DNA of 64,000 bases, from positions 68,667-132,666 of the forward strand of contig CAZKZP010000004.1 of assembly GCA_964557295.1 (NCBI GenBank). The letters run 5' to 3'. Positions 1 to 64,000 of this stretch are shown here, in pieces. Under the pieces are notes generated by a model, which was not told the origin of the DNA, did no database searches, and saw only the letters and a program-made list of their open reading frames with translations. A program made the position numbers and the translations under genes. The stretch comes from an uncultured Chromatiales bacterium. Its GTDB lineage: Bacteria > Pseudomonadota > Gammaproteobacteria > RBG-16-57-12. Each line of letters opens with the position of its first letter. Position 1 is the first letter of the stretch.

Positions 1-497
1 GCGAGGAATTATGGGAGGTGGTGCACCGCTGTTATCTCGCCACCTTCGAAAAGAAATGGGGCATCGCGACCTTATCGCGCGAGTTTTTCGCCGAGCTCGG
101 CCAGACCATGGGCGAACAACTGCTGCTGATACTGGCGCGACGCGCTGGCCGATATATCGCCGCCGCGATCTGCTTTCGCAGCGACGATTGCCTCTACGGC
201 CGGCACTGGGGCAGCCTGGAGCCGGTCGACTGCCTACACTTCGAGTTGTGCTACTACCAAGGCATCGAATATTGCATCGAACACGGCCTGGCGCGCTTCG
301 AGCCCGGCGCGCAGGGCGAATACAAGATCAGCCGCGGCTTCGAACCCACGCCCACCCATTCCGCGCACTGGCTGCGCGATGCGCGCTTTCAGCACGCGAT
401 CGAATACTACTTGCGGGAAGAGACCGCGCATGTGCGGCAGGCGATGGCACAGCTGCGCGAGCATGTGCCGTTCAAAAAAGTGTTGATCGCGCGGTAG
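1..497 (+). CDS. C-terminal fragment (5'-truncated by the window edge) of a FemAB-like/DUF482 GNAT-fold acyltransferase, possibly the PEP-CTERM-locus FemAB-related protein
   Basis: The frame of ORF 18..497 stays open back to the window start. Tail motifs (YKISRGFEPTPTHSAHWL...IEYYLREE) resemble the FemAB/DUF482 acyltransferase family. It lies in a PEP-CTERM locus context next to an XrtA-type deacetylase. The overlapping Arg-rich ORF 11..631 is judged a GC shadow. Confidence 0.45.
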   Translation, partial: EELWEVVHRCYLATFEKKWGIATLSREFFAELGQTMGEQLLLILARRAGRYIAAAICFRSDDCLYGRHWGSLEPVDCLHFELCYYQGIEYCIEHGLARFEPGAQGEYKISRGFEPTPTHSAHWLRDARFQHAIEYYLREETAHVRQAMAQLREHVPFKKVLIAR

Positions 498-539
498 GAA
501 ACCGCCCACGGATCAATCGCAAGCTGAAGCTTCCGTTCC

Positions 540-625
540 AGACTCACGCCCCTTGCCTACCTCCATGTAGGCAAAGCTTGCTCCTACAAAACAGGTTGGA
601 GCCAGCTTTAGATGGCGATAGCACT
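540..625. repeat. REP-like interspersed repeat, family 2 copy A (motifs cctacctccatgtaggcaaagc / gccagctttagatggcgat)
   Basis: It shares motifs with copies at 21175-21262, 46298-46340 and 46800-46895 (core gtaggagccatctttagatggcgat and its reverse complement). Confidence 0.5.
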
Positions 626-637
626 GAGTGATCGGCC

Positions 638-1738
638 TCAGGTCACCTTATCGAGGCTGTACAGCAGATAGGCTTCGAGGAAGCCATCGACCACGGCCGG
701 ATCAAGCTCCTTGCCGCTCATGGCCTTCACTCGCTCAAGGGCCTGCTCCCGCGCCGCCTTCGGCAGATAGGCGCGCTGTGTCGCCAGGGCATCGAAGGTG
801 TCGGCCACGGCGATGATGCGCGCCAGGATGGGAATCTGATTGCCCTTGAGCCCGTCCGGGTACCCGCTGCCGTCATAGTGTTCGTGATGATGGCGGATCA
901 CCGGCATGCAGTCCTTCAACTGCTTTATGTTATTGAGGATCTGGCAACTCAATTCGACGTGGCGCTTGATGATCTCCGCGTGTTCTTTGTCGGTGAGTTC
1001 CGCGCGCTGAACCTGCTCGTCACTGATGCCGATCATGCCGACATCATGCAGCATCGCCGCCAGCTTGAGCGTACCCAGCAGCTTGGGCGGCATCCCCATC
1101 ACCCGGGCGATCCCGACGCTATAGCCGACCACGCGCCGCGCATGGCCCTTGGTCGCCTGATCGCGCAGATCCATGGCCTCTGCCAGCGACTGCACCGTCG
1201 AGTGAAACGCCGCGCGCAGGTCCTGATAAAGCCGCGCGTTTTCGATCGCCACCGCCACCTGATTGGCCAGCGCCGTCAGATAATCCTGATCCTCCTCGCC
1301 GAAGCCGCCGCCCTGCTTGTTGATCGCCTGCAACACCCCGATCAGCCGGTTCTTGATGCGCACCGGCACGCACAGGATATCGCGCGTGATGAAACCGCTC
1401 TTGCGATCGACACGCCCGGTAAAGCGCGGATCGTGGTTGACATCCGGCACGATCAGCGGCTCGTTGTGCTCCGCCACCCAGCCCGCGATGCCCTCGCCTT
1501 TTTTCAGGCGGATCTGCTTGACCTCTTCCCCTTTATCGCCCGTGGCGGTATCGAAATACAACTCGCCGGTCTGTTCATCGAGCAGCAGCAGGCTGGCCTG
1601 CTCCGACTGCACCAGCCGCATCGCCGCCTCGATGGTCCGCGCCTCGATTTCGCTCAAATCCAGCGAGGTGTTGACGATCGCCAGGGTTTCGATGAGGGTC
1701 TTTAGTTTGTCCGTCTCGCCGCGTGGTTCCCGTGTCAT
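638..1738 (-). CDS. GAF domain-containing HD-GYP c-di-GMP phosphodiesterase
   Basis: 366 aa. An N-terminal GAF-like region is followed by an HD motif ([11 protein letters not shown]) and a GYP motif ([14 protein letters not shown]). Confidence 0.85.
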
Positions 1739-1826
1739 CGCCGCACCGAATTATCATTAGATATCGAATATATCGGATGTGATGGCTGAATCTGTAAACA
1801 GCGCGTCGCGGCGAAAGCGCGCGGGA

Positions 1827-2981
1827 TCAACATTGCGGCAAATCGGCCAGCTTATCGATACCCACCGCGGTAATGTTCTCGGCCAGCGGGAAGGTTTCAG
1901 CTCCACCGTAAATGACAAAGACGTGGTCAACGCCAAGATCTTTTTGGGCGACGAGCATGGAGCGGGTTACGGCCGGTTTTTCGGTATATTTGATTTCAAA
2001 CCCGAGGCGCTTGCCGTTCTTGATGATCATAAGATCGAGTTCCGCCCGGCCGTAGACGGACCAGAAATAGGCCTCTCCTTCTCCCGCATCGTAGCGGCGG
2101 ATGATCTCCTCCAGTGCAAAGCCCTCCCAGGAAGCACCGAGCTTCGGGTTGAATTGCAGGGCCTCGTAGTCATTGATGCCCATCAAGGTGTGATAGAGCC
2201 CGGAGTCGCGGAAGTAGATCTTGGGCGATTTGACTTGGCGCTTGCCGATGTTTTCGAACCAGGGTGGGAGTTGCCGGATCATGTAAGTCGATGACAGCAG
2301 ATCAACATATTTTCTGATCGTCGTGTCGGCGACACCAAACGAGCGGCCCAACTCCGAGTAATTGAGCAGTTGTCCGTGATAGTGGGCGAGCATCATCCAG
2401 AAGCGGCGCAGGGTTGTCGGAGGAATCGTAATGCCCAAGGCGGGAATATCCCGCTCCAGATAGGTCGAAATATATGACTTGCGCCACTCGACGCTGACAG
2501 GTTCGTCATCCGCCAAAAAGGATCTGGGATAGCCGCCCCGCACCCACAGCCGCTGCCGCTGCTGGATGCCGGTTTCGTCAAGCGAAAAGGGCGTCAATTC
2601 GAGGTAACCAATGCGCCCGGCCAGCGATTCCGAGGACTGCCGGATGAGATCCCGGGAGGCGCTGCCGAGGATGAGAAACCTGGCAGGATTATTTTCACGA
2701 TCGACGAGCACACGCAGCGTTTCGAACAGACGGGGCGCGCGCTGAACCTCGTCGATGATCACGACCCCGCTCAAATCCTGAAGCGCCAGCTTCGGATTTT
2801 CCAGCCGGGCCAGGTGGGTGGGATCTTCCAGATCGAGAAAGGTGACGCGGGTATCGGCCAGTTGCTTGGCATACATTCGCGCCAATGTTGTCTTGCCGCA
2901 TTGCCTTGGTCCCAAAATGGCAGCGACGGGATGTGCGGCAAACACACGCTTAATCTTGGCAAGGTGATCAGGACGTTCCAT
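1827..2981 (-). CDS. AAA-family ATPase (DUF4143-containing ATP-binding protein)
   Basis: 384 aa with a Walker A motif (GPRQCGKTT) and Walker B (VVIIDEVQ). The architecture is typical of AAA_14/DUF4143 ATP-binding proteins. GC is lower than in the neighbouring genes. Confidence 0.8.
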   Translation of the reverse strand: MERPDHLAKIKRVFAAHPVAAILGPRQCGKTTLARMYAKQLADTRVTFLDLEDPTHLARLENPKLALQDLSGVVIIDEVQRAPRLFETLRVLVDRENNPARFLILGSASRDLIRQSSESLAGRIGYLELTPFSLDETGIQQRQRLWVRGGYPRSFLADDEPVSVEWRKSYISTYLERDIPALGITIPPTTLRRFWMMLAHYHGQLLNYSELGRSFGVADTTIRKYVDLLSSTYMIRQLPPWFENIGKRQVKSPKIYFRDSGLYHTLMGINDYEALQFNPKLGASWEGFALEEIIRRYDAGEGEAYFWSVYGRAELDLMIIKNGKRLGFEIKYTEKPAVTRSMLVAQKDLGVDHVFVIYGGAETFPLAENITAVGIDKLADLPQC

Positions 2982-3058
2982 GCTTCGAGCATATTGCGAA
3001 AATTCGGTTATATCAACCGGATTTTCACATATCAGGCGCCCCTATCCTCAACCACGGC

Positions 3059-4144
3059 CTATCTCGCCGCATGCCGGATTCGGCGCGCCAGTGATTTCAG
3101 ATCCTGAAACGTGATGGACTCGAGCTCACGATGCCGCGCCAGGAAGCGGTCCAGCTCGCGCAGCGAATACGGCGTGAGCGATTTGGGGTGGCCGATCACA
3201 TTGAAGATGCGCGGCGCGGCACCCGCGGGCAGTTGGCGGAATGCCCGTTCCAGCAAGGCGGCCTTGGCCCCGTCGATGGAGGCCACGCTCGAACTCGACA
3301 GCAGCAGCAGGCGCAGATAATAGCCGCCATCGGCCTGCATCGCCGCGCCGTCGCCGAAGGCCCGATGTGCCGCGCCGCCAAGTTTTTTCTGCACGATCAT
3401 CTTCCAGAAAAACGGCGGCATCACCGTTACAGCGCTGATCGGCACCTCGACGAACGTGCCGGCGTCATCTTCGACGAGCGGGTCCGTGGCAAAGCGCCAG
3501 GTGGACTTCTCCGGCATGCCGCTGAAGTCGAACCAACGCAGCGTATCCCGCGAGATGCCGTTTTGGTAGAGCGTGCTGTCCAGCCAGACGCCCGCCGCCT
3601 GCAAGGCCGGACCGATCCGCTCGAACGGCTGGATGCACCACCCGCCGGCGCGATAGGCAAAGACCGTATCGCCGACGTGCTCCATCAGCTCCGCCTTATA
3701 CGCAGTCACGATGCGGTTGATCTCCGCCTCGGAAAAATCCTGGAGACGATAACGCCGCGCATCGATACGCCACTTCTCGCCGTCGAACGCGCAGTCTTCC
3801 CAATGGGGATGGATGTGCAGCTGCACATCATGTCCCAGGGCTTTGAGGTCACTCAGCTGGCGGGATATCCGCGTGTACTCCCGGCCCAGTCCGGGATGGC
3901 GCGCCGCCTCGCGCTTCAAGCGCAACAGGAATCCCGCGTCGACGAACAAGGTCAGCCTCACCCCGTAGCGGTCGAGCACCGCCAGCAGCGCATCGATCGG
4001 ACGGATCAGGCAATGCTCCACCGAGCCGGTCTTCTCACCAAAAAACAGCTCGTAATCCAGCCCAAGAATCAACTTCACACTCATCAGAATTCCATCGGAA
4101 AAATCACCAGGGCAGATACTCTCACAGCCCCCGCACCCAGACAA
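3059..4144 (-). CDS. polysaccharide deacetylase-like protein (XrtA/PEP-CTERM-associated subfamily); alternative start at 4084 (MSVKL)
   Basis: 361 aa (341 aa from the internal ATG). The N-terminal LILGLDYELFFG motif and His-rich HIHPHWED resemble the PEP-CTERM-locus deacetylase family. Confidence 0.6.
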   Translation of the reverse strand: MSGCGGCESICPGDFSDGILMSVKLILGLDYELFFGEKTGSVEHCLIRPIDALLAVLDRYGVRLTLFVDAGFLLRLKREAARHPGLGREYTRISRQLSDLKALGHDVQLHIHPHWEDCAFDGEKWRIDARRYRLQDFSEAEINRIVTAYKAELMEHVGDTVFAYRAGGWCIQPFERIGPALQAAGVWLDSTLYQNGISRDTLRWFDFSGMPEKSTWRFATDPLVEDDAGTFVEVPISAVTVMPPFFWKMIVQKKLGGAAHRAFGDGAAMQADGGYYLRLLLLSSSSVASIDGAKAALLERAFRQLPAGAAPRIFNVIGHPKSLTPYSLRELDRFLARHRELESITFQDLKSLARRIRHAAR

Positions 4145-4364
4145 TCACCTCGGCCGATGCGCTGCCACAACACGTCGCCCGCCATCAAAGGCGCCGCTGG
4201 CCCGTGTGACGCCACCCACCGACAGCCTGTGATAAGACTCACAAAGCAAGAGGTTCACCCTGTTTTTCGTATAGCACCGAGGCGAAATGTGACTTGTGTC
4301 GCGCAAATTTGTACCGCGACCCACTATGGTAAGCAGCGCAATCCACTAGAGAGACACCCATATC

Positions 4365-6665
4365 ATGCTCAAGAAAATACCCATACTCATTTTCAGCGCA
4401 ACTCTGTGCGCTTGTGGTGGAGGATCGACAGGAAGTGAAAAAAATTCCGGACAGAATAGCCCCCAAGACAATGAGGAAATCGTCGCAGCCATGCAAGGCA
4501 GCGTCGGCGACGGCCCGATCCAGAACGCCGTCATCGCCATCCGCGACAAGAACGGCGCAGTGGTGCAAGCCCTCATGGGCAGCGGCACGGCCAGCTATGA
4601 AACCACGATCAACGTCAAACGAAGGCTCTATCCCCTGACGATCGAAGTCTCCGGCGGCACCGATCTCGTCACCGATACCGCCCCCGACTTCACCTTGTAT
4701 TCAGTCGCGCTCAAGCCGAGTGCATCGAGCACCTTCAACGTCAATCCGTTCACCACCTTCATCACCCGCATCGCGCAGAACATGCCGGGCGGCATTAACA
4801 CCACCAACGTACAAACCGCCACAGATACCGTATTGGCGAATCTGCACGCGGGACTGGATACCACGCTCATCTCCGACACCATTGGTCAAACTGTCGACGC
4901 CAACACGATCGCGGTGATGGTCAAGGCGAGCGAGTCCGTGGGCGAAATCGTGCGCAGAACGCGCGATGGCATTCGGGCAAAAGGCCTGGACGTCACGGGC
5001 GATGACATCGTCGATGCGCTCTCGGCCGACCTCGTCGATGGCAAGATCGATGGCCGCGGCGCTACCGGTGCCGACAACCGCATCGCCGCCGTCGCCAACC
5101 TGGTCACCGGCCAGGTTCTGCTCGAAGTGGTGCGCAACCGCCTGAACGTCAACGGCGCCGAAGCGACCGTGCGCATGGACAACGCCATTATGGCCACACA
5201 TCCCGGCAGCACTAAACTGACCGGCTCGGTGGCCATTACCGGCGAAATCATTGATCAGTCCAAACGTATCGTCGATGTCGTCAACACCATTACCCCGAGC
5301 ACTACATTGGTCGAGATCTCGAAACAGCTTGCCACACTTGCGCCCAATAGTTCCGCCAGTGACGCAGACCGGACTCTGCCAGACGCTGCCAGCGGCGCGC
5401 TCGACGGCGCCATTCAATATGCCCTGCAAGCCGATGCTACCGATCTGAAGGCGATCAATGATGTCGTGCCAGGGCCGCTCCCGACGCAAACGCCTGCGCC
5501 GACCGCAACACCCACTCCGACCCCGAGGGCCACACCAACGCCTGCGCCGAGCGCGGCACCCACGCCGACACCTGCGCCGATCATCGTGCCGGGACCTGGT
5601 CCGACTCTGACGCCCAAGCCGACAGCGACGCCCTCACCGACACCCAAGCCAACGGCGACACCCTCACCCACGCCCAAGCCGACAGCGACGCCCTCACCCA
5701 CGCCCAAGCCAACGGCGACGCCCTCACCGACGCCCAAGCCAACGGCGACGCCCACGCCTGCACCAGGCCCCACTCAAACGCCGAAGCCATCACCTACGCC
5801 CACTCCGGCGCCTCAGGCGGTAGCCCCGGTGCTCAATTCCGCAACCGTTAAAGGAACGGATATTGTACTGGCCTGGTCCCAGGGCAACCCGACACCCGAT
5901 GGTGGCTATGATCTCTTCATCGACAATACCGACACCGGCAGCAAATATCGCACGACCGCCCTATCGCTCACCCTGAGCGGCTTGGATGTATCGGTAGCGC
6001 ATTGCTTCAAGGTCGAGTCCCGGTATGTCGCGCTGAACCAATTCCTGCCCTCGAACGAGCGCTGCACCACACCGGTGGTCACTCCGCAGAATGCAGCGCC
6101 CACCCTCAGCGGCACCCCCGCTGGCAGTGTCGCGGCGGGATCATACTACCTGTTCACGCCGAAGGCATCCGACGCCAATGGCGACACCCTCACCTTCAGC
6201 GTCAGCAACAAGCCTGCTTGGGCCATGTTCGACACCGCCACCGGCAAATTGTCCGGCATCCCGAATGCAGCCAATGCCGGCACCGCCAGCAACATCGTGA
6301 TCACCGCCTCAGATGGCAAGGCCAGCACATCGCTTCCCGCCTTCGCCATCACGGTGACCACTTCAAGCACCGGCGGTGGCAGTGGCAGCGGCAGCGGCAG
6401 CGGCAGCGCCACACTGTCATGGAGCACTCCTACCACCAAGGAAGATGGCAGCCCGATGCCCATGTACGAAATCGCCGGTTATCGCGTCTATCGCGGGACG
6501 GCTCCGGACAAGATGACCGTCATATCAGACATCAAAAACAACACCACGACATCGTATACCGCCACAGCGCTCACGAGCGGGACTCATTACTTTGCCGTAA
6601 CCACATATGACGTCAACAACATCGAAAGCTCACTCTCAAGCGTCATGAGCAAGACGATTCCGTAG
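4365..6665 (+). CDS. modular surface lipoprotein with Pro/Thr-rich tandem-repeat linker, two FN3-like domains, a putative Ig (cadherin-like) domain and a (GS)n linker
   Basis: 766 aa. The N-terminal [21 protein letters not shown] shows a lipobox. A PT-rich region [10 protein letters not shown] is repeated about five times. A putative Ig-like stretch is TLSGTPAGS...[33 protein letters not shown] is followed by an FN3-like C-terminal domain ([10 protein letters not shown]...YRVYRGT...[10 protein letters not shown]). A strong terminator lies immediately downstream. Confidence 0.8.
5610..5758 (+). repeat. in-frame 30-bp tandem repeat (about 4.8 copies) encoding ([10 protein letters not shown])n
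   Basis: The unit acgcccaagccRacRgcgacRccctcaccS repeats head-to-tail. The antisense ORF 5414..5773 ([10 protein letters not shown] repeats) is its shadow. Confidence 0.85.
6372..6407 (+). repeat. hexanucleotide microsatellite (ggcagY)n encoding the (GS)n linker
   Basis: The sequence is ggcggtggcagtggcagcggcagcggcagcggcagc, in frame inside CDS 4365..6665. Confidence 0.8.
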
Positions 6666-6685
6666 AGCCTCCCTCCTTCGGCTCG

Positions 6686-6720
6686 AGAGCAGACAATGCA
6701 TAATTGTCTGCTCTTTTTTT
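6686..6720 (+). terminator. Rho-independent terminator
   Basis: A perfect 12-bp stem (agagcagacaat / attgtctgctct) with a 5-nt loop is followed by a T7 run, starting 21 nt after the stop of CDS 4365..6665. Confidence 0.8.
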
Positions 6721-6934
6721 ATTTATCCCATGCCGCATTTCCCGAGGCTGCCCTGAGCGGCAAAGCACTCGATCCAAGAAACATTTGCCCCCTCCAGCGA
6801 CACTCCCTCGCACGCAGGCAGGCTTGGGATGACGGCATCATGGACACCCCGGAGGTAGTGCAGCGCATCGTGCTGTTACCGAGGAAATCAATAATGGGCA
6901 CTTCTAATAATTCGTCGCACCGGCGAAGGCCGGT

Positions 6935-6985
6935 GTCCAGATCTTTTAAAACACTGGATTCCGGCATTCGCCGGAATGACAAAAT
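6935..6985. repeat. interspersed repeat family 3 copy (gtccagatcttttaaaacactggattccggcattcgccggaatgac)
   Basis: The GTCCAGATYTTTYAAAMC..CTGGATYC core is shared with 11611-11650. It contains the hairpin ttccggc-att-cgccggaa. Confidence 0.5.
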
Positions 6986-7372
6986 TTGAATTTTTAGAGG
7001 TGCCCTAATGCATTAGCGCTTGATTATATCCCGCTCATCCTGGCCTTATCGCCTCGAATCCCGGAGTCCCATCTATGCACCCACTCACCCAAACTACGGT
7101 TTTTTTTGTATCCATGGACGCCATGTTTTTCTATAATCGGGCTTCCCCCTGTTTTATAGAAAACGCTTTCCGTCACTGAATCATGGAAGGCACAAACCGC
7201 TCATCGCGCGGCTGCCGTTTTGTTGTGTGATACAACTCACAACTCATTGATGCTGAATACCATTTTTGCGGAAGAGTTAACACTATTGCATCTAACCTTT
7301 CCTACCGCCGGTCGATACAATTACACAACTTGTCGTACAAATGCGCTTTTGCAGTTGCAGAGGAAGTGAAAA

Positions 7373-7840
7373 ATGAGATCGAGCATCGCAAGCAACATTT
7401 TGAAACTCGTGGCACTGGGAAGCATCACCTTGGCCCTCACTGCCTGCCAGGGTGGACCCTCGGCGAGCAACGAAACCACACCGAATAACACTAACAATGT
7501 GGGCGGCACCGGCAACACTGGTGGTTCTGGATCCGGTTCAGGATCAGGCTCGGGATTGAACATCAGCAAGTCATCGGCGACGCTCAGCTGGTCAGCCCCG
7601 CTGACGGATGAAACTGGCGCCCCCATCAACCTTTATCAACTCGGTGGCTACAAGGTATACCTGGGCAGCAGCGCCGACACCATGACCCCGGTCGTGGATC
7701 TCGCAGACCCTGCCACCACGGAATACACCCTGACCGGCCTGAGCAACGGCACTTATTACATGGCAGTGACCGCCTACGACAACGACCTGATAGAAAGCGC
7801 GCTTTCCACAGTTGTTGAAATCAACGTCAACCATTCTTGA
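7373..7840 (+). CDS. small lipoprotein consisting of lipobox signal peptide, Asn/Thr/(GS)n linker and a single FN3-like domain
   Basis: 155 aa. The signal peptide MRSSIASNILKLVALGSITLALTACQGG carries a lipobox. [11 protein letters not shown] is followed by an FN3-like domain (SATLSWSAPLTDE...YKVYLGS...TYYMAVTAYD) homologous to the C-terminal domain of CDS 4365..6665. Confidence 0.75.
   Translation: MRSSIASNILKLVALGSITLALTACQGGPSASNETTPNNTNNVGGTGNTGGSGSGSGSGSGLNISKSSATLSWSAPLTDETGAPINLYQLGGYKVYLGSSADTMTPVVDLADPATTEYTLTGLSNGTYYMAVTAYDNDLIESALSTVVEINVNHS
7523..7555 (+). repeat. microsatellite encoding the (GS)n linker
   Basis: The sequence is ggttctggatccggttcaggatcaggctcggga, in frame in CDS 7373..7840. 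Confidence 0.7.
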
Positions 7841-7924
7841 TAAACATATTTCCAGGGCGATGCGCGGACTATACTTCTAGCGAATGGTCCCATATCGCCC
7901 AGCCCCCCACAGGAGATCAAAGAG

Positions 7925-9622
7925 ATGAATAAACTTACCAGCGCAACCTGGCTTCTGGGCCTGACCATGCTCGGTTCAAGCGCCGCCCATGCGTATACCC
8001 CACCCATCGGCATTCCAGCACCTTCCTTCGGCATCGATGAAACCGCCCCGGCACAGCCTGCGGCCTGGCCCAGCGGCGAAGCTGCCGGATTCTACTATGT
8101 CGACAAATCCCACCCATCAGCCACTGACACTGGCAACTCGTACGGCTATCCCAACAAGCCTCGACTGACTATTCCGAGAACCACATTTGGCCCAGGCGCT
8201 TACATTGAACTGCACGGGGGAGAATATAGTGGAAGCCTAGGCATGCTCACCTTCGATTGCCGCAAGGAAAACCCTTGCTGGCTGAGAGGTGCCAGCGCAA
8301 GTGTAATGCCGACAATTTCCGGGAACTTTACGCTGGATGCCACTTACCTGATTGTAGAGAATCTCGATTTCAATGGAGGCACAGGCGGCAGTATCGATAT
8401 AGTCAGCGATTCGACTTATGTGTCTGTGCGGCACTCAAAATTCCGCAACAGGGCTTTTGTAAGCAACACCGCCGCAATTGGCATCACACCAGCGCTTGGA
8501 AAAAAATCTCACGACATCGTAGCCTATAAAAATGAGTTCAGCGCGCTTGGTGACTATACGGCAACAGTGGATCTCGATTTTCATGCGATCAACCCGACCC
8601 TCTGGGGGCGTGACAGCACTACTGAGTTATTCAATGTGTGGGCACTTGAAAACCATTGTTACCGCCTAAGCGGCGATTGTGTTCAAGTGAATGCTGGTAA
8701 TTGGACCGACTCTTATAAATATCTGCATCATGTCTATATAGGAAAAAATGTAGGCCATGAAGGACGTCAGGGTCCATTTGGCGTCAAACAATCAAGTGAT
8801 GTAATAATTTCTCAAAACACAGCCTATGGATCGCGCCAACACGGCCCACAAGCAGGCAATGGGATTGGGTTTCAATACGGCCCCAATAATTTATGGATTA
8901 TCTTCAACGATATATCCGATTCTAACTATGGCATTCGGCAAACGGATACCTCCACCCCCTTCCCAAACAACAAGATCTATATTGTCGGAAACGTAATTCA
9001 TAACATTCATCCTGAAGCTAGCATCACCTACAACCCCAACGATGCCTGGAGACCTGGGGTCGCCATATCCTTGTGGCATGGCAACCTGCAACGCTTCATC
9101 GTGGACAACACCATTTATGATGTTCATGGCGGCATTACAGCCATCTATGATGGCCCATTGACCATTTCAAACAACATTATTTCTAATATTCACGATCAGG
9201 ACTATCACTTATACATTGCCCATCCAGCTCGACCAAATCCAACTGCAGATGCCTCTATCGACAGCGGCCTGTTCTACGACCCCGAGCTCGGCAACGCCAA
9301 AATTCGCTGGGAAGGTGGAAATGGTGATTTGCATAACACCCTGACGTCCTTTAAAGCTGCGTATGGGTTATGCGCTGACTGTTCAGTAGGCAATCCCGAC
9401 TTTCTAGATCCAGCGAATGGAAAGTTTGATCTGCAAAAAACATCCGCGGCTATTAATAAAGGCAAAGATCAATCAGTCTACGACACATTTTTCAGTCTAT
9501 ATGGCATAAACATCGAAAAGGACTTCCACGGCCAATCTCGCAAGATTGGATTAAAACAGGACTTCGGTGCATTTGAGGTAGGCCTAGCGCCTACTGCACC
9601 AAGTAATTTTACAGTAAAATAA
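7925..9622 (+). CDS. secreted right-handed parallel beta-helix protein (pectate-lyase-fold polysaccharide lyase/hydrolase candidate), paralog 1
   Basis: 565 aa with a Sec signal peptide MNKLTSATWLLGLTMLGSSAAHA. It contains multiple PbH1-like repeats (NLDFNGGTGGSIDI, IISQNTAYG, GNGIGFQYGPNNLWIIFN, IVGNVIHNIH, IVDNTIYDVHGGI, ISNNIISNIHD). It ends with an FN3-like first strand, APTAPSNFTVK. GC is lower than in the locus core. Confidence 0.8.
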   Translation: MNKLTSATWLLGLTMLGSSAAHAYTPPIGIPAPSFGIDETAPAQPAAWPSGEAAGFYYVDKSHPSATDTGNSYGYPNKPRLTIPRTTFGPGAYIELHGGEYSGSLGMLTFDCRKENPCWLRGASASVMPTISGNFTLDATYLIVENLDFNGGTGGSIDIVSDSTYVSVRHSKFRNRAFVSNTAAIGITPALGKKSHDIVAYKNEFSALGDYTATVDLDFHAINPTLWGRDSTTELFNVWALENHCYRLSGDCVQVNAGNWTDSYKYLHHVYIGKNVGHEGRQGPFGVKQSSDVIISQNTAYGSRQHGPQAGNGIGFQYGPNNLWIIFNDISDSNYGIRQTDTSTPFPNNKIYIVGNVIHNIHPEASITYNPNDAWRPGVAISLWHGNLQRFIVDNTIYDVHGGITAIYDGPLTISNNIISNIHDQDYHLYIAHPARPNPTADASIDSGLFYDPELGNAKIRWEGGNGDLHNTLTSFKAAYGLCADCSVGNPDFLDPANGKFDLQKTSAAINKGKDQSVYDTFFSLYGINIEKDFHGQSRKIGLKQDFGAFEVGLAPTAPSNFTVK

Positions 9623-9741
9623 TCTCCGCGTTGGGCAAGGATGCCCTTGCCCAGATCGTCTGCCCCGCGCGCACCCCACACACCAGATACCAGCTCTAAC
9701 TTTCAGAGTATGATTCCCAGTCCCAGCAGAAGATTTCAACA

Positions 9742-11427
9742 ATGACAAAACATAACACAGCAACCTGGCTTCTGGGCCTGACCATGCTCGGTTCAAGCGC
9801 CGCTCATGCGTATACCCCGCCCATCGGCATTCCAGCGCCCGCGTTCGGCATCGATGAAACCGCCCCGGCACAGCCTGCGGCCTGGCCCAGCGGCGAAAAG
9901 GCCGGGTTCTACTACGTCGACAAGTCCCATCCTTCGGCGACAGACACCGGCAACACATACGGCTATCCCAACAAGCCCCGGTTGACAATTCCGAACACCA
10001 CCTTTGGGCCTGGGACTTACGTTGAGCTGCACGGGGGGACGTATTCCTCAAACATGAGCCTGAACTTCAACTGCACTCAGGCAGCCCCCTGCTGGGTCAG
10101 AGGCGCCAGCGCCACAACCATGCCGACAATCACCGCATCGATGAGCATTAATTCCAAATATTTGATTGTGGAGAACCTCGATTTCAACGGCGGGGTTGGT
10201 GGTGCGTTGAACGTGACGGGTACGTCACAATATGTATCCATCAGGCACTCCAAGATCCGCAACAGGGCGCATCCCACTGGTGCTACCGCCGCCATCGGCC
10301 TCATTCCCGCCCCTGGCCAAAAAGTGTCAGATGTCGTGATCCATAAGGTTGAGTTCAGCGATCTCGGCGACTGGTTACGCCTGGACGATCTGGATTTTCA
10401 CGGTGTCAATCCGAGCCTCTGGGGACGTGACAGCACCGCCGAGCTTTCCAATGTGTGGATTCTTGATAGCCAATGCTTCCATGTGAGCGGCAACTGCGTG
10501 CAGGTCAATGCCGGCAACTGGGCCGATAGCTGGAAATATCTCCACCACGTCTATATTGGTCGGAACGTCTCCCATGCCGGCCGACAGGCAGGTTTCTGGT
10601 CCAAGCAGGCACGGGATGTCATCATCTCGCAGAATACCGTCTATGATAACCGAGCGCACGGCCCCCAACCCGGAGACGGCATCGGCTTCCAATATGGTCC
10701 GGACAACCTATGGATCATCTTCAATGAGATTTACAACTGCAATTACGGAATCCGGCAGTCGGATACTGGCACCAGCGCCAGCACTCACAAGGCCTATATT
10801 CTCGGAAATCTGATCTACAACATTCATCCAGAAGATGTCGCCGCCTACAAGCCGAATGACGGATGGCGGCAAGGACTCGGGATCACCTTGTGGCATGGCA
10901 ATATGCAGCGTCACATCGTCGACAACACCATCTATGATGTACATGGTGGCATTAACACGATCTATGACGGCCCAGTGTCCATGTCAGGGAACATCATTAC
11001 AAACATTCACGATGCAGATTATCACATCAGCAGCTCGCACTCCGCGCGCAGCGGAAACGCATCAATCGACAGTGGGCTGTTCTATGACCCGGAACTGGCC
11101 TCAGCCCGTATCAACTGGAACTGGGCAGATTACACCAGCCTGTCAGCCTTCAAAAGTGGTACGGGGAATATACAATGCAGCGGCTGCGAAGTCGGCAATC
11201 CTGCATTCGTCGACCCGACAACCGGAAAGTTTGACCTGCAAAAAACCTCCTCGGCCATTAACAAAGGGAAGCTGCATTCAGCGTATGACACTTTCTTTAC
11301 GCTCTATGGCATAGACATCAAAAAGGACTTCGCAGGCAGGACTCGCGTACTGGGATTGAAGCCGGACTTCGGAGCCTTTGAGGTGGGTGTAGCCCCTACT
11401 GCGCCGAGCAACTTTACAGTCAAATAG
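9742..11427 (+). CDS. secreted right-handed parallel beta-helix protein, paralog 2 (tandem duplicate of 7925..9622)
   Basis: 561 aa, colinear with paralog 1. The first roughly 170 nt are about 90% identical at DNA level and diverge thereafter. It has the same signal peptide, the same PbH1 repeats and the same C-terminal APTAPSNFTVK. Confidence 0.8.
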   Translation: MTKHNTATWLLGLTMLGSSAAHAYTPPIGIPAPAFGIDETAPAQPAAWPSGEKAGFYYVDKSHPSATDTGNTYGYPNKPRLTIPNTTFGPGTYVELHGGTYSSNMSLNFNCTQAAPCWVRGASATTMPTITASMSINSKYLIVENLDFNGGVGGALNVTGTSQYVSIRHSKIRNRAHPTGATAAIGLIPAPGQKVSDVVIHKVEFSDLGDWLRLDDLDFHGVNPSLWGRDSTAELSNVWILDSQCFHVSGNCVQVNAGNWADSWKYLHHVYIGRNVSHAGRQAGFWSKQARDVIISQNTVYDNRAHGPQPGDGIGFQYGPDNLWIIFNEIYNCNYGIRQSDTGTSASTHKAYILGNLIYNIHPEDVAAYKPNDGWRQGLGITLWHGNMQRHIVDNTIYDVHGGINTIYDGPVSMSGNIITNIHDADYHISSSHSARSGNASIDSGLFYDPELASARINWNWADYTSLSAFKSGTGNIQCSGCEVGNPAFVDPTTGKFDLQKTSSAINKGKLHSAYDTFFTLYGIDIKKDFAGRTRVLGLKPDFGAFEVGVAPTAPSNFTVK

Positions 11428-11572
11428 CCCACTCTATTGGACCATGCTCTAAGCCAGATTCATTATCATCTATATCTCCGTATGGGAATCCGGAGGATAA
11501 AGTGTTACCATTTTCCCGCGTGATGCGTGGAATCCCAGCTCGTCACGACCTTGCTCAGTGATCAGAATATAA

Positions 11573-11612
11573 GGCGCCGCATCTAGATGTGGCGCCCCCA
11601 CGAAGGCGGGGG
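11573..11612. repeat. two consecutive GC-rich hairpins (ggcgccgcatctagatgtggcgcc; cccccacgaaggcggggg)
   Basis: Perfect or near-perfect palindromes seen directly in the sequence, in the intergenic region after CDS 9742..11427. They may act as a terminator or RNA-stability element, but there is no T-run. Confidence 0.4.
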
Positions 11613-11650
11613 TCCAGATTTTTCAAACCGCCTGGATCCTGTCTTCGAGG
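11611..11650. repeat. interspersed repeat family 3 copy (ggtccagatttttcaaaccgcctggatcc)
   Basis: It matches the core of the 6935-6985 copy. Together they bracket the 7373-11427 three-gene segment. Confidence 0.45.
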
Positions 11651-11780
11651 GAATTGAGAGGTTCTGGTATGCAACCTGATAGTCTATCTGACCACTGTGC
11701 AAATCTGATTAAAATTTACCAGGTACCTCATGTGAGCATCCAGTGGTGATGGCTATTTTAGGAATTTATGAGAACTCCGC

Positions 11781-13463
11781 ATGGAAAACACCACCTTTAA
11801 AATACTTAGAAAGTCATCCCATTATCTCATATCGGCTGGATTTCTTCTTCTCTACCTAGCCCTGCCTTCGGCCAATCATAGCTACGCAGATGATAGCCTT
11901 CGGTGGGCTTATGGTATCACGCAAGAAGGCGGCATTATCAACTCTCACCATCTGATTATTAACGCCTTAAGAGAAGCATTTATTCTATTTAACAGTCTAT
12001 TTGATAGCGTATCACCATCAAGCTTCTTAACTATCTACTCAAGTCTCTGGGGTGGCACCGGATTGCTCCTTCTAAGCTTCTTACTAAAAGAAGTTGGATT
12101 GCATAACTCCCGTATAGTCGGCGTCACTCTCTGCGGAATATCTGTTGGTTACTGGTCATACTCTATCGTGGGAGATGTTTATGTGCCCGCAACAGCAAGC
12201 TTGGTGGGAGGCACACTATTCTTTCTGAAGGGATTGAAGCGCAACCCTAGTGCAACTAAACAAGCATACGCCCTTCTAAGCGTCTTGTTTTTTCTCACTG
12301 CAATTATGCATCATCAGGCTTTTTTTGTTTTTGTAATAGGACTTGGATTTATCGGGCTTTTATACAGCAACACACTTAGCAAACAAGGCCTGACTTATGG
12401 CCTCATAATATCAGTAGCGGTCGGGCTTGCGTGCATTGCAATTTATGTTTCTGCTCACAAATTCTCTACCCCTCCGCATGAGGAGTCTCCCTCCACGCTC
12501 CAATTCATGTCCGGCTACGCCTCGAGCTTTACAGCTTACCCAGACATGAAAGACTTATCGCCAGCAACACTTATCAAAGGCGCTGGCGGATTTGCTCGCT
12601 CGCTTGTAAGCACAAACATCTTATTCAGCAATCATTCCTTTGTGGAGAACATTCAAAACAAATTCCCCTATCGTCACATGCTAAGCCAAGTCTATTTAGC
12701 AGAGCAAATGACGTCTTTGCAAATTACAGTCGCCTGGATAGGCCTGTTTATAACCGTATTGATTGCAGCACCGCTCACCATATTCGCACTCTGGTGCTGC
12801 GCAAAAAACCCATCTGCTGCAAAAAAAGTGCTTATATTTTCCGTTGTACCTCAGATGTTATTTTTTTTGTGGTGGGAATCAATATCTGACGAATTTTGGA
12901 TTTGGATACTTCCCTTCTGGGCAATGACAATTTGTTTCGCCGTTGAACGGCTCAAGAAGAACGGCACCCTTATTGCTATTGTATTTTCGGCAGCACTTTT
13001 AGCGGCCAATCTTTGCGCCTCGATACTACCTTACAGCAACTCCAGCTCAGATATTGACCAACGCAACAGCGAATACATCAATACCGTTAAACCTGGCGAT
13101 CTGCTGATATCATTTGATGAAATAATTACAGCACACTTGATAAAACTCTCAGAAAGCAAAATTGGCTTCGAATATATCAATCTATTTGGACCGGCAGAAA
13201 AAGGGCGTGACTTAGAAATAGACAAAATAATCATGCGCGCGGAAGCAGCCATACGGCGCGGTAACTCAATCCATCTTGGCCCCTACTTGATAGATCCCCC
13301 ACGATCATATATGGCACTAGTAGAGCTGCAAACGAAAGACTTCTCCCAACAAAGAGATTTATTGATACAGAAACTTATGCTGCTGAGTCGGGACAGCTTA
13401 AAATTTCACCACCCAAATATAACAATAGATGGGGCATTCTCGAATAGATTGGCGCCCGAGTGA
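11781..13463 (+). CDS. polytopic integral membrane protein of unknown function (possible GT-C-type glycosyltransferase or polymerase accessory protein)
   Basis: 560 aa with about 12-13 hydrophobic segments and a roughly 140-aa hydrophilic C-terminal domain. It is AT-rich (low-GC island). Its stop overlaps the GTG start of the next gene (GTGA). Confidence 0.65.
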   Translation: MENTTFKILRKSSHYLISAGFLLLYLALPSANHSYADDSLRWAYGITQEGGIINSHHLIINALREAFILFNSLFDSVSPSSFLTIYSSLWGGTGLLLLSFLLKEVGLHNSRIVGVTLCGISVGYWSYSIVGDVYVPATASLVGGTLFFLKGLKRNPSATKQAYALLSVLFFLTAIMHHQAFFVFVIGLGFIGLLYSNTLSKQGLTYGLIISVAVGLACIAIYVSAHKFSTPPHEESPSTLQFMSGYASSFTAYPDMKDLSPATLIKGAGGFARSLVSTNILFSNHSFVENIQNKFPYRHMLSQVYLAEQMTSLQITVAWIGLFITVLIAAPLTIFALWCCAKNPSAAKKVLIFSVVPQMLFFLWWESISDEFWIWILPFWAMTICFAVERLKKNGTLIAIVFSAALLAANLCASILPYSNSSSDIDQRNSEYINTVKPGDLLISFDEIITAHLIKLSESKIGFEYINLFGPAEKGRDLEIDKIIMRAEAAIRRGNSIHLGPYLIDPPRSYMALVELQTKDFSQQRDLLIQKLMLLSRDSLKFHHPNITIDGAFSNRLAPE

Positions 13464-14950
13464 AAATCGCTGCTTTAACTTTTTTTATAACACTTTTCTC
13501 TCTTTATGCCTGGAAAGATTGGTATAAATCGCTTTGCGCACTAATCTTTCTTATGGCTTTTCTCGAGCGCCCGGACATTCCAAAGACCATTCTTGATATT
13601 CCGGGCTTTAATCCCTGGAATTTCCTTCTTGCAGTCGTCTTACTGGCATGGCTAGCATCGAAACGGCGAGAAGAGCTGAAATGGGATATGCCTCCCAAAA
13701 TCACATTTCTACTACTTTTTTATTTTTTTGCTATCACTGTTGCAGTTGCCCGCATGCTTAGCGACATTAGCGGCATTACCGAATTTCGATTGGCCGCAGG
13801 ACAGGAAGCTCCAACAAAGTCGGGCTTGATAATTGATTATTATGTCAATTGCATTAAATATACAATTCCAGGGTTATTGCTTTTTATCGGCTGCAACAGT
13901 CGCAGCCGACTAAACTGGGCGCTGGCCGCACTGGCGGGCATGTATTTATTTCTTGCACTCCAAGTCATCAAATGGATGCCCTTAGGGTTGCTCACCGATG
14001 GGGTGGAATTGAGCTATCGGGCATTACGTGTGCTAGACAGAGAAATAGGCTATCACCGTGTCGATTTGTCAATGATCCTTGGAGGGGGGGCTTGCGCCAT
14101 TTTTGCCGCCAGAATATTCGCAAAAAACCAAATTCAATACTTCATCATAATATCTGTTAGCGCTATTACAGCACTCAGCCAGGTGCTTACGGGCGGCCGA
14201 ATGGGTTATGTCACTACTGCGATTATTGGATTAATATTCGCTGCCTTTCGTTGGCGAAAGCTGTTTCTGTTACTACCAATTATGGTCGTCCTGATAACGA
14301 TCTATATGCCCTCGGTTGTAGACCGCTTTACACAAGGTTTCGGAGGCGAATTTGCCACTGAGGAAGCACCACCAACTGTCGTTGCTGAAACGCTCAACGA
14401 GGGCGATGCGGGGCTGTATGCCATGACATCAGGACGCAACTTTGCGTGGCCATTTGTACTAGATAAGATAGCAGAAGCGCCACTTTTCGGTTACGGTTGC
14501 TTAGCGATGCAGAACCTCGGCATTAGCACACACCTATTGCTCAATTATGGCGAGCTTTTTCCGCACCCCCACAACGCTTATCTAGAGCTGATATTTGATA
14601 CGGGATTGTTTGGAGCAATCCCCGTTTTTATCTTATTTGCGCTACTGACAAAATTCAGTTTTTCACTCTTCCGCGACTCAAGCAGCACTATATTCATCGC
14701 CGTAGGCGGTGGAGGACTCGCAATCATCTTGGCCCAACTTATCGCCAGCCTTGGCGCGCAATCTTTCTATCCGCGCGAAGGCACTGTTGCCCTTTGGTGT
14801 GCAATCGGACTGGTGCTGCGCGTTTACATTGAGAGAGCAAAAGCCATCACCATGCGACCCAGCAACTCCGCGCCCATCGATGATCTAATGTGGGGACGTA
14901 AGTTAGCTGAAAAAAATACGTCTATGCGGTTTAACAAACGGTCGCAATAG
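13460..14950 (+). CDS. O-antigen ligase/Wzy-like polysaccharide polymerase family membrane protein
   Basis: 496 aa and multi-TM. It carries a Wzy_C-type motif, YGCLAMQNLGISTHLLLNYGELFPHPHNAYLELIFDTGLFG. The GTG start is overlapped by the upstream stop. It lies in the low-GC region. Confidence 0.75.
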   Translation: MKIAALTFFITLFSLYAWKDWYKSLCALIFLMAFLERPDIPKTILDIPGFNPWNFLLAVVLLAWLASKRREELKWDMPPKITFLLLFYFFAITVAVARMLSDISGITEFRLAAGQEAPTKSGLIIDYYVNCIKYTIPGLLLFIGCNSRSRLNWALAALAGMYLFLALQVIKWMPLGLLTDGVELSYRALRVLDREIGYHRVDLSMILGGGACAIFAARIFAKNQIQYFIIISVSAITALSQVLTGGRMGYVTTAIIGLIFAAFRWRKLFLLLPIMVVLITIYMPSVVDRFTQGFGGEFATEEAPPTVVAETLNEGDAGLYAMTSGRNFAWPFVLDKIAEAPLFGYGCLAMQNLGISTHLLLNYGELFPHPHNAYLELIFDTGLFGAIPVFILFALLTKFSFSLFRDSSSTIFIAVGGGGLAIILAQLIASLGAQSFYPREGTVALWCAIGLVLRVYIERAKAITMRPSNSAPIDDLMWGRKLAEKNTSMRFNKRSQ

Positions 14951-15067
14951 AGAGAATATACGCGTCTCACAACATCAGTGCGGCTGGCCTTACATCACCC
15001 AATCAATTTTTTCCGAGTTTTCCAACCCCCACATGACTGATGAGTTGCGTTAATCTGAAATATCACT

Positions 15068-16207
15068 TTAGTTACTTACGCAGAGTTCGCCAAATGTTTT
15101 TTCGAATTTTGGCATGGCAACGTCTAACGAATGGTTCCTCTGAAAATATTCGATGCAATTATGCGACACTGACTCATGCTTTTTGGGCGAAGATAAAATG
15201 CCGGTTATCCATTCAATTACTTCATCTGGGGTTCGTGCAAAACCGCCCAAGCCATTTTTCTCGATCACAGAATCAGGGTCCACCGTTGACACCACGGGCA
15301 GTCCGACGCTCCATGCTTCCAAAAACACGTTTGGAAACCCTTCAAAGGTGGAGGTGCAACAAAGCACGGCCGCTCTCCGGTAGAATTTTGCTAAATTACC
15401 GTGGTCAATCCGTCCATGTATGACGACATTGTCCATCTCACGTGCGCGGCTGAGCAGTCCGCTTGAATATTTAGTGTCCATGTTCGCCGCGCCAACAATA
15501 TCAAATTTTACGTGCTTGAGCTTTTCTGCAACATCCAGCATCCATTCAAGCCTTTTCTCAGCGCTCAATCTTCCCACCCACAGCACATGGTGCTGCTCTG
15601 CCATTTCATTATTCGTCAGCGTTGCACCTCCAATTCCCGCCGACGGCATGCTGATAACTGTCGAATGTTTGCCGAAATTTCTATTCAACAACTGCTGTTG
15701 CTTGTTAGTTTGCACAATCACCACATCGGTTCTTTTGAGGCCATAGCGATATAGCACCCGCTCGCGCAGCGGACGAAGGCTTGGCAGGGACGATTCGCAA
15801 TCTGGATCACTGGCAACAGAGTACACAACTTTTTTTCCATGTCGATGCGCCCAATTGACAACCTGCCCCAAACCCATGTCTCCGCAGTTATAATAATAGA
15901 TGTCAGCATCGGCCTTTTTCATGGCTTTTATCAAACTTGTCCAGCGCGGATATATAAATCGAACCACTGGAATGCCGTCATCGCGATCACACATTTTGTA
16001 CACGCGAACGCCATCCACCAGCTCACCATCTGGCTGCCCTTCATCCCATGTGATCATGCTTACCTTGTACCCGTGACTGGCGAGCCACTTAGCCATGAGG
16101 GACTGCTGTCGCTCAATCCCGCCCGCATGCCTTTTGTTATTTCCAACCAATGCGCCATACGCATGGTGCGCAACAAAGCATATTGATGGCTTGCTCAATC
16201 CACACAC
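15068..16207 (-). CDS. glycosyltransferase family 4 (GT-B, retaining)
   Basis: 379 aa with the GT4 signature EGFPNVFLEAWSVGLPVVST. Confidence 0.85.
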   Translation of the reverse strand: MCGLSKPSICFVAHHAYGALVGNNKRHAGGIERQQSLMAKWLASHGYKVSMITWDEGQPDGELVDGVRVYKMCDRDDGIPVVRFIYPRWTSLIKAMKKADADIYYYNCGDMGLGQVVNWAHRHGKKVVYSVASDPDCESSLPSLRPLRERVLYRYGLKRTDVVIVQTNKQQQLLNRNFGKHSTVISMPSAGIGGATLTNNEMAEQHHVLWVGRLSAEKRLEWMLDVAEKLKHVKFDIVGAANMDTKYSSGLLSRAREMDNVVIHGRIDHGNLAKFYRRAAVLCCTSTFEGFPNVFLEAWSVGLPVVSTVDPDSVIEKNGLGGFARTPDEVIEWITGILSSPKKHESVSHNCIEYFQRNHSLDVAMPKFEKTFGELCVSN

Positions 16208-16295
16208 TCCGATAACTTAATCAATCTCTAAACCATCCCGCACCCACGGAACAATGGCAGCGAATAAGCGCGATTGCTTCAGATCATGCCAGTAG

Positions 16296-17453
16296 TTATT
16301 GCGCTTTTGAATCCATGATCGCTCGATACATGGCGATAGTTCTCTGCGCCACTGACTCGGGATGATACTTGGCAGCCGCATCCTGCCGCCCATTTTCCGC
16401 GATCTTATTCCGCATGCCCGCATCGGTCAGCAGCTCGATCAATCTTTGCGCCAATCGGTCATGGTCGTCAGGGCCGACAAGAAAGCCTGTTCTCCCTTCC
16501 TCGATCATGTAGGGCATACCGCACACATTGGACGAAATGACCGGCACGCCAGCCGCCATGGCCTCTGCGATTGCCATCGGCGCATTCTCTTGATACGAGG
16601 GCAACACAAACACACTGGCTTCACTCAACTCCTTGCGCATCTGCTGTTGACTCAGCCTGCCCAGCAGGTGCACTCGGGTCTCAAGGCCATTCTGAACGAT
16701 GATATTTTTTATCTCACGATAATATTCAACCTCTCCGCCTGGCTCGCCTGCTATGTGCAGCTGCGCATCGACTCCAGCCGCAATCACTTTTATAAAAGCC
16801 TTGATTAGCCCAAGCGCATTTTTTCGTGGATTCAACCACCCGGCAAAGAACACTCTTCCCGCCTGCTCATTGCGCTCGATGGCGAAAAAGTCGCGCGAAA
16901 TTGCATTTTCTATTTCATAGACTTTTGCAGATGTCAGCGGCTCAATCTCTTTTCTTACGTAGGGATTAATGGATACGATGTGATGTTGTCGGGACAATCC
17001 AAATGACTCCGCCCGCCGCCATAACAACGAGCGTAGCCGCCAGAACGGCTTTCGCTCGGCGCCCAGATTGAGGCTGTCGAATCCGTGCACTGTGAATACC
17101 GACGGCACCCTTAGCTTATGCACGCCCAATCCATAGGTTTCCTGAAAATGCACAATATCGGGATTCAATGAGGACACATACTGCTTAAGCAGCCGCTCCC
17201 CTGGCCCGAAGAAAATGTCAAACATCATCGGCCAACGAGTTTTCGGTAATCTGTGGACAGTAATATTCTCGACTTTCTCTACTGAGATAGCATGACGACC
17301 CTTCTCAAAGGTCACCACATGCAACTCGTGTTCACCCGATGAAAGCAGCCCACGCAATAATCCAATGGTCGCGGTTTCGACACCACCACGTGGATTATCC
17401 ATGCTGGCAGGCATGCGGCTAAAAATCACTACTCTCATCGTTTTCCTTAGCAA
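16296..17453 (-). CDS. glycosyltransferase family 4
   Basis: 385 aa (an alternative start lies 5 codons in). It carries the GT4 signature ENAPMAIAEAMAAGVPVISSNVCG. Confidence 0.85.
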   Translation of the reverse strand: MLRKTMRVVIFSRMPASMDNPRGGVETATIGLLRGLLSSGEHELHVVTFEKGRHAISVEKVENITVHRLPKTRWPMMFDIFFGPGERLLKQYVSSLNPDIVHFQETYGLGVHKLRVPSVFTVHGFDSLNLGAERKPFWRLRSLLWRRAESFGLSRQHHIVSINPYVRKEIEPLTSAKVYEIENAISRDFFAIERNEQAGRVFFAGWLNPRKNALGLIKAFIKVIAAGVDAQLHIAGEPGGEVEYYREIKNIIVQNGLETRVHLLGRLSQQQMRKELSEASVFVLPSYQENAPMAIAEAMAAGVPVISSNVCGMPYMIEEGRTGFLVGPDDHDRLAQRLIELLTDAGMRNKIAENGRQDAAAKYHPESVAQRTIAMYRAIMDSKAQ

Positions 17454-17587
17454 AGTTCCTGTTCGGATTTCAGCGCCTCAGGGGGCTCTGTTGAACTTCT
17501 AGCGTCACTCCGGCGCATGTTGGGCTCTTGGGCGCCTGCGGTGGCAACCCCTGTTTTTCTCACGCCCCAAGAATTGGCCGGCTCACG

Positions 17588-19516
17588 CTACAGCCCACGC
17601 AAGTCGCTAAGCTGATAATTATTCCCGTCCATCACCCTGTCTTCGATATACATGCGGTACCAGACCTCGAGCGCGATGATACTCCAGAGCTGCAAAGAGT
17701 AATCTCGCGCGCCGCTCATGTGTTCCGCAATCAGTTTTTGCACAGCTCCGCCGTCGAGCAATCCCGTTCGATTCACTTGCTCCGGCGACAGGAAGGCGCT
17801 GATAAATTCTTTCAGCTCCCCCTTGAACCATTGGCCGATTGGAGAATCGAAACCGACTTTCTTCCGCTCGACAATCTGCTCTGGCAAGTACTTCTTGGCG
17901 ACTTCCTTCAAGATGTGTTTGGTTCGCGTGCCTTTGAGCCGGTATTGATTTGGCAGCTTGGCGGCATACTCGACCAGCTTGTAATCACACAGAGGTGAAC
18001 GCACCTCAAGGCTGTTGGCCATGCTCATGCGATCCATGTAGGTCAGCTGATATTCGGGGAGGTAGCCCTCCACCTCAAGTGATGTGGCCCGCTGGAAGAT
18101 AGTCATTTCTGATGATCCGCCCATCAAGTGATCTCGCAAAAAACTATCGCCGGCAGGATTGTCCGCCAAGCGCCGGCAGTTTTCAGAGATCAGTGCACTG
18201 CGTACATCCGGATTCAGCAAGCTCACCCAGGATAGATAAGCCTGGTCTGGCGGCAGATCCGCACCGGTCACAAATCGCTTGACCCGCTTGGCGAAACGGC
18301 TTCCGGTCGTGGACTCTGGCCATTTCATCGCGATGCGCTCGACGATCTGGGCTCGGACGAATTTCGGCAGGCGCTGATAGTATTCGAGATAACGCAAGCC
18401 TTGATGCTTGGGATAACCGTAAAACAGCTCATCGCCACCTGTGCCGCCGAGCGCGACCTTGAGCCGCTTGCGCACGAATTCGCACAACAGATACACCAAA
18501 ACTGATGTCGGCTCGCCGTGCGGTTCATCATAGTGCCAGATGATTCGCGGCAACAATTCCATGCTGGAGTGCGCTTCGAGAATCAACTCATGGTGCTGTG
18601 TGCCCAGGTGGTCGGCGACGCGTTGGGCATGACTCAGCTCATTGAATCCGGCGGCCTCACCACGATAGCCAACGGAAAATGTCTGCACTTGCGCTTCGTG
18701 CTTTTTCATCAGCGCGCAGATCAGTGAGGAATCGATACCGCCGCTGAGAAAGGCCCCCACCTCCACATCACTCTTGAGGCACAGCCGGATGGCTTCATCG
18801 AGCTCATGCTCCAGGCCGGCAAGCGCGTCACGATAGGAAATGTCGAGCGTTTTTGAAAAATCATTGTACCAATAGCGCTTCAGTGCACAACCGGTTTGTT
18901 CGCGCCAGATCAGCATCTCGCCGGGCTGCAGGCGTGATATTTCTTTATAGAATGTCTTGGGTCCCGCCACATATCCGGCAGCGAGAAAATCACAGACGGA
19001 TTGCGCCTCGACCGTACGGCTGGACAATGCCTGGAGAATGGTCTTCATTTCCGACCCGAAAAATACCCGGCCCTCTTGCTGAGCGTAATAAAGAGGCTTT
19101 TCACCGATGCGGTCACGCGCCAGGATCAGCTGGCGCTGTTTGGCATCCCAGAGCGCAATACCGAACATGCCGCGCAGATGATGCACGAAGTCCAGACCGT
19201 AATCCTCATACAGATGGACAATGGTTTCGGTATCGGAGTGCGTCTTCAAGGTGTGGCCACGCTGGATAAGCTGCGCCCTCAATTCCTCGAAGTTGTAAAT
19301 CTCGCCATTGAAGACCACCCAGACATCCTGGGTTTCATTCGTGATGGGCTGATTGCCGGATTTCAGATCGATGATGGCCAGCCGGCGCATCGCCAGCCCG
19401 ACGCCTGGTGCCGTGTAATAGCCGGCATCATCGGGCCCGCGATGCGTCATGCTGTTGCACATCGCGCGCAGCAGATTGCCGTCATCCAAGCCTACATATC
19501 CAGTGATGCCGCACAT
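17588..19516 (-). CDS. asnB: asparagine synthase (glutamine-hydrolysing) family amidotransferase, exosortase-locus type
   Basis: 642 aa. An N-terminal MCGITG class-II glutamine amidotransferase nucleophile is followed by the PP-loop SGGIDSS. It sits within the EPS operon. Confidence 0.9.
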   Translation of the reverse strand: MCGITGYVGLDDGNLLRAMCNSMTHRGPDDAGYYTAPGVGLAMRRLAIIDLKSGNQPITNETQDVWVVFNGEIYNFEELRAQLIQRGHTLKTHSDTETIVHLYEDYGLDFVHHLRGMFGIALWDAKQRQLILARDRIGEKPLYYAQQEGRVFFGSEMKTILQALSSRTVEAQSVCDFLAAGYVAGPKTFYKEISRLQPGEMLIWREQTGCALKRYWYNDFSKTLDISYRDALAGLEHELDEAIRLCLKSDVEVGAFLSGGIDSSLICALMKKHEAQVQTFSVGYRGEAAGFNELSHAQRVADHLGTQHHELILEAHSSMELLPRIIWHYDEPHGEPTSVLVYLLCEFVRKRLKVALGGTGGDELFYGYPKHQGLRYLEYYQRLPKFVRAQIVERIAMKWPESTTGSRFAKRVKRFVTGADLPPDQAYLSWVSLLNPDVRSALISENCRRLADNPAGDSFLRDHLMGGSSEMTIFQRATSLEVEGYLPEYQLTYMDRMSMANSLEVRSPLCDYKLVEYAAKLPNQYRLKGTRTKHILKEVAKKYLPEQIVERKKVGFDSPIGQWFKGELKEFISAFLSPEQVNRTGLLDGGAVQKLIAEHMSGARDYSLQLWSIIALEVWYRMYIEDRVMDGNNYQLSDLRGL

Positions 19517-19582
19517 TCTAGTCTTTCACTCCAAATCAGTTCATCAATATTCAACTGCCGCAAGAAACAGGGCCGCCGACAC

Positions 19583-20827
19583 TCACCCGAGCCGATATTG
19601 ACCAATCACCGCATTTAACTCATCATGCCAGCGGGCGGCAATCGCCTCGGTACTGCTATATCCGAGCGCATCGCGGCTCGCGGACAGTGAACAGGATTGC
19701 CAGTGGCTTTCGTCATTCAAGAGACATAGAATCTTGTCCCTGAATTGGCCGATTGCGTCACCGGGCAATATATATCCGTTGTGATCGTTCCGAATGATAT
19801 CACCCAGATCGCCCACCTCTGCGACGACCGGCACCGTCCCCATGGCCATCGCCTCCAACATGGCAATGGACATCCCCTCCCAGCGCGATGTCAGCACAAA
19901 GACCTTGGCGCGCGACACAAGCTCTGGCACATCGCTGCGTTGCCCCATGAACTGCAGGTGGTGGCTGATACCTAATGCCTGCGCCTGCGCCTTGAGGTCT
20001 CCTGCATCGGGGCCGTCACCTATCAGCACTGCCTTCAGGCCAGGCACCTCTTTGGCCACCTCGGCGACTACCCTGACGAATCGATCAGGGCGCTTGTATT
20101 CCGTCAGCCGACCGACGAACACCAGATCATCCGCGCGCTGACTGAGCGGCAATGGCGCAGCGGGCGCCTCGATACTGCCGGTGATGATGCACAGTCTGCG
20201 GCGGTAACCAAGCTGTCTGATGTAATCCGCGGCCTTGTTCCCGCGCACCACCACCAAGTCAAAGGCGCGCACGACTGCGAACGCAAAGCGCTCCACCAAA
20301 CGGCTTGGTCGGCCCAGCGCAACCAGTACTCGATTCTCTGCGTGCCATCCTCCCCCCTCAAGCTCCAGCGGGCCGGATGTCACTTGATAACAGGCAGGCC
20401 GTCGAAACAGCCGCGCCGCCACCAATGCAGAGACGGCTGCGGGAAAAATATGATATCCCATATAGAGATCCGGTCGATAACGCCAGCCGCAACGGACCGC
20501 CCAGATAAATTTGGCCAGAGCGCGACTGAACAATTTAGATAACAGTGGCGGCGGACACTCATAACGCAGTCTGTCGAGCATTTCCACCGGCTCGTCGCAG
20601 ACAAGGATCACCTCATTGACGCCGCTTTGCGTCAACGGACGAATGTGCGCATGAAACCAATTGGGATTGTGGAAGGTGCCGATCACCAGGATTCGCCCAG
20701 TACTTGTCAGGGGGTGTTTGCTTCGGCCGGCAAGCAGTTTCGCGACAGCCCAGCTCAACCCGTATATCGTTGACAAAATCACGGTTGCCGCCAATCGAAG
20801 CAGGCTGGATTTGATCTTGTTTTTCAT
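19583..20827 (-). CDS. glycosyltransferase family 4 with N-terminal membrane anchor
   Basis: 414 aa with an N-terminal hydrophobic segment and the GT4 signature EGMSIAMLEAMAMGTVPVVAEVG. Confidence 0.8.
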   Translation of the reverse strand: MKNKIKSSLLRLAATVILSTIYGLSWAVAKLLAGRSKHPLTSTGRILVIGTFHNPNWFHAHIRPLTQSGVNEVILVCDEPVEMLDRLRYECPPPLLSKLFSRALAKFIWAVRCGWRYRPDLYMGYHIFPAAVSALVAARLFRRPACYQVTSGPLELEGGGWHAENRVLVALGRPSRLVERFAFAVVRAFDLVVVRGNKAADYIRQLGYRRRLCIITGSIEAPAAPLPLSQRADDLVFVGRLTEYKRPDRFVRVVAEVAKEVPGLKAVLIGDGPDAGDLKAQAQALGISHHLQFMGQRSDVPELVSRAKVFVLTSRWEGMSIAMLEAMAMGTVPVVAEVGDLGDIIRNDHNGYILPGDAIGQFRDKILCLLNDESHWQSCSLSASRDALGYSSTEAIAARWHDELNAVIGQYRLG

Positions 20828-20925
20828 TGTATGTTCATCGTATGCAATTGCAACTTCATCGGCGACGACATGTCGGTCGTGTTTTTTTATTAACCCGGCG
20901 ATTAAATATATCTGCCACGTATCTT

Positions 20926-21062
20926 AAAAGCGTCCCTTCTCCCTCCGGGAGAAGGATAGGATGAGGGAGTAAATTAATGTGTTAATCCCCCTCACCCTAG
21001 CCCTCTACCCTAAAGGGCATAAATCCCGGAGGGAGAGGGAACAGTACACCAGATCCATTTTG
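20926..21062. repeat. interspersed repeat family 1 copy (hairpin ccttctccc-tccg-ggagaagg, core ggatgagggagtaaattNatg...ccccctcaccctagccctct, second hairpin)
   Basis: An 85-bp core is shared at about 90% with 26996-27095. A partial third copy (ttctccctgagggagaa) lies at 21090-21140. Confidence 0.6.
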
Positions 21063-21174
21063 TCGCCGGGTTAATAATTTAATCATCGGCGCCAAAATAG
21101 GTCTGCTTTTATTCCTTCTCCCTGAGGGAGAATGAACGTCTTGAATATGCGACAGAGGTGTTACTAACTTGGCG

Positions 21175-21262
21175 GCTAAAGATACCTGCTGCTGTAGGAG
21201 CAAGCTTCAGCTTGCGATCAGCCACCGCTGCGATGATCGCCATCTAAAGATGGCTCCTACAT
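21175..21262. repeat. REP-like repeat family 2 copy B (ctgtaggagcaagcttcagcttgcgatc...gatcgccatctaaagatggctcctac)
   Basis: The motif gccatctaaagatggctcctac is shared with 46298-46340. Motifs are also shared with 540-625 and 46800-46895. Confidence 0.6.
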
Positions 21263-21297
21263 CAGATGTAATTGATCGCCGAGTTAATACTAACCAA

Positions 21298-22878
21298 TCA
21301 ATCATTCTCGGCAATTCCAAGGCCGAGCCGCTTCGCGAGCGATGTGTTGCGCAAATCATAACGCACTTGTGCGGGCACAAGATATCGCCAATACAAAACC
21401 GCCAATACAAAACCGCCAACCACGCATCCCAGCGCCAGCCCCGCGAGGAGATTGTCCGCGAACAGTACACGGCACCCGGCCAACACCATCAAGAATATCC
21501 CATTGAGCGCCAACGGCCGCAAGAATACCTGACGCACATATGTCCATAATGGAATATCGAGCTTGCGGCAAGCATAGACCGGCAGCAAAATCCCGTTGCT
21601 CAGCGTGAGCGGTATGGTGACCAATAACGCCGCGCTGATTAGGCTCCACCCCAATTGTTCAATCAGCAGCGCCGCGGAGGCAAAGGTCACTAGACTGAGC
21701 AGCAACGAGATCAGCGCGACTTTGCCGTGATGCCCCATCCCCATCAAGATTTTGTATACGGTGCCCTGTGAAACCGGTAAGAAATAGCCGATGGCCAATA
21801 TCGTCATCAGCAACCAGTCTGCATATTCCTGCCCCATCCATACATCGAGCACCACGTCGCCGAAACACACCAGCAGCAGAACAAATGGCAGCGTAAAGGC
21901 AACGCCGTATCGCGCGCTCTTGATCATGAACTCGCGCACTTCACCCGGCACACCGTTTTGATGCAATACGCCAGCGGTTGGTGTCAGAATCATCGAGAAC
22001 CTGCTGAGAAAACCCTCCATGTGGCGAACAAGGGCGATCGGCCGTGAAAACACCGCCAGCGCCGCCGGCCCGAGCTTGGCCACCAGCAATATATTGGTTG
22101 TTTGCACCAGCATCAGGGCGGGCAGTGAAAAAATCATGGCCTTGCCGCCAAATTGAAATGCCTCGACCCCATGCGAGCGACTGACATGCCGGTAGCTCAC
22201 CGTAAGCTCCGGGCATATCCTCCGGACGACAAAAACGCGCGCCACCTCGGTGATGATGGTCACTGACAAATACGCCACCCCTAAGCTGATCAACCCGCCG
22301 CCAAAGGTCAAGGCCGCTATCATGGCGATAACGGCCACAAACCGTCCCGCCGCATTCAGCCCACTATTCAAGTCCCAGCGATGACAGCCAGTGAGCACGC
22401 CGCGGGCCCAATTGAACGCCATTTCAGCCGCCAATGCGGCCCCCAACAGCGATACCACCCAGCCAGCAGTGTTTAACTGGTCTCCCAGCTGTTCTGAGAA
22501 AAACTTTGGGAGTGACCATACGACACCGGCGGTAGCCAGCAGCACAATGAGTGCGATGAAGATCTGTATGAAGACTGTCGAGGATACGATCTTGGACAGC
22601 TCTTCGATTTGGTTGGAAGCGCGATACACCGCCACATACCGGTTGATCGCCGTGCCGATACCCAGGTTGGACAGGCTGATATAGTTGATGAATGACCAGG
22701 AAAAATCCCAGATCCCCAGCGACACCTGTCCCACGTGCTCATCGATCATCCTTGGAATGATGAAGCCCGCGACAAAGAATACCAGGTAACTGCCCCAGCT
22801 CGTGATGACATTCCAGGCGAATCTATCGCGCCCGGTCATGTCCTCCGCTTGTGGCTGTGGCGTGCTTTTATCTGTCAT
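21298..22878 (-). CDS. polysaccharide biosynthesis protein / Wzx-type oligosaccharide flippase (MOP superfamily)
   Basis: 526 aa with about 12-14 TM segments, a hydrophilic N-terminal tail and the expected position in the EPS operon. The C-terminal few codons may run into REP copy B. Confidence 0.7.
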   Translation of the reverse strand: MTDKSTPQPQAEDMTGRDRFAWNVITSWGSYLVFFVAGFIIPRMIDEHVGQVSLGIWDFSWSFINYISLSNLGIGTAINRYVAVYRASNQIEELSKIVSSTVFIQIFIALIVLLATAGVVWSLPKFFSEQLGDQLNTAGWVVSLLGAALAAEMAFNWARGVLTGCHRWDLNSGLNAAGRFVAVIAMIAALTFGGGLISLGVAYLSVTIITEVARVFVVRRICPELTVSYRHVSRSHGVEAFQFGGKAMIFSLPALMLVQTTNILLVAKLGPAALAVFSRPIALVRHMEGFLSRFSMILTPTAGVLHQNGVPGEVREFMIKSARYGVAFTLPFVLLLVCFGDVVLDVWMGQEYADWLLMTILAIGYFLPVSQGTVYKILMGMGHHGKVALISLLLSLVTFASAALLIEQLGWSLISAALLVTIPLTLSNGILLPVYACRKLDIPLWTYVRQVFLRPLALNGIFLMVLAGCRVLFADNLLAGLALGCVVGGFVLAVLYWRYLVPAQVRYDLRNTSLAKRLGLGIAEND

Positions 22879-22905
22879 AACGATCGTTCGGACGCTCTCG
22901 ATAAT

Positions 22906-23868
22906 TCATACGTAACCGAAGTTGCGATTGGTTGCACCCGCCTTGGACTCGAACCGAGCAAGATCCGCCGAACTCAACTCCGACTTCCAGCGCTCATCCA
23001 ATCGGATCTGCTCGATTGCCTTTAAGCGCATGTTATTGCCGAGGATGTGATGCTCGACACGATTGAAGTCCGGCGCCGCCTCATTCGGCTCCAACCCGAT
23101 GAAACGATAGATCCGATCCAACACCTGAGCATGATCGCGGCAGAGATCCTCGTAGCGCACGACCAAGTGTTCCTGCGATGTCAGCATTTCGGACATAGAC
23201 TTCATCTCGCTAATCGTGTGCAGCCATTCCTTGAGCGCCCCGTTCATCGTGTGCTGCTCATGCCTCATGTAGGAGCAGGTCACCCCGCGACCGTCACGCA
23301 CCAGTGAAATCACGCGCACCTTTCGCCAGGGCGCCATCATTAAATGCTTGAGTCGCACCGGATCTTTCGATCCGTCCAGAAAGACCTGCCCACCCTTGAT
23401 TCGAGTGATAATCTCAATAAGTGTCAGGTTCTGCAGCAGTATCTGTGAGCGCTTGTCGCGGCAATGCCCGGACCGGCGAAACAAAAATTCACGCCCTGTC
23501 TCAAAACTTCGGCCACGCACCGCAGCATGCAGCAATCGATCGCAAAAATAGTCGTTGTCACGGAAATGCGTGCCGTAATGTTCCAGTGAAAACGGTAAGC
23601 CTTGCTTCGTCATCGCCTCGTCGACCTGCCGCCAGAATCCACAGGTTTTGATCGGGGCGCCGCAGGAGCACTGATAGCGTTCGATGTCCCCCATCGCGGT
23701 CGCCTTCAGTTCACCGATCGTGGATATTTCAGGGTGCGCCGCCATCATCATGGTCAAGAGCGTCGAACCGGAATAACTCGGTGACATGATATATACCAGA
23801 TCACCCAGCGGCCGTTCGTGCGCCACCGTATTAGTTTGCCCCATCCTAAAATCACCTAGCATTGTCAC
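22906..23868 (-). CDS. sulfotransferase family protein
   Basis: 320 aa with an N-terminal PAPS-binding-like P-loop (YIMSPSYSGSTLLTMMMAAHPE) and the fold typical of Stf0/Sulfotransfer_3-type carbohydrate sulfotransferases. Confidence 0.7.
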   Translation of the reverse strand: MTMLGDFRMGQTNTVAHERPLGDLVYIMSPSYSGSTLLTMMMAAHPEISTIGELKATAMGDIERYQCSCGAPIKTCGFWRQVDEAMTKQGLPFSLEHYGTHFRDNDYFCDRLLHAAVRGRSFETGREFLFRRSGHCRDKRSQILLQNLTLIEIITRIKGGQVFLDGSKDPVRLKHLMMAPWRKVRVISLVRDGRGVTCSYMRHEQHTMNGALKEWLHTISEMKSMSEMLTSQEHLVVRYEDLCRDHAQVLDRIYRFIGLEPNEAAPDFNRVEHHILGNNMRLKAIEQIRLDERWKSELSSADLARFESKAGATNRNFGYV

Positions 23869-23894
23869 CGTTGCTCACCCAATGTCCGCAGGGA

Positions 23895-24680
23895 TCAGGC
23901 CTTGGCCCGTCGATCAGCCAGCCGGCCCAGCCAGGCCTTGAATGTCATCCAAAAAAACAGAGTGTTCGTCACGAAATAACGCCGCCACAATCTGCGCGGC
24001 TCCTGCTTGACGCGATACAGCCACTCCAGGCCCAAGCGTTGCCATGCCGGTGGCGCGCGCATGACCTTACCGGCCATCACATCGAAGGAGCCGCCGACGC
24101 CATGACAGACCGGCACGCCCATGACCTGAGTCCAACGCGCGAGGAAATTCTCCTTCTTAGGCGAAGTCATCGCCACCAATAAGATATCTGCGCGCGAGGC
24201 CGCGATCTCAGCGGCAATCCGCGCCTCCTCATCCTTCGAAAAATATCCGTTGTGCCGCCCGGCCAGCACGACGCCGGGGTAATCCGCAGCTATGCGCTCA
24301 GCGACTTTCGCGGAAATCTCTTCAGTCGCACCCAGACAATACACACGGTACCCATGTTTTTGACCGCGCTCGAACATGCCGTACATCAAATCGATGCCGG
24401 CGATTCGCTCCGGCAAGGGCGCGCCCAAGATCCGACTTGCCCAGACGACGGCCTGGCCGTCAGCAAGAATGAGATCCGAACTCAGCACATCCTCACCGAG
24501 CGCGGGATCACGATGCATGTTGACGACCTTGGCGGCATTCACTACGCCGATCTGCAACTTTGAGCGCTGGTTGATCGCTGCATGCACGAGATCGAGCACC
24601 TGCGCCATGCTCATCGGATGGACGGGCACGCCCAAGATCTTAACCGGCGCCACACCATTAATCACATATGACTTTTCCAC
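23895..24680 (-). CDS. WecB/TagA/CpsF family glycosyltransferase (GT26)
   Basis: 261 aa. The N-terminal KILGVPVHPMSMAQVLDLV and a central NAAKVV...DGQAVVWASRILG match the WecG/TagA family. Confidence 0.85.
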   Translation of the reverse strand: MEKSYVINGVAPVKILGVPVHPMSMAQVLDLVHAAINQRSKLQIGVVNAAKVVNMHRDPALGEDVLSSDLILADGQAVVWASRILGAPLPERIAGIDLMYGMFERGQKHGYRVYCLGATEEISAKVAERIAADYPGVVLAGRHNGYFSKDEEARIAAEIAASRADILLVAMTSPKKENFLARWTQVMGVPVCHGVGGSFDVMAGKVMRAPPAWQRLGLEWLYRVKQEPRRLWRRYFVTNTLFFWMTFKAWLGRLADRRAKA

Positions 24681-24766
24681 CCGTTCACCTCATCACAAAC
24701 CTTAATATCTAAAGACACACACGACCGTGACACACCGTGCAAAATCATAAAAACCGCATGGTCCGT

Positions 24767-25729
24767 CTACCCCGGGTTTCTCCGCCCCAGAGAATATTGA
24801 AAATCTAACAGCCCAGACAAAGATTTCCTCATCACATCGAAATTATGATGCACATGCACACGTCGGATTTCATAGCGATCCAAGCAACTCAAGAGATTGG
24901 TACCCCCGACCGAGGTGAACGCCAAATCAAAACCTGCGTCTTTGATGACCCTGCGGGTTCTGTCGTTGAAATCCCCTGGCAGCCCGTTCGGATAACAAAA
25001 GCTACTGATGCGGACTCCCAGAAATGCCTCCAACTCCTCCTTAGCACCCTGAATTTCTTCTACCAACTGCTCATCACGCAATAGGGAAACAATAGGATGA
25101 GAGCATGTATGACCCACGACCTCGAACAGTCCCGTTGCCAGCATCTCTTGCACGTCGAGCTTGCTGACGGCCCGGTATTGTTCGATCGGAATCTCCGGCA
25201 GCTCCAGAGCGAAATCATCAAACATGCGTTGGATGACCGCGTCTCGATCCGCAGGCAGTTTCGTTTTAAGGAAACCTTTGAATGCCTTTTCCGACGTCCT
25301 GACGCCGACGGTTAAACGGTGACCCTGCACATCATAGACCAAGCCAGGCGCTAATTGGCCTATGACCCAATGCAGCTTGTCAAACCAGAGCCATTGATTG
25401 CGGATAAAAAAGTCGGTAGGTATCGCCGATGCAATCGGCACATTGAGTGACTTGGCCACGGGAAAAATAGCCTCGCACAGATCGCGGTGACCATCATCCA
25501 CAACCACCATCGCCAACCGCTTGGAGCGTGATGATTCCAGCTGGCTTGGTAGAATGACATCGTAATGCGCGGCAAGATATTGCAGATACTCCCTGACATG
25601 AGCGCTCGTTATCAGCGAGCCCCCGTCGACACGATGCAATGTCATTACCGTCAACCGGCGTCTTCGATCCAATTTCATATAGCATTCCGACAACAAGGCC
25701 AGGACACCGCTCTTCAACCTTCCTACCAT
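24767..25729 (-). CDS. polysaccharide deacetylase (CE4/NodB-fold)
   Basis: 320 aa with NodB motifs VVVDDGHRD and VGHTCSHP. Confidence 0.75.
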   Translation of the reverse strand: MVGRLKSGVLALLSECYMKLDRRRRLTVMTLHRVDGGSLITSAHVREYLQYLAAHYDVILPSQLESSRSKRLAMVVVDDGHRDLCEAIFPVAKSLNVPIASAIPTDFFIRNQWLWFDKLHWVIGQLAPGLVYDVQGHRLTVGVRTSEKAFKGFLKTKLPADRDAVIQRMFDDFALELPEIPIEQYRAVSKLDVQEMLATGLFEVVGHTCSHPIVSLLRDEQLVEEIQGAKEELEAFLGVRISSFCYPNGLPGDFNDRTRRVIKDAGFDLAFTSVGGTNLLSCLDRYEIRRVHVHHNFDVMRKSLSGLLDFQYSLGRRNPG

Positions 25730-25784
25730 TCCCCCCTCTCCCCCTCTAACTGCCTTCCCACGTCATGCCCGCTCAACCGCGGGC

Positions 25785-26939
25785 CTAAGCACAAAAATGT
25801 TCCTTGATCGACGCCACCACGCGCACGGCTGTCTTACCATCCCACAGATCGGGAACTTGATGCTTCATGGCCTTCGGGCCGAAGATGGCGTCGATGCGGG
25901 CCTTGATGTTGTCGAGGCTGCACAATTGATTGGTGCCTTGCGATACCGTGATCGGCCGTTCGGTGTTGGCGCGCATGGTGAAGCACGGCACGCCGAGATA
26001 TGTGGTTTCTTCTTGCACGCCGCCGGAATCGGTGAGGACAAAGCGGCAGTTGAACACCAGGTTCATGAAGCGCACGTAATTCACTGGTTCCAGCAAATGG
26101 ATGGCGCGATTTTCGCGCAGCGTGTCGTATAGGCCCAACTGTTCGAGATTCTTGCGCGTGCGGGGGTGCACTGGAAACACAATGGCCGTTTTGCGGGAGA
26201 GGTCGTGCAGCAGTGCGCACAGCGCGCGGAGATTGTCGAGATGGTCGACATTGCTGGGGCGATGCAGCGTGACAACGCCATAGCCGCCCTTGCTCAATCC
26301 CAACTCGGTGAAATAGGCCTCGGCCTCGATCTGTTTGCGCATCATCTCCAGCGAATCGATCATGATATTGCCGACGCGCACGATCTTGTCCTCCGCCACG
26401 CCTTCGCGCCGCAGGTTCTCGTCGGCGTCGGGCGACGGCGTCCACAGCAGATCCGCCAGGACATCCGTCGCCAGGCGGTTGACTTCCTCCGGCATGGTGC
26501 GATCGAAGGAGCGCAGTCCGGCCTCCAAATGCGCGATCACCGGCCTCTGCAAGGGCAGACGCGGACGGCCGGGTTCGGCCAACCGCTTGGCATCATAGAT
26601 CATCTTGGCCGCCGCCAGCGTGCAGGCGATGGTCGAGTTCACATCACCGACCACGACCACCATGTCGGGTTGTGATTCACGCAACACCTTTTCATACGCG
26701 ACCATCACCGCGGCGGTTTGTTCGGCGTGCGAGCCGCTGCCCACTCCGAGATGGATGTGCGGCTTGGGCAGACCCAAATCCTGAAAAAACGCATCCGACA
26801 TATTGGCGTCATAATGCTGGCCGGTGTGCACCAATTCCGTTTGCGCCCAAGGCGCTTCGATCAGCGCGTGATACAGGGGCGCGATCTTCATGAAATTCGG
26901 TCTTGCCGCTGCGATAAGATGGATTTTTGCCTTCACCAT
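25785..26939 (-). CDS. wecB: UDP-N-acetylglucosamine 2-epimerase (non-hydrolysing)
   Basis: 384 aa with the WecB/MnaA N-terminal KIHLIAAARPNFMKIAPLYHAL and conserved HTGQHYD. Confidence 0.9.
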   Translation of the reverse strand: MVKAKIHLIAAARPNFMKIAPLYHALIEAPWAQTELVHTGQHYDANMSDAFFQDLGLPKPHIHLGVGSGSHAEQTAAVMVAYEKVLRESQPDMVVVVGDVNSTIACTLAAAKMIYDAKRLAEPGRPRLPLQRPVIAHLEAGLRSFDRTMPEEVNRLATDVLADLLWTPSPDADENLRREGVAEDKIVRVGNIMIDSLEMMRKQIEAEAYFTELGLSKGGYGVVTLHRPSNVDHLDNLRALCALLHDLSRKTAIVFPVHPRTRKNLEQLGLYDTLRENRAIHLLEPVNYVRFMNLVFNCRFVLTDSGGVQEETTYLGVPCFTMRANTERPITVSQGTNQLCSLDNIKARIDAIFGPKAMKHQVPDLWDGKTAVRVVASIKEHFCA

Positions 26940-26995
26940 TCACCTCTTTGCAATTACATTCATCTCGTGAGAACAGCCGTCACGATACCCTGGGC

Positions 26996-27095
26996 GCCAA
27001 AAAAACGGATATCGCCTTCCCCATGCAGGAGAAGGTTGGGATGAGGGAGTAAATTCATGCCCCCTCACCCTAGCCCTCTCCCGATGGGAGAGGGC
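26996..27095. repeat. interspersed repeat family 1 copy
   Basis: The sequence ggagaaggttgggatgagggagtaaattcatgccccctcaccctagccctctcccgatgggagaggg matches the copy at 20926-21062. Confidence 0.6.
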
Positions 27096-27366
27096 ATTAC
27101 TAAGACGATCGGTAGTAAAGCCTCATTCAGAGCCACCCCAATGTTGCGGAACAAGGCGCAGTGCGCAGGCAATGGCAAGCCCTTGTCAAGCACTGCAACG
27201 CTGGGCTGCAACATTGGGGTGGCTCCCTTCGGGCGGACGGCTAGACGGCCATCCGCCGCGTTGCGACGGTTTGACATAGATTGACTATGCCGGCACCGCC
27301 GCGCCTTGCGGGCTGACCGTCTAGCCGCCCGCTGAATGCGGCTTTACTACCGATCGTCTTAGTATT
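27096..27366. mobile_element. MITE-like element of about 270 bp with terminal inverted repeats (25 bp perfect, about 35 bp imperfect) and two internal long hairpins
   Basis: Outer inverted repeat (IR): tactaagacgatcggtagtaaagcc (27096-27120) against ggctttactaccgatcgtcttagta (27337-27361). Inner IR-B: gagccaccccaatgttgc (27130-27147) against gcaacattggggtggctc (27206-27223), with nested palindromes in between. Inner IR-C: cgggcggacggctagacgg (27229-27247) against ccgtctagccgcccg (27301-27319). It is non-coding and lies between the wecB start and the sugar-transferase stop. Confidence 0.55.
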
Positions 27367-27381
27367 GCCGGGCACGGTAGC

Positions 27382-28794
27382 TCACACGGCGCCCTCGCCT
27401 CTCAACACCACCGGCACGGTTTTGAACAGAATCTTCAGATCCAGCTTGAGCGACCAGTTTTCGATATACGCCAGATCCAGTTCCAGCCACTTTTCAAACG
27501 GCAGGCTGCTGCGGCCCGAGATCTGCCACAGGCAGGTCAACCCCGGCTTGACGCTGAACCGTTTGCGCTGGATGCCGCGATCGAACAAGTTGACGTCGCG
27601 TATCGACATTGGCCGCGGCCCTACCAGACTCATATGTCCCAACAGCACATTGAACAATTGCGGCAGCTCATCCAGGCTGGTCTTACGCAGAAACTTTCCT
27701 ATGCGCGTCACGCGGGGATCATTGGCGATCTTGAAGATGGGACCGGAGGCCTCGTTGAGATGCTCGATGTCCTTGAGCTTCTGCTCGCTGCCCTCGACCA
27801 TCGATCTGAATTTGTACATCGGGAATACCCGCTTGCGGTAGCCGACACGCTGCTGCACGAAAAACACCGGGCCGGGCGAATCCAGTTTGATGGCAAGGGC
27901 GATCACCGTCAGGATGGGCAACAGTATCGGCATCGCGGCGGCGGTCAGCACGATGTCGATCAGCCGCTTCAGGAACAGCTCGGCATCGTGCTGGGCCACC
28001 GGCTCGAAATTCAACAGCGGCACGCCGCCCAACACATCCAGCCGCATGCGCGCCACTTGAAAATCAAACAGATCCGCCATCAGCTTCAACATCACGCCTT
28101 CCTCGCTGCAAGCATCGACGATTTTTCCGACATCCTCGATCATTGAGCGTGGAACCGCGAGCACCACTTCATCCACCACATGCCATTTCAAGATATTGCT
28201 GATCTCATCCACTGTGCCGATCACCTTCGACCCGCAGAGCTCTGTACCGACCATGTCCGGGTCGATATCCAGATAGCCGACGACATCCACCCCCCAATTC
28301 GAGTTCTTCTTCAGCAGTTCCGTGACCCGGACGGCACGCTCCCCGGTGCCCACCACCAGGACCTTCAGGCGGTTCTCATCCTTGATCTTGAATCGCTTGA
28401 AATACCACCATGTCAGTATCGCGCGGTTCAGAATGAGAAACGCCACGCTCACGACCGTAAATGCCGTGATGACGATCCGGCTGATGCCCTGCTCACCCAG
28501 GAAAAACAGCATCATGATGAGCAAGGCCAGGGTCAAGATATAGCCTCGGGCGACAATCCATGCATAGTTCACCATGGAGATGCGCAACTGTCGGTAGGCC
28601 CCCCAATAACTGAAGCTCAATCCCAGCGACGGCAGAATGATTGGCAAGAGCGCCAGATGCAGGATGGTATCGACTTCCTTGCCGGGAACAAACATTGCGT
28701 GGGCGTGCACTGCCCAGATGTAGCAAAGCACGATGACAAGCCCATCGAGCACAAAAACCAATCGACTTAGATGTTTTGATTTATCGTCTATCAT
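27382..28794 (-). CDS. undecaprenyl-phosphate sugar-1-phosphate transferase (bacterial sugar transferase family, EpsB/WbaP-like initiating enzyme)
   Basis: 470 aa with N-terminal TM helices and a C-terminal catalytic domain (DSPGPVFFVQQRVG...FKFRSM...DELPQLFNVLLGHMSLVGPRP). Confidence 0.85.
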   Translation of the reverse strand: MIDDKSKHLSRLVFVLDGLVIVLCYIWAVHAHAMFVPGKEVDTILHLALLPIILPSLGLSFSYWGAYRQLRISMVNYAWIVARGYILTLALLIMMLFFLGEQGISRIVITAFTVVSVAFLILNRAILTWWYFKRFKIKDENRLKVLVVGTGERAVRVTELLKKNSNWGVDVVGYLDIDPDMVGTELCGSKVIGTVDEISNILKWHVVDEVVLAVPRSMIEDVGKIVDACSEEGVMLKLMADLFDFQVARMRLDVLGGVPLLNFEPVAQHDAELFLKRLIDIVLTAAAMPILLPILTVIALAIKLDSPGPVFFVQQRVGYRKRVFPMYKFRSMVEGSEQKLKDIEHLNEASGPIFKIANDPRVTRIGKFLRKTSLDELPQLFNVLLGHMSLVGPRPMSIRDVNLFDRGIQRKRFSVKPGLTCLWQISGRSSLPFEKWLELDLAYIENWSLKLDLKILFKTVPVVLRGEGAV

Positions 28795-28818
28795 TACAGC
28801 ATTCCGGGGGCGAGCGAT

Positions 28819-30852
28819 TTACACCCTGATCATTGTTCTAAACTGAGCATCACCATTGAATTCGCCCTCTGCCACGAGCGTAGTGACGGGAATCTTCCGG
28901 TGATAGCCTCGGCTGAGCCAACCCGCCTTGGTGTGTGCATCCCCTTTGATCATCGATACCCGCACGGTCGGATCAAACGCCAAACTTACTCGTCCTTTCG
29001 GATATACGAGCTGACAGATATTGTTTTCTAAACTCGCGACCGTGCAGTGCTCCGACAAATGAAAGAACGCGCGCATGCGATGTTTGCCCGACGCCAGCAG
29101 CTCATCGGTCACCGCCACTTCGCGTCGCGTATGATCCAGACTGAGGGTGCGCCGGTGGATGACGGAGCCGTCGGCGGCCTGGTAGCCATCGTGTTCCCCT
29201 ATCACGCAGGTCGACGCTGCACTCGTCTCCCATAACAAACAGCGCGAACGCGCACGGCTGCCCCACAGGAACGGCCCGAGCATTCGGGACTGGTCCCTGC
29301 CGTCGATCTCGATCGTGTTGTGAGCGGCGGTGCTGCGGAAGTAGTTGCGCCATTCCGGGTAGGTGAAATAGTCATAGGTGCCCGGATCGACCAGGATATC
29401 GACGCCCGCCACCCGCAGCGTGAAACTCAACGCATCGGCGTGACCATGCGCGGCGATCGATCCATAACCGAGCTCGGCGCAGTCGAAAAACAAACTGATC
29501 GCCTCATCACCCGGCAGCCCACTTTGCAGCAGATAATAGCCGGACTCGGAAAAGGCGGTTGAACCCAATAGTTGCTGTGCCGAGTCCTTCGCCGCGGAGT
29601 GATACCAGGCAGGACCAGCCCCGCCCATGGTCCAATATGCCGTTTCGGCATATTCATCCGTAAGCGCGGCGAAATCCGCTCTCTTGAATAACACTGCAGC
29701 GACTGTCAGCAACCCGGTGACATCCTCTGGACGGTTGCCCAGATCGAGCACGTACCCGTCATCGCGATCACCAAACATCGGCAGCTCTTTGCCGCCTTCG
29801 GCAAGCCGCGCCACAAATTCGCACATTTTCTCGAGCCGCGCCCAATATTCTGGCGAATAATCATGACCGACCGCTCGGGCGCACAAGCCGGTGTACAAAT
29901 AAAACTGGATCACGAAGAATTGATAGCCGAGGGCGTGTTCGCGCGTGCAGCCGTCGGCGTAGGATTGCGCAAGAATCTCCCGCTCGAGGATCGCCTGGCT
30001 TTGCTGGCGCCACTGCGCTGAAAGCGCGAACTTGGAAAAGTAGCAGCTGGCGACCAACACGCCCGCCGCCTCGCCGATCAAATGGTTGTTGGATGATGAG
30101 CCTTGCGAATATTTCTTGGCCAGATCACGGCAGTGGAGATACACCGCGTGCAAAACTCGCCGCCGGAAATCGCCGGCAAACAACCCGGAATCCAGGATGA
30201 GGTCGATGGCCCATACCCAATTGATGAGCCGGACGCCCAGCTCCAGCGGACTGCGCCAGTTCATCCCCTTGCCATACGGATTGGCCTCCAGCCAAGAACC
30301 CAGCTGATCGATGACCCCCTGCGCATAGCGTTGATCGCGCGTCACATGATAGGCCCTGGCAAGCACCACTAAATGGTGGTGGCGATTCGGCTCCCAGACC
30401 AATTTACAATCACCGACGCGGTTGAAATCACGGTAATCGATCGCCTGAATGGGGAGGACCGGCGCTGTTATACCGCTGCTGTGATCCTTGTGCCAGTTGA
30501 TGGGATGGCCGAGGTCGACAGACTTTAAATCAAAATAACTGAGCTTGTGCGCCAGAATTTCCTCAGCGGCTTGCACCAGGGCCGCCTTCCAGCGCGGCTG
30601 ATATACCTGTTCGCGCGTGCCATCGCCGATCATATCGACCACTCTGAATCCCGGAGTGAAATCCCGTCCTTCATAGGGCTTGCAGACTTCATCGGCATCG
30701 GGAATCAAATTCATTTCCACACGGATGCGATCGATGACATCCTGAGCGAACGATCCCATCCGCCAAGCCACCTCGCCTGCGGACATGCTCTTCAATCGAT
30801 GTAAATACCAGGAAATGTTTTGCATATATCCTATCTTTCCTTTGTGTCCCAC
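28819..30852 (-). CDS. heparinase II/III-like family protein (polysaccharide lyase-like)
   Basis: 677 aa with an alpha/alpha-toroid-like N-terminal half and a Hepar_II_III-like C-terminal half. This is a common accessory gene of XrtA loci. Confidence 0.65.
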   Translation of the reverse strand: MGHKGKIGYMQNISWYLHRLKSMSAGEVAWRMGSFAQDVIDRIRVEMNLIPDADEVCKPYEGRDFTPGFRVVDMIGDGTREQVYQPRWKAALVQAAEEILAHKLSYFDLKSVDLGHPINWHKDHSSGITAPVLPIQAIDYRDFNRVGDCKLVWEPNRHHHLVVLARAYHVTRDQRYAQGVIDQLGSWLEANPYGKGMNWRSPLELGVRLINWVWAIDLILDSGLFAGDFRRRVLHAVYLHCRDLAKKYSQGSSSNNHLIGEAAGVLVASCYFSKFALSAQWRQQSQAILEREILAQSYADGCTREHALGYQFFVIQFYLYTGLCARAVGHDYSPEYWARLEKMCEFVARLAEGGKELPMFGDRDDGYVLDLGNRPEDVTGLLTVAAVLFKRADFAALTDEYAETAYWTMGGAGPAWYHSAAKDSAQQLLGSTAFSESGYYLLQSGLPGDEAISLFFDCAELGYGSIAAHGHADALSFTLRVAGVDILVDPGTYDYFTYPEWRNYFRSTAAHNTIEIDGRDQSRMLGPFLWGSRARSRCLLWETSAASTCVIGEHDGYQAADGSVIHRRTLSLDHTRREVAVTDELLASGKHRMRAFFHLSEHCTVASLENNICQLVYPKGRVSLAFDPTVRVSMIKGDAHTKAGWLSRGYHRKIPVTTLVAEGEFNGDAQFRTMIRV

Positions 30853-30943
30853 CTAAGCCTCGCCACGCGGGTCGAGGCATAAATGGCATTATCCGCGGCC
30901 GATGCACGCGAAAAGTACTCGCCCGTTTTCTTGGCCCTACCCA

Positions 30944-32320
30944 TCAGAATTCAGCCTTGAGGCCCAGCCTCGCCGCCAACTCCTCGTATTCCTTCGTGAG
31001 GTCCGTGGAATCCATATTCGCCGCCGAGACTCCCGCATCGATCGAGATCGTTTTGCTCACCGTTCGCACCAAGGACATCTCATACACGCGGTACCGATCA
31101 TTCCGATACCCCGACAGCCGCTTCCACGTCCGCCCGGCGCGCTGAGACAATATCGCATTGGTTCGGGGACCGAGAGTGTAGGTAAAGACCGCACGCTCCT
31201 GCGCCTCCCATTCCTTCTTGTCGCTTTCGACATCCTCACGCTCGCGCGCAAACCCATAGAACGCCAGCCGAAGCCTCTTCGCGAGCGTGAACTCCGCCGT
31301 GCCCCGCGCAGTCCTGTTGACAATGAACTGATTGAGATCGCTCAGCAAGGAATCCGGCGCCAGGGCATCGCTCTGCACCCGATTATACTGCTGATCGATC
31401 GTCTCCTCGCTGTAGCCGAATGTCAGCGTCGACGAGGGATTGCGCATCGTAAAATCGACCGAATAGGCATTGCCATAAAACCGGTGCCCGTAACTCAAGG
31501 CCAGCCTGGTCCTCGGCGTCATCGCCCACTGCGCCTGCGCCTGCCATGTGGTTGAGTCAAAATCCCTGTCGGGAAAACGCGTAAACTCGTAGGTCTCCGT
31601 GCCTGCCGCGCCTCCCAGCCGCCAAGTCTCATTCAACAGATAACTCACGCCGGCATTCAGCGTTAGCGCCGTCAGCTGATCATTGGTATAAACGTAGTCC
31701 GTTTCGCGCTTTGCGCCCTCCGCCCACCAATCCAACCGGCCTTGCCTGTCAGACATGACGCTCAGGATCGTCGCCGCCTGATTCTTGTTCAAATCCACCC
31801 GCGTCTCGTGCCGCTGATAGAATATCGCATGACGCGCTGAAAACTTGACGGATGGACCCAGGCTCAGATTGAGGTACGGGGAGGCCGAATAATTTCTCAC
31901 CTGCTCGCGCTCCCCCTTGAGCACGCGCGACACAGACGCCACACCCTCCTGGTTTCTCCTTTCCTCGAAGGCCACACGCCCATCCAGTCCGAATAGATTC
32001 TCCGTCGCCTGGGCATTGCCGCTCACACGCATCGAGCCGTAGTGATCGTCATACGCGGAATTGTTGCGGTACATCACCTGATTGACATAGCCATCGAAGC
32101 TGCCGCTGAAATGCCTGGACTGCTGCGTGATGCGCACGCCGGGAACCAAGGTTGTAATCACATCAGCTTGCGCCGCGGATTCCTCGAGCAAGGCGTTATC
32201 CGTATACAGGGCCTCTGCCCGAAGATACGGGGCGATCTCCCACGTGCCGGCGACACCGGGCGGTGCGCCCAGGAGCATAAGCAATGCCCCGGCAGAAGAT
32301 CGAATCCAGAAGCGTGTCAT
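30944..32320 (-). CDS. PEP-CTERM-system-associated outer-membrane beta-barrel protein (start taken at MTRFW; ORF-track start 32371 would overlap the upstream gene)
   Basis: The signal peptide is MTRFWIRSSAGALLMLLGAPPGVAG. The body has alternating amphipathic beta-strand patterning rich in Y/F/R and ends with a C-terminal Phe (..GLKAEF). Confidence 0.65.
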   Translation of the reverse strand: MTRFWIRSSAGALLMLLGAPPGVAGTWEIAPYLRAEALYTDNALLEESAAQADVITTLVPGVRITQQSRHFSGSFDGYVNQVMYRNNSAYDDHYGSMRVSGNAQATENLFGLDGRVAFEERRNQEGVASVSRVLKGEREQVRNYSASPYLNLSLGPSVKFSARHAIFYQRHETRVDLNKNQAATILSVMSDRQGRLDWWAEGAKRETDYVYTNDQLTALTLNAGVSYLLNETWRLGGAAGTETYEFTRFPDRDFDSTTWQAQAQWAMTPRTRLALSYGHRFYGNAYSVDFTMRNPSSTLTFGYSEETIDQQYNRVQSDALAPDSLLSDLNQFIVNRTARGTAEFTLAKRLRLAFYGFAREREDVESDKKEWEAQERAVFTYTLGPRTNAILSQRAGRTWKRLSGYRNDRYRVYEMSLVRTVSKTISIDAGVSAANMDSTDLTKEYEELAARLGLKAEF

Positions 32321-32322
32321 GA

Positions 32323-33120
32323 CTATTTCTTCGGATATGGGTAGTAGAAACTCTGGTGATGACTTTGGCACTTGTTCAGCACTAACCCGATGCTCTTGTT
32401 ATGATCCAGGAACTCCAGCGCCATCTTGAGATCTTTTTCCGCTGTCTTGCCGGATTCCACCACCATGACGATCTGCCCCACCAGTTCGGCGAGAATGCGC
32501 GCCTCGTTGCTCACCAACAAGGGAGGAGAATCGATGATGACGATTCGATCGTCATAGCGCGATTCAATCTCATCGAGCAGCTTCTTCATTTTCTCGCTGG
32601 ACAACAACTCCGCGGAGTGCTCGTACATCCGGCCGGCTGACAGCAGCACCAGATTGTTCAGATTGGTTCGCTGCAGCAGCGGCGCGACATCCCAGAACTT
32701 GCCTGAGAGATAGTCCGACAATCCCTTGGTGGGCGGCAGATTGAGCACATTGAACAACGAGGGGTTGACCAGGTCGGCATCGATCAGCAACACGGTCTTA
32801 TCCAGCTCCATGGCGCAACTCAGCGCCAGGTTGATCGCCGTAAAGGATTTGCCTTCGTTGGGAAAAGTGCTCGTGACCAGGACAAGATTGCCTTTGTCGA
32901 CCATGTTGGCCGACGCGCCAAAGGCGTTGTTCAACAACGGCCGCTTGATCTGCCGGAATTCTTCGGCAACCAATGAGCGTGGCGCTCCGGGGTTGATGAG
33001 GCCGCCCTTCTCCAACGCTCTGAAATCAATTTCCACGTAGGGCTTGCCGGCGGCGCTCGCCAGCTCAACCACTTTATCCACATTCTCCATATCGTTCCCG
33101 GATGTTCGCAAATTCATCAA
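32323..33120 (-). CDS. chain-length-determinant tyrosine-kinase ATPase component (EpsG/BY-kinase-like, MinD/ParA fold)
   Basis: 265 aa with Walker A (TSTFPNEGKSFTAINLA) and Walker B (LLIDAD). Its start overlaps the upstream EpsF-like stop. Confidence 0.8.
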   Translation of the reverse strand: MMNLRTSGNDMENVDKVVELASAAGKPYVEIDFRALEKGGLINPGAPRSLVAEEFRQIKRPLLNNAFGASANMVDKGNLVLVTSTFPNEGKSFTAINLALSCAMELDKTVLLIDADLVNPSLFNVLNLPPTKGLSDYLSGKFWDVAPLLQRTNLNNLVLLSAGRMYEHSAELLSSEKMKKLLDEIESRYDDRIVIIDSPPLLVSNEARILAELVGQIVMVVESGKTAEKDLKMALEFLDHNKSIGLVLNKCQSHHQSFYYPYPKK

Positions 33121-34628
33121 TGCACCAACGACCAGTACATCAGTCCGCCATAAGCTGCCAGCAATACCAGCAGCCCCAAGAAATACACCGCCACATCGAC
33201 CGCGGACCGGTAGATTTGAGCCGGGGTGCGCACCTTCGTGATGGTGCCCAGCACTGGCAGCCCAGTGGCTTCGCGCAGCCGGCGCGCGTTATAGAACGTC
33301 AATTTGATTTCTGACAACAAGTAGGCCACCGCCACGCCAATGGCCAAGCCGGCAATCAGGACCACCGAATACAGCAACGGCCGATTGGGGCCCGCCGGCA
33401 GGATTGGAACGCGCGCCGGTTCGATGATGCGGAACTGGATTTGATCGGTGCTCTTTTCGACATCCTGCGCGATTTTCGCCGACTCGCGCCGCGACACCAG
33501 CGCCTCGTAGTTTTCTTTGTTGATGCTGTAGTCACGATTGAGTTTCGCAAATTCCGCCTCGACGGCGGGAATGGTGTCGATCAAGGTTCTGAGCTTCTCC
33601 ACGCGCCGGGCATACTCATGATAACGCACTTGCAGCGAAGCGACTTCCGCCTCCGCCTTGCCGAGCTCGACATTCAATTCATGGTACGCGGGATTTTGCA
33701 CAATGGTTGGAGCGCTCTTTTGCCCCGCAGCGGCGTCCTGTTTTTGACGCTCGAGATCTTCGATGTTTTTCTTGACCGCAATGACATCGGGATGCTGGTC
33801 GGTATAGACCATCCGCAATTCGTCCAGGCGCTTTTGGAATTCGCTGATTCGAGCATCCACCGGACCGCTGGTTACACCGTCTACGGTTTCTCCGCCGCTG
33901 GCGCGAGCAAGTTGGCGTCTCAGCTCATCGCGGCGATTGACCGCCTCCGACATGTTCAGCCGCGCATCCTCCATCGCCGCCTTGGAGGTTTCCAGCTTCT
34001 GGAAGTACCCGCCGGTTTCGGATGGCATCAAGCCGATGTTCTCTTGCTTGAAGCGCTTGAGGCGTTCCTCCGCCTCTTCCAGGCGCTGCTGATATTCCGT
34101 GATCTGCTCCATCAGAAACCGCTGAGTCACATCCGTATCCTGGCGCGCGGCCGAGAGCGTGCCTTCCATGAAGATATTCAGCAAGGCCTCGACCACTTTC
34201 TTGGCCATCTCCGGATCTTTGTCGCTATAGGAGATATCGTAGATGTTTTCGCGATTGCTCCCCGTCACTTCGATTTTGTTCTCGATATTGATCAGCAGCT
34301 TCTCCAGTTCTTCCGGATCGCGCGCCTGCAAATCGAGGTCGGTGTCACGCGCCACCTTGAGAATGTTGGTTCGAGTGAGCAGCGTGCGTCTGGCGACATT
34401 GGCGAATTCCTGCCGCGCATCACTCTGCACCGCCAGGCCTTTTAACAGCGGACGCAGCATGGAATCCGCCTCGAGATACACCTTGGCATTGGATTGGTAG
34501 ACACTCGGCAGCAGGGTCACGATTGGCCAGCCGATGATGGAAACCAGCAAAGCGCTGGCAAATATCAGCCAGCGGCGATGCCAAAACAAACGGATCAGTT
34601 CAACAATTTGGTCAAGCGTCCCGGACAT
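33117..34628 (-). CDS. polysaccharide chain-length determinant protein (Wzz/EpsF-like, PEP-CTERM locus type)
   Basis: 503 aa with an N-terminal TM segment, a long coiled-coil periplasmic region and a C-terminal TM segment (GLLVLLAAYGGLMYW). Confidence 0.8.
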   Translation of the reverse strand: MSGTLDQIVELIRLFWHRRWLIFASALLVSIIGWPIVTLLPSVYQSNAKVYLEADSMLRPLLKGLAVQSDARQEFANVARRTLLTRTNILKVARDTDLDLQARDPEELEKLLINIENKIEVTGSNRENIYDISYSDKDPEMAKKVVEALLNIFMEGTLSAARQDTDVTQRFLMEQITEYQQRLEEAEERLKRFKQENIGLMPSETGGYFQKLETSKAAMEDARLNMSEAVNRRDELRRQLARASGGETVDGVTSGPVDARISEFQKRLDELRMVYTDQHPDVIAVKKNIEDLERQKQDAAAGQKSAPTIVQNPAYHELNVELGKAEAEVASLQVRYHEYARRVEKLRTLIDTIPAVEAEFAKLNRDYSINKENYEALVSRRESAKIAQDVEKSTDQIQFRIIEPARVPILPAGPNRPLLYSVVLIAGLAIGVAVAYLLSEIKLTFYNARRLREATGLPVLGTITKVRTPAQIYRSAVDVAVYFLGLLVLLAAYGGLMYWSLVH

Positions 34629-34686
34629 TTTTCAACCTGTTATTCTCTGCTCGGCGTCGCACACGAGTGGCATCATGCCGAGATTG

Positions 34687-35406
34687 TTAAAACCATGATT
34701 CCGGAATGATCAGGATATCCCCAGGCATAAGCTGCCGATTGGCGGAGATGTCACCCTTCTTCAGCAGGTCATTGAGCTTGACCGGGATCACGGTATCCTG
34801 GCCATCGATCTTGCGCACGATCTTGGCGCGGTTACCCGCCGCAAACTCTGTCAATCCCCCCGCGGAGATCATCACATCAAGCAAGCTCAACCCTTCCTGA
34901 TAGGGCAGCGCCTTGGGTTCGCCGGCGGCCCCGATGATTCTGATCTGCTGACTGGCGACGCCGCCGAATTGGGTGATGATGATCGTCACCAGCGGATTCT
35001 TGATGAAGTCGGAGAGCATGGTTTCGACGGAACGCGCCACCTGATTGGGAGTGCGGCCGATAACCATCAGGTCTTCCACCAGCGGAATCGAGATCTTGCC
35101 GTCGGGCCGGACCGGCACGGTAACAGACAAATCGGGATTACGCCAGACGAAGATCTGCAACATGTCACCGGGGCCGATGATATAGTTGGCGCCGGCTTTG
35201 TCGTTACTGGCGAACTTGTTTTGCGTCTCGGCGGTTTGACCCGCGGACTGTGGCGACGGCACTGGCGCAAGCTTCATGACCTCCGCAGGTTCCTTGATCG
35301 CCGTGTTCTGAGCACATCCGCTCAACAGCATGACAAGACATAAGAGAACGATCATTGTTACTTTCATGGCCCCTCGGTTCACCACCCCTCCTGAAATGCG
35401 ATTCAA
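34687..35406 (-). CDS. polysaccharide export outer-membrane lipoprotein (Wza/EpsE-like; Poly_export + SLBB); likely start at 35367 (MKVTMIVLL)
   Basis: It has a lipobox LLSGCAQN, the Poly_export motif YIIGPGDMLQIFVWRNPDLS and an SLBB region. Confidence 0.8.
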   Translation of the reverse strand: MNRISGGVVNRGAMKVTMIVLLCLVMLLSGCAQNTAIKEPAEVMKLAPVPSPQSAGQTAETQNKFASNDKAGANYIIGPGDMLQIFVWRNPDLSVTVPVRPDGKISIPLVEDLMVIGRTPNQVARSVETMLSDFIKNPLVTIIITQFGGVASQQIRIIGAAGEPKALPYQEGLSLLDVMISAGGLTEFAAGNRAKIVRKIDGQDTVIPVKLNDLLKKGDISANRQLMPGDILIIPESWF

Positions 35407-35824
35407 TTCGCATAATTATCGAAAAAAATCTGTTAGCCAGAATTCAGCGAGCGCCATTTTCCCATGCCGCGCCAAAAATCACCATCTCATTAAGACTCTC
35501 AGAGGCCAAACACGTCAGCGCGCCCCCTCAATTCAAGACTATAGTAATGATTCCTTTCGTAAATCAGCGCTTCCTGCCAGGGCCGCCGCAGCCTCTGTCA
35601 TGCTCCGGCAAGCGGGGTTTGCCTCTCGGCGGTCGGGAGGCATCGATGCCGCGGGTGCGAAATGCTGACGTACCTCGGCACCTCCGCCAGCGCGTCGCGC
35701 GTCACGCACAATAAATCATATTAGCGATTTATTATGCACCCTTTATGACAACATGACACCGCTAAACGGCCGTGCGGCAGCACTGCGTTTTGCTGCGGGG
35801 CCGCCAGGATTCTCGCTGCGCTGA

Positions 35825-38602
35825 TCACAGACTCTCCAGCAGTTTCTTGGCCTCGCTGCGCCCAGGGAAGTCCGCCTTCGAATCGAGCAACTCCTGCAAG
35901 ATCGACTTCGCCTGGAGCTTCTTGCCGTTTTTGTGCAACACCACGGCATAGTGATAGCTGATCTCGGGGGCGTCCTTGGCCAACTGCCGCGCCTTGTACA
36001 GGATCTCTTCGGCCTCCTTGGTTGCGTTCTTGTGATAAAGCACCCAGCCATAGGTATCGAGCACGCCCGCGCTCTCGCCACTCAGGTCGTAGGCCTTTTT
36101 CGCATTGAGCTGGGCATTGTCCAGATCGCCCTGCTCGTACTGGAGCCACGCCAGATTGTTGAGGGCGATGTAATTGTTGGCATCCAGGCTGGTCGCCCGC
36201 TTTAGATGCTCAATCGCCTTTTCCGCCTGGCCCTGCACCTGATATCCCGTCGCCACCCTGATCATCGCCGCCGTATCCTTCGGATGACGCTCCAGCCATT
36301 TCTCAAGCGTCTGACCTGCGTCCTTCTGTCCCAGCGCCTCGCGGATCTCGTAGAGCTTGATGACATCCCGGGTGGATTCCTGCTTGCCCAGCGCCGTCAC
36401 CATGAGCTGTTCGGCCTCCTTGATTTGTTTCTGAGCCAGCATGACATCGGCCTTCAACACATATCCCGCCCCCGCATCCGGATATTGGGCGATGATTTTC
36501 TCCGACATCTTCAGCGCATCATTTGGCTGATTTTCCTTCAGCGCAATCCGTCCCAACGTCTCCAGGGCGGGCAAATACTTCTCGTTCGCGCTCAATGCGC
36601 TCTGCAACGATCGTTTCGCGGCGGCCACCTTCTCCTGTCGCAACTGCACGAGGGCGAGATTGAAATAGGTCTGGGCCTGTGGCCGTTTCTCGGCCAACTG
36701 CGTCAGAAGCTTTTCCGCCGCGGGCAAATCTTTGTTTCGCACCTGCAATTCCGATTCGAGCAGGACGACGTCGTCCAGTTCGGGGGCGAGCGTCTTCAGT
36801 TCCTCGACATACTTCTTGGCTTGCTCCATTTCCCCCGCCTGGAGATAGTACCGCCCCAACAGCAGGCGCGGATGCACCGAGGCCTGATCCTTGCCGGCGG
36901 CCGTAGTCAGCAGCTCGAGCGCACGCGCATTGTCCCCGCGCCCCGCCTCCACCTCGGCCAGCGCGATATACGCTGGCACGAAGTCGGGATGGGTCTTGAT
37001 CACCCTCTCGAGGTAGTCCTTGGCGGACTGGGTCTTGCCTTGCCGGAAGTTGATCTGCGCCTTGGCGAAGAGCAGTTTTTCATGCTCGGGATCGACCTTC
37101 ATGCCCTGGTCGATAAACGATTCGGCGTTGGCCAGATCCCCGGTGACCTGATACACCGACGCGAGCAGCAGATAGGACATCGCATCATCCTTGTGGCGGG
37201 AAAGATATGACTGCGCGGACTCCAGGGCCTTGTCGGGCTGCTTCTTTTGCAGATAGGCCACGACCAGCAGCTGCTCGGCCTTGAATTCGCCTTGGCCGCT
37301 CTGCACCATCTTGGTCAGATCCTCGATGGCCGCATCCGGATTGCCCTGAGCCACCGAGGCCATGGCCAGCTCAAGTTTCAGCGAAGCCGCGCCCGGATTT
37401 TTCTCCAGCACCTTTTGCAGATAGGCGCGCCCCTGGGCGAAATCGCCCTTCCTGAGCGCGGCACGGCCGATCATTTCCAGCAATTCAGCGTCCTCGCCGG
37501 TCTCGCTCAGCGCCGGCAGCATGGCATCATACGCGGATTGCGGCTGATTCAATCGCAGCCGCACGTCGCCGAGCAGCTTGCGTCCGGCGATATTGCCCGG
37601 ATCGCCGGCAAGATAACGCGAGAGATACATATCCGCCTGCAAATACTGCTCCTGCGCATGCTTGACCGCGCCCAGCAACAGCAGACTCGGCCGATGCTTT
37701 TCAGAGAGCTTGAGCCCGCTCAGCAAGGCCTCGCTGGCGGCGTCATACTCCTTCTCTCCGAAGGCGAGGAGCCCCTTGAAATAATAGACGTCTGGGGTAG
37801 TGACCTGCTTCGCCAGCAAATCATCGACGATGGTCTTGGCCGCCGCCGGATCGTTTTTCGACAGATGCAGCCTGATCATGGCGATATTGGCCAAATAGCC
37901 GAACCGGGTGACATTGGCGCCCGAATCCTGCGCCTTGACTGCCTCGAAGACCTTGAGCGCCGCATCGGGATCACCGAGCGCCGCGTGGATATCGCCGAGC
38001 ATCAGCTGCGCCCGCCGGTGACCGTCCGCGCGCTGGACCAGCGGCTCGACCAGCGCCTTGGCCTCCGCCAGCTTGCCTTCCGCAAAGAGCAACTGCCCCT
38101 TGCCCAGCAGCCCTTCCATGTTGTCGCCTTCGATCTCCAGCGCCGCGTTGACATGCGTCTGGGCTTCCGCACGTTTTCCCGCATAGAATTCGATCTGCGC
38201 CATCAGCCCGTGGATGCTGGCCTGCGCCGATTTCGGGACGCTCGAATCGATCGCGGCCGCCAGCACGCGCTCGTTATCGCCCTGATAGAAATAGGCCAGC
38301 ACGAGGCGGTCGAGCAGGTCTTGCTTCTTCACGCCGGCGGCAACCGCCTTTTCGAGTTCCTTCTCGGCGGCCTCGCCCTCACCCAGGCGCAGGTAGATGT
38401 CGGCGAGCAGCACCCGCCCCTCCTTGCTCGAGGGGTCGGCGGTCAGGGCGTTTTTCAGGTCGATCACCGCCGCGCCAACGTCATTGCCCGCCAGCGCCTG
38501 CCGCGCGCGCTGAAGGTATTCGGCGGTTGACATCTCCGCCTTGCCGCAGGCCGTCAATTGCAACACTGCCAATGCCAAGCCCATCCACTTCGTTGCACTC
38601 AT
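35825..38602 (-). CDS. prsT: PEP-CTERM system TPR-repeat lipoprotein (PrsT-like)
   Basis: 925 aa with a lipoprotein signal (LALAVLQLTACGK) and TPR repeats throughout. The size and position between the exporter and exosortase are canonical. Confidence 0.8.
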   Translation of the reverse strand: MSATKWMGLALAVLQLTACGKAEMSTAEYLQRARQALAGNDVGAAVIDLKNALTADPSSKEGRVLLADIYLRLGEGEAAEKELEKAVAAGVKKQDLLDRLVLAYFYQGDNERVLAAAIDSSVPKSAQASIHGLMAQIEFYAGKRAEAQTHVNAALEIEGDNMEGLLGKGQLLFAEGKLAEAKALVEPLVQRADGHRRAQLMLGDIHAALGDPDAALKVFEAVKAQDSGANVTRFGYLANIAMIRLHLSKNDPAAAKTIVDDLLAKQVTTPDVYYFKGLLAFGEKEYDAASEALLSGLKLSEKHRPSLLLLGAVKHAQEQYLQADMYLSRYLAGDPGNIAGRKLLGDVRLRLNQPQSAYDAMLPALSETGEDAELLEMIGRAALRKGDFAQGRAYLQKVLEKNPGAASLKLELAMASVAQGNPDAAIEDLTKMVQSGQGEFKAEQLLVVAYLQKKQPDKALESAQSYLSRHKDDAMSYLLLASVYQVTGDLANAESFIDQGMKVDPEHEKLLFAKAQINFRQGKTQSAKDYLERVIKTHPDFVPAYIALAEVEAGRGDNARALELLTTAAGKDQASVHPRLLLGRYYLQAGEMEQAKKYVEELKTLAPELDDVVLLESELQVRNKDLPAAEKLLTQLAEKRPQAQTYFNLALVQLRQEKVAAAKRSLQSALSANEKYLPALETLGRIALKENQPNDALKMSEKIIAQYPDAGAGYVLKADVMLAQKQIKEAEQLMVTALGKQESTRDVIKLYEIREALGQKDAGQTLEKWLERHPKDTAAMIRVATGYQVQGQAEKAIEHLKRATSLDANNYIALNNLAWLQYEQGDLDNAQLNAKKAYDLSGESAGVLDTYGWVLYHKNATKEAEEILYKARQLAKDAPEISYHYAVVLHKNGKKLQAKSILQELLDSKADFPGRSEAKKLLESL

Positions 38603-38632
38603 TTATGGCTCATCCTCTTCAAAAACCGTTTA

Positions 38633-40180
38633 CTATTCTGCCTGGCCGCCTGCTCGCGCCGGCGTGCCGAGCTTGTACAAATTCGAGACGGACAGGAAAT
38701 CGTGCAGCCGCGCGGCCGCCTCATCCTTGGATCCGTGATAATCCGTGGCCAGCGCAAAGACCGACGCCCCGCGTTCGCCCGCAACGATGCCCAGCAAATC
38801 ATACAGCTTTGCCCGCGCCGGACTGATGGTGCGCCGCGCCCCTACCTCATACCAGTACCAGATCAAGCGCCGCATCGAGCCGGCCTCCAGGACCAGCTCG
38901 TTGACATCCGTGCGTTGCCCCTCCGCCAGGTCAACACTGACTGCGCGCTCTTCGCGCGGGACCCAGCCGGATCTGGGATAGAGGCGATTCTCGACATTGA
39001 TCAGCTCCCGGCCCTGGGTCTGCTTGTTATAGTTTCCGATATACAGATACACGGGTGCCGCGCTCGACCGGTACACCGCGCGGTAGTGGGAGGAGGCCCC
39101 GACATAGTGCGGCTCCCAATCGAGCTGCTCCCCGTGCGAAACCAGGCGCCAGTCTCCCGCCGCCTGTGGCGGCACATGGCCGTAAGCCTGCTCATAACCA
39201 TGGTCGGCCAGTCGCGCTGTCAGCGGCGGCAACAGTAGCAGCCCGGCCAGACCGATGACGCTGACCGGAGCGCGCAACGCCCGCAACCGCTCCGTTCCAC
39301 GCAGGGAGGCGGCCGCGCTACTGGCGCCGGAGTCTGGATCCGCGGCCGGCTGCCCCGACACCAACTTTGCCCCGACCCAGAACAAGGGGATCAACATGAA
39401 GGCGTAGAGTATCCAGCCGAAGGTGATGTGATCCTGCACGATGGGGTGTTGCATGTGAGTGTAATTGCCCACCAGTATGATCACGATCACCCGCAGCCAG
39501 TTGGAAATAATCGCCAGCGCCAGCGAATATGCAACGAAGAATATCCCCTTGCGCATCCCGAGCTGGTTGACATGGGCAAACAACACCCCGAGTGTCAGCG
39601 CCGTGAGAAAGAAGCTCACCCCGGCGCAGGACTCTTCGACCAGAAACTGGCCGCCGGGCACGGAAAGGGAGTAACCGTCACGGAACACCGGCACATCGAT
39701 CAGCTTGATGAAAAGATAGGAAACCTCGGTGGTCATCACCCGCAGGGGATGCTCAAGCCAGCCCCACACCGGGCTTGCGAACAGAATGAAGACGATTGGA
39801 AACCAGACGCGCTGAAACACCGTCCGACCGAAGATGGCCAGCACGCTGGCGAGCAACAAGGCGACCACGCCCAACAGTTGCAACAGAAAGACATTGCTCA
39901 AAAAACCGACGGCCCACACGCCACCGGCCAGCACGGCCAGCAGCAGCCCGAGGGCATTCGGACGAATATCGCAGCGCGCCAGCTGCTCACGCTGCTTCCA
40001 GACGAGATAGGCCATGATGGCCAGCACCAAAAAGCCGTGACTATAGACCCCGCCGCCTTGCGCCCATTCCTCCAGCAGCAAGCCCAGCGTCGGCCAATAA
40101 CTCACCCCCCAGGCAACGACCAGCCCCAGAAGTAAAATGCCGACATAAGGGGGATAGGTGTCCGATACCGCTTTATTCAT
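38633..40180 (-). CDS. xrtA: exosortase A (XrtA) fused to a C-terminal EpsI-family domain
   Basis: 515 aa. The N-terminal roughly 300 aa are polytopic with exosortase motifs (VEESCAGVSFF active-site Cys region; conserved NWLRVIVII Arg). The C-terminal roughly 200 aa are a periplasmic EpsI-like domain (..YRAVYRSSAAPVYLYIGNYNKQTQGRELIN..). Confidence 0.8.
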   Translation of the reverse strand: MNKAVSDTYPPYVGILLLGLVVAWGVSYWPTLGLLLEEWAQGGGVYSHGFLVLAIMAYLVWKQREQLARCDIRPNALGLLLAVLAGGVWAVGFLSNVFLLQLLGVVALLLASVLAIFGRTVFQRVWFPIVFILFASPVWGWLEHPLRVMTTEVSYLFIKLIDVPVFRDGYSLSVPGGQFLVEESCAGVSFFLTALTLGVLFAHVNQLGMRKGIFFVAYSLALAIISNWLRVIVIILVGNYTHMQHPIVQDHITFGWILYAFMLIPLFWVGAKLVSGQPAADPDSGASSAAASLRGTERLRALRAPVSVIGLAGLLLLPPLTARLADHGYEQAYGHVPPQAAGDWRLVSHGEQLDWEPHYVGASSHYRAVYRSSAAPVYLYIGNYNKQTQGRELINVENRLYPRSGWVPREERAVSVDLAEGQRTDVNELVLEAGSMRRLIWYWYEVGARRTISPARAKLYDLLGIVAGERGASVFALATDYHGSKDEAAARLHDFLSVSNLYKLGTPARAGGQAE

Positions 40181-40201
40181 CGCAAACTCCGCTCGCCGAG
40201 G

Positions 40202-41545
40202 CTATTTCAGCCCGTGTCTTTCCATCAAGTCGTACATCGTCGGGCGGCTGACGCCGAGCATCTCGGCGGCCTTGGAGACATTGCCGTGGGTGATCGAAAG
40301 CACGGTATTGATGGCGGTGAATTCCGCCTTTTCCCGGACATCGCGCAGATTGAATTGCTGCGGCGCCCGATCGGGATCGGCCAGGGGTAACTCGAGATCT
40401 TCGGCCTTGACCAGGCTGTCATCGGCCATGATCACCGCCCGCTTGATCTTGTTTTCCATCTCGCGCACATTTCCGGGCCACGGGTATTGTTCGATCGCCG
40501 CAAGCGCCTCCGGGCTGAAGCCGCGCAATTTGCGCCCCATCTCCGCGGCGTATTTTTCCAGGAAAAATCGGGCCAGCAGCCGCGCGTCGCCGCTGCGTTC
40601 ACGCACGGGCGGGATGACCACCGAAATCTCACTCAAGCGGTAATAGAGATCTTCGCGGAACTCGCCGGAGGATATCAGCGCGGCGATATCCCGATTGGTG
40701 GCACTGATCACGCGCACATCGACCGGGATCTCCTCGCGTCCGCCCACCCGCTCGATCACCCTTTCCTGCAAGAACCGCAGCAGCTTGGCCTGTAGGGACA
40801 TGGGCATCTCGCCGATCTCGTCGAGAAACAGCGTGCCGCCGTGCGCCAGCTCGATCTTGCCCTTGGTCTGCTTGGCCGCGCCGGTGAAGGCCCCCTTCTC
40901 GTAGCCGAACAGCTCGCTCTCCAGCAGATTCTCCGGGATGGCCGCGCAATTGATCGCGACGAACCGGGCTTTCCCTCGGCTGCTCAGCGTATGCAGGGCG
41001 TTGGCCAGAATCTCCTTTCCGGTGCCGCTTTCTCCCAACAACAAGACGGATACATCGGCCGGGGCCACGCGCTCGATGGTCTTGCAAACCTTGAGCATCT
41101 CAGGGCTGCACGCCACGACATTCTGCAATGGGGAGTGATAACTGCGATCGAGACGTTTGATCTCCTGTTCGAGATCGTACAGATGAAAGGCGCGCTCAAC
41201 GATCAAGCCTAAGACATCCGGCTCGATCGGCTTTTGGTAGAAATCATACGCCCCTAGGGCAATCGCCGAGACGGCGTTCTTGCGGTCATCGTTGCCGGTG
41301 ACGACCACCACCTTGGTCTGTGGGGACTTCGAGACGATCGCCTCCAGCGCCCGTAGCCCTTCGACCTCGTTCTCCGGGTGCGGCGGCAAGCCGAGATCCA
41401 GGAGCACCACGGCCGGGGCATGCTCCTTGAACTTCGCCAAGGCGTCCTCGCGTTGCGAGGCGAATATGAGCGCGTATTTGTCGAAACACCAGCGGTATTG
41501 GCTCTGGAGGCCGGCATCATCCTCCACGATCAATAACTTTCTCAC
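40202..41545 (-). CDS. prsR: PEP-CTERM-box sigma-54-dependent response regulator (PrsR-like, NtrC family)
   Basis: 447 aa. A receiver domain (LLIVEDD...VLLDLGLPP) is followed by an AAA+ sigma-54 interaction domain (GESGTGKE, GAFTGA) and a C-terminal Fis-type HTH. Confidence 0.85.
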   Translation of the reverse strand: MRKLLIVEDDAGLQSQYRWCFDKYALIFASQREDALAKFKEHAPAVVLLDLGLPPHPENEVEGLRALEAIVSKSPQTKVVVVTGNDDRKNAVSAIALGAYDFYQKPIEPDVLGLIVERAFHLYDLEQEIKRLDRSYHSPLQNVVACSPEMLKVCKTIERVAPADVSVLLLGESGTGKEILANALHTLSSRGKARFVAINCAAIPENLLESELFGYEKGAFTGAAKQTKGKIELAHGGTLFLDEIGEMPMSLQAKLLRFLQERVIERVGGREEIPVDVRVISATNRDIAALISSGEFREDLYYRLSEISVVIPPVRERSGDARLLARFFLEKYAAEMGRKLRGFSPEALAAIEQYPWPGNVREMENKIKRAVIMADDSLVKAEDLELPLADPDRAPQQFNLRDVREKAEFTAINTVLSITHGNVSKAAEMLGVSRPTMYDLMERHGLK

Positions 41546-41583
41546 CCTGTTCCCCCGAATTCATAAGCGCGCATCCAAACTTC

Positions 41584-43641
41584 CTATTCCACGCAAGCTG
41601 GGAGCGCGATTATAAAGGATGTGCCCTGCCCCGGCATACTGTCGACGGTAATTTTACCGCCCAACCCCTGGATGTACTCCCGCGCCTCGTAGACGCCGAT
41701 CCCCATTCCCGCATTACCCTTGGTGGTATCAAAGGGCTTGAACAGCCGATCCTTGATGAAGGCTTGATCCATGCCGCAGCCATTATCGCTGACCGTTATG
41801 GTAACCGTTGCATTGGCGCACGCCAAATCCACCGTCACCCAGCCGTCATCCGCGGTTGCCTCCTGGGCATTTTGCACGATGTGCTCCAGTACCGCATGCA
41901 GCCGCGCGGGATCGGCGATCACGCAGGCGTCTTCGTTGCCATTCGCTTTCAGCCGGGGGAGCGGCGACTGCTGCGCACGCTGCTGGCACAGGGCCGCCAA
42001 CACCTTGACGACATTGACCTTCTCGACCTGCGCGGCCATTGCACCGCGATCCTTGCGCAACTGGCTCAGCATCTTGGTCATGCGATTGACGGCATTGTCG
42101 ACCGTGGCGAAGGCATCGTCGATGAACGCCGGGTTTGCACGGTGCTTCTCGGCGTTTTTCATCACCAGGGACAATTGTGCGACGACATTCTTCAGATCAT
42201 GGACCACATAGGCCGAGAGGCGGTTGAAGGCCTCGAACTGGCGCGCCTCGAACAACGACTGCGTCGTGTGCACCAGCGCCAGATAACCCGCCGCCTGCCG
42301 CCCCGCGGTCTTGAGCAGATCGCGATCCTCCCAGTTGAAGTCGATGTCCGCCCGCGGCTGCTTGAGCAGCAGGATGGCATACAGCTCGTCATGATGCATC
42401 AACGGCACCAACAGGCGCGCCTGGGGTATATCGAGCAGCCACGCCGGCAATTCCACTTTTTCATCCTCTTCCAGATTCTTTCTGCGATCCTTGATATCGA
42501 TGACCCAGTCTTTCTCCCTCATCAACTGCGCCAGCGCCCCCTGCGCCGCGAAACCCACCTCAGGCAGATCCGCCATGCCGACCTGCGCCGACAGGAGATA
42601 CTGGCCGCTGCCATCCTTGACCCATAGGGCGCCGCCGGAACAATCGATGATCCGGGCCAGCGCCTCGATGGCGCGCGTGCCAATGTCCTGCTGATACTCC
42701 GCGCCCGAAAATGCCTGCATGAATCTCAGCCATTCGCTGCGATAGTCGTAACGGTAGGGAAAGAAGTGTTTGTTGATGTACACCCGGATCCTGGCGCGCA
42801 GCTGGTCGGAAAAAAGCAGCACCATCAGCATCATCAGCCCGAGCGCCAGGAACACTACCTGTAGAACGATGCCCGCGGCGCCGCCCACGGTACGCAGATA
42901 ATATCCCACCGTGCTGATCACCAGGAGGTAGACCCCCGCCCCGATCATGCTGGCGCTGTGGAACGCCATCTGTCGCGAGAGCATCACCGTGCCCGGCTGT
43001 TTCAAGCCGCGCGAGACCGCCAGCACCAGCAGGGGCGCCGCCAAGGCATTCACGAGACCGCGCGCGTCCCATAACGCCGGATTGAGTTCCTTAAATAGGA
43101 TGGCGTCGGAATACATGACTAGGTCGTAGCAGAACACCGTCCCCAGTCCAATGAAATAAAATTTCACCGACCAACGCTGTTTCTCACTGGAGTTTTTCAA
43201 TAATTGCTCAAGGAGTATCAGCCCGGCGATGGCCAGGACGATGTATTCCATCGCCCAGACATCCCACAACGACACCTTGAACACAAAGCTGGTATCGAAT
43301 TGTAAATAAAGGTCCAGGGCAAGGGCGGCAAGAAACACTCCGCCCATCACTCTCAGCACCTGCCGGAAGGGCGCGGCGACATATTTGTTCTCATCCTGCG
43401 GCTTCAGCAGCAGGATCAGCACCAGAATCCAGGCCACCCCTCGGTAGAGCTCGAGAAAATGAAACAGCCGCGGCGAGTCCCCGGCGGCCACAGCCGCCGC
43501 ACCCGCCCACAGCGCGGTGATCAATGCCGCGATGGCATGCAGCCGGAACAGACCCTGCCGCGCTCCGCTGCGCAGCACGTAGATCGAATAGAAGAGAAAA
43601 GCGGCGCAGCAGATCGCATAGCTGACGGAGGTAACGCTCAT
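41584..43641 (-). CDS. prsK: PEP-CTERM system sensor histidine kinase (PrsK-like)
   Basis: 685 aa. A polytopic N-terminal half is followed by a GAF-like region, a HisKA H-box (VVHDLKNVVAQLSL) and HATPase_c (DNGCGMD...GMGIG). Confidence 0.8.
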   Translation of the reverse strand: MSVTSVSYAICCAAFLFYSIYVLRSGARQGLFRLHAIAALITALWAGAAAVAAGDSPRLFHFLELYRGVAWILVLILLLKPQDENKYVAAPFRQVLRVMGGVFLAALALDLYLQFDTSFVFKVSLWDVWAMEYIVLAIAGLILLEQLLKNSSEKQRWSVKFYFIGLGTVFCYDLVMYSDAILFKELNPALWDARGLVNALAAPLLVLAVSRGLKQPGTVMLSRQMAFHSASMIGAGVYLLVISTVGYYLRTVGGAAGIVLQVVFLALGLMMLMVLLFSDQLRARIRVYINKHFFPYRYDYRSEWLRFMQAFSGAEYQQDIGTRAIEALARIIDCSGGALWVKDGSGQYLLSAQVGMADLPEVGFAAQGALAQLMREKDWVIDIKDRRKNLEEDEKVELPAWLLDIPQARLLVPLMHHDELYAILLLKQPRADIDFNWEDRDLLKTAGRQAAGYLALVHTTQSLFEARQFEAFNRLSAYVVHDLKNVVAQLSLVMKNAEKHRANPAFIDDAFATVDNAVNRMTKMLSQLRKDRGAMAAQVEKVNVVKVLAALCQQRAQQSPLPRLKANGNEDACVIADPARLHAVLEHIVQNAQEATADDGWVTVDLACANATVTITVSDNGCGMDQAFIKDRLFKPFDTTKGNAGMGIGVYEAREYIQGLGGKITVDSMPGQGTSFIIALPACVE

Positions 43642-43849
43642 GAGGAATCATCGGAAGTGATTGATAAGGTCCGCTAACACTATATTGCAATCGCCAGGAT
43701 ATTCAAAAGTGAAATTGACCGGGAAAACTACCACGAAACGAATCCGGGCCGGCGGAACACAATTTATGTGACTCGGCCGCTGAACTCTAATATTCTGATG
43801 TTTATACTAACCCACGTGCGCACGACCACCTCGAACACAAAGAAAGAAC

Positions 43850-46270
43850 ATGTCCAAACCCAATATGGTCAATCCTCTCAAACCAGCGCAACTGTATACG
43901 CCCTGCGACCTCGGCGCCCTCGACATCAGCGCCAGCCATGACCTGCCGACGATCGAAGGCATGGTGGGGCAAACACGCGCCGTCGACGCCTTGCGCTTCG
44001 GCATCTCCATCAAGCGCCAAGGGTATAATCTGTACGTGATGGGGCCGCCGGGCAGCGGCAAGCACACCATGGTACACCTGCATCTCGCGCAGATCGCCAA
44101 GCAGGGCACGCCGCCGCCGGACTGGTGTTATGTCTATAACTTCGCGCAGCCGCAACACCCGGCGACGCTGGAACTGCCGCCCGGTCAAGGGGTGCAGTTG
44201 GAGCAGGACCTCAGCCAATTGGTGGACGAGCTCCATGTCGCGATCCCCGCCGCCTTCGAGAGCGACGAATTCCAGTCCCGCATCGAAAGCCTGGAGCAGG
44301 CGCTCAAAAACAAGCAGGAACAGGCGCTCAACGAAATCCAGCAAGAGGCTAGCCGGCATAACATCCGGCTCATGCGCACCTCCGATGGCTTTGTCTTCGC
44401 CCCAACCCACAACGGTGAGATCCTCGGCCCCGAGGACTTCAAAAAAATGTCGCCCCACGAGCGCGAGGCCCTCGAGCGGCTCATCACCGATCTACAGGAA
44501 AAATTGCGCAAGGTCATCGAAATGATGCCGCGCTGGTCCAAAGAGACGCGCGATAAAATCAAATTGGTGCAGCGGGAAACCGCGCAGCGCGCCGTCAGCC
44601 ACCTCATGGACGAGATCAAGGAAAAATACCGGAGCCTGCCCGAAGTCATCGCCCACCTCGATGCCGTGCAGGAAGATATCCTCAACAACGTCCACGAATT
44701 CCGCAAACACGAGGATCTGCCGCACCTGCTGCTCGGCGCGGCGGAGCGGCGCCAGAATTCCTTCAGTCGCTACAAAGTCAACCTGTTGATCGACAACAGC
44801 GCCACCACCGGGCTTCCGGTGATCTATGAGGATCAGCCGAGTTATCAGAACCTGATCGGGCGTGTGGAGCACATATCGCAGATGGGCACACTGGTCACCG
44901 ATTACACGCTGATCAAGCCGGGCGCGCTGCACCGGGCCAACGGCGGCTATCTGATCCTCGACGCCACCAAACTGCTCACCCAGCCCTACGCCTGGGAAGG
45001 TTTGAAGCGCGCGCTGCGCTGCAAGCAACTGCACATCGATTCGCTCGGACAGCTGCTGAGCCTGATCAGCACGGTTTCGCTCGAGCCAACACCGATCCCG
45101 CTGGATGTAAAGGTCGTGCTGGTCGGCGATCGGATTCTTTATTATCTGCTGAGCGAGTACGACCCGGAATTCGACGAACTGTTCAAGGTCGCCGCCGATT
45201 TCGAAGACGATATGCATCGCTCCGGCGACAACACGCACTTGTACGCGCGCTTCATCGCCACGCTCTGTCAGAAGGAAGAGCTGCTGGCGCTCGATCGCGC
45301 CGCCGTCTGCCGCGTCATCGAACACGCCGCCCGGCTCGCCGGCGATGCGGAAAAGCTCACCACCAATATGCGCGCCTTGACCGACCTGTTATGCGAAGCG
45401 GATTATCTGGCCCGGGAGGCCAAGCGCGAGCTCATCAAGCGCCAAGACATCGACGCGGCCATCACCCAGAGGAAAAGACGCCACCTGCGCCTGAAGGAAC
45501 AGATCCAGGATGAGATCGTACGCAATACCATCAAGATCGATACCGACGGGGCCAAGGTGGGTCAGGTCAACGGTCTGTCTGTGCTTTCCCTCGGCAATGA
45601 GAGCTTCGGCCAGCCGACACGGATCACCGCCACCATCCGTGTCGGCGAGGGCCACATCATCGATATCGAGCGCGAGGTCGAATTGGGCGGGCCGATCCAC
45701 TCCAAAGGCGTGTTGATCCTCTCATCCTATATCGGCGAGCGCTACTCCAGAGAGCGCCCGCTCTCCATGCACGCCAGCCTCGTATTCGAACAGTCCTACG
45801 GCAAGATCGAAGGCGACAGCGCCTCGCTCGCGGAGCTCTGCGCCTTGTTATCCGCGATCGCGGAAATCCCCGTTACCCAGGGCCTGGCGGTGACCGGATC
45901 GGTCAACCAACGCGGCGAGGTGCAGGCCATCGGCGGGGTCAATGAAAAAATCGAGGGATTCTTCGATATCTGTCAGGCACGCGGCCTGACCGGCCAGCAG
46001 GGCGTGATCATCCCGGTCGACAATGTCAAACACCTGATGCTGGACCAAGTGGTCGTCGAGGCCGTGGCCGCGGGCAAGTTCAATATCTATCCAGTTGCGC
46101 ATGTGGACGAGGCCGCCGCCTTGTTGACGGGGATACCGGCTGGCGAGCGCACGCTGGAGGGCGAGTATCCCGCCGGCACGCTCAACGCCCTCATTCTGGA
46201 ACGGCTGGAGCAAATGACCGAGATACGCCATTCCTACGCCGAGACATCGAAGGAACAGGAAGGTTCTTAA
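43850..46270 (+). CDS. Lon-like ATP-dependent protease (AAA_32 ATPase domain + Lon_C S16 proteolytic domain)
   Basis: 806 aa with Walker A GPPGSGKHTM, a long alpha-helical insert and C-terminal Lon protease motifs (GDSASLAELCALLSAIAEIPV...VTGSVNQRGEVQAIGGVNEKIEG). It is divergent from prsK. Confidence 0.8.
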   Translation: MSKPNMVNPLKPAQLYTPCDLGALDISASHDLPTIEGMVGQTRAVDALRFGISIKRQGYNLYVMGPPGSGKHTMVHLHLAQIAKQGTPPPDWCYVYNFAQPQHPATLELPPGQGVQLEQDLSQLVDELHVAIPAAFESDEFQSRIESLEQALKNKQEQALNEIQQEASRHNIRLMRTSDGFVFAPTHNGEILGPEDFKKMSPHEREALERLITDLQEKLRKVIEMMPRWSKETRDKIKLVQRETAQRAVSHLMDEIKEKYRSLPEVIAHLDAVQEDILNNVHEFRKHEDLPHLLLGAAERRQNSFSRYKVNLLIDNSATTGLPVIYEDQPSYQNLIGRVEHISQMGTLVTDYTLIKPGALHRANGGYLILDATKLLTQPYAWEGLKRALRCKQLHIDSLGQLLSLISTVSLEPTPIPLDVKVVLVGDRILYYLLSEYDPEFDELFKVAADFEDDMHRSGDNTHLYARFIATLCQKEELLALDRAAVCRVIEHAARLAGDAEKLTTNMRALTDLLCEADYLAREAKRELIKRQDIDAAITQRKRRHLRLKEQIQDEIVRNTIKIDTDGAKVGQVNGLSVLSLGNESFGQPTRITATIRVGEGHIIDIEREVELGGPIHSKGVLILSSYIGERYSRERPLSMHASLVFEQSYGKIEGDSASLAELCALLSAIAEIPVTQGLAVTGSVNQRGEVQAIGGVNEKIEGFFDICQARGLTGQQGVIIPVDNVKHLMLDQVVVEAVAAGKFNIYPVAHVDEAAALLTGIPAGERTLEGEYPAGTLNALILERLEQMTEIRHSYAETSKEQEGS

Positions 46271-46297
46271 GATTTCACCGTCAATCGATACATATTT

Positions 46298-46340
46298 CGC
46301 ATGCGATCAATCATCGCCATCTAAAGATGGCTCCTACCGG
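46298..46340. repeat. REP-like repeat family 2 copy C (atcgccatctaaagatggctcctac)
   Basis: It matches 21236-21260 exactly over about 25 bp. Confidence 0.55.
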
Positions 46341-46359
46341 CTGGATCATGTGTGGGCGG

Positions 46360-46647
46360 CTAGAAACTCACTCGGTCCAGCGGGCTGATCTCCTCGGGAA
46401 ACACCGCGGCATCCGCATCATCGAGCTCCCACTTCTCGATGTCGTCAAAGGCGGCCGCCCAGTCCTCCGGCGGTGACACGGCCATGACATTGAGCGCATC
46501 CCACTGATCAAGATCCAATTCCTGAACAGCGCCATCATCATATTGGATTTCGAGGGTCTGCGTGTGCTCGTCCCAGGCGACCACCTCAAAAATACCTTCC
46601 TCGCACTGGTACCATTTGCCGATCTGGCGATCAAAGTCTCTCATCAT
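46360..46647 (-). CDS. small acidic hypothetical protein (95 aa)
   Basis: An ATGATG start is preceded by a strong SD (ttGGAGGTgcaag). The protein begins MMRDFDRQIGKWYQCEEGIFEVVAWDEHTQ and is D/E-rich. The longer ORF 46360..47073 is a read-through across a REP repeat and was trimmed. Confidence 0.5.
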   Translation of the reverse strand: MMRDFDRQIGKWYQCEEGIFEVVAWDEHTQTLEIQYDDGAVQELDLDQWDALNVMAVSPPEDWAAAFDDIEKWELDDADAAVFPEEISPLDRVSF

Positions 46648-46799
46648 CTTGCACCTCCAATTAGGGGGATTAAAGGTCAACGATACGGAAAGCCACTGTT
46701 CTAAAGATAGCAAGGCATGGGAAAAATCCCACCAAGACTGATTCCAAGCTGCGGGATGGGGGCGTCGGATGCCGGAGGAACAGGCCACCCTCCGGTCTT

Positions 46800-46895
46800 T
46801 GTGTAGGGGAGCCATCTTCAGATGGCGCTGGCCTGCTTGCAAGCCGAGGCCTCCAGCCCCCCGCCTACCTCCACGTAGGCAAAGCGCGCTTAGGA
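46800..46895. repeat. REP-like repeat family 2 copy D (gtaggggagccatcttcagatggcgctgg...cctacctccacgtaggcaaagcgcg)
   Basis: It shares both motif halves with copies A and B. Confidence 0.55.
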
Positions 46896-46904
46896 AAATC
46901 CGGG

Positions 46905-48368
46905 CTAAATCCGCCCATACAGCTGATTGAGATGGCGCAGGCGTTTGGCGAGGGTGTCGGGCAGCATGTCCCAGCCAAAACGCCACAGCCAATTGCCTTG
47001 CGAGGTGCCGGGGATGTTCATGCGGTGGGCGCTGTCCAGACCGAGCACATCCTGCATCGGCAGGATGGCCCACTGCGCCACGGACGCCAGCGCCGCGCGA
47101 TTCAGCGGCCAGGGCATCGGTTCGTTGGGCAGGTTCAGATATTCCAGCACGTGCGCCCGCTGCGGCTCCTTCAGCGCTGCGAACCAGCCGCAGGTCGTAT
47201 CGTTGTCATGCGTGCCGGTATACACCACACTGCGGATTTCATGATTGTGGGGCAGATACGGATTGGTCGGCCCGCCTTCGAAGGCGAATTGCAGGATCTT
47301 CATGCCGGGCAATTGGAACGCGTTGCGCAGGGCATTGACTTCGTCGGTGATCACGCCGAGGTCTTCGGCCACCAGCGGGATCTCGCCGAACTCGCTCTTG
47401 AGGCACTTGAACAGCTCCTCGCCCGGGGCCTTGACCCAGCGCCCATTGATCGCCGTCGGCTCGCTGGCCGGGATCTCCCAATAGGCCTCGAAGCCACGAA
47501 AATGATCGATGCGGATCACATCGAACAACTGCATCTGACTGCGCAGGCGATTCTGCCACCATTCGAAGCCGTCGGCCTGCATCTGCTCCCAGTGGTAGTG
47601 GGGATTGCCCCAGCGCTGGCCGGTGGCCGAGAAATAATCCGGGGGCACGCCCGCCACCACCTCCATCCGGCCGTCCCGATCCAGGCGGAAATATTCGCGC
47701 TGCGCCCAGACATCGGCGCTGTCGTAGGAGACGAAGATCGGCATGTCGCCGAACATCCAGATTCCGCGCTCATTGGCATAGCGCTTGATGCCAAGCCATT
47801 GGGTGAAGGCGACATATTGGGCGAATTTGTACTGCTGGACGTCCTCCGCCAGACGCTTGGCCGCCGCGGCCAGGGCCGAGGCCTCTCGGTCGCGCAACGG
47901 GGCCGGCCAATCCACCCAGCCTTTCATCCCTTGCTCCACGCGGATGGCGCGATAGAGGGCGTAATCCTCCAGCCAATAGGCGTGGGCGGCGGCGAAGGCG
48001 GCGAAGGCCTGCTGTTCCTCGGCGGAGGCCTTGTGCCGGAATGCGGCATAGGCATTGCTCAAACAGTCGAGGATGGTTCCACCCAGCTGAGCGGCCGACA
48101 ACCAGCCCCGGGCCTCCAGCCAGCGGCGGCAAATCAACTCCTCGCTGCATGCGTGCACGGACAGGCTTTGATACGGCGAACGGTCGCCGTGGGTCGGCGT
48201 CAGCGGCAAGGACTGCCAGATGCTCATCCCGCTCTCGGCGAGCAGGTCGACGAATCGGTAGGCATCGGCGCCCAGCACGCCACCCTCCCCCGGCCCCGGC
48301 AAGGAGGTGGGGTGCAGCAACAGCCCCGCGCGTCGTTTCAGATTGTTGGCATATGCGGTTTGGCTCAT
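46905..48368 (-). CDS. malQ: 4-alpha-glucanotransferase (amylomaltase)
   Basis: 487 aa. The N-terminal RRAGLLLHPTSLPGPGEGGVLGADAYRFVDLLAESG and the GH77 core are present. Confidence 0.9.
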   Translation of the reverse strand: MSQTAYANNLKRRAGLLLHPTSLPGPGEGGVLGADAYRFVDLLAESGMSIWQSLPLTPTHGDRSPYQSLSVHACSEELICRRWLEARGWLSAAQLGGTILDCLSNAYAAFRHKASAEEQQAFAAFAAAHAYWLEDYALYRAIRVEQGMKGWVDWPAPLRDREASALAAAAKRLAEDVQQYKFAQYVAFTQWLGIKRYANERGIWMFGDMPIFVSYDSADVWAQREYFRLDRDGRMEVVAGVPPDYFSATGQRWGNPHYHWEQMQADGFEWWQNRLRSQMQLFDVIRIDHFRGFEAYWEIPASEPTAINGRWVKAPGEELFKCLKSEFGEIPLVAEDLGVITDEVNALRNAFQLPGMKILQFAFEGGPTNPYLPHNHEIRSVVYTGTHDNDTTCGWFAALKEPQRAHVLEYLNLPNEPMPWPLNRAALASVAQWAILPMQDVLGLDSAHRMNIPGTSQGNWLWRFGWDMLPDTLAKRLRHLNQLYGRI

Positions 48369-50077
48369 GACGGCATCTGCCCCGGCCGCATGGTTCCACC
48401 CATGGCGGGGGCGCCACTTCCGTGTGTGAAGGCATGTGTCAAATAATCGGGCGGCTCCACGCCGAGCAACTCATAGAGATGGGCCAGGTGCGTGCGGAAC
48501 ATGCGTTCGAAATCGCTCACCGAATCGGCCGGATTGTAATCGCCGAACCACCAGAACCAGTCGGAGCCTTCGCAGACGAACAATTGCTGTTCCGCCTGCT
48601 GGCGGCGATCCTCGGAGAGTTTACCGCTGCTGATGACCTTGTCATAACAGCGCTTGGCGTCCCCGAGCATATCCCAGCCGCGGTTTTTGTCCGGATCTCC
48701 GATCCAGGTCGAGAAGGTGCCGTACACCCAGCTGCCGGCCACCAAGCCGTTCAATTCGCTCACCAGAGAGTCCTTCTCGACGCATTCGGAGAAGGTGGTC
48801 AGCTCCAGCATGGGGTGCTCAGACAGGCGCCGGTACAGGGCGCTCAAGAAGTAATAGCCGTTTTCCGGATAATATTCCCAGGCGTTTTCACCATCGAGGA
48901 TGATGGACACGACGGTGCCCGGATGATCCTTGCAGGCATGGGCGATGTTTTCCAGATGATGGGCGAGATTGGCCACCGCATCATCGGCATGCCAGTTCGA
49001 GTAGCTGAATCCGATCAGATCGGAAAGTCCGTCATCGCGGAAGAAGCAGTTCACCTTCTGCCCCTTGATGCGATAGGCCTGGTGCGGGCCTTTGCACATC
49101 TGCGCATCGAAATCCATCGAGCCCTTTTGCAAGGTGTGGCGCAATACGCTCGCGCCCGTGGCGACCCATTTGAAGCCCAGCTCGTCGAACACCTTGAGCG
49201 CCTGGGTGGAGACGCCGCCTTCCGCCGGCCAGCAGCCCGCGGGGGAAAAACCGAAATATTTCTTGAACACCTCACGTCCATGCTCCACATGCCGCCGCAG
49301 GCGTTCCTCGCCGCCGGGATATTTCTCCAGCAACGGCAGCTGCACATCCGGCATGGCCTCGCGGGTGGAGTCCAGCGCCAGCAGCAGCGGCGCGATGGGA
49401 TGGGCATAGGGCGTCATGGAGAGCTCGAGCTGCCCGCGCGCATGCAGCGCGCGGTAACGCCCCAGCAGCCCGACCAGCAACTCGCCGATGACATGCATCA
49501 ATTCGTGGCGGTCGTGCACGGTGAATCCCTGGCCTTTCTCGATCAGCCGCTTCACGCGCGCGTCCTTACGGCGCACGCACTCCCCTAACCACGCCAGGTG
49601 ATACCACACGGCCAAATCGACCAGGAACTGATCGGAAATATAGTTCATCGTATAGGCTTGGCCATTCATCCAGTCGGCGATCTCCGCCAGTTTGCGATAG
49701 GGCTCGAAACGATTGACCACTGTCGCACGGTTGACCCGCAGACACTCCTTGATCATGCGCTTGCGCAGATTGATATCGGAGGGCATGACCGGTGCGTCCA
49801 GCAGACGCAACAGCGGGTCCTTGATCGTCCCCGTCTGATCGAGATGCGCACTGACCTGCCGCGCGTAATCATCGATCTGCTCCAGCAGGATGGGCACGAA
49901 GTTCACCACGGCGCGAGCCTTGGGCACGGACTCCAGGTGCTCGGCCATGTCGGCATAGTCCTTGATGGCGTGCAGATAGGTCCACGGCAGTTGATAATCC
50001 CCGGAGCTGAGATCGCGATATTCCGGCTGGTGCATGTGCCAACACAGCACCACCTTCAGCCGACCATTACCTGACAT
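48365..50077 (-). CDS. glycoside hydrolase family 57 protein (alpha-glucan-active)
   Basis: 570 aa. The N-terminal [15 protein letters not shown] is a GH57 signature. It overlaps malQ and glgC in an operon. Confidence 0.8.
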
Positions 50078-51347
50078 GGCGGTACTCCTGTGAGAGCATC
50101 TCCGGAGTCACCAGCACCACGCCGCCTTCGGAAACATAGAAACGCTTGGCATCCAGTTCAAGATCCTCGCCGATCACCATCCCCTCGGGGATCAAACAGC
50201 CCTTGTCGATGACGGCCTTCTTGATGCGGCAATTCCGCCCGATCTCCACGCTGGGCAAGAGCACCGATTGGTACACGCTCGAAAAGGAATTCACCCGCAC
50301 GCTGGAAAACAGCACCGATTGGCGCACCGTGCTGCCCGAGACGACGCAGCCGCCGGAGACCATCGAATCGATCGCCATGCCGCGGCGGCCCTCGTCATCG
50401 AAGATGAATTTGGCCGGCGGCAACTGCTCCTGATAGGTCCAGATCGGCCATTCGTTGTCATAAAGGTTCAGCTCCGGCGTCACGCGGGCCAGATCGATAT
50501 TCGCCTCCCAGTAGGAATCCACCGTTCCCACATCACGCCAGTAGGCCGTCTCCTTGTTTTGCACATCCCGGAAGGGATGGGCGAAGACGCGGTATTTCCG
50601 GATTGCGCCTGGGATGATGTCCTTGCCGAAATCATGGCTGGACCCCGGCGTATCCGCGTCCTTGATCAGCTGCTCGTACAAGAAGGCGGTGTTGAACACA
50701 TAGATGCCCATCGATGCCAGCGCCATGCCCGGCTTGCCCGGCATCGCGGTCGGGTTGGCCGGCTTCTCGGCGAACTCTTGGATACGGCCATCGCTGTCCA
50801 CCGACATCACGCCAAACGCGCTCGCCTGATCCAGCGGGACCTCGATGCAGCCGACCGTCATGTCCGCCTGGCGCTCCACGTGCTCGGCGATCATGGTGCC
50901 GTAATCCATCTTGTAGATGTGATCGCCGGCCAGGATCAGCACGAACTCGGGGTTGTGCATACGGATGATGTCGATGTTCTGATACACCGCATCGGCGGTG
51001 CCGACATACCAGTTTTCCGTAATGCGCTGCTGCGCCGGCAGGATTTCCACAAACTCGCCAAACTCCGCGCGCATGAAACTCCAACCGCGCTGGATATGCT
51101 GCAACAAGGAATGCGCCTTGTACTGGGTCAGGATCCCGATACGCCGAATCCCCGAATTCACACAGTTAGACAAGGGGAAGTCAATGATGCGAAACTTTCC
51201 TCCGAAGGGTACCGAGGGCTTCGCGCGCCAGGCCGTCAGATGCTTCAAGCGCGAGCCGCGGCCACCCGCCATGATCAGAGCCAGGGTATTTCGAGTGAGT
51301 CGGCTGACAAAACGTGAAGGATTTGAACCGTGTTGTTTCTCATTCAT
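50067..51347 (-). CDS. glgC: glucose-1-phosphate adenylyltransferase (start taken at MNEKQH; ORF-track start 51404)
   Basis: It carries [55 protein letters not shown]. Confidence 0.9.
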
Positions 51348-51509
51348 AGATCGACCTGCAGTTGGTAGGAAATTCGCATGCAAATTAGCGGCAAGAATTG
51401 GCAAGTATTGAATATTATTAGCTTATGTTAATATCGTCTCATAGCCGCCAGCCGTTAAAAAACACTTTTTTATTGGCACAACAACCCACTCACAGAACCA
51501 CAATAAAAC

Positions 51510-53681
<2,172 letters not shown>

Positions 53682-53698
53682 ACAAAAAGAAATCCTGC

Positions 53699-55162
53699 AT
53701 GAAGATCCTCTTTGTCACCAGCGAAGCCTATCCCTTGATCAAAACCGGCGGCCTGGCCGATGTCTCGGGCAGCCTGCCGGTGGCGCTGCGCAACAAGCGC
53801 CAGGATGTGCGCCTGCTGCTCCCCGCCTACCACGAGGCCCTGGAACAGGCCGGCGATCTGCGCACCGTCGCCACGCTGGAGCCGCCCGGCGCCAGCCAGC
53901 CGATCCGCATCCTGGAAGGCACGCTGCCCGGCACGCGGGTCAAGGTCTGGCTGGTGGACTACCCGCCCGCCTTCAACCGCCCTGGCAACCCCTATATGAC
54001 CCTGCAAGGCGATCCCTGGCCGGACAACGCCCAGCGTTTCGCCCTGCTATCGCGCGTTACCGTCGAGATCGCGCAAAACCGCGCCGGACTCGACTGGCGG
54101 CCGGACGTGGTGCATTGCCACGACTGGCAGACAGCCTTGGTCCCGGCGCTGCTCAGCCTGGAGGCGGCGCGCCCGGCCACCGTCTTCACCATCCACAACC
54201 TGTCGTATCAAGGCATCTACGACCCGGACACCTTCATCCGCCTCGACCTCGCGCCCGCCCTGTGGCAGCCGGACGGCCTGGAATACTACGGCAAGCTCAA
54301 CATCATCAAAGGCGGCCTGGTCTACGCCGACATCATCACCACGGTCAGCCCGACCTACGCCGAAGAGATCCAGACATACGAGTTCGGCTACGGCCTGGAA
54401 GGCCTGCTGCACCACCGGCGCGATCGCCTGCACGGCATCTTGAACGGCGTGGATTACGACAAATGGAATCCCGCCCAGGACCCGCGCCTGAAAAAGCCGT
54501 ACACAGCGCGCACCCTCGACGACAAGGACGAAAACAAGAAACAACTGCGCAGGGATTTCGGACTCAGCCAAAAGAAGGGTTTGGCAGTCATCGGCATGAT
54601 CACCCGCCTGGTCGAGCAGAAAGGCATCGATCTGGTCCTCGACGCCATGCCGCGCCTGATCCAGTTGCCGCTGCAATTCGTGATCCTGGGCGGCGGCGAC
54701 TCCCGCTACGAATGGGCGCTCGGCGAGTGGGCCAAGCTGTATCCGGATCGCATCGGTCTGCACATCGGTTATGACGAAACCATCGCGCACCGCATCGAAG
54801 CCGGCGCCGATATCTTTCTCATGCCCTCGCGCTTTGAACCCTGCGGCCTCAATCAGATGTACAGCCAGCGCTACGGCACGATCCCGATCGTGCGCCGCGT
54901 CGGCGGACTGGCCGACTCGGTCATCGACGCCACCGATGAGAATATCGCCCAAGGCACGGCGACCGGCATCATCTTCGATCATGCCGATGCCAACGCCGTC
55001 TGCTGGGCGGTGGAACGCTCACTGACGCTATATCAGGATCTCAAGGTCTGGCGCGGCATGATGCGCGCCGGGATGCGCCAGTCCTTCGACTGGAAGACCA
55101 GCGCCGGGAAGTACATCGAAGTCTATGAGGAAGCGGTACGGTTGGCGGCCCTCAGGCCTTGA
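53699..55162 (+). CDS. glgA: glycogen synthase (ADP-glucose type, GT5)
   Basis: It starts MKILFVTSEAYPLIKTGGLADV (KTGGL motif), with the start taken at an internal ATG of ORF 53465..55162. Confidence 0.9.
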   Translation: MKILFVTSEAYPLIKTGGLADVSGSLPVALRNKRQDVRLLLPAYHEALEQAGDLRTVATLEPPGASQPIRILEGTLPGTRVKVWLVDYPPAFNRPGNPYMTLQGDPWPDNAQRFALLSRVTVEIAQNRAGLDWRPDVVHCHDWQTALVPALLSLEAARPATVFTIHNLSYQGIYDPDTFIRLDLAPALWQPDGLEYYGKLNIIKGGLVYADIITTVSPTYAEEIQTYEFGYGLEGLLHHRRDRLHGILNGVDYDKWNPAQDPRLKKPYTARTLDDKDENKKQLRRDFGLSQKKGLAVIGMITRLVEQKGIDLVLDAMPRLIQLPLQFVILGGGDSRYEWALGEWAKLYPDRIGLHIGYDETIAHRIEAGADIFLMPSRFEPCGLNQMYSQRYGTIPIVRRVGGLADSVIDATDENIAQGTATGIIFDHADANAVCWAVERSLTLYQDLKVWRGMMRAGMRQSFDWKTSAGKYIEVYEEAVRLAALRP

Positions 55163-55355
55163 GCTTTTGCGACATCTGCAAACAATCCGCGCGCCACATG
55201 CAGTCATAACGATCGCACTTGCCCTCGGCATCCGTGGCAAAACAGACGGGGTTACCCTCTCGATTCTGTAGGGCGCGGATCAATTCCATCTTGCTCAAGC
55301 GGGACGTATTGATCCCCTTGGCGCTCGCGATGTAACGGATTTGCTGCATGTTCAT
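55152..55355 (-). CDS. small hypothetical protein with Rho_N/SAP-like helix-extended-helix motif and C-terminal Cys cluster
   Basis: About 67 aa from MNMQQ. It carries IASAKGINTSRLSKMELIRALQ and the 4-Cys stretch CFATDAEGKCDRYDCMWRADC. Confidence 0.4.
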   Translation of the reverse strand: MNMQQIRYIASAKGINTSRLSKMELIRALQNREGNPVCFATDAEGKCDRYDCMWRADCLQMSQKLKA

Positions 55356-55560
55356 GGCCAGATTCCACTCGGATTGAAAAATAACCACGATAGCCGGGAT
55401 CGGCACTATCAGTTATCGGCCGAATCATTCGCAACTGGATAATAAAGCTTAGAAAATATTATCCAATTCACAAACTAAACTAAATCAATAACCCGTCGAC
55501 AACCTGGAACAACGCAGCACATTCCAAGGTTAACACGTTCAAATATATACATTATCAAAG

Positions 55561-56475
55561 GTGAGAGAAATGAAATTAGCAATCTTTGGCCTGGGCAAGA
55601 TGGGTGGCAACATGGCGCGCCGTCTTTGCCGCAGCGGTATCGAGGTCGTGGGCTACAACCGCTCGTCCGACATCACCGAAACACTCGCGAAGGAAGAAGG
55701 CCTGATCCCCGCCTTCACCGTGGACGAGGCCCTCGCCAAGCTCACCGGCCGGCGCGTGCTCTGGCTGATGCTGCCCAGCGGCGCCCCGACCGAAGAGATG
55801 ATCCAGAGCCTCATCCCCAAACTCAAGGCCGGCGATATCGTCATCGACGGCGGCAACTCCAACTACCATGACACCCAGCGCCGCCACGCGCTGCTGGCCC
55901 AGCACGACATCCACTTCATGGACGCAGGCACCTCCGGCGGCGTGTGGGGGCTGGAGAACGGCTATTGCATGATGGTCGGCGGCGGCAAGGAAGACTTCGC
56001 CATGATCAAACCGATCATCCAGGCGCTAGCCCCTGGCAAAGATCACGGCTGGGCGCACGTCGGCCCGTGCGGCGCGGGACATTTCACCAAGATGATCCAC
56101 AACGGCATCGAATACGGCATGATGCAGGCCATGGCCGAGGGCTTCGCGCTGATGCAGGGCAAGCAAGAATTCAACATCGATCTGGCCAACGTCGCCGAGA
56201 TCTGGCGCCACGGCTCCGTGGTGCGCAGCTGGCTGCTCGATCTGACCGCGGAGTTCCTCAAGCACGACCAGACACTCACGGACATCAAGCCCTTCGTCGC
56301 CGATTCCGGCGAGGGCCGCTGGACCTGCGTCGAGGCCATCGACCAGGGCGTCTCCGCGCCGGTCTTGTCGTTGTCCATCCACGCGCGTTTCGCCAGCCAA
56401 GGCAAGGCCGACTTCGGCAACAAGATGCTCTCGAAGATGCGCAACGCCTTCGGCGGTCACGCCATCAAAAAATAA
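55561..56475 (+). CDS. gnd: 6-phosphogluconate dehydrogenase (decarboxylating), short ~300-aa form
   Basis: It carries the Rossmann motif MKLAIFGLGKMGGNMARRL and the 6PGDH C-terminal core. The alternative start MKL is at 55570. Confidence 0.85.
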   Translation: MREMKLAIFGLGKMGGNMARRLCRSGIEVVGYNRSSDITETLAKEEGLIPAFTVDEALAKLTGRRVLWLMLPSGAPTEEMIQSLIPKLKAGDIVIDGGNSNYHDTQRRHALLAQHDIHFMDAGTSGGVWGLENGYCMMVGGGKEDFAMIKPIIQALAPGKDHGWAHVGPCGAGHFTKMIHNGIEYGMMQAMAEGFALMQGKQEFNIDLANVAEIWRHGSVVRSWLLDLTAEFLKHDQTLTDIKPFVADSGEGRWTCVEAIDQGVSAPVLSLSIHARFASQGKADFGNKMLSKMRNAFGGHAIKK

Positions 56476-56489
56476 TAAGGACCACAAGC

Positions 56490-57971
56490 ATGCGCGAACC
56501 CTGTACCTTCGTCATCTTCGGCGCGACCGGCAATCTCTCGAAAGTCAAACTCTTGCCGGCGCTGTATCATCTGGAAGAGGCCCGCGCCCTCCCGGAAGGC
56601 ACCTCCATCCTGGCGATCGGCCGCCGTGAATGGAACGATGAACAATGGCGCAACGAGGTCGCCGAAACCCTTTCAACGCGCGCCCGCAGCGGCTTGAAGC
56701 AGGAGGTATTCGATCGGCTCGCCAAGCGTCTGTATTATCTCCAAGGGGATCTCGATGACCAGGCGTCCTACGCCCGTTTGCGCGATCACATCAACGCCAC
56801 GCCACACCTCCCGACCAACATCGCCTTTTACATGGCCATCCGCCCGGCGGACTTCGCCACGGTCAGCCATTATCTGGCCGTGGTCGGGCTAAACAATGAA
56901 GAAAGCGGCTGGCGCCGGATCGTGGTGGAGAAGCCCTTCGGCTACGACCTGGAAAGCGCGCAGATCCTGGAGCATCAACTGCACAAGGATTACAAGGAAT
57001 CCCAGATCTTCCGCATCGACCACTATCTCGGCAAGGGCACGGTGCAGAACGTCTTGGCGTTCCGCTTCGCCAACGTGATGCTCGAACCCTTGATGAACCG
57101 CAACTACATCGATCACGTGCAGATCACGCACTCCGAGAGCAAGGGCATCGAAAACCGCGCCGAATATTACGACGGCGCCGGCGCGCTGCGCGACATGATC
57201 CAGAGCCACCTGCTCCAGCTGCTCACCCTGGTGGCCATGGAGCCGCCCGCCTCGATGGACTCCGAATCGCTGCGCGACGAGAAGGTGAAGGTACTCAAAT
57301 CGATCCGCCCGATCCCGCCCAACGCCGTCCACGCCCACGCCTTTCGCGCCCAATACACCCGCGGCATGGTCGGCGGCGCCAAGGCGTGCAGCTATCTGGA
57401 GGAAAAAGACGTTCCGCCCGTGAGCACCACGGAGACCTACGCGGCGCTCAAGGTCTACATCGACAACTGGCGCTGGCGCAACGTGCCGTTTTATCTGCGC
57501 ACCGGCAAGCGCATGGCGCAGAACAGCTCGGTGATCAGCATCCGCTTCAAGCATCCGCCGCAGCAGCTGTTCCGCGAAACGCAAATCAATCGCCTGGAAC
57601 CCAACTGGCTGCTCCTCGGTATTCAACCCAATGAATGCCTGCGCCTGGTGGTCCAGGTGAAGGAACCGGGGCTGGAGATGAAGATCCGCACCACCCACAT
57701 GGATGCCAGCTTCTTCCGCGCCAGCGATGTGAAACTCGATGCCTACGAGGCCTTGCTGCTGGACGTGATCGAAGGCGACCGCTCGCTGTTCCTGCGCTAC
57801 GACGAGGTCAGCTGGGCCTGGAAGGTGGTCGACCCCATCCTCAAGGTCTGGTCGATGGAGCGCGACTTCATCGAAACCTATCCGGCCGGCACCTGGGGAC
57901 CGCTGGTGGCCAACCGCCTGTTCGACCGCGAAGACCAGACCTGGCGCAATTCGGTGGAAGAATACGAGTAG
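56490..57971 (+). CDS. zwf: glucose-6-phosphate 1-dehydrogenase
   Basis: It carries FVIFGATGNLSKVKLLPALY and the active site RIDHYLGKGTVQN. The start is preceded by aaggac. Confidence 0.9.
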   Translation: MREPCTFVIFGATGNLSKVKLLPALYHLEEARALPEGTSILAIGRREWNDEQWRNEVAETLSTRARSGLKQEVFDRLAKRLYYLQGDLDDQASYARLRDHINATPHLPTNIAFYMAIRPADFATVSHYLAVVGLNNEESGWRRIVVEKPFGYDLESAQILEHQLHKDYKESQIFRIDHYLGKGTVQNVLAFRFANVMLEPLMNRNYIDHVQITHSESKGIENRAEYYDGAGALRDMIQSHLLQLLTLVAMEPPASMDSESLRDEKVKVLKSIRPIPPNAVHAHAFRAQYTRGMVGGAKACSYLEEKDVPPVSTTETYAALKVYIDNWRWRNVPFYLRTGKRMAQNSSVISIRFKHPPQQLFRETQINRLEPNWLLLGIQPNECLRLVVQVKEPGLEMKIRTTHMDASFFRASDVKLDAYEALLLDVIEGDRSLFLRYDEVSWAWKVVDPILKVWSMERDFIETYPAGTWGPLVANRLFDREDQTWRNSVEEYE

Positions 57972-58967
57972 CTAACCCCCAACATCCTGGGCAGCCCGCA
58001 AGGCTGCCCCGATCACCCCCACACGCGGCTCCATGATCACCTTCACCGGGAAACGGTGCATCAGCTCCGCCATCGGCTCCTTCTCATGGAAGGCCTCCAT
58101 GAACCCGCCCTGCTGGATTTGCGTGATGAGTTTCGGGGCGATCCCCCCGGCAAGATACACCCCGCCGTAGGGCAGGCAGGTGAGCGCGAGATTGCCGGCC
58201 TGCGCGCCATAAATCCGAATGAAGAGATCCACCGCCTCGCCGGCCAAGGCATCGCCCGCCTCCAACGCAAAGCGCGCGATGCTCGCCGCGCGATCGCCGT
58301 GCTCGAGTGCGGCGCTGAGCGCCGCGCTCTGCCGCCGGGGGTATTTCTCGGCGAAGAAACTGTAGATCGACGCCAATCCGCCGCCGGACACCACATTCTC
58401 GTAACTCACCCGCGGCTGCCGCGCCAACAGCCATTGCAGCAGCTCGATCTGCAGGGCATCGACCGGGGCGAAGTCGACATGGCCGCCTTCGGTGGGCTGC
58501 ACCTGATACTGCCGGCCATTCCACACCATGATCCCTTCCCCCAGCCCGGTGCCCGCACCGATCAGCGCCTTCACCCCATGTTGATCGGGCACGCCGGATT
58601 GCAGCACCACCAGCTGATCCTCACGCAGACCGGCAATGCCGTAGCCGACCGCCTGAAAGTCGTTGATCAGGGCGACGTGCGGGATGTCGAAATGCTCGCT
58701 CAGCAGCCGCGCATCGATATCCCACGGCAGATTGGTGATCATGGCGTGGCCGCCGCTGACCGGCCCCGCCACCCCCAGGCAAGCGCCGGAGACCGGCCAG
58801 AGATCCGCGCGCAAACCATCGACGAACTCGGCGAGCATCGCCTCGAAATCATCGTACACAGTGCTGGAAAAAGAGTGCTCATACAGCGGCTGGCAGCGCG
58901 CGCCTTCCACCTGCGCGATCATCAACAGCGTCTTGGTGCCTCCGACATCACATGCCAGCACCTTCAT
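57972..58967 (-). CDS. glk: glucokinase
   Basis: It carries MKVLACDVGGTKTLLMIAQ (Glk family). The start is overlapped by the pgl stop. Confidence 0.85.
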   Translation of the reverse strand: MKVLACDVGGTKTLLMIAQVEGARCQPLYEHSFSSTVYDDFEAMLAEFVDGLRADLWPVSGACLGVAGPVSGGHAMITNLPWDIDARLLSEHFDIPHVALINDFQAVGYGIAGLREDQLVVLQSGVPDQHGVKALIGAGTGLGEGIMVWNGRQYQVQPTEGGHVDFAPVDALQIELLQWLLARQPRVSYENVVSGGGLASIYSFFAEKYPRRQSAALSAALEHGDRAASIARFALEAGDALAGEAVDLFIRIYGAQAGNLALTCLPYGGVYLAGGIAPKLITQIQQGGFMEAFHEKEPMAELMHRFPVKVIMEPRVGVIGAALRAAQDVGG

Positions 58968-59707
58968 GCGCGCATCTCCTGCGGCAGCAAGGCGGCGGCC
59001 GCCTCGTCGAGATACCACAGCAGATCCCCGCGCGGTCGCACATCCTTCACCGGATAATCCACCGGCTGGCCGGTCAGCACCTCCGCCAGCCGCTGCGCCT
59101 TGCCGCTGCCGGCGATCAGAAACAGCACCTGCCGCGCGTTGTTGATCACCGGATAGGTGAGCGTCAGCCGCCAGGTATTGAGTTTGTCCACATACACCGG
59201 GGCCACGAGTTTCGTGCGTTCACCCAGGGCCGTGGTCTGCGGAAACAGCGAGGCGGTGTGCCCGTCATCGCCCATGCCGAGCAACACCAGATCGAAGGCC
59301 GGCAGCCGGTTTTCCTGCGGCACGCGCTGTTGTACGAGTTCGGCATAGTCGCGCGCCGCCTGATCGAGATCGGCCAGCTCACCGTGCATCCGGTGGACAT
59401 GGGACGGATCGAGCGTCAACGGCTGCAACAGCGCGGCACTGGCCATGCGGAAATTGCTGTCCGGGTGATCCGGCGGCACGCTGCGCTCGTCGCCGAAATA
59501 GACCTGCACCCGCGACCAATCGACACGACGCCGGAACTCCGGGGTGGCCAGCTGCTCATACAGCCGCTTCGGCGTCGAGCCGCCGGAGAGTACGAGATGA
59601 AATTCCCCGCGCCGCGCAATGGCCTCGCGGGCACAGGCGACCACCCGTTCCGCCGCCGCCAGACTCAAGACTTCAGCGTCGGCAAACACCTGGATCCTTG
59701 TTGTCAT
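58964..59707 (-). CDS. pgl: 6-phosphogluconolactonase
   Basis: It starts MTTRIQVFADAEVLSLAAAERV...HLVLSGGSTP, with the start taken at an internal Met of ORF 58964..59779. Confidence 0.85.
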   Translation of the reverse strand: MTTRIQVFADAEVLSLAAAERVVACAREAIARRGEFHLVLSGGSTPKRLYEQLATPEFRRRVDWSRVQVYFGDERSVPPDHPDSNFRMASAALLQPLTLDPSHVHRMHGELADLDQAARDYAELVQQRVPQENRLPAFDLVLLGMGDDGHTASLFPQTTALGERTKLVAPVYVDKLNTWRLTLTYPVINNARQVLFLIAGSGKAQRLAEVLTGQPVDYPVKDVRPRGDLLWYLDEAAAALLPQEMRA

Positions 59708-59804
59708 TCTGTGCCACCCTCCGGATGCGTTATCATGGACGATATGGAATAGCTTAGACTGCGCCCGGCAAGGTCGCATCGACTAATATTTCGGACGATT
59801 TTCA

Positions 59805-60533
59805 TTGAACAAAAGCCTGCTCACCAATTTAATCGCTGCGGCCCTGATCCTGGCCGGGTTGGTCTCGCCATGGTATGGCCCCGTGATCATCGAAACCGGC
59901 ACCTTCGCGCTCTCCGGCGCGCTGACCAACTGGCTCGCGATCTACATGCTGTTCGAGCGCGTGCCGCTGCTGTACGGCTCCGGCATCATCCCCGCGCGTT
60001 TCGAGGAATTCAAATGCGTGATCAAGCAAACAATCATGGAGCAATTCTTCACCCGCGAGCAGATCAACCGCTTCATCGACACCGAGGAACACTCCAGCGT
60101 GCGGCTCATGGACCTGGAGCCGCTGGTGCGCATCGTCGATTACGACCGCATCTTCGACGCCCTGACTGAGGCAATCTTGAAAAGTACCGTCGGCAGCATG
60201 CTCGGCATGCTCGGCGGCGCGAAGTCGCTGGAATCGCTCCGCGAACCCTTCACCACCAAGCTGCAGGAGACCTTGCGCGGCATCACGCAGAGCGAAGCCT
60301 TCCATGCCGCCTTGAGCAAAAGCATCAACCAGAAACAGCTCGGCGAGGACATCATCGTGAACATCGAGCGCCTCCTCGATCAGCGCCTGAATGAACTCAC
60401 CCCGCAGCAGGTCAAGGAGATCGTGGAGAAGATCATCCAGGAACACCTCGGCTGGCTGGTGGTCTGGGGCGGCGTCTTCGGCGGGCTGATCGGCCTGGTC
60501 TTCAGCCTCGCCAGCGGCAACCTCAACCCATAG
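59805..60533 (+). CDS. DUF445-like membrane-associated protein
   Basis: 242 aa with N-terminal hydrophobic segments. The family call is from memory, with moderate confidence. Confidence 0.5.
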
Positions 60534-60543
60534 GATTCCATCC

Positions 60544-61023
60544 GTGCGCCCCTATCTCCTCATCGCCATCGCGTTATTGCTGCTCGTGTTTCTTCTGGGC
60601 CGCTGGTTCGTAAAAGCCCCGCCGCAGCAAGCGCGCATGTGGCTGGTCCGCGCCTTGATCTTCCTGCTGCTCGCCGGGTTGATCGTGCTCGCGGCCACCG
60701 GCCGCATACACTGGCTCATCGCCGCCGGCGGCGGCCTCGCCGCGCTGGCCATGCGCCTGTGGCGCGCCTGGCAGGTGTACAGCGCGATCAAACGCGCCAC
60801 CCGGGGCTCGCAGCAATCCCGCTCCGCCCCGAGCGGAACCCACAGCGGGCGGATGAACAAGGACGAGGCCTACGAGATCCTCGGCCTCAAACCCGGCGCC
60901 AGCCGCGAAGAGATCATCGCCGCTCATCGGCGCCTGATCCAAAAACTCCATCCCGACCACGGCGGCAGCGATCGCCTCGCCGCCAAGGTCAATGAGGCGA
61001 AGGATGTGCTGCTCGAGGACTAA
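60544..61023 (+). CDS. J-domain (DnaJ-like) inner-membrane protein
   Basis: Two N-terminal TM helices are followed by a C-terminal J domain ([36 protein letters not shown] with an HPD motif). Confidence 0.75.
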
Positions 61024-62360
61024 CCGAGCGCCTCGGCATTATTGAAGGCGCTCAACACCCGGTAGAGATCATACGCATCGCGCGCCCCGGCCAGCTCGCG
61101 GATCGAGTGCATGGCAAAGGTCGGCACGCCGATATCGCTGGTCTTGATCCCCAGCTCCGCCGCCGTGATCGGACCGATCGTGCTACCGCAGGCCATATCG
61201 CTTCTGACCACAAACGATTGCACCGGCACCTGCACGCTCGCGCACAGCGCGCGGAAAAACGCCGCCGTCACACTGTTGGTGGCGTATCGCTGATTGGCAT
61301 TGACCTTGATGACCGGGCCGCGATTGAGTAAGGGCCCGTGATTGTCATCATGCTTGTCGGCGAAGTTGGGATGCACGCCATGGGCGTTGTCCGCGGAGAT
61401 CATCAACGAGCGATTGATCATGCGCGCCAGCTCCTGCCCCGTGCCGCTCATCCGCTCCAGCACATCGCGCAGGAACGAACCCTGCGCCCCACAGTAGGAG
61501 GCGCTGCCGACTTCTTCATGATCATTGCAGACCAGCACCGCGGTATGCTGACCTGCGTTTTCCAACAGGCCCATCGCGCCGGCATAACAGCTGAGCAGAT
61601 TGTCCAGCCGCGCCCCGCTGATGAATTCCCCGTAGAACCCCACCCGCGCCGGCGGCTGCACATCATAGAGGCTGATCTCGAAATCCAGCACCTTGTCGAT
61701 GTCATGCGCCCCGCACTCCTCGATCAGATGTGCCAGCAACAGTTCCTTGAAACGCGGCGAGGCACCCTCCTCGGCCTGCAACACCACCGGCGGCAGCTGC
61801 AATTGCGCATTCACATTGCGCGCGCTGTTGGCCTCCCGGTCCAAATGGATCGCCAGACTGGGAATGATCGCCACCGGACGCTTGAAATCCACCAGCAGAT
61901 GCGCGAGTGCCTGGTCCTTGGTCAGACAACTGACGCGCCCAGCCAGCGAGAGATCGCGGTCGAACCAGGGATTGAGCAAGGCCCCGCCGTACACCTCGAC
62001 ACCTAGCTGGTAATAGCCCTTCTTGACGCGATCAGGTTCCGGCTTGACCTTGAGACAGGGGCTGTCGGTATGCGCGCCGACGATGCGCGCGCCGTGCGTC
62101 AGCGCATCCTCCGTGCCGGCCACGAAGGCGATGAGCGATGAGCCATTGCGCGTGACAAAATACCGCCCACCCGGCGCGAGCTGCCACGGCTGCGATTCGC
62201 ACAACTCGGTGAATCCCCGCTGGTGCAGGATGGCTGACAGATTGGCCGCCGCATGAAACGGCGTGGGGGAGTTTGCAAGAAACCTCAACAGACCCTCGAG
62301 AAAATTGTCTTCGGCCATCGCCATGTCGCTCAACCTCGTGTGTGCAGTTGCGTCTATCAT
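61020..62360 (-). CDS. M18-family aminopeptidase (aspartyl aminopeptidase-like)
   Basis: 446 aa with [15 protein letters not shown] near the N-terminus, [13 protein letters not shown] and the M18 metal-ligand regions. Confidence 0.8.
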
Positions 62361-62469
62361 AAGCTAGTTGCCAGGGTCTGTTAACCTGGTGCATCCGCCC
62401 GGTTAAATCTTTTGCCCAAACACTCGATATCATTCATAGACCCGCGCATTTCTTGAGAGGACTCGTCCC

Positions 62470-63882
62470 ATGAGCGACACCATCAGCTTCTACCAAAGCG
62501 TCAACCTCATGGCCGACCGCGCCATCCAGGTGCTCGGTCTGGATGCGGGCACGGCAGCGGCCATCAAGGCGTGCAGCTCGGTGCTCAAGGTGGAATTCCC
62601 CGTCAAGCTCAACGGCAAGATCGAACTCTTCACCGGCTGGCGCGCCGTGCACAGTACCCATCGGCTGCCGGTCAAAGGCGGCATCCGTTATGCGCCCTAC
62701 GCCAATCAAGACGAGGTGGAGGCGCTGGCCGCGCTGATGAGCTACAAATGCGCGCTGGTGGATGTCCCCTTCGGCGGTTCCAAGGGCGCGCTGCTGATCG
62801 ATCCGAAGAAATACACCCGCGATGAATTGCAACTCATCACCCGGCGCTTCACGCTGGAACTGGTGCGCAAGGGCTTCCTGAGCCCGGCGACCAATGTCCC
62901 CGCGCCCGACATGGGCACCGGCGAGCGCGAAATGGCCTGGATCGCCGACACCTACAAACATCTGCACCCCGAGGACATCAACTACCTGGCGTGCGTCACC
63001 GGGAAACCGGTGCAGCACGGCGGCATCCGCGGCCGCAAGGAGGCCACCGGGCGCGGCGTGCAATATGCCTTGCAGGAATTCTTCCGTCACCCCGATGATG
63101 TCAAACGCGCCGGCCTGAGCGGCACGCTCGCGGGCCAGCGCATCATCGTCCAGGGCTTCGGCAATGTCGGCTACCACGCCGCCAAATTCTTGAGCGAGGA
63201 AGACGGCGCCAAGATCATCGGCATCATCAAGAGCGACGGCTATCTCTATCATGAAGACGGCCTGTCGGTGGAAGAGGTGCACCGGCATCTCGTCACCCAC
63301 AAGACCCTCAAGAACTTTCCCGGCGCCCGCTACGGCGAGAATGTGAGCGAAGCGCTGGAACTCGCGTGCGACATCCTGATCCCCGCCGCGATGGAGGCGG
63401 TGATCGACCAGCACAACGCCAACAACATCAAGGCGCGGCTGATCGTGGAGGCGGCCAACGGCCCGATCACCTATGGCGCCGATGAAATGCTGAAAAAACG
63501 CGGCATCACCGTACTGCCCGACTTCTTCGTCAACGCGGGCGGCGTGATCGTGTCCTACTTCGAATGGATCCGCAACATCTCGCACATCCGTTTCGGGCGC
63601 ATGCAGCGCCGGCACGACGAAACGCGCGGTCATCAATTTGCATCCGTGCTGGAGAATTTGACTGGCATGAAAATGCCGGAGAATGCCCGCGAAAACCTAG
63701 TCCGTGGCGCAGAAGAGATCGACTTGGTGCGCTCCGGCCTCGACGACTCCATGCGTCTGGCCTATCAGGAGATGCAGCGGGTGCTCCACACCTATCCGCA
63801 GATCGGCGATTACCGCACCGCCGCGTATGTCATCTCGATCGAAAAGATCTCCCGGACCTATCTCGACATCGGCGTATATTGA
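62470..63882 (+). CDS. Glu/Leu/Phe/Val dehydrogenase family protein (likely glutamate dehydrogenase)
   Basis: 470 aa with the catalytic-Lys motif VDVPFGGSKGAL and Rossmann GFGNVGYHAA. Confidence 0.85.
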   Translation: MSDTISFYQSVNLMADRAIQVLGLDAGTAAAIKACSSVLKVEFPVKLNGKIELFTGWRAVHSTHRLPVKGGIRYAPYANQDEVEALAALMSYKCALVDVPFGGSKGALLIDPKKYTRDELQLITRRFTLELVRKGFLSPATNVPAPDMGTGEREMAWIADTYKHLHPEDINYLACVTGKPVQHGGIRGRKEATGRGVQYALQEFFRHPDDVKRAGLSGTLAGQRIIVQGFGNVGYHAAKFLSEEDGAKIIGIIKSDGYLYHEDGLSVEEVHRHLVTHKTLKNFPGARYGENVSEALELACDILIPAAMEAVIDQHNANNIKARLIVEAANGPITYGADEMLKKRGITVLPDFFVNAGGVIVSYFEWIRNISHIRFGRMQRRHDETRGHQFASVLENLTGMKMPENARENLVRGAEEIDLVRSGLDDSMRLAYQEMQRVLHTYPQIGDYRTAAYVISIEKISRTYLDIGVY

Positions 63883-63925
63883 CAAGAAGGAGGGAAGACC
63901 GGCGACCTTCCCTCCGCACGCACAT

Positions 63926-64000
63926 CACCACTGCTTGAAGCGAGTATCCCAGCGCTTGAACCGATTGCGGCAGTACTGATCCAGGGCCTCCGCCCCGTCG
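63926..64000 (-). CDS. 3' end (C-terminal ~24 aa) of an unidentified minus-strand gene running off the window
   Basis: The reverse frame reads ...DGAEALDQYCRNRFKRWDTRFKQW* with its stop around 63925-63927. It is too short to assign a product. Confidence 0.3.

What the first reader, a model, noticed from the sequence alone, without database searches (positions are those of the whole stretch)
27096..27366. 270-bp MITE-like element with 25-bp perfect terminal inverted repeats and two internal long hairpins inside the operon
Between the stop of the sugar transferase and the start of wecB is a non-coding element. Its ends are perfect 25-bp inverted repeats, extendable to ~35 bp with mismatches. 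Its interior folds into two independent long stem-loops, so the whole element is predicted to form a three-way-junction structure in read-through RNA. It resembles Correia/ERIC-type miniature elements, which alter mRNA stability and processing, and it is immediately adjacent to a copy of repeat family 1.
Basis: seen in the sequence. Interest (0 to 1): 0.6.

Follow-up and report, generated by a model that had tools for sequence, protein, structure and literature searches.

The report
Single-copy hairpin-rich insert in polysaccharide operon
A roughly 277-base non-coding stretch that folds into a very stable three-armed hairpin sits between two genes of a polysaccharide operon and is missing from the closest relatives, so it looks like a small mobile-element-type insertion, but no second copy was found anywhere.

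Summary
Arms 27093-27130 and 27332-27369 form a 38-nt inverted repeat with 2 mismatches and a 25-nt perfect core. They enclose two local hairpins, 27130-27225 and 27233-27332. Either strand folds into a three-way junction at about -185 kcal/mol, z about -14.

The element lies on the minus-strand transcript of an exosortase-type exopolysaccharide operon. It starts 12 nt after the sugar-transferase stop and ends about 155 nt before wecB.

Two relatives have the same gene order without it. L082 has a 159-bp spacer that aligns base for base with the window's flanks. L002 has a 58-bp spacer. The window/L082 difference is one 290-nt block, 27072-27361. That block contains the element minus its outermost 8 nt on the transferase side, plus one hairpin of the neighbouring family-1 repeat.

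No second copy was found in the window, 185,579 species genomes, 241 million metagenome contigs, plasmids, phages, E. coli genomes or 5.8 billion protein clusters. Rfam gives nothing. The window encodes no transposase.

No target-site duplication can be shown, because the TA "duplication" follows automatically from the inverted repeat.

Verdict: this is a lineage-specific insertion or deletion that looks like a MITE. Mobility, copy number and any RNase III effect remain inferred. It is ordinary in kind and of low-to-moderate interest.

The parts
27093..27130 (.). Left arm of the outer inverted repeat (GGCATTACTAAGACGATCGGTAGTAAAGCCTCATTCAG). The perfect 25-nt core is 27098-27122. The first two bases (GG) are also the last two of the family-1 h3 stem.
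27332..27369 (.). Right arm of the outer inverted repeat. The perfect core is 27340-27364. The outermost 8 nt (27362-27369, GGCAATAC on the minus strand) are also present in the element-free relative L082.
27130..27225 (.). Internal hairpin A, 96 nt, with perfect 18-bp stems at 27130-27147 and 27208-27225. It contains a 13-nt tandem duplication at 27193-27218.
27226..27232 (.). 7-nt linker (CCTTCGG) at the three-way junction between hairpins A and B.
27233..27332 (.). Internal hairpin B, 100 nt, an imperfect palindrome (arms 74% complementary over 38 nt, with a perfect 10-bp GGCTAGACGG/CCGTCTAGCC segment).
27072..27361 (.). The 290-nt block that is present in the window and absent from the orthologous spacer of L082. 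It comprises family-1 hairpin h3 plus the whole element except the outer 8 nt of the right arm.
27015..27095 (.). Family-1 repeat copy: h1 27015-27035, h2 27036-27072, h3 27073-27095. It has the same three-hairpin architecture as a repeat found about 9 times per E. coli genome.
26940..27071 (-). wecB leader, including family-1 h1-h2. It is shared with L082 at 94.1% identity, which is higher than third codon positions of the neighbouring gene (75.8%).
27382..28794 (-). Upstream gene: Bac_transf/CoA_binding_3 sugar transferase. Its stop codon lies 12 nt before the element.
25785..26939 (-). Downstream gene: UDP-N-acetylglucosamine 2-epimerase (WecB, Epimerase_2). The likely real start is GTG at 26936.

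Best explanation
The element is a lineage-specific piece of selfish or neutral palindromic DNA of the MITE kind: a non-autonomous transposable element, or the relic of one. It entered the short spacer between the sugar-transferase gene and wecB, next to an older family-1 palindromic repeat.

Shown: it is an extra block relative to both closest relatives, it encodes nothing, and it has long near-perfect terminal inverted repeats and an extremely stable three-way-junction fold.

Inferred:
1. A transposase encoded elsewhere, acting on the terminal inverted repeats, moved it. A TA target as in Correia, RUP or IS630-type elements is possible but not demonstrable.
2. No sigma-70 promoter or intrinsic terminator is predicted in the spacer, so the element is probably read through as part of the operon mRNA.
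3. Its 38-bp outer stem (25 bp perfect) and the 18-bp perfect stem of hairpin A would then be double-stranded RNA long enough for RNase III.
4. Cleavage would cut the polycistronic mRNA between the two genes and uncouple the stability of the upstream and downstream halves, as shown experimentally for Correia elements in Neisseria.
For: - Structure: searches give the 38-nt inverted repeat, two inner hairpins, z about -14 and an identical fold on both strands. That is what a DNA palindrome gives and what a strand-specific RNA gene usually does not.
- Presence/absence: L082 (WecB 90% identical) has the same gene order and a 159-bp spacer that aligns with the window on both sides of a 290-nt gap. 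L002 (WecB 89%) has a 58-bp spacer with neither repeat.
- Leader folding: the whole window leader folds at z -11.7, whereas the L082 leader is unremarkable at z 0.14.
- No known RNA family matches, either at E<=10 locally or at gathering score across the window.
- No promoter-like or terminator-like site lies in 26700-27600, and the genes from 35406 down to 19583 are all on the minus strand, which is consistent with read-through.
- The same genome lineage piles small palindromic repeats into intergenic spacers. Spacer 20828-21297 is 470 bp against about 124 bp in L002 and holds a family-1 copy nested inside another 28-nt inverted repeat, plus REP-like units. One of those repeats sits at a different site in L082, at a contig end.
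- Literature: Correia elements insert at TA, and RNase III cleaves their stem in transcripts (PMC2649163, PMC10969869).
Against: - Only one copy exists in 64 kb.
- The TIR 21-mer has no exact match in 185,579 species genomes or 241 million metagenome contigs.
- A gapped two-end pattern finds nothing in the metagenome contigs.
- BLASTN finds nothing in plasmids, phages or E. coli genomes.
- A six-frame translation finds nothing among 5.8 billion protein clusters.
- MAG326 (L002), the closest genome in the species collection, therefore carries no copy with that 21-mer.
- No transposase lies in the window.
- No target-site duplication can be shown. TA on both sides follows automatically from the inverted repeat, because TA is self-complementary. 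The only other candidate, GGGAGAG/GGGCACG, matches 5 of 7.
- The indel boundaries against L082 do not coincide with the inverted-repeat ends.
- RNase III processing and read-through are untested.
Confidence: 0.5

Rival explanations
1. The element is a stepwise mosaic rather than one transposon. It would be a pile-up of three unrelated palindromic units (outer pair, hairpin A, hairpin B) that inserted into one another or beside the family-1 repeat, like BIME/REP mosaics or nested MITE clusters. There would then be no single 277-bp mobile unit.
For: - Hairpins A and B share no sequence with each other or with the outer arms.
- Their ages look different: hairpin A stems are 18/18 perfect, while hairpin B arms are 74% complementary.
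- Nesting is seen elsewhere in the window: a family-1 copy lies inside the 28-nt inverted repeat 20887-20914/21050-21077.
- The MITE review notes elements inserting into one another (PMC10969869).
Against: - Neither hairpin A nor hairpin B occurs anywhere else in the window, and their stem sequences are absent from viral contigs.
- The three helices meet with only a 7-nt linker and no leftover flanks or duplications at the inner junctions, which is tidy for three independent insertions.
Confidence: 0.2
2. The element is a selected cis-acting RNA or DNA structure. It would have been present in the common ancestor of the window and L082, kept because its fold is useful (for example as a processing or stability module separating transferase and wecB expression), and lost from L082 by one deletion.
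For: - A single deletion between the CTA triplets at 27360-27362 and 27070-27072 plus one substitution turns the window sequence into the L082 sequence. This explains why h3 and the element are missing together and why 8 nt of the arm remain in L082.
- Family-1 h3 is canonical, so L082 is the derived state for h3.
- The outer arms have only 2/38 mismatches, although third codon positions differ by 24% between the two genomes.
- The adjoining leader is unusually conserved at 94%.
Against: - Both relatives run the same operon without the element.
- The fold is equally good on both strands.
- There is no Rfam match.
- There are no homologues, so covariation cannot be tested.
- A recent insertion explains the intact stems equally well.
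Confidence: 0.15
3. The element is a locally generated palindrome, made in place by replication template switching or inverted duplication. It would never have been mobile.
For: - It is single-copy in every search.
- The outermost complementary bases are shared with pre-existing sequence: GG of h3 on one side and GGCAATAC, present in L082, on the other.
- A 13-nt tandem duplication lies inside hairpin A.
Against: - About 260 nt of interior sequence have no source in the window or in L082/L002. The material was therefore imported, not copied from the neighbourhood.
- Three separate perfect or near-perfect palindromes are hard to obtain from one template switch.
Confidence: 0.1
4. The element is an assembly artefact, such as a chimeric or fold-back join in a metagenome-assembled contig.
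For: The source appears to be an NCBI contig of 136,879 bp from an unnamed organism whose closest relatives are MAGs. Palindromes are known trouble spots for assemblers.
Against: - Fold-back artefacts duplicate neighbouring real sequence in inverted order. Here the interior is novel sequence, with three nested, imperfect palindromes and point mismatches typical of evolved DNA.
- The flanks on both sides continue collinearly with L082.
Confidence: 0.03

Closest known systems
Correia repeat-enclosed elements (CREE/NEMIS) of Neisseria
   Same: Both are non-coding, have perfect or near-perfect terminal inverted repeats of about 25 bp that start with TA, are often co-transcribed with neighbouring genes, and form a double-stranded RNA stem from the inverted repeats. 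In Correia that stem is cleaved by RNase III. Correia elements also show presence/absence differences between related genomes (PMC2649163, PMC10969869).
   Different: Correia elements are 104-157 bp and occur more than 100 times per genome, with a conserved core and an IHF site. This element is 263-277 bp, has one known copy, shares no sequence with Correia and has two long internal hairpins. A TA duplication cannot be shown here.
ERIC/IRU elements of enterobacteria
   Same: Both are imperfect palindromes inserted in transcribed intergenic regions of operons. ERIC affects mRNA decay through RNase E in Yersinia (PMC10969869).
   Different: ERIC is about 127 bp (from memory) and folds as one long hairpin. 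BLASTN of this element against 5,426 E. coli genomes finds nothing.
RUP and Nezha-type MITEs mobilised by IS630-family transposases
   Same: These elements use a TA target and have terminal inverted repeats and a small non-coding body (from memory).
   Different: No IS630-family transposase or matching terminal inverted repeat was found here. The TA flanks are not independent evidence.
REP/BIME mosaics and REPINs
   Same: These are clusters of small palindromes that accumulate after stop codons inside operons. The window does carry REP-like GTAGGAGC units.
   Different: The element has no GTAG-type REP motif, is much longer, and has true terminal inverted repeats.
Tn3-derived inverted-repeat miniature elements (TIMEs)
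   Same: The inverted-repeat length, 38 bp, equals the typical Tn3-family end.
   Different: The GGGG...TAAG end motif is absent, and the 5-bp flanks GAGAG and GGGCA are not a duplication (read directly; the motif is from memory).

Membership tests
Prokaryotic MITE (generic) | Small (about 50-500 bp) and without coding capacity | tested here: met
   The element is 263-277 bp. All six frames are broken or meaningless, and a six-frame search found no protein match.
Prokaryotic MITE (generic) | Terminal inverted repeats | tested here: met
   The arms are 38 nt and 95% complementary, with a 25-nt perfect core.
Prokaryotic MITE (generic) | Several copies in the genome | tested here: inconclusive
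   There is one copy in the 64-kb window and none in any public collection searched. The rest of the source genome could not be read.
Prokaryotic MITE (generic) | Target-site duplication flanking the element | tested here: inconclusive
   TA at 27098-99 and 27363-64 lies inside the inverted repeat and is self-complementary, so it is not independent evidence. The 7-mer flanks GGGAGAG/GGGCACG match 5 of 7.
Prokaryotic MITE (generic) | Presence/absence polymorphism at an orthologous site | tested here: met
   A 290-nt block is absent from L082, and the whole region is absent from L002. The block edges do not match the inverted-repeat ends.
Prokaryotic MITE (generic) | A related autonomous IS with the same ends | tested here: not met
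   No transposase is found in any large ORF of the window. The TIR 21-mer is absent from the genome and metagenome collections. The source genome outside the window was not testable.
Correia/CREE | Correia repeat sequence and conserved core; 104-157 bp; Neisseria | tested here: not met
   The length is 277 bp, against the sizes given in PMC2649163. The TIR TACTAAGACGATCGG... is unrelated to the Correia repeat TATAGTGGATTAA... (from memory). The closest relatives are uncultured Pseudomonadota, with Thiodiazotropha-like hits next.
ERIC/IRU | Sequence similarity to the enterobacterial ERIC consensus | tested here: not met
   BLASTN (word size 11) of the element against 5,426 E. coli genomes, which carry ERIC, gave no match at E<=1.
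Any Rfam RNA family (riboswitch, leader, ribozyme, sRNA) | Covariance-model score at or above the gathering threshold | tested here: not met
   The best local hit is 23 bits against a gathering score of 168, to a plant miRNA model that simply matches any long hairpin. There are no hits at gathering score in the whole window.
Retron msr/msd non-coding RNA | Inverted repeats a1/a2 around structured RNA, next to a reverse transcriptase gene | tested here: not met
   The neighbours are polysaccharide-synthesis genes. There is no RT domain anywhere in the window.
Intrinsic terminator or attenuator | GC-rich hairpin followed by a U tract | tested here: not met
   No terminator-like site lies in 26700-27600 on either strand.
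Tn3-derived TIME | 38-bp Tn3-type ends (GGGG...TAAG) and a 5-bp duplication | tested here: not met
   The ends are GGCATTAC..., and the flanks GAGAG and GGGCA differ. The motif definition is from memory.

The most novel reading that the evidence does not exclude
The element is the first seen member of an undescribed family of three-way-junction non-autonomous elements. Such elements would home to the edge of boxC-like (family-1) palindromic repeats. This one would have been kept in this lineage because its double-stranded RNA stems create a processing site that uncouples wecB expression from the upstream part of an exosortase-type polysaccharide operon.
Probability: 0.1. Interest if true: 0.45.

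Novelty: new member of a known kind. Interest (0 to 1): 0.25.

Why it matters
If it is a true MITE, it adds one more small family from an uncultured gammaproteobacterial lineage. It would also be a clean natural case of a long double-stranded RNA-forming insert inside a polysaccharide operon, useful for testing how such inserts change polycistronic mRNA fate. If it is truly unique in its genome, it is a reminder that a perfect transposon-like anatomy can exist as a single-copy indel. Neither outcome changes a major question.

Tried and rejected
**Searches for more copies (all negative)**
- Exact 21-mer of the TIR in species genomes and metagenome contigs gave 0 hits.
- A gapped two-end pattern in metagenome contigs gave 0 hits.
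- A 17-mer in viral contigs gave one hit inside a coding sequence. I read it and rejected it as chance.
- Stem sequences of hairpins A and B in viral contigs gave 0 hits.
- BLASTN against plasmids, phages and E. coli genomes gave only sub-30-nt chance hits or nothing.
- BLASTN against all 82 fetched loci gave nothing.
- A six-frame translation searched against 5.8 billion protein clusters, to catch spurious ORFs called on other copies, gave nothing at E<=10.

**Attempts to reach the source genome**
- The cluster look-up gave no name.

**Readings considered and rejected**
- Riboswitch, leader or ribozyme: Rfam negative.
- Intrinsic terminator or outward promoter.
- Retron: no RT in the window.
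- Tn3-type ends.
- REP/REPIN.
- TA as a proven target duplication. I rejected this because TA is self-complementary and lies inside the inverted repeat.

**Question left undecided**
I tried to date the element by comparing stem integrity with neutral divergence. The result is not decisive, because the adjoining leader is itself conserved at 94%.

Full report
**1. What is in the sequence**

Two arms, 27093-27130 and 27332-27369, are 38 nt long and 95% complementary. Their perfect run is the 25-mer TACTAAGACGATCGGTAGTAAAGCC, at 27098-27122 and, inverted, at 27340-27364. With up to three mismatches allowed, the 24-nt core occurs only at these two places in the 64-kb window, against 0 expected in shuffles.

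Between the arms lie two independent palindromes:
- Hairpin A is 27130-27225, with perfect 18-bp stems.
- Hairpin B is 27233-27332. Its arms are 74% complementary and include a perfect 10-bp segment.
- A 7-nt linker joins them.

Folding 27085-27378 as RNA gives the same three-way junction on either strand. The minus strand gives -189.2 kcal/mol (z -14.7) and the plus strand -181.8 kcal/mol (z -13.6). No shuffle folds as well. The only correction is that the inverted repeat extends three bases further on each side than the stated coordinates.

**2. Context**

All genes from about 35406 down to 19583 are on the minus strand. They form an exosortase/PEP-CTERM-type exopolysaccharide locus:
- exosortase EpsH
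- a TPR protein
- a polysaccharide export protein
- a Wzz-like chain-length determinant
- a heparinase II/III-like protein
- a Bac_transf sugar transferase (27382-28794)
- WecB (25785-26939)
- a polysaccharide deacetylase
- a WecG/TagA-family transferase
- a sulfotransferase
- several glycosyltransferases

The element begins 12 nt after the transferase stop and ends about 155 nt before wecB. The 442-bp spacer contains no sigma-70-like promoter and no intrinsic-terminator-like site, so read-through transcription is the simplest expectation. This is an inference.

No large ORF in the whole window has a transposase, integrase or reverse-transcriptase domain. The rest of the window is ordinary chromosome: glycogen metabolism, glucose-6-phosphate dehydrogenase, glucokinase and a Lon-like protease.

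**3. Known RNA families**

A permissive Rfam scan of 26500-27900 returned only far-sub-threshold matches of long-hairpin miRNA models. The best was 23 bits against a gathering score of 168. A gathering-score scan of the whole window returned nothing. The element is not a known riboswitch, leader, ribozyme or sRNA.

**4. Comparison with relatives (the most informative result)**

A scan of 185,579 species genomes with WecB found one close relative, L002 (MAG326, an unclassified Pseudomonadota bacterium), at 89% identity. The next hits, at 68% or below, are Thiodiazotropha-like and Desulfobacterales genomes. In L002 the transferase and wecB are only 58 bp apart, with neither repeat present.

A protein search found a second relative, P0002, at 90% identity. 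Its contig L082 comes from Logan run SRR22388192. L082 has the same heparinase-transferase-wecB order and a 159-bp spacer.

That spacer aligns base for base with the window on both sides of one gap (alignment A1; BLAST breakpoints at window 27362 and 27071). Read on the minus strand:
- L082: TGAcctaccgtgtCCGGCAATAC|CAGGGTGAGAGGGAATGAATTTAC...
- Window: TGAgctaccgtgcCCGGCAATAC|TAAGACGATCGG ... CCGATCGTCTTAGTAATGCCCTCTCCCATCGGGAGAGGGCT|AGGGTGAGGGGGCATGAATTTAC...

The window therefore carries a 290-nt block (27072-27361) that L082 lacks. The whole window leader folds far better than chance (z -11.7). The L082 leader does not (z 0.14).

**5. What the comparison does and does not settle**

The variable block is not the same as the inverted-repeat element. 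On the transferase side, the outermost 8 nt of the arm (GGCAATAC) are present in L082. On the other side, the block includes the other arm's outer 8 nt plus hairpin h3 of the family-1 repeat.

Family 1 has a canonical three-hairpin form, h1-h2-h3. This form is seen in the second window copy (20935-21040). It is also seen in a look-alike repeat present in 5,366 of 5,426 E. coli genomes, at a median of 9 places per genome. The L082 copy, which lacks h3, is therefore probably the derived state.

Three histories fit the data:
- **(i) Late TA insertion.** The 263-bp core CTAAGACG...CGTCTTAG inserted at the central TA of GGCAA-TA-ATGCC in the window lineage. L082 separately lost h3, with a deletion end point that happens to coincide.
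- **(ii) Ancestral element, one deletion.** The element was already present in the common ancestor. L082 lost element plus h3 in one deletion between the CTA triplets at 27360-27362 and 27070-27072, followed by one substitution.
- **(iii) Block gain.** The whole block arrived together, for example by recombination with another family-1 copy that already carried the element.

I cannot separate these. Stem integrity does not date the element. The arms have 2/38 mismatches, while third codon positions of the transferase gene are only 75.8% identical between the two genomes. However, the adjoining non-coding leader is itself 94.1% identical. The intact stems therefore fit either a young insertion or a region under constraint.

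No target-site duplication can be claimed. TA occurs on both sides, but it lies inside the inverted repeat and is self-complementary, so it is not independent evidence. The 7-mers outside the arms (GGGAGAG and GGGCACG) match at 5 of 7 positions, which is not significant.

**6. Copy number**

Every search for another copy was negative:
- the window itself
- an exact TIR 21-mer in the species-genome and metagenome collections
- a gapped pattern requiring both 12-nt tips at the right spacing
- hairpin stem sequences in viral contigs
- BLASTN against plasmids, phages and E. coli genomes
- BLASTN against the 82 fetched loci
- a six-frame translation against 5.8 billion protein clusters

The one 17-mer hit in a viral contig lies inside a coding sequence and is a chance match.

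The source genome is in NCBI: P0001 is 100% identical to the window's WecB and sits on a 136,879-bp contig. It could not be reached. Its copy number, the decisive fact for the MITE claim, therefore stays unknown.

**7. Interpretation**

The anatomy is that of a MITE-like palindromic insertion: long terminal inverted repeats, no coding capacity, symmetry on both strands, a position just after a stop codon next to other small repeats, and absence from relatives.

The lineage clearly accumulates such repeats:
- Spacer 20828-21297 is 470 bp, against about 124 bp in L002.
- It holds a family-1 copy nested inside another 28-nt inverted repeat, a solo hairpin and REP-like GTAGGAGC units.
- One of these repeats sits at a different site in L082, at a contig end.

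By analogy with Correia elements, a read-through transcript here would carry a 38-bp stem and an 18-bp perfect stem that are plausible RNase III substrates. In Correia elements the inverted-repeat stem in mRNA is cut by RNase III, and insertion is at TA (PMC2649163 and PMC10969869). This functional step is an inference only.

The element shares no sequence with Correia or ERIC and fails or cannot complete the membership tests for every named family. I therefore file it as a new, so far single-copy, member of the general MITE/palindromic-insert kind, not as a member of a known family.

**8. Rivals**

- A stepwise mosaic of three unrelated palindromes: 0.2.
- A selected ancestral RNA/DNA structure lost from L082: 0.15.
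- A locally generated palindrome: 0.1.
- An assembly artefact: 0.03.

The tests that would separate them are in the next-steps field.

**9. Verdict**

The kind is known and the family is new or unique. Interest is about 0.25. The feature is real and neatly structured, but a palindromic insertion in an operon spacer is a common type of finding, and nothing here points to a new mechanism.

Noticed in passing
window 27015-27095 and 20935-21040; L083 (E. coli K-12 hrpB-mrcB spacer) 301-386: 'Family 1' is a three-hairpin repeat (CCYTCTCCC-loop-GGGAGARGG, then GGRTGAGGG...CCCTCACCC, then a second CCCTCTCCC...GGGAGAGGG). A repeat of the same architecture, about 72% identical, is present in 5,366 of 5,426 E. 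coli genomes at a median of 9 places. It may be the repeat called boxC (from memory, not verified). Sharing across such distant gammaproteobacteria is notable.
   Followed up: partly
window 26940-27071 versus L082 3566-3700: The wecB leader, including family-1 hairpins h1-h2, is 94.1% identical between the two genomes. Third codon positions of the adjacent transferase gene are only 75.8% identical. The leader therefore seems to be under constraint or was recently exchanged.
   Followed up: partly
window 20828-21297: This second expanded spacer in the same operon is 470 bp, against about 124 bp in L002. A 28-nt inverted repeat (20887-20914/21050-21077) encloses a family-1 copy. A solo hairpin lies at 21114-21134, and a REP-like GTAGGAGC...GCTCCTAC unit ends at 21262.
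   Followed up: partly
L082 1-34 versus window 20888-20921: The arm of the 28-nt inverted repeat recurs (91% identity) at the very start of contig L082, upstream of the heparinase gene. The window has no such repeat at that site (30853-30943). This repeat family is therefore shared by both genomes, sits at different sites, and coincides with a contig break.
   Followed up: partly
window 595-619 (+), 21236-21260 (-), 46313-46337 (-): A REP-like 25-mer, GTAGGAGCCATCTTTAGATGGCGAT, is present three times (0-2 mismatches). It resembles Pseudomonas-type REP sequences (from memory). No RAYT-type transposase was seen in the window.
   Followed up: no
window 26936-26939: wecB probably starts at GTG 26936 rather than ATG 26939. 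The AAAGAGG ribosome-binding site is 6 nt from the GTG and only 3 nt from the ATG. The L082 gene call also uses the GTG and gives 383 aa.
   Followed up: no
window 5484-5825 (inside ORF 4365-6665, +): A run of degenerate 30-nt tandem repeats encodes a Pro/Thr/Lys-rich linker in a protein with a putative Ig (He_PIG) domain.
   Followed up: no
window 7925-9622 and 9742-11427 (+): Two adjacent paralogous genes of 565 and 561 aa share segments of 74-84% nucleotide identity at a spacing of 1817 nt. One has a weak beta-helix match and the other has no Pfam match. They look like a tandem duplication next to the polysaccharide locus.
   Followed up: no
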